This document shows, in pieces, positions 1-25,306 of a stretch of DNA of 25,306 bases (position 1 is its first letter; each line of letters begins with the position of its first letter). The notes beneath the pieces are model-generated. The model was not told the DNA's origin and ran no database searches. It saw nothing but the letters and a program-made list of their open reading frames with translations. This stretch comes from an uncultured Bifidobacterium sp. GTDB taxonomy: Bacteria > Verrucomicrobiota > Verrucomicrobiia > Limisphaerales > JADJPG01. The translations under genes were made by a program, and so were the position numbers. Location of the stretch: positions 1 to 25,306 of the forward strand of contig CAZZAQ010000002.1 of the NCBI GenBank assembly GCA_964652165.1, given 5' to 3'.

Positions 1-175
1 AGCCGGTCAACCCGAGGCTTTTCTCCCGGCTGATTCATCGCGTGCACCATCGCAGGGAGCAACTGTTCCTCCGCCATCCGCCGCGGGCCTGGCGAGGCGC
101 AGCCCGCGAGCGGTTCCTGGAATCGGTCCGCGAACGCGTGCGCGCCTCCGACATTTTCCACCGCGATTCCACTGA

Positions 176-1390
176 ATGAATTCGCCCCTCCATTGCACCG
201 CCCCGGCCCGCGGCTTCACGCTGTTGGAGCTGCTCTTCGTCGTGCTCATCATCTCGATCCTGGCGTTGCTCCTCCTGCCGGTGCTCGGCAAGGCAAAGGC
301 CCGCGCCAAACGCGCCGAGTGCGTCAATCACCTCCGCCAGATCGGGATCGCGAACCATGAGTTCGCCCACGATCATCAGGACCAGTTTCCATTCCAGGTG
401 GCGACGAACGAGGGCGGCACTCTCGAATTCGCGCGCGCCGGTTTCGCCATGAGCGGCGAGTTCTATTTCGCCTTCCGGCACTTCCAGGCGCTGTCGAACA
501 CGCTGGGCACGCCGCGCCTGCTGCGCTGCCCGACCGACACGCGGACCAACGCGGACCACTTCGGGATCCTGCGTAATCTGAACATCAGTTATTTCGTCGG
601 CGTGAACGCGGAGTATTCCAAGCCTGGATCGATCCTCGCCGGAGACCGCAACATCACGAGCGACGGCTACGCGTCCGGATCGATCCTGCGCCTGAATCCA
701 AACGCGCCCGCCCAATGGACCAGCGGTAGCCACGAGTTCAGGGGCAATCTGCTCTTCGCCGATGCGCACGTCGAGCAGTCGAACAACGAGGGTCTTGCCT
801 CGGCCATCCAGAATGCTGGCTCGCAGGCCGGCAACCTGCTCCCGCCGGTCACGCCGCCGGGCGGCGGCGACGGCTCCATCGTCGTGCAGCCAACGGTCGT
901 CGCCACCTTGCAACGGTTCTTCGACACAGCGCCCGCGACGCAGGGCGGCAACGCGGGGACTCCCGAAGCGAATCCGAACGCAACGCCAGCGCCAGCCGTG
1001 CCCGCGAACCCGCCGGAGACGCGCCCTGCCGACGTTCCGAAACCCGCCGCTGCGGCGCCTGGGATGACTGCGCCTCGCCCTGCCGCCCAGGCCGATGCCA
1101 ACATCGCAACGAATCCCGCGCCGGCCGCCGCCGCCCAGGATGCCGCCGGGAACGCCGGCCAGGCGGGAGCGCCAGGGGCAGTTCCTTCCGGCACGCCTGG
1201 CGCGGGCGCTTCGCCGGGCTACGAGTTCAACTTTTATTTCTTGCTGTTTCAACCCGGACGTCACTTTTGGAGTTGGCTGTTGCTGCTCCTGCTGGCGGTC
1301 GTCGCCGCGTTCTGCCTGGGCTGGCACCTCCAGCGGAGCCGCGCAAAGAAGCGGCTCGCGGCGGCAAGCCCAGCGTCCCCGGCTGCCTAG
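176..1390 (+). CDS. Prepilin-type N-terminal cleavage/methylation domain protein (H-X9-DG/DUF1559-like) with Pro/Ala-rich linker and C-terminal membrane anchor
   Basis: GFTLLELLFVVLIISILALLLLP prepilin motif followed by KAKARAKRAECVNHLRQIG; HEFRGNLLFADAHVE (H-X9-DA variant); P/A-rich tail; hydrophobic WSWLLLLLLAVVAAFCLGW then basic QRSRAKKR. Confidence 0.9.
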   Translation: MNSPLHCTAPARGFTLLELLFVVLIISILALLLLPVLGKAKARAKRAECVNHLRQIGIANHEFAHDHQDQFPFQVATNEGGTLEFARAGFAMSGEFYFAFRHFQALSNTLGTPRLLRCPTDTRTNADHFGILRNLNISYFVGVNAEYSKPGSILAGDRNITSDGYASGSILRLNPNAPAQWTSGSHEFRGNLLFADAHVEQSNNEGLASAIQNAGSQAGNLLPPVTPPGGGDGSIVVQPTVVATLQRFFDTAPATQGGNAGTPEANPNATPAPAVPANPPETRPADVPKPAAAAPGMTAPRPAAQADANIATNPAPAAAAQDAAGNAGQAGAPGAVPSGTPGAGASPGYEFNFYFLLFQPGRHFWSWLLLLLLAVVAAFCLGWHLQRSRAKKRLAAASPASPAA

Positions 1391-1430
1391 CGGCCATTTC
1401 TCGCCATGAGCGTGAGGACACCACGGTCTC

Positions 1431-1498
1431 TAGCCGCCGACGTGAGGAGGCGGATAACGTGGACTCGCGGTCGATCCGCCTCCACACGTCGGCGGCTA
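1431..1498. repeat. REP-type doublet (GTAGCCGCCGACGTGAGGAGGCGG family)
   Basis: TAGCCGCCGACGTGAGGAGGCGGAT (1431-1455) vs ATCCGCCTCCACACGTCGGCGGCTA (1474-1498): 25-bp inverted repeat with 1 mismatch. Confidence 0.85.
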
Positions 1499-1534
1499 CG
1501 ATCGTTGGTGAGAACTGCAGGCTAACTCCGCCCC

Positions 1535-1744
1535 GTGAAGCTCCTTTATTCCGGCCCGGTGGTGAACACCGAGATGCTCGTCGTCATGCTCGAGAAGCAC
1601 GGCATCGCCGCAGCACAGGAGTTCGAGGACCCCGCGCTGCCCGACGACGGCGACCTGAACCGGCCCGCGAAAGTGCTCGTGCCGGAAGCGGACTTCGAGC
1701 GGGCGCACCGCTTGTTCTTCGCGGAGCGGGAGGATGAACTGTAG
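1535..1744 (+). CDS. Small DUF2007-like (putative signal-transducing) protein
   Basis: 69 aa, GTG start; pattern EMLVVMLEKHGI...AKVLVPEADFERA typical of DUF2007; host-like codon usage. Confidence 0.7.
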   Translation: MKLLYSGPVVNTEMLVVMLEKHGIAAAQEFEDPALPDDGDLNRPAKVLVPEADFERAHRLFFAEREDEL

Positions 1745-1749
1745 GCTGG

Positions 1750-1886
1750 CGTAAAACGTGAAACGTGAAACGTAAAAGCGATCGAACGCCTCCCGACGTT
1801 GGAACGCTCTCACGCCTCACGCCTCACGCATCACGTTTTTACGTTTTTACGTTTTTACGTTTTACGTTTCACGTTTTACGTTTTAC
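1750..1886. repeat. Heptamer/octamer tandem repeats in inverted arrangement (CGTRAAA)n ... (TTTYACG)n
   Basis: 4 units cgtaaaa/cgtgaaa at 1750-1777; about 11 units nnTCACG/TTT(T)TACG at 1808-1886. Confidence 0.9.
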
Positions 1887-1889
1887 TCT
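1861..1889 (+). promoter_or_regulatory. Putative sigma70-type promoter of prfB (leaderless-type)
   Basis: TTTACG(1861-1866)-17 nt-TACTCT(1884-1889)-6 nt-ATG(1896); no Shine-Dalgarno visible. Confidence 0.4.
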
Positions 1890-1895
1890 CCCTCC

Positions 1896-3039
1896 ATGTT
1901 CGAAGCCGTCAAAGTCCAACTCGACACCGCCGCCGAGAAGCTCGCGCATCTCCGGAGGTTTCTTTGACGTGCCCAGTGTGCAAGCGCGCCTGAGTGCGTT
2001 GGAGGCCCAGGCCGGCGCGGCCAACTTTTGGGACAACAACGAGCAGGCCCGCAAAGTCCTCGACGAACAGGCCGCCCTCCGCAAACGCATCGAGCCGCTG
2101 TTTGACGCCGAGAAGCGGCTCGAAGACCTGCGGGTCATGGTCGAGTTGTGCGAAGCCGAGCCGGAAGACGCGCAACTCAAGCATCAAGCGGAGTTGGATG
2201 CCGAAGGCGCCACGTTTCTCAAGGCCATCGGCGCGCTGGAACTGGCCGTCCTGCTTACCGGCCCACACGACCGCCGCAACTGCATCGTGAGCATCAATGC
2301 CGGCGCGGGCGGCACCGAGGCTTGCGACTGGGCCAATCTGCTCCTGCGCATGTACACCCGCTGGTGCGAGCGCCGCGGCTGGGAAGTCGAAGTCACCGAC
2401 GCGCTGGCGGGCGAAACTGCCGGCATCAAGAACGCCACGATGCTCGTCACCGGCCAGAACGCCTACGGTTATTGCAAGGCCGAGCGGGGCGTTCACCGGC
2501 TCGTGCGTCTCTCGCCCTTCGACTCGAACAAGCGCCGGCACACCAGCTTCGCCAGCGTCGATGTCATCGCCGAAGTCGACGAGGAGGCCGAAATCGTCAT
2601 CCCGCCGAACGAATTGCAGATCGACACCTACCGGGCCGGCGGCAAGGGCGGCCAGAACGTAAACAAGGTCGAGACCGCCGTGCGCATCACTCACTTGCCC
2701 ACCGGCACCGTCGCCGCGTCGCAGGCGCAGCGCTCGCAACTTCAGAACAAGGCCACCGCGATGCGGCTCCTGCTCTCCAAGCTTTACGCCCGGCGCCTTG
2801 ACGAACAGAAGGCCGAGTTGGAACGCTTCTACGCCGAGAAAGGGAGCGTCTCCTGGGGCAACCAGATTCGCAGCTACGTCTTCCAGCCTTACCGCATGGT
2901 GAAGGACCTCCGCACCGGCGTCGAGACCAGCAACGTGCAAGCCGTGATGGACGGCGACCTCGACGCCTTCGTCAACGCCTGGCTGCGCGCCGGCTGCCCG
3001 GCCAAACGGATGCAAGGGGTGAAGGATGTGGAGGAGTAA
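1896..3039 (+). CDS. prfB: Peptide chain release factor 2, +1 programmed ribosomal frameshift after Leu23 (about 380 aa)
   Basis: ORF1 ATG1896 [23 protein letters not shown] ends at CTT-TGA-C; +1 frame continues DVPSVQARL...; SPF anticodon-mimic ([15 protein letters not shown]) and GGQ ([16 protein letters not shown]) motifs. Confidence 0.97.
1954..1968 (+). promoter_or_regulatory. RF2 autoregulatory frameshift site
   Basis: Internal SD GGAGG (1954-1958), 3 nt spacer, CTT TGA C (1962-1968), matching the canonical prfB signal. Confidence 0.95.
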
Positions 3040-3042
3040 AGC

Positions 3043-3163
3043 CAGTGTTCAGTAATCAGTATTCAGTATTCAGTGTTCAGTTTGCAGTGGCCGCTGGCAT
3101 GTTAAGCTGGAGCGCACAACGAATGACTGAAAACTGACTACTGATTACTGATTACTGATTACT
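3043..3163. repeat. Heptamer tandem repeats in inverted arrangement (CAGTRTT)n ... (TTACTGA)n
   Basis: cagtgtt cagtaat cagtatt cagtatt cagtgtt... (3043-3088) and aaactga ctactga ttactga ttactga ttact (3126-3163) between prfB and trpC. Confidence 0.9.
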
Positions 3164-3168
3164 CTGGC

Positions 3169-3975
3169 ATGCCGACTATCCTCGACACGATCGTCGCCCA
3201 AAAGCGCCTTGAAGTCGCGCAATTTCCCAGCCGCCTCATCGCCGCGGGCGATTTGCGCGACGCGATGCTCGAGCGCGACGAGCGCCGGGACTTCCTCGCC
3301 GCGTTGCGCCAGCCGCCCGCGGGCGAGGTCGCGCTGATCGCCGAGGTGAAGAAGGCCTCGCCCTCCGCGGGCGTCCTCTGCGCGGACTTCGATCCCGTCC
3401 GCATCGCGCGCGAATACGAAGCCGCCGGCGCCTCGTGCCTCTCCGTGCTCACGGACGAAAAGTTTTTCCAAGGCGCGCTCGATTACCTCCGCCAGATTCG
3501 CGCCGCCGTGAAGCTGCCGCTGCTGCGCAAGGATTTCATCATCGACGAACGCCAGATCCTCGAAGCCATCGAGTGGGGCGCAGATGCCATCCTGCTCATC
3601 GTCGCCATTCTCGAGGACGAACAGCTTCGCGACTTCCAGGCGCTCGCCGAGGCCGCGGGTCTCGCCGCGCTCGTCGAGGTCCATGACGAAGCCGAACTGG
3701 ACCGCGCGCTGGCCGCGGGCGCGCGGCTCGTGGGCGTGAATAATCGCGATCTGACGACCTTCAAAGTCGACCTCGCCGCCACCGAGCGCCTGGCCCCGAA
3801 ACTGTTCGCCGCGCCCGGCGCCAGCGAGCGCCTGCTCGTCACCGAAAGCGGCATCCACACCCGCGCCGACGTGACCCGTCTCGCCCGTTGCGGCGCCCGC
3901 GCCATCCTCGTCGGTGAATCGCTCATGCGCGGCGGGTACATCCGCGCCAAAGCCCGCGAGCTGCTCGGCCGTTGA
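3169..3975 (+). CDS. trpC: Indole-3-glycerol phosphate synthase
   Basis: IAEVKKASPSAG, LSVLTDEKFFQG, PLLRKDFIID, GADAILLIVA, LVEVHD, GVNNRDL, ESGI, LVGESLM motifs. Confidence 0.97.
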   Translation: MPTILDTIVAQKRLEVAQFPSRLIAAGDLRDAMLERDERRDFLAALRQPPAGEVALIAEVKKASPSAGVLCADFDPVRIAREYEAAGASCLSVLTDEKFFQGALDYLRQIRAAVKLPLLRKDFIIDERQILEAIEWGADAILLIVAILEDEQLRDFQALAEAAGLAALVEVHDEAELDRALAAGARLVGVNNRDLTTFKVDLAATERLAPKLFAAPGASERLLVTESGIHTRADVTRLARCGARAILVGESLMRGGYIRAKARELLGR

Positions 3976-3994
3976 GGCCGTCTCCGGACCGTGG

Positions 3995-4239
3995 TGAATC
4001 CCAACGGGATTCCATCGTTCAGCCCAGGGTTGCGACGCAGTCGCTACCCTGGGTCAACAGCCGCGAATCCGCCGCAACCCTGAAAGGGTTGCACCCTCGC
4101 CGGCCGCCCGCGCATGCAGGAATTCTGCGACGCCAACGGATTCAACCCCGTTGGGGTTGATGATGATTATCGCCGCGTATCCCAGGGTAGGCGCTACGCG
4201 CCAACCCTGGGCTGAAGGATGGAATCCCGTTGGGATTCA
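3995..4239. repeat. Long composite REP/palindromic element between convergent trpC and LOG genes
   Basis: 38-bp terminal inverted repeat TGAATCCCAACGGGATTCCATCGTTCAGCCCAGGGTTG (3995-4032) vs 4202-4239 with 1 mismatch; internal hairpins CAACCCTGAAAGGGTTG and TCAACCCCGTTGGGGTTGA; right arm contains the LOG stop codon. Confidence 0.85.
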
Positions 4240-5268
4240 GAAGCTGTTCAGCACGTCGATCAATTGCCGCAGCCGCCCGTAGTCGCGCCGGTTGAACTCG
4301 AAGCCGATGCGGGGCAGGTTCACGAACTGGTTGTCGTCCCGCTCCTCGGGGGTCGGCTCCATCGCCTCGATGCGGCCGCTGGCGACGATGTCGGCGAAGT
4401 CCAGGTTCAGCCCGTCGATGGCGGTCTCGGTCAGCTTGTGTTTGAGGCGCATCACGAGCAGGTCCCTCACGAAACGCATCGACTGGTAGTTGCGGTAGAA
4501 ACGGGTGATGATCTTCACCGCGTCCTCGCAACTGTCGGTAATGTGGTAGAGGTTCAGGTCGTCGGGGGAGATCAGCCCGTTGCGCAACAGGTGCTCGCGG
4601 ATGTGTTTGTCCCACGTCTTCCAATACGCGCCTCCGGGCCGGTCCATCAGCACCAGCGGCATGAGCCGGCTTTTGCCGGTCTGCATGAGGGTGAGCGACT
4701 CGTAGCCCTCGTCCAGCGTGCCGAAGCCGCCGGGGAACAGCACAATGGCATCGGAGTGGCGGACGAAGGTGAGCTTGCGCGTGAAGAAATACTTGAAGGT
4801 GATGAGTTTCTTGTCGTCCTGGATGATCGGATTGGCGCTTTGTTCCCACGGCAGGCGGATGTTCGCGCCGAAGCTGCGCTCGGGACCGGCGCCTTCGTGG
4901 CCGGCCTGCATGATGCCCGGCCCGGCGCCGGTGATGACCATCCAGCCGGAGTCGGCGATGCGCCGGGAGAAGTCGACCGCCTGCTGGTATTCCTGCTTGG
5001 AGGGCGCGGTGCGGGCGGAGCCGAAGACGGTGACCTTGCGGGTGCTCGCCCACGGCGCGAAGAGTTTGAAGGCGTAGCGCAACTCGCGCACGGCGGTCTG
5101 GATGACCTTCACGTCGCCGCGGCCTTCAACGTCCTTGAGCAGCCGGAGCGCCTGCTCGATGATGTCGGCGATGAGTTCCGGGTTGTGGCCGCCGCCTTTG
5201 AAGGCGATCAGGTCGTCGATGCGGCGCTTCAACTCCGGATCGACGTGCGGTTTCTCGAACTTTTCCAT
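4237..5268 (-). CDS. LOG family (TIGR00730-like) nucleotide-binding / phosphoribohydrolase protein, long form (343 aa)
   Basis: VTVFGSAR, ITGAGPGIMQA, FKYFFTRK, PGGFGTLDE motifs; start set at ATG 5268 (MEKFEKP) because the ORF upstream of it runs through REP and intergenic sequence. Confidence 0.9.
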   Translation of the reverse strand: MEKFEKPHVDPELKRRIDDLIAFKGGGHNPELIADIIEQALRLLKDVEGRGDVKVIQTAVRELRYAFKLFAPWASTRKVTVFGSARTAPSKQEYQQAVDFSRRIADSGWMVITGAGPGIMQAGHEGAGPERSFGANIRLPWEQSANPIIQDDKKLITFKYFFTRKLTFVRHSDAIVLFPGGFGTLDEGYESLTLMQTGKSRLMPLVLMDRPGGAYWKTWDKHIREHLLRNGLISPDDLNLYHITDSCEDAVKIITRFYRNYQSMRFVRDLLVMRLKHKLTETAIDGLNLDFADIVASGRIEAMEPTPEERDDNQFVNLPRIGFEFNRRDYGRLRQLIDVLNSF

Positions 5269-5405
5269 GCGCGGACAGGAGGGTATCGGCTGGATTCGGG
5301 AAAGCAATAATCCCCTTGAGCCTGGGCGCTGTAGATTTGCGAACTGCCTGGCATCGCCCAGCTCGGCCCGCTGGAACTCTTCAGTTGTGCTACTGTATGA
5401 ATCGC

Positions 5406-5488
5406 CGCTGGGAGCGCCGGCTTCCAGCCGGCAAGTCGCACTTCCAGGCGGACAGGGACGCGCCGGCAGGATGCCGGCGCTCCCAGCG
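5406..5488. repeat. REP-type doublet (GGGAGCGCCGGC family)
   Basis: CGCTGGGAGCGCCGGC (5406-5421) vs GCCGGCGCTCCCAGCG (5473-5488), perfect 16-bp inverted repeat with internal GCCGGC hairpins. Confidence 0.8.
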
Positions 5489-5532
5489 CTGGCGTGCCGA
5501 CGGCCCGTCGCTATACTCTCGGGCTGCCAGCC

Positions 5533-6687
5533 ATGACTCTGAGAGCAATCCTCGCACTGAGCGCCCTCGCCCTCGCCGCGTTCTGGCCCTCGGCTGCCCG
5601 CGGGCACACTCCAAGCGAAACGCACCTGACCCTGTTCATCACCCCGACCAACGTCGCCGGGCAGTGGGACGTCGCCCTCCTCGATTTGCAGCAGGGTCTG
5701 CGAATCGAGTCCGACGCCTTCAAGGCGCTGGCGGCGGAAGAACAACAGCGGCGCCTGGAGGCGCTGGCGATTGACACCGTCACCAGCCTGGAAGTGAAGG
5801 CGGACGGAATGGCGCTGGCCTTAAGCGTCACGGACCTCGAGACGGTGACCCTCAATCTCGGGGAGTATGCCCGCGTGAAGTTCGCCGCGCGGGCCGGCAG
5901 CAACCGCATCGCGGCCATCTCCATCAACGCCCGCTCGCTCTTCCGAGTGGACACGAATATGCACGGCTTGCTGCGCGTGGAGCATGATGGCCGGATGGAG
6001 ACGGCGACCTTCAGCGCGGGCGCTTCCACGCGCGTTTTCACACTGGCCGAGCCGGCGAGCCGTGTGGCGCAGGCCTTGAGCTACCTGCGCGAAGGCGCCG
6101 AGCACATCTGCAAGGGGCCGGATCACGTTCTCTTCCTCCTCGCCCTGTTGTTACCCGCAGTGCTGAAGCGGGAGGCCGGCCAGTGGAAAGGAGCCGAGGC
6201 GTTCCGGCCCGCGGCGTTGAACATCGTGAAGATCGTGACGGCGTTCACCATCGCGCATTCCGTCACCCTCAGCCTCGCCGTGCTCGGCATCGTCTCGGCG
6301 CCCGCGCGCGTGGTGGAGCCGCTGATCGCCGCGTCCGTGATTGCCGCCGCGGTGAACAACGTGCGGCCGTGGTTTGGCGAGCGAGGGTGGATGGTCGCGT
6401 TCGGTTTCGGCCTGGTTCACGGATTGGGGCTGGCGGGCGGGCTGATCGAGTTTGGGTTGCGGCAGGAGGCGTTGGTATTGGCGCTGGTCAGCTTCAACGT
6501 CGGGGTCGAAGTGGGCCAGCTCGGCATCGTCGCCCTGTTCCTGCCGGTGGCTTTCGGACTTCGACAGACCAGGTTCTATCGCGAGGTCACCTTGAAATTC
6601 GGCTCCGCCGCCGTCGCGCTAATCGCGGCGGTGTGGATGGCTCAACGGTTGTTCAACTTCAAGGTGCTGCCGGCGTGGATGGGGTGA
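5533..6687 (+). CDS. HupE/UreJ family membrane protein with N-terminal periplasmic domain
   Basis: Signal peptide ending AARG-H; GAEHICKGPDHVLFLLALLL, TAFTIAHSVTL, EPLIAASV, FGFGLVHGLG, SFNVGVEVGQL motifs. Confidence 0.9.
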   Translation: MTLRAILALSALALAAFWPSAARGHTPSETHLTLFITPTNVAGQWDVALLDLQQGLRIESDAFKALAAEEQQRRLEALAIDTVTSLEVKADGMALALSVTDLETVTLNLGEYARVKFAARAGSNRIAAISINARSLFRVDTNMHGLLRVEHDGRMETATFSAGASTRVFTLAEPASRVAQALSYLREGAEHICKGPDHVLFLLALLLPAVLKREAGQWKGAEAFRPAALNIVKIVTAFTIAHSVTLSLAVLGIVSAPARVVEPLIAASVIAAAVNNVRPWFGERGWMVAFGFGLVHGLGLAGGLIEFGLRQEALVLALVSFNVGVEVGQLGIVALFLPVAFGLRQTRFYREVTLKFGSAAVALIAAVWMAQRLFNFKVLPAWMG

Positions 6688-6694
6688 GGCAGCG

Positions 6695-6860
6695 GAATGG
6701 GGTGATGGAGTATTGGAGTGATGGAGTGATGGAGTGATGGAGTATTGGAGTATTGGGGTGTTGGAGTATTGGGGTGCTCGCGGATTCCACTCGGCTCCGA
6801 GTCAGCCCAGCACTCCATTACTCCATCACCCCATTCCATTGCCTCACTCCCTCACTCCCC
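6695..6860. repeat. Octamer tandem repeats in inverted arrangement (GGAGTRTT/GGAGTGAT)n ... (CACTCCAT)n
   Basis: About 10 units at 6695-6776 and complementary units at 6811-6860 between the convergent HupE and DUF58 stops. Confidence 0.9.
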
Positions 6861-6866
6861 CCGCCA

Positions 6867-7781
6867 TCACCGCGCCCGTCGTCCCCGCCTCTGCATTCGC
6901 GACCGGAGAAAGTCGAATAGCGCCAACTCCAGCGGCCGGTCGGTCGTCATCTGGTGATAGGAAATCCCGAGCTTGTCGCAAATGCCGCGGGCTGCGGTGG
7001 TATGGGCGTCCAGTTTGCGCTGATACTCCGAGCGCGCTGCAACCGGATCGATGTACAGCTCTCGGTTGGATTCCGAGTCCAGGAACAAGGCGGCCCGGTC
7101 GAACCGCAAATTGACTTCCGCTGGATCCAGCAGGTGAAACAGCAGCACCTCGTGCCCGCTGGCCGTGAGACTGGCGAGGTTTTTCTCCAGCGCGTCGATT
7201 GGCGCCAGCAAGTCCGACAACAGCACCATCAGCCCGCGCTTCCTGACAACCTGGACAATGCGCTGCAACGGTGCCGTCAGGTCAGTCGCCGCGCCCCCGG
7301 CCGGTTTCTCCAACGCCAGCATCAGGTGGCGCAAGTGGCCCGGCTTGTGCCGCGCTGGCAGATAGTCGCGAATCCCCTCATCGAACGTGAGCAGGCCTAT
7401 CGCGTCGCCTTGTTGGTGGAGGAACCAGGCCAGCGTCGCCGCCAGCGTCCGTGCGTATTCGGCCTTCGTGTGGCCGACCGAGCCGAAGCCCATCGAGCGG
7501 CTGTTGTCCACCAGCAGGTGGCAGCGCAGGTTCGTCTCGTCCTCGAACTTTTTCACGTAGCAGCGGTCCGAGCGGGCGAGCAGGCGCCAGTCCAGATACC
7601 GCGGGTCGTCGCCGGGTGAGTACTGCCGGTATTCGGTGAACTCGACGGAGAAGCCGTGATAAGGACTGCGATGCAGCCCCGTCCAAAAGCCCTCGACCAC
7701 CACGCGGGCGCGCAGCTCCAGATTGCGAATGGCCATCAGGGCCTTCGTAGAGATGAACCGTTCTTCAGCGGCGACGGGCAC
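6867..7781 (-). CDS. DUF58 domain protein (VWA-like, MoxR-associated family)
   Basis: GLHRSPYHGFSVEFTEYRQYSPGDDPRYLDWRLLAR, VKKFEDET, DNSRSM, VLLSDLL motifs. Confidence 0.93.
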   Translation of the reverse strand: MPVAAEERFISTKALMAIRNLELRARVVVEGFWTGLHRSPYHGFSVEFTEYRQYSPGDDPRYLDWRLLARSDRCYVKKFEDETNLRCHLLVDNSRSMGFGSVGHTKAEYARTLAATLAWFLHQQGDAIGLLTFDEGIRDYLPARHKPGHLRHLMLALEKPAGGAATDLTAPLQRIVQVVRKRGLMVLLSDLLAPIDALEKNLASLTASGHEVLLFHLLDPAEVNLRFDRAALFLDSESNRELYIDPVAARSEYQRKLDAHTTAARGICDKLGISYHQMTTDRPLELALFDFLRSRMQRRGRRAR

Positions 7782-7787
7782 GGGACA

Positions 7788-7816
7788 AGGGTGGCGCGAC
7801 GACGGCAGCGCGGCAA
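7788..7816 (-). promoter_or_regulatory. Putative leaderless-type promoter of the DUF58 gene
   Basis: Minus strand TTGCCG-17 nt-CACCCT-6 nt-GTG(7781). Confidence 0.35.
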
Positions 7817-7942
7817 GTCGTTTGATGACCCACCCGCCCGGTAGCGTCAGTTAAGCGAGCCATTGATTGACGGTGGGTGTGCATTCCGTTACAAAATGGT
7901 ATCCCGTCCGGGCACTTTACTGGGCGGTGTCCGTTAGGCGTA

Positions 7943-8043
7943 GCTGCGACCGTGAAGTCGCGGGCTGGATGTTCGAGTGATAACGAAATCGATGCCGACG
8001 CCCAGCCTCCAGCGTCCCCGTCCCGCGACCTCACGGTCGCAGC
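7943..8043. repeat. REP-type doublet (GTAGCTGCGACCGTGAGGTCGC family)
   Basis: GCTGCGACCGTGAAGTCGCGGG (7943-7964) vs CCCGCGACCTCACGGTCGCAGC (8022-8043), 22 bp with 1 mismatch. Confidence 0.85.
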
Positions 8044-8103
8044 CACGCGGATCACCTACGCTGAGCGGCTCCGCCGTTGCCGGTGTGGCGCGATGAACTT
8101 TCT

Positions 8104-11100
8104 ATGCGAACTGCGATACTCTCGACTGCCAGCCTGAGCGGACTCCTGCTCCTGCCCTCCACCCTGACCGCGGCGGATGACAAGCCTGCCGCCGGTCCGG
8201 TCAGCTACTACCGCCAGGTCCGCCCGATCCTCCAGGCCCAATGCCAAGGCTGCCACCAGCCGGCCAAGGCCAAGGGCGGCTACGTGATGACGGATTTCAA
8301 AAAGCTGCTCGCGGGCGGCGAGAACGAAGGCAAGGCGGTCATCGCGGGGCAACCCGGGAAATCGGCGCTCGTGAAGATGATCACCCCGGAGGCGGGTTCT
8401 ACAGACGCGGAGATGCCCAAGGGCAAACCGCCCCTGCCGGCGCACGAGATCGAGCTCATCCGCAATTGGATCACCCAGGGCGCCAGGGACGACACCCCGG
8501 CCGACGCGGTGAAACATTATGACATGGAGCATCCCCCGCTCTATTCGCGGCCTCCGGTGGTCACTTCGATCGATTATTCGCCGGACGGCAAGCTGCTCGC
8601 CGTCGCCGGCTACCACGAAGTGTTGCTGCACAAGGCCGACGGCTCGGGCATCGTCGGCCGGCTTGTCGGGATGTCCGACCGCGTGCAGTCGGTCGCGTTT
8701 TCGCCCGATGGCGCGTCGCTCGCCGTGGCGGGCGGCCAGCCGGGGCGCGTCGGCGAAATACAAATCTGGGACGTGCCGCGGCGCAAGCTGGCGCTCTCCG
8801 TGCCCATCACTTACGACACGGTTTACGGCGTGAGCTGGTCGCCGGACGGGCAGCACGTCGCGTTCGGATGCGCCGACAACACCGTGCGCGCCATCGAGGC
8901 GAAGTCTGGAAAGGAAATCCTCAAGCAAGGTTCCCACAACGATTGGGTGCTCACGACGGTGTTCTCGACCAACGGCAGCCACGTCATCTCCGCCGGCCGC
9001 GACATGTCCACCAAGCTCACCGAACTGTCGACACAGCGATTCGTGGACAACATCACCTCGATTACCCCCGGCCAACTGCGCGGCGGCGTCCACTCGATCG
9101 CCCGCCATCCTGACCGCGATGAAATTCTCGTCGGGGGCGCCGACGGCGTGCCGCAGATCTACCGCGTCTTCCGCAAGACCAAGCGCGCCATCGGCGACAA
9201 CGCCGCGCTCCTCCGCCGCTTCCCGCCGATGGAAGGCCGAATCTTCAGCGTGGACTACAGCCCGGACGGCAAACGCATCGTCGCCGGCAGCGCGCTCAAC
9301 GGCACGGGCCAGGTGCACGTCTTCAGCGCCGAGTTCGATTCCAGGCTTTCGACGAACCTGGTGAAGATTCTCGAAAAAACCGTTGGCGAGCAGAAGCCGG
9401 AGGAGAAGGCGGAGATCGAGAAGTACGTCACGAGCGACGTGAAGCTGCTCGCGACGAACACGCTCCAGTCCGCCGTGTATGCCGTCAGCTTCAGCCCCGA
9501 CGGCTCGCGCATCGCCATCGCCGGCGGCGACGGCCGGGTCCGCCTGCTCAACGCAACGAACGCCGCCGTGGTGAAGGAGTTCGCCGCCGCACCCGGCAGC
9601 CGCCGACGTAAGGAGGCGGATGCGATGGTGAACGTGGGCGGTCCGCCTCCTTACGTCGGCGGCTACGACGCCAAGGAGCCACTCCCGGCCACTGATCAGG
9701 TCGTCGCCCTCGACGTGCAGCCGGCTGCGGTGAAGTTCACCAGCCGCAACGAAACCCTCCAGTTAATCGTCACCGCGAAGCTCGCTTCCGGCGACGCGGC
9801 GGACGTGACCCGCGGGGCTTCATTCAAACTCTCGGGCAAGTTCGCCGCCGTGTCCGCCAACGGCCTCCTCACTCCTCTGTCCAACGGCAAGGGAAAGCTC
9901 GAAATCGCCTTTGCCGGCAAGACCGCGGCCGTGCCCGTGCAAATCGCCGGCCTGAAGAACAGCTTTGACGCCGACTTCGTCCGCGACGTGAACCCGGTGC
10001 TCAGCAAGCTCGGCTGCAATGCCGGAACCTGCCACGGAGCGAAGGAGGGCAAAAACGGCTTCAAGCTCTCGCTCCGCGGCTACGATCCCGAGTTCGACGT
10101 GCGCGCGTTCGCCGACGATTTCGCCGGCCGCCGGGTGAACCTCGCCGCGCCGGACGAGAGCCTGCTGCTGCTCAAGGCCATCGCCGAAGTGCCGCACGAA
10201 GGCAGCCGCCGCGCCGAGCGCGATTCGCGCTATTATCACGTGATGCGCCAGTGGATCGCCGACGGCGCCAGGCTCAATGCCGCGACGCCCAAAGTCGCGC
10301 GAATCGAAGTTTTTCCCCGGAACCCGGTCGTCCAAACCATTGGCTCGCGCCAGCAACTCCGCGTCGTCGCCAGCTACGCCGACGGACTTACTCGCGACGT
10401 GACGGCCGATGCCTTCATCGAGAGCGGCAACACCGATGTGGCCCGCGCCGACGACGGGGGCCTCGTGACGAGCCTGCGCCGCGGCGAGGCGCCCGTTTTG
10501 GCCCGCTACGACGGCGCCTACGCCGCCACCACGCTCACCGTCATGGGCGACCGCGCCGGCTTCGTCTGGGAACAGCCCGAAACCTGGAACCGCATCGACG
10601 AAATCGTCGCCGCCAAATGGCAGCGCATGAAGATTCTTCCCAGTGGCCTCAGCACGGACACCGAGTTCCTCCGCCGCGTCACTCTCGACCTCACCGGCCT
10701 GCCGCCAGGTGCGGACGACGTTCGCAGGTTTCTCGCCGATTCGCGCGACGCGCGCGCCAAGCGCGATGAGTTGATCGACCGCCTCATCGGCAGCCCGGAC
10801 TTCGTGGATCACTGGGCCAACAAGTGGGCCGACCTCCTCCAGGTGAACCGCAAATTCCTTGGCGAAGAAGGGGCGAAACTGTTCCGAGACTGGATTCGTC
10901 AGGAGGTCGAAGCGAACACGCCGTACGATCAGTTTGCCCGGAAAATCCTCACCGCCTCCGGATCGAACAAGGAAAATCCCGCCGCCAGCTACTACAAGAT
11001 TCTCCGCACGCCGGCCGAGACGATGGAGAACACGACGCACTTGTTCCTCGCCACGCGGTTCAACTGCAACAAGTGCCACGACCATCCTTTCGAGCGCTGG

Positions 11101-13236
11101 ACGATGAACCAGTATTACGAAACCGCCGCCTTCTTCGCCCAGGTGAGCCTGAAAAAGGATCCTGCCAGCGGTGACAAAAAGATCGGCGGCACCGCGGTCG
11201 AAGGGAGCAAGCCGCTCTACGAAATCGTTTCCGACGCGACCACCGGCGACGTGACGCACGAACGCACGCGCAGGGTGACGCCGCCGGAGTTTCCGTTCGC
11301 GACGAAGTTCGATGCCGCGGACAATGCGCCTCGCCGCGAGCGGCTGGCCGCATGGATGACCTCGGCGGACAACCGTTATTTCGCCTCAAGCTTCGCCAAC
11401 CGCATCTGGGGCTACCTCACTGGGGTGGGCATCATCGAGCCGCTGGACGACATCCGCGCCGGCAACCCGCCGTCGAACCCCGAGCTGCTCGAATACCTGA
11501 CCGCCGAGTTCGTGAAGGGCGGCTTCGACGCCCGGCGCCTGATGCGGCTCATCTGCAAATCGCGCACCTACCAGCTTTCATTCGAGGCGAACCGGTGGAA
11601 CGAGGACGACAAGATCAACTTCTCGCACGCGCTCCCGCGCCGGCTCCCGGCCGAGACACTGTTCGACGCCGTATTCAAAGTGACCGGCAGCACGCCAAAC
11701 TTCCCCGGCGTGAAGGCCGGCACGCGCGCCTCGCAGTTACCGGACGCGGCGGTGGACGTTTCGAGCGGCCTGCTCGCCAACCTCGGCCGCCCGGCCCGCG
11801 AGTCCGCCTGCGAATGTGAGCGCAGCAGCGACATGCGCCTCAGCTCCGTCATGGCGATGTTGAGCGGCCCGACTGTCAGCGCCGCTATTTCCGATCCGAA
11901 GAATGCGATCGCCGACCTCGTGCAGCGCGAGTCGGACGACCGCAAACTGGTGGATGAATTGTTCCTCCGCGTTTTCAACCGCGCGCCGACGGAGAAGGAA
12001 TTGAAGGCGGCGCTTGCAACGATGGGCCGACTCGACGGCGACCACAAAGGCCTCACCGATGCCCTCGAAACGAAGGAGCGGGAGCAAGTGCCGATCATGG
12101 CGGCGAAGGAACGGCAGCGCGAAGCCAACATCGCCGACGCCAGGAAGGCGCTCGCCGACTACGAGAAAGAGATCGAGCCGCGAGTGAAGGAGGAGGAGAG
12201 CAAGCGCCTGGAGAAGCTCGTCGCCGCGGAGACGGCGCTCAATGAGAGTGAAGCCCAACTGCCCGCGCGTCTCGAGGCCTGGGAAGCCAAGCTCACTGAA
12301 ACCAACTTCCTGGCGACGTGGACGCGGCTTGAGCCGAAGGAATTAACCGCGACCGGCGGACCGAAGCTGGAGAAGCTCCCCGACGGTTCCATTCTCGCTT
12401 CCGGTCCGACGGGCAAGGACAACCAGACCGATTACACGCTCACCTTCAGCACTCCCGTCACCAACATCACCGGCGTGATGATTGAGGTGTTGCCCCACGA
12501 GAGCCTGACCAAGTTCGGCCCCGGACGATCCAAGGACGGCAACTTCGTGCTGACTGAATTGTTGCTCGACTGGCTCCCAAAGAAAGGCGCCAAGGCCGCG
12601 AAGGAAACCCGCGCCGAATTCAACGACGCCCGCGCCGACTTTTTCCAGAGCAAGTTCGACGTGAAAGGGGCCATCGACGGGAAGAGCGACGCCGGCACCG
12701 AGAATGGCTGGGCCATCGGCAAGCAAGGCGCCCGGCCGCACCACGCAACCTTCAGCCTCAAGGAGCCCATCCTCACGACAAACGGCGCGACGCTGAAGCT
12801 CACCTTGCGCCAGCGATTCCGCGACACCCTCAGCATCGGCCGCTGTCGCCTCTACGTCACCTCGTCCGCCAAACCGCTGGAGTTCGGCCTGCCGACGGAC
12901 GTGGCCGCCGCCGTCAAGACCCCCGCCGCAGCGCGGAGCGCTGGCGAAACGAAGACGCTGCTCGACCACTTCCGCACGGTCGTGGACGACGAGATTCACA
13001 AGATGGAGCAAACCCATTTCACGGCCAGGCAGCCGCTGCCGACCGACCCGAAAGTGCTCGAACACCGGGCCACCGTCGAGCGGGTCAGCCGCCCCGTCCC
13101 GCTCGATTCGAAGCTCGTCCAGCTCCGGGACGACGCGAAAGCCAGCGCGAAGCAGCTTGAAAACCGCCGCCTCACCGCCGCGCAGGACCTGGCATGGGCG
13201 CTGATTAACAACCCGGCGTTTTTGTTCAATTACTGA
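8104..13236 (+). CDS. Large exported multidomain protein: planctomycete-type cytochrome c, WD40 propeller, Ig-like (Big_2), DUF1549, DUF1553, coiled coil and C-terminal beta domain
   Basis: Signal peptide MRTAILSTASLSGLLLLPSTLTAA; VSYYRQVRPILQAQCQGCH; repeated YSPDG/FSPDG WD40 blades; CNAGTCHG; FLRRVTLDLTGLPP, HWANKWADLL, CNKCHDHPF; FANRIWGYLTGVGII, CECER, QDLAWALINNPAFLFNY. Confidence 0.92.
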   Translation: MRTAILSTASLSGLLLLPSTLTAADDKPAAGPVSYYRQVRPILQAQCQGCHQPAKAKGGYVMTDFKKLLAGGENEGKAVIAGQPGKSALVKMITPEAGSTDAEMPKGKPPLPAHEIELIRNWITQGARDDTPADAVKHYDMEHPPLYSRPPVVTSIDYSPDGKLLAVAGYHEVLLHKADGSGIVGRLVGMSDRVQSVAFSPDGASLAVAGGQPGRVGEIQIWDVPRRKLALSVPITYDTVYGVSWSPDGQHVAFGCADNTVRAIEAKSGKEILKQGSHNDWVLTTVFSTNGSHVISAGRDMSTKLTELSTQRFVDNITSITPGQLRGGVHSIARHPDRDEILVGGADGVPQIYRVFRKTKRAIGDNAALLRRFPPMEGRIFSVDYSPDGKRIVAGSALNGTGQVHVFSAEFDSRLSTNLVKILEKTVGEQKPEEKAEIEKYVTSDVKLLATNTLQSAVYAVSFSPDGSRIAIAGGDGRVRLLNATNAAVVKEFAAAPGSRRRKEADAMVNVGGPPPYVGGYDAKEPLPATDQVVALDVQPAAVKFTSRNETLQLIVTAKLASGDAADVTRGASFKLSGKFAAVSANGLLTPLSNGKGKLEIAFAGKTAAVPVQIAGLKNSFDADFVRDVNPVLSKLGCNAGTCHGAKEGKNGFKLSLRGYDPEFDVRAFADDFAGRRVNLAAPDESLLLLKAIAEVPHEGSRRAERDSRYYHVMRQWIADGARLNAATPKVARIEVFPRNPVVQTIGSRQQLRVVASYADGLTRDVTADAFIESGNTDVARADDGGLVTSLRRGEAPVLARYDGAYAATTLTVMGDRAGFVWEQPETWNRIDEIVAAKWQRMKILPSGLSTDTEFLRRVTLDLTGLPPGADDVRRFLADSRDARAKRDELIDRLIGSPDFVDHWANKWADLLQVNRKFLGEEGAKLFRDWIRQEVEANTPYDQFARKILTASGSNKENPAASYYKILRTPAETMENTTHLFLATRFNCNKCHDHPFERWTMNQYYETAAFFAQVSLKKDPASGDKKIGGTAVEGSKPLYEIVSDATTGDVTHERTRRVTPPEFPFATKFDAADNAPRRERLAAWMTSADNRYFASSFANRIWGYLTGVGIIEPLDDIRAGNPPSNPELLEYLTAEFVKGGFDARRLMRLICKSRTYQLSFEANRWNEDDKINFSHALPRRLPAETLFDAVFKVTGSTPNFPGVKAGTRASQLPDAAVDVSSGLLANLGRPARESACECERSSDMRLSSVMAMLSGPTVSAAISDPKNAIADLVQRESDDRKLVDELFLRVFNRAPTEKELKAALATMGRLDGDHKGLTDALETKEREQVPIMAAKERQREANIADARKALADYEKEIEPRVKEEESKRLEKLVAAETALNESEAQLPARLEAWEAKLTETNFLATWTRLEPKELTATGGPKLEKLPDGSILASGPTGKDNQTDYTLTFSTPVTNITGVMIEVLPHESLTKFGPGRSKDGNFVLTELLLDWLPKKGAKAAKETRAEFNDARADFFQSKFDVKGAIDGKSDAGTENGWAIGKQGARPHHATFSLKEPILTTNGATLKLTLRQRFRDTLSIGRCRLYVTSSAKPLEFGLPTDVAAAVKTPAAARSAGETKTLLDHFRTVVDDEIHKMEQTHFTARQPLPTDPKVLEHRATVERVSRPVPLDSKLVQLRDDAKASAKQLENRRLTAAQDLAWALINNPAFLFNY
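9598..9664. repeat. REP doublet inserted in frame inside the DUF1549/1553 CDS
   Basis: Perfect 23-bp inverted repeat AGCCGCCGACGTAAGGAGGCGGA (9598-9620) / 9642-9664; same family as the intergenic copy at 1431-1498. Confidence 0.9.
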
Positions 13237-13300
13237 CAGGGAGATGATCGCTACTCGCTCCATCGCCTGCCAACTTGACCCGCGTAAAAGTCGCGAGTGC

Positions 13301-13711
13301 CTACGGCTCGACGATGTTCAGCGTCGGCGCGATGATCGCGAAGTCCGCACGGTTGCGAGTGATGAGCCCTTGAAAGCGCAGAGCGAACGCGGCAACAAGC
13401 ACGTCGGCAAGCGGGCGCTTGGGCACGGCTCCGCCGCGCTTGCGAAGAATGTAGTCGTGCCAGAGCCGGTGCGAAGCTTGAGTATCGGCGTGAATCCACG
13501 GCTCCGCGAATTGAATCTTCATTCCAGCCAACCATCCTTCTTGCTGAAGCGCATCGCCGTGAAAGGTGATGGCCATTTCCGCAAACACAACGGGTGGAAT
13601 GACCAAGCCGTCAGCAAGATGATCCCGCAAGCATGCACTCGACGCGCGACCAAACTCGGGATCGGCCAGGCGCACATCCAGCACGACCGACGTGTCAACA
13701 ACCCAAGCCAA
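13301..13711 (-). CDS. vapC: PIN-domain (VapC-like) toxin
   Basis: WVVDTSVVLD, VFAEM, LADVLVAAFA, LITRNRADF acidic PIN motifs; TTG start abuts the upstream stop codon. Confidence 0.85.
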   Translation of the reverse strand: MAWVVDTSVVLDVRLADPEFGRASSACLRDHLADGLVIPPVVFAEMAITFHGDALQQEGWLAGMKIQFAEPWIHADTQASHRLWHDYILRKRGGAVPKRPLADVLVAAFALRFQGLITRNRADFAIIAPTLNIVEP

Positions 13712-13990
13712 TCAGACCTTTTCGCCCTCGCGCAACTCGCGCATCAGTTCGTCGGTTGTGGCGCGGATCGGGCAGGGGAACTGTTCGTTCAGGCGCCGGA
13801 TGCGCTCCATGAACTCCTCAAGGCTTTCCTGCTCGACCTTCGCGTCGGGAGCAGGGTCGGTGGCGCCGTTCGTGGTTTCCAACTGCACGATTACCTTCAC
13901 CTTCGAGGTCGGCAGGGTCGCCAGCGGCGCGTCCAGTTCCAGATGGGTCGCGTCCGTCGCGCGCGCGGTGGTTTCAAGCAGCGTTCTCAC
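13712..13990 (-). CDS. Putative cognate antitoxin (beta-rich N-terminus, acidic helical C-terminus)
   Basis: 92 aa directly upstream of and translationally coupled to the PIN gene; N-terminus [18 protein letters not shown]...KVKVIVQL resembles swapped-hairpin/AF2212-like antitoxins. Confidence 0.7.
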
Positions 13991-13996
13991 GGACGA

Positions 13997-14025
13997 ACAT
14001 TACCGCTCTCTGGCAACGCCGGCAA
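13997..14025 (-). promoter_or_regulatory. Putative leaderless-type promoter of the TA operon
   Basis: Minus strand TTGCCG(14025-14020)-17 nt-TAATGT(14002-13997)-6 nt-GTG(13990). Confidence 0.55.
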
Positions 14026-14073
14026 ATCCTCATTCCAGTTCTCCCTAACCGCAGACTCCAACCCATCACGCTT

Positions 14074-15543
14074 ATGATTCACCTCCCCGGCGGCACCTGT
14101 AGCGACCTGTGCAATTCTGACCTCAGACTCTCCCGGCGCGCACTGTTGCGGCTCGGCGGCTCGTCCATCCTCGGGCTTTCGCTCGGCGGAATGTTCCAGC
14201 TCCGCGCGATGGCCGGCGAGGCCCGCAAGGGGGGCGGCCCAGGCTGGGGCAAGGCCAAAAGTGTCATCATGGTTTATCTCCAGGGCGGCCCGTCGCACCT
14301 TGACCTGTGGGACCCGAAGGAAAACGTCCCCGACAAGATTCGCTCCGAGTTCAAGGCCATCCCCACGAAGATTCCCGGCATTCAATTCACCGAAATCCTC
14401 CCGCGCCTGGCGAAGGTGAACGACAAGATGACGATGATCCGGTCGATGAGCTACACGCCCAACGGCTTGTTCAACCACACTGCGGCCATCTACCAAATCA
14501 TGACCGGTTACACGACCGACAAGGTCAGCCCGTCCGGCCAACTCGAGCCGCCCAACGCGAAGGACTTCCCGAACTTCGGCTCCAATATCATCCGCTTCAA
14601 GCCTGTCACCGAGCCGATGCTTCCCTTCGTCATGCTCCCGCGCCCGCTCCAGGAGAGCAACGTCGTCGGCAAAGGCGGTGGCGCGGGCTTCCTCGGCAAG
14701 GCCTTCGATCCCTACACGCTCTACCCGGAGGGAGACGACATGAACTTGTCCAAGATGGACAACATCAAGACCGACGACCTCAAGCTGCCGCCCGAAGTCT
14801 TCAGCGTCCGCCTCGAACGCCGCGCCAAACTTCGCGACGCGCTCACCGAGGCGATGCCGGAGATCGAGAAGGCCGTCGAGTCCTACAACCTCGATTCCTA
14901 TTACGACCAGGCGCTGAACCTCATCGTCTCGGGCCGCGCCCGCGAAGCGTTTGACCTGACGCGCGAAACCGAGAAAGTCCGCGAGTTCTACGGCCGGAAC
15001 ACGTTTGGCCAAAGCTGCCTGTTGGCTCGCCGCCTCGTTGAAGCCGGCACCCGCGTCGTCGAAGTCGTCTGGCCGAAGGTCGCCAACTCCGACAACCATT
15101 CCTGGGACCACCACGTCGGCCTGACCAAGCGCATGAAAGAGCAGAGCGGCCCAATGCTCGACACCGGCTTCTCCGCGCTCATCGAGGACCTCGACGAGCG
15201 CGGCCTGCTTGCCGACACGCTCGTCGTGGCCATCGGCGAATTCGGACGCAGCCCGGAGAAGGGCGTCAGCACCAGCGGCAACGGCAACAGCGCCGACGGG
15301 CGCGATCACTGGCCCTATTGCTACACCGCGTGCATCGCTGGCGCCGGCATCAAGCGCGGCTACGTCCACGGAAAATCCGACAAGACCGGCTCCAGCCCCG
15401 CCGAAGACCCGACGCACCCAATGGAACTGCTGGCCACCATCTACCACGCCATCGGCATCGACCCCGAGACCATCGTTTACAACCATCTCAAGCAACCGCG
15501 CGAACTGGTAAAGGCCAAGGCCGTGACGAAGCTCTTCGCCTAG
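14074..15543 (+). CDS. DUF1501 domain protein (sulfatase-like fold, putative Tat substrate)
   Basis: SRRALL twin-arginine motif; [55 protein letters not shown] motifs. Confidence 0.93.
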
Positions 15544-15602
15544 AAAGGGGTCTCTAACAATCGACAACGTAGTCGGGCGGAGGACACTACAGCCGACTTA
15601 CG
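15543..15602. repeat. Cassette-delimiting repeat, copy 1 (right arm degenerate)
   Basis: GAAAGGGGTCTCTAACAATCGACAAC...AGTCGGGCGGAGGACACTACAGCCGACT; starts at the last base of the DUF1501 stop codon. Confidence 0.85.
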
Positions 15603-15773
15603 ACGCTATTGAGACTGAAAATTTTCCGGCCCGGATTTTGAAAGTCTCAAGGAGAGGACTTCATTTTCCGGTGCCGGGATTCAGCAAAGTATCTGCTTCA
15701 TTTCTTGACCCCTGATAGTTGAAAGCCCATCGGCTTTTCAGGTCACAAAAAGTAATTTTATATTCAGTTCAGT

Positions 15774-16295
15774 TTATCTTTTCGGTTTCGCCTTCCGTGC
15801 CAATTCTTCTTTAATGGCTGACCTAATTGAATAGGTGTATCTTTTAATCCTCTTACCCCTAACCTGCTTGAGTAGATCGGCAAGGTTTGCAGGCATAGGA
15901 CCGTTCGGGTTCCAATCCGGGTTTATGGTGAACCTTTCCAACTCCGTCCAGTACAGCGTGGTTTCATAGTCATCATTTTTGTTGTACTCGCAACGCAAGT
16001 CTTCCACTCTTCTGGCATGGAGATAAATCTTTGGAAACTGTCCGTAGTAGTGCTCCGGGTTTATGTCCCGGTACGCTCTCATAAAGTAAGGGTCTTTGCC
16101 CGTTGAAGCGAAGCGACTCATCTTCTCGCAGAGTGTGTAAGTGTACTCGGAAGAAAACAGAATAGGGAGCAAGAATCCGATAGTGTCTTTGGCGATTTGC
16201 GAGCGCAGGATTGACACGACTTTGCATCTTCCGTTGTGTTCCGACTCCGATCCCTCCCATGTAATCAACCATGCCTTTTTGCCTTTAGATTTCAT
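15774..16295 (-). CDS. Hypothetical protein (173 aa), lower-GC accessory gene
   Basis: Longest ORF of an AT-rich segment, ATG start, protein-like composition; no family recognised. Confidence 0.75.
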   Translation of the reverse strand: MKSKGKKAWLITWEGSESEHNGRCKVVSILRSQIAKDTIGFLLPILFSSEYTYTLCEKMSRFASTGKDPYFMRAYRDINPEHYYGQFPKIYLHARRVEDLRCEYNKNDDYETTLYWTELERFTINPDWNPNGPMPANLADLLKQVRGKRIKRYTYSIRSAIKEELARKAKPKR

Positions 16296-16300
16296 GGCGG

Positions 16301-16329
16301 ACTCTGGTCACGCTCCCGCCAGCGGTCAA
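16301..16329 (-). promoter_or_regulatory. Putative leaderless-type promoter of the 173-aa gene
   Basis: Minus strand TTGACC-17 nt-CAGAGT-5 nt-ATG(16295). Confidence 0.4.
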
Positions 16330-16366
16330 CCTTGACTTTGCCAGCCCGATCCCTTTTAGTGGATGA

Positions 16367-16819
16367 ATGAATATGAAAACTTCAGATTCAGTAGTTTCGG
16401 TGCCGGGCAGATTTCTCACTCCTGATGATCCCCATTGCTATTGTTCACTCGCCAAAGATTATCTGAACGCCTCAGCGATCCTAAATACCAATTTCAAAAA
16501 TGCGCCTCAATGGCCTACGTTTTCTTGTACTTGCCAATCGTTGGAACTTTTTCTGAAAGCATTTTTGAGGGTACAGGGCATTTCAGCAGATGACCTAAAA
16601 TGGAAATTTGGTCATGATCTTCGGTTACTTTTCGACAAGGCTAGGGAACTCGGATTGAGTTTCGATTCAATTGATAAACTTGGAAAGTTTATCCCCTTAA
16701 TCAACCAAGCCCATAAAGATCGTGATTTCCAATACGAGAAAATAGGAGAACGGGAATTGCCATTTTCTAATGACCTTATTTCGCTTGTGAAAGAACTCGG
16801 CCAAAGACTTGATTACTGA
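16367..16819 (+). CDS. HEPN-domain protein (150 aa)
   Basis: LAKDYLNASAIL...CQSLELFLKAFL...KFGHDLRLLF pattern typical of the HEPN four-helix bundle; AT-rich. Confidence 0.75.
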   Translation: MNMKTSDSVVSVPGRFLTPDDPHCYCSLAKDYLNASAILNTNFKNAPQWPTFSCTCQSLELFLKAFLRVQGISADDLKWKFGHDLRLLFDKARELGLSFDSIDKLGKFIPLINQAHKDRDFQYEKIGERELPFSNDLISLVKELGQRLDY

Positions 16820-16840
16820 ACCAGCTTAGTAAACAATTCC

Positions 16841-16930
16841 GACAGGGGTCAGTTCTAACAAACGACAATGATTCACGCAGTCGGGCGGAGGACACTACAG
16901 CCGAATGGGATTGTCAATTCTTAGAACCCC
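16841..16930. repeat. Cassette-delimiting repeat, copy 2
   Basis: GACAGGGGTCAGTTCTAACAAACGACAATGATTCACGCAGTCGGGCGGAGGACACTACAGCCGAATGGGATTGTCAATTCTTAGAACCCC; arms GTTCTAA/TTAGAAC and GACAAT/ATTGTC. Confidence 0.9.
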
Positions 16931-17597
16931 ATTCCCGATGCCGCTTAATGGTCTGGTCAGACCCGCAAAGGAAATCCAGGTCGCGCTTAAACTTCTCGTA
17001 GGCTTCGTAGCCACTGGTGTCCTGCTCAATTCTAAAGTTACTTGCGGCTGGATAAAGTTTGGCGGCCCGTCGTGCGCGTACCGCCGTGCGGTAGAGTTCA
17101 CTAACAATTTCACGACCATCCTTGTCGAAGCCTCGGAGTTTCCACCGTACAATAAGAAATGGAATCCTCTCATCCACCACCTTGGGCCAAGAAGCGTCGA
17201 AAGCGAGTGGGTAACGCCTCATCCAGTGAACCAGCCCGGCCAAGGAAGCCGAGACACCTAGAAGAATGAGAAACGGCCTCTGCATCTTCCGCCGGGTTTC
17301 CCAGCGGTACAAATCGATCAGATCAGCTGTACCGACAGCCGGATTGATTTCGTTGGTTGTATATCCACTCGCTTTCAAGAAACTTTCGCCGCGTCTCCGC
17401 GAATCTTCCTTTAGATAGTTCAAGAATTCCTCTGCCACAGGGTCTGGAGGAACCCGAAAACCCGCCAGCCAGCCGCCCGTTCCCGCAAGGGCAAGAGCAA
17501 GAAACGTATTCTTCCAAAAGGTCAGCTTTCGCCACAGACGCCTTGGATTGAAAGCCGCGCCCGGCGAGGCTGTTGCTCCAAGTTGCGCGTTTGCCAT
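16914..17597 (-). CDS. Hypothetical membrane protein with two predicted TM segments (227 aa from ATG 17597; alternative TTG start at 17612)
   Basis: Hydrophobic FLALALAGTGGWLAGF and FLILLGVSASLAGLVHW segments; fills the space between repeat copies 2 and 3; stop codon lies inside copy 2. Confidence 0.7.
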   Translation of the reverse strand: MANAQLGATASPGAAFNPRRLWRKLTFWKNTFLALALAGTGGWLAGFRVPPDPVAEEFLNYLKEDSRRRGESFLKASGYTTNEINPAVGTADLIDLYRWETRRKMQRPFLILLGVSASLAGLVHWMRRYPLAFDASWPKVVDERIPFLIVRWKLRGFDKDGREIVSELYRTAVRARRAAKLYPAASNFRIEQDTSGYEAYEKFKRDLDFLCGSDQTIKRHREWGSKN

Positions 17598-17627
17598 TTC
17601 GCCTTTCTTCAACTATTCCTTGCTACT

Positions 17628-17709
17628 GAAAGGGGTACACAATCGACAATGAGTCATGCAGTTGGGCGGAGGACACTACAGCCGACGGGGATTGTCAATT
17701 GTTAGAACC
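17628..17709. repeat. Cassette-delimiting repeat, copy 3
   Basis: GAAAGGGGTACACAATCGACAATGAGTCATGCAGTTGGGCGGAGGACACTACAGCCGACGGGGATTGTCAATTGTTAGAACC. Confidence 0.9.
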
Positions 17710-17764
17710 TGTTTCGGTTCGCCGCTTGAGTTCTCTCCGATTATCGCCGTAGATCTCAGAAGTC

Positions 17765-19735
17765 ATGTTGACTCTTTCCGGCATCCGCAAAACCTTCGGC
17801 GGGCGCGTCCTGTTCGACGACGTCACGCTCCAGGTCAACCGCGGCGACCGCATCGGGCTGGTCGGCCCGAACGGCGCGGGCAAGACCACCCTCTTTTCCA
17901 TCATCCTCGGCGAGCAGTCGGCCGACGCCGGCGAGATCTCGCGGGAACGCAACCTCTCCGTCGGCTATCTGCCGCAGGAAAGCGGGCCGGTTGGAGACGA
18001 AACCGTCATCGAACTGGCCACGGCCATCACGCCCGAGTTCACGCGGCTCCGGCGCATCCTCAAGGCGTGGGACGCCAATCATCCGGTCCAGGCCGCGCAT
18101 CCGGAGGAGATCCACGACGACGTGCACGACCGCTTCAACGAACTGGGCGGCTACCGGCTCGAAGCCAGGGCCAAGCAAATTCTCGCCGGCCTCGCTTTCC
18201 GCGAGCGCGACTTCGACCGGCCCGCCCGCGAGATGAGCGGCGGCTGGGTCATGCGCGCCCACCTCGCCCGCCTGCTCACGCAGGAGCCGGACCTCCTGAT
18301 GCTCGACGAGCCGACGAACCATCTCGACCTGCACACGCTGCTCTGGTTTCAAGGCTGCCTCAAGAGCTATCCCGGCGGCATCCTGATCATCTCGCACGAT
18401 CGCGAGCTCCTCAACGACCTCGTCGGCCACGTCGTGGAGATTCGCCAAAGCCGGCTCATCCATTACCGCGGCAACTACGACGATTACCTCGTCCAGCGCG
18501 AGGCCTTCGAGCAACAGCAACTGGCCGCCTTCAAGCACCAGGAGCGCGAGATCGGCCGGCTGATGGAGTTCGTCAACCGTTTTCGCGCCAAGAACACCAA
18601 GGCCACGCAAGCCCAGGCCAAGCTCAAACAAATCGACCGCATGGAGAAGGTCGCCGCGCCCACGGCCGACGACAAGAAGATCGACTTCGAGTTCCCGCAG
18701 CCGCAGCGCAGCGGCCGGCGCGTCATCAAGCTGGAGAACATTCACCAGGCCTACGGCGAGAACGTCGTTTATCGCGGGATGAACTTCGAGGCCGAGCGCG
18801 GCCAGCGCATCGTGCTTGTCGGCCCCAACGGCGCGGGCAAATCGACGCTGCTAAAGCTCCTCGCCGACGTGCTCCAGCCGCAGTCCGGCACGCGCGTCCT
18901 AGGTCACAACGCCCGGTCCGGCTACTATTCGCAATATCGCGTGGACGTGCTGAACCCGGCGCGCAGCGTGCTCGACGAGGCGCTCGACACGCCGCAACGC
19001 GTCACCGAACAGTTCGTCCGCACGCTGCTCGGCTCCTTTCTCTTCCGCGGCGACGACGTGTTCAAGAAAGTCAGCGTCCTGAGCGGCGGCGAGAAAAGCC
19101 GGCTCGCCCTGGTGAAGCTCCTGCTCGACCCGCCGAACCTTCTGCTGATGGACGAACCGACCACGCACCTGGACATGGCGAGCATCGACGCGCTGGCCTT
19201 CGCGCTCGATCAATTCGAGGGCACGCTCATTTTCATCAGCCACGACGTCTATTTCATCCGCGCGCTGGCCAACCACGTCGTCCACATCGACGCCGGCCGG
19301 CTGACGCATTATCCCGGGCCGTACCAATATTACCTGGACAAGACCAAGGCCGGGTCCGAGCGCGCCGCGCTGACGGCTCGCGGCAGGGACGCGCTGCCGC
19401 GCGTCCTTGATCGAGCCAGAGGGGACGAGGACGCGCGGCAGCGCGTCCCTACCGCATCGCGCAGGGAGCAGAAGCGCCACGAGGCCGAGACCCGCCAGGC
19501 GCGCTCGCGCTCGCGCAAGGCGCAACAGCAGGTCGTTCACAAGCTGGAGAAGCAGATTCAGGAACTCGAAGCCCGCCAGACCGAACTGACCGCCGGCCTG
19601 GAGAAGCCCGAGACATACGAGAAGCCCCTCCAGGCCGTTTCGATCAATCGCGAGCTGGCCGGCGTCCAGGAAGACCTCGCCACCCTGACCGCGCAGTGGG
19701 AAGGAGAGGCCACGAAACTCGCTGCGTTGGAATAG
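17765..19735 (+). CDS. ABC-F family ATP-binding protein (ribosome-associated, Uup/YheS-like) with C-terminal coiled coil
   Basis: Two NBDs (GPNGAGKT / GPNGAGKS; MSGGWVMR / LSGGEKSR; LDEPTNHLD / MDEPTTHLD), no TM segments, interdomain linker and C-terminal helical hairpin. Confidence 0.95.
   Translation: MLTLSGIRKTFGGRVLFDDVTLQVNRGDRIGLVGPNGAGKTTLFSIILGEQSADAGEISRERNLSVGYLPQESGPVGDETVIELATAITPEFTRLRRILKAWDANHPVQAAHPEEIHDDVHDRFNELGGYRLEARAKQILAGLAFRERDFDRPAREMSGGWVMRAHLARLLTQEPDLLMLDEPTNHLDLHTLLWFQGCLKSYPGGILIISHDRELLNDLVGHVVEIRQSRLIHYRGNYDDYLVQREAFEQQQLAAFKHQEREIGRLMEFVNRFRAKNTKATQAQAKLKQIDRMEKVAAPTADDKKIDFEFPQPQRSGRRVIKLENIHQAYGENVVYRGMNFEAERGQRIVLVGPNGAGKSTLLKLLADVLQPQSGTRVLGHNARSGYYSQYRVDVLNPARSVLDEALDTPQRVTEQFVRTLLGSFLFRGDDVFKKVSVLSGGEKSRLALVKLLLDPPNLLLMDEPTTHLDMASIDALAFALDQFEGTLIFISHDVYFIRALANHVVHIDAGRLTHYPGPYQYYLDKTKAGSERAALTARGRDALPRVLDRARGDEDARQRVPTASRREQKRHEAETRQARSRSRKAQQQVVHKLEKQIQELEARQTELTAGLEKPETYEKPLQAVSINRELAGVQEDLATLTAQWEGEATKLAALE
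19385..19450. repeat. REP doublet inserted in frame inside the ABC-F CDS
   Basis: Perfect 23-bp inverted repeat AGGGACGCGCTGCCGCGCGTCCT (19385-19407) / AGGACGCGCGGCAGCGCGTCCCT (19428-19450) followed by AC, giving a CTAC end. Confidence 0.88.
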
Positions 19736-19828
19736 GCATTCGGCGGATCCCACTGTTCCATGCGCTGATGGCGTTTCTACAGGCGTTGTGAGGTGCGAAC
19801 TGCCCCGCTTGCACTCCTTGCCCGAAGA

Positions 19829-19857
19829 TTGACCGCCTGCGGCGCGGTGCGTAATCT
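19829..19857 (+). promoter_or_regulatory. Putative sigma70-type promoter upstream of a 67-aa ORF and the ATPase gene
   Basis: TTGACC(19829-19834)-17 nt-TAATCT(19852-19857)-6 nt-ATG(19864). Confidence 0.55.
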
Positions 19858-19863
19858 CCGCCA

Positions 19864-20067
19864 ATGCCGCCCCAAAACTGTGCTGGCGCCACTGACTCCC
19901 TCGCCCCCTCCGAGGGGGAGAGGGCCGGGGTGAGGGGCCGTCGCTCCGCCCTCCGCGAAATCGACCGCTTCTTCAAAGCCGACCACGCCGTCATCTTCTC
20001 CCCTCACCGTCCGCGAAATTCTGGAAGAGCAGATTGCAAGGAAGCTGCCTTAGAAACTTCATCGTGA
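19864..20067 (+). other. Short ORF (67 aa) running through a REP; possible gene remnant
   Basis: ATG sits at the expected +1 of the promoter; the segment LREIDRFFKADHAVIFSP has host-like codons, but the ORF contains a REP and no family is recognisable. Confidence 0.25.
19898..19937. repeat. REP (CCCCTCACCCCGGCCCTCTCCC family), reverse orientation
   Basis: CCCTCGCCCCCTCCGAGGGGGAGAGGGCCGGGGTGAGGGG; 19914-19937 is the perfect reverse complement of 21978-22001. Confidence 0.85.
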
Positions 20068-20126
20068 TTTTCGATTGTATGAATTGATGCCATCCTCAGA
20101 ATAGTCGCAGCAAACAGAATGAAGCT

Positions 20127-21797
20127 ATGAAAGCACAACTCTTCGATGCAGGCGTGGACAGGCTTGCCACGCTCTTGGAGGAAGGTGCTCGCGCTTCAAG
20201 GAGATCGGTCCACAGGTTTGTGGAACCGATGCGCGGAACACTCAAGCGTGCCCAAAGCAATCGCCATCAAATCGTTTTTGGGAGGCGTGGATCGGGCAAG
20301 AGCAGCTTGCTGTACAAAACGGCTCACGATCTTTCCAGCAAAGGGTACCCAGTCGCGTCAATTGACTTAGAGCCGTTCAAAGGGCACCATTACCCCGACA
20401 TCCTAATCAGCGTACTCTTGGCAACGCTTATGAAGCTGGAAAAGTGGCTCCTAATTCAACCAGTCCAAAAGGGAGACAGGGTGTGGTGGACAGCCGGGAT
20501 CGCAAGACGGAAGTCAGAGAAGGAGCTTCAAATAGCAAAACTGAACGCCCTCCTCAAAACATTCATCAACGAACTAAAACAACAACTTCACCTTACTGAT
20601 TCCTCCAAGCTGACCAGCGTTGTCGAGCACGCAGAATCGGCCAAATCGCAAGCGAAAGCCAAGTCACAAGCAGGCGTAAGAATCGCAGGGCTTGACGAAA
20701 GTATAGAAGCTGAGATCGCAGGTGAGCAACAGCAGTCCTTGAAAACGGCAACAAATGAAGAGTCAAAGAGGTCGAAAATCGACTTCTTACATCGTAGGAT
20801 CCTCGATTATCAGGAACTGTTTTCTACTCTTACCGAGCTAACGGACTCTGACTGCTACTTATTCCTAGACGATCTGTATCAGATTATTCGCACAGACCAA
20901 GCTCGGTTATTGGATTATTTTCATCGAATAGCCAAAGGGCAGAATGTCTGGCTAAAGGTGGGAACAATCAAGCATCGCTCTTCGTGGTATCTACATTCGC
21001 CTCAGCCGATGGGGCTCAAGCTCGGCGACGATGCAGATGATATCAACTTGGATCTAACTTTGGAGAAGTTCTCGGGAACGCGAACGTTTTTGAGCGAGAT
21101 ACTTGACGCCTATATTCAAGGAGCACATGCTCCTCGGCGAAATGCCCTAGTTTCTGAAACCGGGATGGAGCGTCTCATAATCGCAAGCGGAGGTGTTCCT
21201 AGGGATTTCTTGGCTTTGTTTCGTAGGTCAATCGGCGAGGCACGCGAGAGGCTCACTCGCGACCCTCAACATCCTCGCGGCGGAAAGATCGGCGCGGAAG
21301 ATGTGAATATGGCGGCCGGGGAGTATGGGGATAGGAAAAAAGAGGAATTCCAGAAGGATACATCTGAGGACGATGGACCACTTCAAGAAGCATTTGAAAA
21401 GATTCGTCTTTTCTGCCTTCAGCGCAATCGGTCAAACGTCTTCCTCATCGAGCAAGATGGCAACGCCGTTGATTTCGACCGCGTTCAAGAGTTAATCGAC
21501 TTACGCTTGGTACACCACGTAAAATCGCGCGTTACTGTGCCCAACATGACTGGGAAAGTGTTCCGGGCGTTGCTGCTCGATTTCTCTCAATACACTGGCG
21601 CGCGGAAACAGAGCAATATTGAGATAATTGAGTTTTGGAAGGGTGACAGGGAGACGCTCCGGAAACTGGTCTTGATTTATGATCCGAGGGTCGCTCTGGA
21701 GGATTTACAAAAGCAGATCGAGGAGTCGCGGGCGAAATCCGAACGGACAGCTGCGTCCCCCAACTTACAGCCGGAGTTAGAGCTTCCCGGTGTGTAA
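20127..21797 (+). CDS. Stand-alone P-loop NTPase (STAND / ORC-CDC6-like), lower-GC accessory gene
   Basis: Walker A GRRGSGKS, Walker B YLFLDD, ASGGVPRDF helical-module motif, C-terminal winged-helix-like ELIDLRLVHHV; codon usage differs from neighbours. Confidence 0.85.
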   Translation: MKAQLFDAGVDRLATLLEEGARASRRSVHRFVEPMRGTLKRAQSNRHQIVFGRRGSGKSSLLYKTAHDLSSKGYPVASIDLEPFKGHHYPDILISVLLATLMKLEKWLLIQPVQKGDRVWWTAGIARRKSEKELQIAKLNALLKTFINELKQQLHLTDSSKLTSVVEHAESAKSQAKAKSQAGVRIAGLDESIEAEIAGEQQQSLKTATNEESKRSKIDFLHRRILDYQELFSTLTELTDSDCYLFLDDLYQIIRTDQARLLDYFHRIAKGQNVWLKVGTIKHRSSWYLHSPQPMGLKLGDDADDINLDLTLEKFSGTRTFLSEILDAYIQGAHAPRRNALVSETGMERLIIASGGVPRDFLALFRRSIGEARERLTRDPQHPRGGKIGAEDVNMAAGEYGDRKKEEFQKDTSEDDGPLQEAFEKIRLFCLQRNRSNVFLIEQDGNAVDFDRVQELIDLRLVHHVKSRVTVPNMTGKVFRALLLDFSQYTGARKQSNIEIIEFWKGDRETLRKLVLIYDPRVALEDLQKQIEESRAKSERTAASPNLQPELELPGV

Positions 21798-21885
21798 TCA
21801 GGAAGGAGTCAGAATGGGAATGGCGCGCGGCAGGATGGAAGCAGCTCCTGCGGCGCATTTTGGTGTCCCACTAAAGGCAGCCTCA

Positions 21886-21972
21886 CCGCCCGCCTACTAC
21901 GCTTCCGCCCAGGGCCAAACCGGCGCGGTGCTCCGGCTGGCGTTGCACGACATCATCAAGGGCCAGGAATAG
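21886..21972 (+). pseudogene. Remnant of the N-terminus of an endonuclease I (EndA/Bsn-like) family nuclease domain
   Basis: PPAYYASAQGQTGAVLRLALHDIIKGQE* resembles the YYxxAxGxTGxxLxxALHDIIxGH start of that family (recalled pattern, not a database hit); preceded by degenerate signal-peptide-like sequence. Confidence 0.5.
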
Positions 21973-21977
21973 CGAAT

Positions 21978-22529
21978 CCCCTCACCCCGGCCCTCTCCCC
22001 CGGTGGGGCGAGTGAGTGAACCCACACCCGGCCCTCATAAGCTTCGTAGCATCCGGCGTGAGCCGGATCATTCTAATTGGCCAGGAGATCAGATCCGGCT
22101 CACGCCGGATGCTACGGTTCAGGGGGCGCGCCGTTCGGAACCCAAAACGAACTTCAACGTGTTCGGCGGCTGGAACCGGGAGCATCGACAGGGCCGTAGG
22201 CCCGTCATGTGACAGCCTGGGCTGGAGCGAGCATCGCGAGCGGAGGCCCAGGTAACGTGCCCCATAAAATCCCCTGAGGCCTGATAGGCCGGAACCATTC
22301 TGCGGCGTTCCGCCTCTCGCCCAACGTCCCGCCCTTACAGGGCGGGCAGATTCGTTTGGGATGTTTACCTGGGGCTTCGCGCTCCGCGCTTCACCCCAGG
22401 CTGTCACATCACGGGCTTTCAGCCCTGCCGCCCAGGGCCAAACCGGCGCGGTGTTCCGGCCGGCGTTGCACGATACCATCAAGGGCCAGCCTTAACTCGA
22501 ATTCGCGCGGACAAGGCTGTCCGCGCTCC
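21978..22529. repeat. REP mosaic (BIME-like cluster of at least 4 different palindrome families)
   Basis: CCCCTCACCCCGGCCCTCTCCCCC (21978-22001); perfect 25-bp inverted repeat 22045-22069/22092-22116; 21-bp inverted repeat 22201-22221/22395-22415; hairpin GCGCGGACAAGGCTGTCCGCGC 22505-22526. Confidence 0.85.
22428..22489 (+). repeat. Second copy of a 62-bp direct repeat (first copy 21905-21966)
   Basis: 58/62 identical by manual alignment; translates AQGQTGAVFRPALHDTIKGQ. Confidence 0.9.
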
Positions 22530-22683
22530 TGTATCGGCCGGTTCTTGAATCCGCCCAGCCCGCGCGCTGAAGGGCCACGAGTTCGGACTGGACTTGGCGG
22601 AGGCCGGGCGCAAGGCTCTGGCTGCATTTCTAAAGACCTTTTGGCCGTGAAAACCCGATAGACCGTCGATACGCCGAGTTCCT

Positions 22684-24093
22684 ATGAAGTCCTGCCTCCC
22701 CTGCGCCCTCCTCGTTGCTTGTTCGACCTCGTTGGCCGCCGTTCCGCAGTGGCCCCAATTCCGCGGGCCAAATTCCTCCGGCGTCGCGGAGGGCGACAAA
22801 CCGCCGCTCGAGTTCGGCCCGGGCACGAACCTGCTCTGGAAAATCGACGTGCCCGCCGGCCTCTCCTCACCTTGCGTGTGGGGCGACCGAATCTTTCTCA
22901 CGGCCGCGGAAGACGGGAAGATGCTGACGCTGGCGGTAAATCGAAGTGACGGAAAGATCCTCTGGCGCCAGACCGTCACGGCCGACAAGCCCAAGGAGAT
23001 TCACAAGAGGAACCATCCCGCCGCTGCCACACCGGCGACGGACGGCAAGAGTCTGTGCGTCTATCACGCCACCTTCGGACTGGTGGCCTACGACTTCGAC
23101 GGCCGCGAGCTGTGGCGCAAGCCGATGCCCGGACTCCTCGCGCGCAACGGCAGCGGCACTTCGCCCGCGATGGTCGACGGCCGGCTGGTGCTCAACTGTG
23201 ACGTTGAGGAGGGCAAGTCGTTCATCGCCGCCTTCGAGCCGGCGACCGGCAAGGAACACTGGCGCACGCCGCGCGCGGAGTTTGCGAGCGGCTACACCAC
23301 GCCCGTTGGCTGGCAAAAGGATGGGCGCGACGAAATTGTCATCGTGGGCAGCTTGCGCGTGGCCGCTTACGGCCTGCGCGACGGCAAGCAGCGCTGGAGC
23401 CTTCCGGGCACGGAAGCGGTAAGCGTCTGCCCCACGCCCGTGCTCGGCGACGGACAACTTTACGTCATGTCCCGGAGCATGAGCGGGATGAAGATGCCGG
23501 CCTTCGCGCTGTTCGCGCTGAGCGTGGACAAGGACGCCGACGGAAAAATCTCCCGCGATGAAATCCCAAAGCAGTTCATCGAGCAGGGCATGTTCAGCGG
23601 CGTGGACCGCAATCAGGACGGCTTTATCACGGAGAAGGAATGGAACGAAGCCACGGCGTTTCTTAACCAGGCCGACTATGGCATTTTTGCCCTCAAACCG
23701 TCCGGCCCCGGCGAACTGACGACCAACCACGTCACCTGGAAGCACAAGAAAGGCGTGGCGTCGGTCTCCTCGCCGCTGTTCTACCGTGGCCGCGTTTACG
23801 TGGCGCAAGACGGCGGCCGTGTCACCTGCTTCAACGCGAAGTCTGGCGAGAAGTATTTCGAACAGGAACGCCTCGGGGCCGAGGGCGACTACTACGCCTC
23901 GCCCATTGCCGCCAACGGGCATGTCTATTTTTCCTCCGGCAAAGGCGCCGTGACCGTCGTCGAAGCCGGCGACACGCTTCAAATCAAGGCCCGAAATCTT
24001 CTTGGCGAGCCCATCCACGCCACTCCGGCCATCGTGGAAGACAAACTTTACGTGCGCACGGCGGAGCGCCTTTGGGCGTTTGGCGGCAAGTAG
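22684..24093 (+). CDS. Exported PQQ-binding-like (BamB-type) beta-propeller protein with inserted EF-hand pair
   Basis: Signal peptide; WPQFRGPNSSG, SSPCVWGDRIF, ATPATDG, YTTP, SSPLFY, YASPIAANG, ATPAIVEDKLYVRT blades; EF loops DKDADGKISRDE and DRNQDGFITEKE. Confidence 0.9.
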   Translation: MKSCLPCALLVACSTSLAAVPQWPQFRGPNSSGVAEGDKPPLEFGPGTNLLWKIDVPAGLSSPCVWGDRIFLTAAEDGKMLTLAVNRSDGKILWRQTVTADKPKEIHKRNHPAAATPATDGKSLCVYHATFGLVAYDFDGRELWRKPMPGLLARNGSGTSPAMVDGRLVLNCDVEEGKSFIAAFEPATGKEHWRTPRAEFASGYTTPVGWQKDGRDEIVIVGSLRVAAYGLRDGKQRWSLPGTEAVSVCPTPVLGDGQLYVMSRSMSGMKMPAFALFALSVDKDADGKISRDEIPKQFIEQGMFSGVDRNQDGFITEKEWNEATAFLNQADYGIFALKPSGPGELTTNHVTWKHKKGVASVSSPLFYRGRVYVAQDGGRVTCFNAKSGEKYFEQERLGAEGDYYASPIAANGHVYFSSGKGAVTVVEAGDTLQIKARNLLGEPIHATPAIVEDKLYVRTAERLWAFGGK

Positions 24094-24231
24094 TGGCAGC
24101 GCCGGCTTTTCGCAGGGGGGCTGCTGCATTCAGAAACCTTCACCAACATCCTTGGGTAGGAGCGCGGCTGTGGCGAAGCCCGGATGGAGCGGATTGCTTT
24201 GTTCCCTCAGTGTCCGAGGCACGCCATGCGG

Positions 24232-24277
24232 GTAGCGCAGACAGCCCTGTCTGCTGTTTCGCCGACTGCCAGTCGGC
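24232..24277. repeat. Single (half) REP, GTAG class
   Basis: GTAGCGCAGACAGCCCTGTCTGCTGTTTCGCCGACTGCCAGTCGGC: GTAG followed by two short hairpins. Confidence 0.6.
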
Positions 24278-24399
24278 GATGACCGTGCTTGCCAACCAAC
24301 GGTCCGTTCAGCGGCCGGCGAAAGTCCCAACTCGAATCAAGCCAGCGCCACCCCCCCCGCGCCGCCCACGAATCCCGACCCGCCCACCGCGACGGCCCG

Positions 24400-24525
24400 T
24401 TAACAGCCCACTCAAAAATCTGCTCGCACTGTAGCGGCGGTCTGTGACCGCCGAGAAACCCCAAGGATTTTTGTCGGCCTACGGCGCTCACAGAGCGCTG
24501 CTACAGTTTTTGAACGGGCTGTTAA
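24400..24525. mobile_element. MITE-like element (126 bp) with terminal inverted repeats enclosing a REP doublet
   Basis: TTAACAGCCCACTCAAAAA (24400-24418) vs TTTTTGAACGGGCTGTTAA (24507-24525), 17/19 match; internal ACTGTAGCGGCGGTCTGTGACCGCCG ... CGGCGCTCACAGAGCGCTGCTACAGT. Confidence 0.6.
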
Positions 24526-24539
24526 GCCCGCTCTTTCCG

Positions 24540-25304
24540 TCACTCCGCGCCGCCGTCCCGTTGCCCGAGGCGCTTCTCGAGTTCGCTCACGCGTTTGAGC
24601 AGTTCGGGCAGGCGCTGAAGGGCGAGGTGAATGCGTTTCATCTGGCGGTCCGGCTGGGCCGGAGTGCCGAACCATTTCTGGCCGTCGGGGATGTCGTGCA
24701 TCACGCCCGATTGCGCGGCGATCGTCACCTCGCTCCCGATTTTCAAATGGCCCGCGAGACCGACCTGGCCGGCCAGCGTGGTGTAGCGGCCGATTTTTGT
24801 GCTCCCGGAAATCCCGGTCTGACCGCACAGAATGCAGTGTTCACCGACCACGACATTGTGACCGACCTGCACAAGGTTATCGACCTTGGTGCCGCGGCCG
24901 ATGACCGTCGGGCCGAGCGCGCCGCGGTCGATGCACGAGTTGGCGCCGATTTCGACATCGTCCTCAAGAATCACGTGGCCGATCTGCGGGACTTTCAGAT
25001 GCCGGCCCTGGTCGAATACGTATCCGAAGCCGTCCGCGCCGACGACCACGCCGGAATGAATGCGGACCCGCGCGCCGACCTGCGTGCGAGCGGCGAGCGT
25101 CACATTCGGGAACAGTCGAACGTCTTCGGCCAACTCGCAATCAGGCCCCACATAACCGCCGGCTTCGAGCACGCAACGGGGGCCGATCTTCGCGCGCTCG
25201 TCGATCACGCACAACGGGCCGACGTGCGCGGTCGGATCCACCTGGGCGGACCCCGCAATGACGGCGGAGGGATGGACACCAGGAACGAATTTGCGTTCCG
25301 GGAA
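24540..25304 (-). CDS. lpxD: UDP-3-O-(3-hydroxyacyl)glucosamine N-acyltransferase, 5'-truncated by the window edge
   Basis: Frame is open to the edge ([16 protein letters not shown]...); hexapeptide repeats; [39 protein letters not shown] motifs. Confidence 0.95.
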
Positions 25305-25306
25305 AA

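Follow-up and report, generated by a model that had tools for sequence, protein, structure and literature searches.

What delimits a patch of small, low-GC genes lying between two conserved genes of a verrucomicrobial chromosome, and how might such genes be exchanged? The question is raised by a stretch of 25,306 nucleotides (contig CAZZAQ010000002.1 of assembly GCA_964652165.1), the whole of which is referred to as the window, in which a DUF1501 gene and an ABC-F ATPase gene are separated by three copies of a hairpin repeat of about 95 bases. The host is a Verrucomicrobium from sediment, and its defence-like cargo patch differs between closely related strains. The first-pass annotation of this DNA had described the repeats as an unrecognised element that delimits the gene cassettes of an integron-like array.

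Three co-oriented repeats in a low-GC array

The array spans 2.2 kb of low-GC DNA from the DUF1501 gene to the ABC-F gene, and all three copies are located on the + strand (Table 1). As had been claimed, the copies share an exact 22-nt core (GGGCGGAGGACACTACAGCCGA), which is present exactly three times in the window, while 0 occurrences were expected from 100 shuffles. A search of the 5.1-Mb assembly that tolerated up to 3 mismatches gave no further occurrence of the core. The reported drop in GC content was also observed (0.41-0.55 between the copies vs 0.60-0.68 in the flanks), and the gene layout of both modules was recovered, with proteins of 173 aa (-), 150 aa (+) and 227 or 232 aa (-), the last of which is encoded by a gene having its stop codon in copy 2. 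Moreover, a JGI metagenome contig from a separate assembly (L120) shows the same locus layout over 4244 bp at 99.88% identity, and the locus is therefore no assembly artefact.

The copies are in different states of preservation. E2 and E3 are 83% identical to each other over 89 nt, and E1 has only the left arm and the core in common with them; its right side pairs weakly with the left arm (GTCTC/GAGAC). E2 shares 90.8% identity with a copy on the metagenome contig L142. E3 is 95.7% identical to copy a of L142 and 91.5% identical to the element of strain L181. The closest counterpart of its right arm is the element resident in the latter strain. E3 thus has a closer match in another organism (95.7%) than in E2 (90.1%), which speaks against recent copying at the locus. 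The long hairpin that had been proposed for every copy is formed by the intact copies of relatives (z -8 to -9.6), whereas the window copies fold weakly (z -0.5 to -2.3) because they are degraded. A known RNA or a tRNA-derived att site was ruled out, as neither a scan with the Rfam gathering thresholds nor ARAGORN gave a match in the window. A promoter in the right arm (TTGACA) was considered and dropped, the window copies having no convincing -10 box.

Table 1 Features of the DUF1501/ABC-F junction (positions in the window)
Feature	Position	Strand	Remarks
DUF1501 gene, conserved left flank	14074..15543	+	Pfam PF07394, 344 bits
Copy E1	15543-15615	+	Left arm and core; canonical right arm missing
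E1, left arm and central GTAG-tagged stem-loop	15543..15597	+	Core at 15575-15596
E1, non-canonical right side	15598..15615	+	Alignment, fold and homology break at 15597; start of module A
Module A, gene 1, 173 aa	15774..16295	-	Conserved family of unknown function
Module A, gene 2, 150-aa orphan, possibly HEPN-like	16367..16819	+	
Copy E2	16841-16935	+	Complete TIR dimer: left arm, core, right arm with shortened outer tag
Module B, predicted two-TM protein of 227 (or 232) aa	16914..17597	-	
Copy E3	17628-17716	+	Left arm with 6-nt deletion, core, right arm
ABC-F ATPase gene, conserved right flank	17765..19735	+	Pfam ABC_tran x2, ABC_tran_Xtn

The repeats are TIR dimers linked to Y1/HUH transposase genes

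The repeats are TIR dimers, which are miniature, gene-less derivatives of a verrucomicrobial TIRtron. A dimer consists of a left arm, a central GTAG- or GCAG-tagged stem-loop and a right arm, and its single strand folds into one long hairpin. The inverted arms of about 28 nt start with GGGGTCAG; in relatives, the arm sequence (GGGGTCAG-TTCTAACAATCGACAAT) and its inverse serve as the terminal inverted repeats of a family of Y1/HUH transposase genes. Indeed, the right arm precedes the ATG of a Y1 gene in at least eight loci; in the genomes G083 and G003 and at five other MAG loci, it precedes the ATG of a Y1 gene or gene relic by 20-50 nt. Both arms flank Y1 gene relics of 570-660 bp in G083 and a second MAG, and in L144 and L164 an arm follows the Y1 C-terminus. 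The arm-associated Y1 protein has about 390 aa including a C-terminal extension and matches PF01797 with 54.6 bits. A full-length Y1 gene with both arms was not found among the loci examined; the nearest Y1 gene of the host genome (G000, contig C541) runs off its contig and is preceded only by the outer tag. Related Y1 genes occur in multiple copies (19 matches in G083).

The outer tag GGGGTCAG is present in E2, in the copies on C92 and L142 and in others, and GGGGTCGG, GGGGTCTC and GGGGTACA are one- to two-base variants of it. A fixed difference between the arms, TCGACA on the left vs TTGACA on the right, is kept in 10 of 11 full copies. The arm may resemble the 38-bp inverted repeats of the Tn3 family (GGGGTC...CACGC), a likeness that has been superseded by the match to TIRtrons. 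For TIRtrons, the original description reports TIRs that occur as singles, dimers and groups and that carry the outer motif GGGGWSAS (Di Nocera et al. 2013, PMC3733652). The tag fits this TIRtron/TIRYT motif, and the view of the element as unrecognised is not supported, its arms being Y1/HUH termini with a GGGGWSAS-type tag. Two other classes were considered. DDE-type MITEs, including Tn3-derived TIMEs, have TIRs flanked by a short target-site duplication, but direct repeats of 2-9 nt were not seen by inspection around the copies C92, C157a/b, L142a/b and G003, a small sample with imprecise ends. Members of the IS200/IS605 family have sub-terminal hairpins, no TIRs and a TnpA of about 150 aa, while inverted repeats of 28 nt form the ends described here and the arm-associated protein is longer (about 390 aa).

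The host genome contains 5 dimers and about 8 single arms (about 13 motif hits), and G207 has 7 single arms. Copies are grouped in the window, L142, L181 and G162, and the same-core element was detected in two other metagenome contigs. The layout of element, low-GC cargo and element recurs at two independent loci (contig C157 of the host genome and L142). Solo copies (C92, L143, G003) and single arms are located in ordinary intergenic DNA. In G003, two identical copies flank housekeeping genes of normal GC content. Contig C789 of the host genome, which is syntenic with L142, has a different small gene instead and no element. A gapped two-arm pattern, which turned out to be too strict, gave no match in the genome contigs, the own genome being left out. 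In run X4, depth is confined to copy 2, which hints at an element elsewhere; runs X3 and X4 barely cover the strain (Logan contigs).

Cargo of the junction differs between close strains

Relatives in the genome collection are at most 81% identical at the nucleotide level, and the DUF1501 and ABC-F genes are not adjacent in them. Close strains were reached via the 90% protein cluster. In strains that are 90-95% identical, the junction carries at least five cargo sets, among them a Uma2 nuclease, a SUFU-like protein, a DNA methylase and orphans. The two flank positions that limit the variable DNA are the same in all strains: homology breaks at 15543 and resumes at 17717, in agreement with the earlier observation that the host sequence continues directly beyond copies 1 and 3. 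L178 and L180, for instance, are 92.7% identical to the window up to 15543, unrelated beyond, and 93% identical from 17717 onward.

Most cargo sets are bounded by element copies or remnants, and an element directly follows the DUF1501 stop codon in most of the sampled strains of the lineage. In the window, this stop codon (TAG, 15541-15543) abuts E1. In strain L181, it is directly followed by a full element; the homology between the window and L181 extends to 15597 and stops there, E1 and the resident element of L181 have the GTAG variant in common, and the elements are in the same orientation in both. Between L184 and L178, a module encoding a 210-aa protein is inverted, one of its ends lying at a right arm and the other at a left arm. 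In run X1, a strain variant was detected in which the DUF1501 stop codon is fused to the left end of E2. The element breakpoints are not uniform, as E1 is interrupted after the stem and the L178 copy at 8217 inside the loop. These data support a junction that varies between strains, is loaded with foreign genes of the conflict type and has element copies at most of its module borders.

Cargo genes of the window

The three cargo proteins gave nothing significant with PADLOC, NCBIfam and Pfam. The 173-aa protein has 60 homologues (43-67% identity), none of which (0/60) carries a Pfam domain and which adjoin WYL, TIR, HicB and HNH genes. Its AF2 model has a pLDDT of 87.8; structural matches are confined to uncharacterised folds, and Foldseek found no match in the PDB. 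For the 150-aa protein, one weak homologue was identified among 5.8 billion proteins, and its single-sequence AF2 model is unusable (pLDDT 39.5). All that stands behind the HEPN label given to it earlier is a sub-threshold match to PF05168 (E=0.2). The partner genes of homologues of the cargo protein P0001 showed no BLASTP similarity to the 150-aa protein. The module B gene has its stop codon inside the right arm of E2 and its ATG 31 nt from E3. Its product has one homologue (65% identity), which adjoins HicAB in another metagenome with no element nearby. The homologues of the cargo genes elsewhere are indeed without the element.

The repeats differ from integron attC sites

[quoted passage not shown] Several features agree with this reading. 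G000 encodes a bona fide IntI (TIGR02249, 419 bits vs a cut-off of 265; contig C291, cut at the contig end), the ORFs are tightly packed and mostly co-oriented, and with three sites in 2.2 kb the array has the clustering of a CALIN (at least 2 sites within 4 kb, IntI nearby or in the genome). CALINs are common, and half of them are found in genomes with IntI (PMC4889954). Furthermore, the real attC sites of the order have an R'' plus spacer similar to the inner arm TCTAACAATCG and an R' similar to GTTAGAA/GTTAGGC. Compared with the R'' (RYYYAAC) and R' (GTTRRRY) boxes, E2 has TTCTAAC and CTTAGAA, E3 has no AAC box but GTTAGAA, and E1 has TCTAAC but no R'; the family consensus TTCTAAC...GTTAGAA is one position off the attC boxes at each outer end.

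However, folding of the elements together with local attC sites of the same order, which was preferred to a covariance model trained on these sites because the training set would be too narrow for a fair test, revealed a different structure. Genuine attC sites beside intI (G140, G060) have an R box of 7-8 bp, an internal loop and a bulged L box, whereas intact elements (L142a, L181) form an uninterrupted stem of 28-34 bp, with neither an unpaired central spacer nor a bulged L box. The palindrome extends about 12 nt beyond the supposed R boxes (GAAAGGGGTCAG / CTGACCCCTTTC), so that conservation is not confined to the R and L boxes around a G|TT crossover. Moreover, it is Y1 genes that the arms flank, and several of the separators in L178 and L181 consist of a single arm, which is unable to fold. 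A crossover at G|TT would have to leave the right arm in place, but E1 is without it, the break being located at the foot of the central hairpin (15597). The motif is also present in the IntI-less genomes G003, G083 and G106, and IntI is no more frequent with the motif (5 of 12 motif-bearing genomes) than in the order (68 of 201 genomes). The continuous stem, the Y1-linked arms, the break in E1 and an IntI that does not track the motif thus make the integron reading very unlikely. Of the gene-capture site proposed earlier, the strain-variable junction, the conflict-type cargo and the element at most borders stand, but not the integron recombination.

How the modules may have joined

By a modest margin of confidence, we favour the view that the array is a strain-variable defence islet with TIR dimers as joints, in which modules carrying an element copy join a resident copy at the element. 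A resident element behind the DUF1501 stop codon would have been split, its left half and core now being E1 and its right arm being part of E3. Two modules would have been placed between the split halves, and with each of them would have come a further left arm and core, those of E2 and E3. The junctions may have been made by a Y1-type transposase acting in trans, which would cleave and rejoin single strands at the 3' foot of the central hairpin, or, equally possibly, by ordinary homologous recombination between element copies. Excised circles or other excision products were not seen in the Logan contigs. In addition, replacement of the whole islet through the conserved flanking genes probably also occurs.

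A bolder form of this model would make the TIR dimer the recombination site of a Y1/HUH-driven gene capture: after cleavage at the 3' foot of the GTAG-tagged hairpin, the enzyme would insert a module, consisting of cargo and a single copy of the element, into a resident element, and defence arrays of uniform orientation would result. Such a mechanism would handle cassettes as single strands and would be the counterpart of an integron, but with a TIRYT/RAYT-type transposase as its basis. We regard it as unlikely.

Alternatively, the element could be a passive bystander, with the islet turning over by homologous recombination in the conserved DUF1501 and ABC-F flanks, in the manner of minimal mobile elements, and the dimers accumulating or hopping locally in tolerant, AT-richer, non-essential spacers. 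This is a real, if doubtful, possibility. Strain L182 has DNA methylase cargo at the junction and no element at all, and the element is therefore not required for turnover. In L178, a 168-nt duplicate of the 5' end of the ABC-F gene points to homology-driven integration rather than to a site-specific enzyme. The two fixed flank positions that bound variable DNA in all strains and the solo copies in ordinary spacers fit a bystander as well. In contrast, all three same-core copies of the 5.1-Mb assembly lie within 2.2 kb in one orientation, and they are not each other's closest relatives. The recurrence of the element/cargo/element layout at C157 and L142, the tight packing of ORFs against the elements and the module inversion that ends at the arms also speak against mere bystanders.

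IS110/IS1111-type DEDD transposases choose palindromic repeats, and the element could be the target of such a site-specific recombinase, which would have delivered the modules. On contig C41 of G003, about 115 nt separate a copy from the start of an IS110-family transposase gene, and the outer right tag of this copy is replaced exactly there. However, this is a single example, no such gene is located in or near the window array or other arrays, and IS110 insertion creates no flanking full copies. An origin of this kind is extremely unlikely.

Relation to known systems and significance

The element resembles TIRtrons in having a Y1/HUH gene between long inverted repeats and in forming a moderately abundant family of singles, dimers and groups (PMC3733652). 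It differs in being verrucomicrobial (Pedosphaera-like) and in having a GTAG/GCAG-tagged stem-loop between the arms; moreover, dimers bordering strain-variable foreign modules are not reported in the consulted section of the TIRtron description (PMC3733652). With the REPIN-RAYT system it has in common that it is a non-autonomous hairpin doublet of inverted repeats, linked to Y1 genes, with a central GTAG by a short palindrome (Bertels and Rainey 2011; PMC5581495). In contrast to REPINs, which are built from palindromic GTAG-tagged REPs, occur in tens to hundreds of copies per genome and are linked to a single domesticated RAYT, the element has about 5-15 copies per genome, its arms are not palindromic in themselves, and of its parts the central stem-loop alone is similar to a REP. 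Moreover, its Y1 genes are multi-copy, often decayed and IS-like. It was therefore not assigned to the REPIN-RAYT group.

Like a CALIN, the array combines compact, mostly co-oriented foreign ORFs, hairpins of the same orientation, strain-variable cargo and an integrase elsewhere in the genome (Cury et al. 2016, PMC4889954). It differs by the lack of a UCS and an EHB, the stem that continues past the R boxes, the Y1 link, the single-arm separators and the E1 breakpoint. In Borrelia, hairpin ends of Y1 transposons likewise persist without a transposase by non-transposon genes (Delihas 2009, PMC2775950). [quoted passage not shown]

The locus also recalls two systems of small exchangeable cargo. 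Neisseria minimal mobile elements occupy a fixed site between conserved genes, carry small cargo that varies between strains and are exchanged solely through their homologous flanks, and on Acinetobacter plasmids, varying small cargo is located between the 28-bp Xer sites of pdif/XerCD modules. Unlike in both of these systems, the joints described here are marked by a transposon-derived hairpin.

Palindromic repeats between small foreign ORFs can thus mimic integron cassettes, which is a warning for the annotation of such arrays. Moreover, the 173-aa family with its confident but unmatched fold is an additional candidate conflict gene. To our knowledge, the role that REP and TIR repeats and the Y1 transposases (RAYT/TIRYT) play for their hosts has been unclear since their description. 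The locus presented here has TIR repeats at the joints of a hypervariable islet of defence genes, together with a candidate cut site, and it makes concrete the hypothesis that TIR hairpins may serve as recombination joints for accessory genes.

Repeat array and its cargo

Between a DUF1501 gene and an ABC-F gene, three repeat copies in one orientation (E1, E2 and E3) enclose module A (E1 to E2) and module B (E2 to E3). A 22-nt core is exact in all three copies (chance expectation 0) and has no further occurrence, with three mismatches allowed, in the rest of the source assembly, a 72%-complete MAG of 849 contigs (G000). E2 matches E3 at 83% identity across 89 nt, and E1 has only the left arm and the core in common with them. 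The GC content drops from 0.60-0.68 in the surroundings to 0.41-0.55 in the enclosed DNA, and 4244 bp of the locus are matched at 99.88% identity by a JGI metagenome contig (L120). Thus, the same-orientation repeats with a low-GC interior described in the first-pass annotation are confirmed. Between the arms of the element lies the stem GTCGG...CCGAC with a 16-nt loop, a GTAG/GCAG-tagged structure that is a REP-like unit.

With 60 homologues, the 173-aa protein of module A represents a conserved family that lacks a Pfam domain and whose genes have WYL, TIR, HicB and HNH genes as neighbours; its structural model is of high confidence (pLDDT 87.8), and its only matches are to uncharacterised folds. 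The 150-aa ORF once labelled HEPN is present but is an orphan with a sub-threshold HEPN match (E=0.2). For the 227-aa protein of module B, one homologue was found, which adjoins HicAB. If the Uma2, SUFU-like and methylase genes found in other strains are counted as well, the islet holds conflict-type genes.

Coordinates of repeats and associated features (window positions unless another sequence is named)
Feature	Sequence	Position
E1	window	~15543-15615
E2	window	~16841-16935
E3	window	~17628-17716
Perfect 24-bp inverted repeat (G-rich/C-rich)	window	19914-19937, 21978-22001
556-aa STAND/ORC-CDC6-like ATPase gene	window	20127-21797
Second REP family, direct and inverted copies	window	21875-21966, 22398-22489, 22186-22430
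G+C-rich REP-like hairpin repeats in spacers	window	1431-1498, 5406-5488, 7938-8048, 22045-22116
Hairpin repeats in frame	window	9642-9665, 19380-19455
Short-period tandem arrays in spacers	window	6681-6792 (inverted partner 6802-6853), 3043-3163, 1750-1886
Second REP family with IS200-like Y1 gene	G000 C153	3200-4600
Region with IntI gene	G000 C291 (L004)	1-1140 (C/G run 247-291)
IS110-family (DEDD) transposase gene	L059 (G003:C41)	9519-10535
Copy of ABC-F 5' end	L178	8908-9075

Strain variability of the DUF1501/ABC-F junction

Close strains (90-95% identical) were reached via the proteins that cluster with the DUF1501 gene product at 90%. They have in common the order giant PSCyt protein, DUF1501, variable DNA and ABC-F, and their homology to the window stops at 15543 and restarts at 17717, in agreement with the earlier statement that host DNA resumes just outside the array. 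The junction is a hypervariable islet. The proposed gene-capture site holds as a hot spot, with five tabulated strain states, but neither its integron identity nor the label "unrecognised" for the element does.

States of the islet in the window and in close strains
State	Sequence	Content
i	window	E1, module A (173-aa and 150-aa genes), E2, module B (227-aa gene), E3
ii	L181	complete element right behind stop codon; 1.4 kb low-GC DNA with SUFU-like gene; left-arm element; Uma2 nuclease; left-arm element
iii	L178/179/180	element remnant; 210-aa gene (-); left arm; Uma2 (-); 168-nt ABC-F 5'-end duplicate; 560-aa gene (-)
iv	L183/184	element remnant with right arm; 210-aa module, orientation opposite to L178
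v	L182	DNA methylase gene; element absent

The inverted 210-aa segment (L183/184 versus L178) ends at one right arm and one left arm. In a sister strain in sequencing run X1, the DUF1501 stop codon is followed by 13 other bases and an E2-like left arm, without E1 and module A. Moreover, the 168-nt duplicate in L178 (87% identical) is joined to an arm's outer tag and lies 1.9 kb upstream from the true ABC-F gene; it resembles what a Campbell-type or one-ended capture would leave behind.

Occurrence of the element at other loci

The outer arms recur in G000 around different interiors: C92 has one full copy and C157 has two, and about eight contigs have a left arm by itself; seven dispersed single arms were found in a long-read MAG (G207). 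A 16-nt arm motif is present in 12 of 201 genomes of the order (reversed-pattern control 0) and is almost confined to Verrucomicrobiota among the 185,000 species genomes searched. When 12 full copies are aligned, TCGACA stands in every left arm and TTGACA (opposite strand) in 10 of the 11 right arms present; the interiors are of at least five types, unrelated to each other but each self-complementary. Two metagenome contigs unrelated to each other, L142 with two copies and L143, also have elements with the same core. E3 resembles a copy from another organism (95.7%) more closely than it resembles E2 (90.1%), which speaks against recent local copying.

The layout of element, low-GC cargo and element exists at two further loci, C157 and L142; in the latter, a 210-nt segment with one ORF of about 70 aa is packed between two copies. 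The syntenic contig C789 of G000 (91-92% identical to L142) lacks the element and has a different small gene. Housekeeping genes of G003 are flanked by two identical copies. An IS110-family gene adjoins one copy, starting about 115 nt after this TIR dimer, and the dimer has its outer right tag replaced at that point, so that TIR-dimer hairpins may also be targets of IS110.

Relationship to Y1 transposons

Both arms bracket a 570-660-bp relic of a Y1/HUH gene in G083 and a second MAG, with the N-terminus MPRP...AIY and the HUH motif NHFH. In G003, G083, L146, L147, L155, L159 and L162, a Y1 gene or relic has the right arm 20-50 nt upstream of its ATG, and in L144 and L164 an arm follows the C-terminus of the Y1 gene; the Y1 protein matches Pfam Y1_Tnp (54.6 bits). 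The arms are the termini of a Y1 transposon. In the description of TIRtrons by Di Nocera et al., tyrosine transposases (TIRYT) are associated with TIRs that occur as singles, dimers or groups and have the motif GGGGWSAS in common (PMC3733652), to which the outer end GGGGTCAG of the arm conforms. Because the arms flank Y1 genes and carry this TIRtron-type motif, the window copies are TIR dimers (left arm, central tagged stem-loop, right arm) and not an unrecognised element; they form an additional family within the described TIRtron kind. Other repeat families of G000, on C319, C366, C467 and C541, open with the same tag GGGGTCAGTCCT, one such repeat lying directly upstream of a Y1 gene on C541 that is truncated by the contig end, which suggests that one genome may harbour several TIRtron subfamilies.

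Comparison with integrons

The order is rich in integrons: IntI scores above the curated threshold in 68 of its 201 genomes, among them G000 (C291), whose IntI speaks for an integron-type mechanism at the islet. However, IntI is not enriched among motif-bearing genomes (5 of 12), and G003, G083 and G106 have the motif without IntI. When folded, true attC sites beside intI (G140, G060) show a 7-8-bp R box, an unpaired spacer and a bulged L box, whereas intact elements (L142 copy a, L181) form one uninterrupted 28-34-bp stem (z -8 to -9.6). Moreover, the palindrome extends about 12 nt past the putative R boxes, related arrays have several separators that consist of one arm and cannot fold, and E1 has no right arm, which a G|TT crossover would keep. 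The attC reading of the array is thus not upheld, and an integron-type mechanism is very unlikely. The IntI gene of G000 contains a stretch of about 30 C and then about 20 G, which is probably an artefact of sequencing or assembly, and C291 begins 56 nt upstream of the start codon, so that attI and cassettes are missing from the assembly.

Further repeats and variable segments in the window

The 24-bp inverted repeat brackets a second low-GC segment (0.46-0.52) containing the ATPase gene. Since the gene after ABC-F is different in L178 (sigma-70-like), this segment (19914-22001) may be a second variable insertion. The second REP family (ACCTGGGGC...CAGGCT...GGGCTTTCAGCCC) flanks an IS200-like Y1 gene with one internal stop on C153, a classic REP-RAYT arrangement that exists beside the TIR family. 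The spacer hairpins are perfect or near-perfect, and two hairpin-repeat families also occur inside the giant PSCyt and ABC-F genes. The tandem arrays form long inverted repeats with 8-nt ATGGAGTG, 7-nt CAGTATT and ACGTGAA/ACGTAAA units.

Probable assembly of the islet

The GTAG variant in the left arm of E1 is also present in the resident element of L181, the homology of E1 to L181 ends just past the central stem at 15597, and the right arm closest to that of L181 belongs to E3. These observations fit a resident element into which two modules, each with a left arm and core of its own, would have inserted at the 3' foot of the central hairpin, thereby splitting the element. Such joints could be formed by a Y1 enzyme acting on single-stranded hairpins, or by RecA-dependent recombination between element copies; the duplicated ABC-F flank in L178 favours homology-driven integration. 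That another recombinase acts at the element is extremely unlikely. TIR dimers may also have accumulated passively in the islet, for which we see a limited chance: L182 has different cargo and no element, so turnover is possible without any, and the identical copies in G003 merely bracket housekeeping genes. On balance, we incline to the view that TIR dimers of a Y1 transposon mark, and probably serve as, joints of the strain-variable islet. The element itself is not new; what is new is its context, namely TIR dimers at the module borders of a defence islet.
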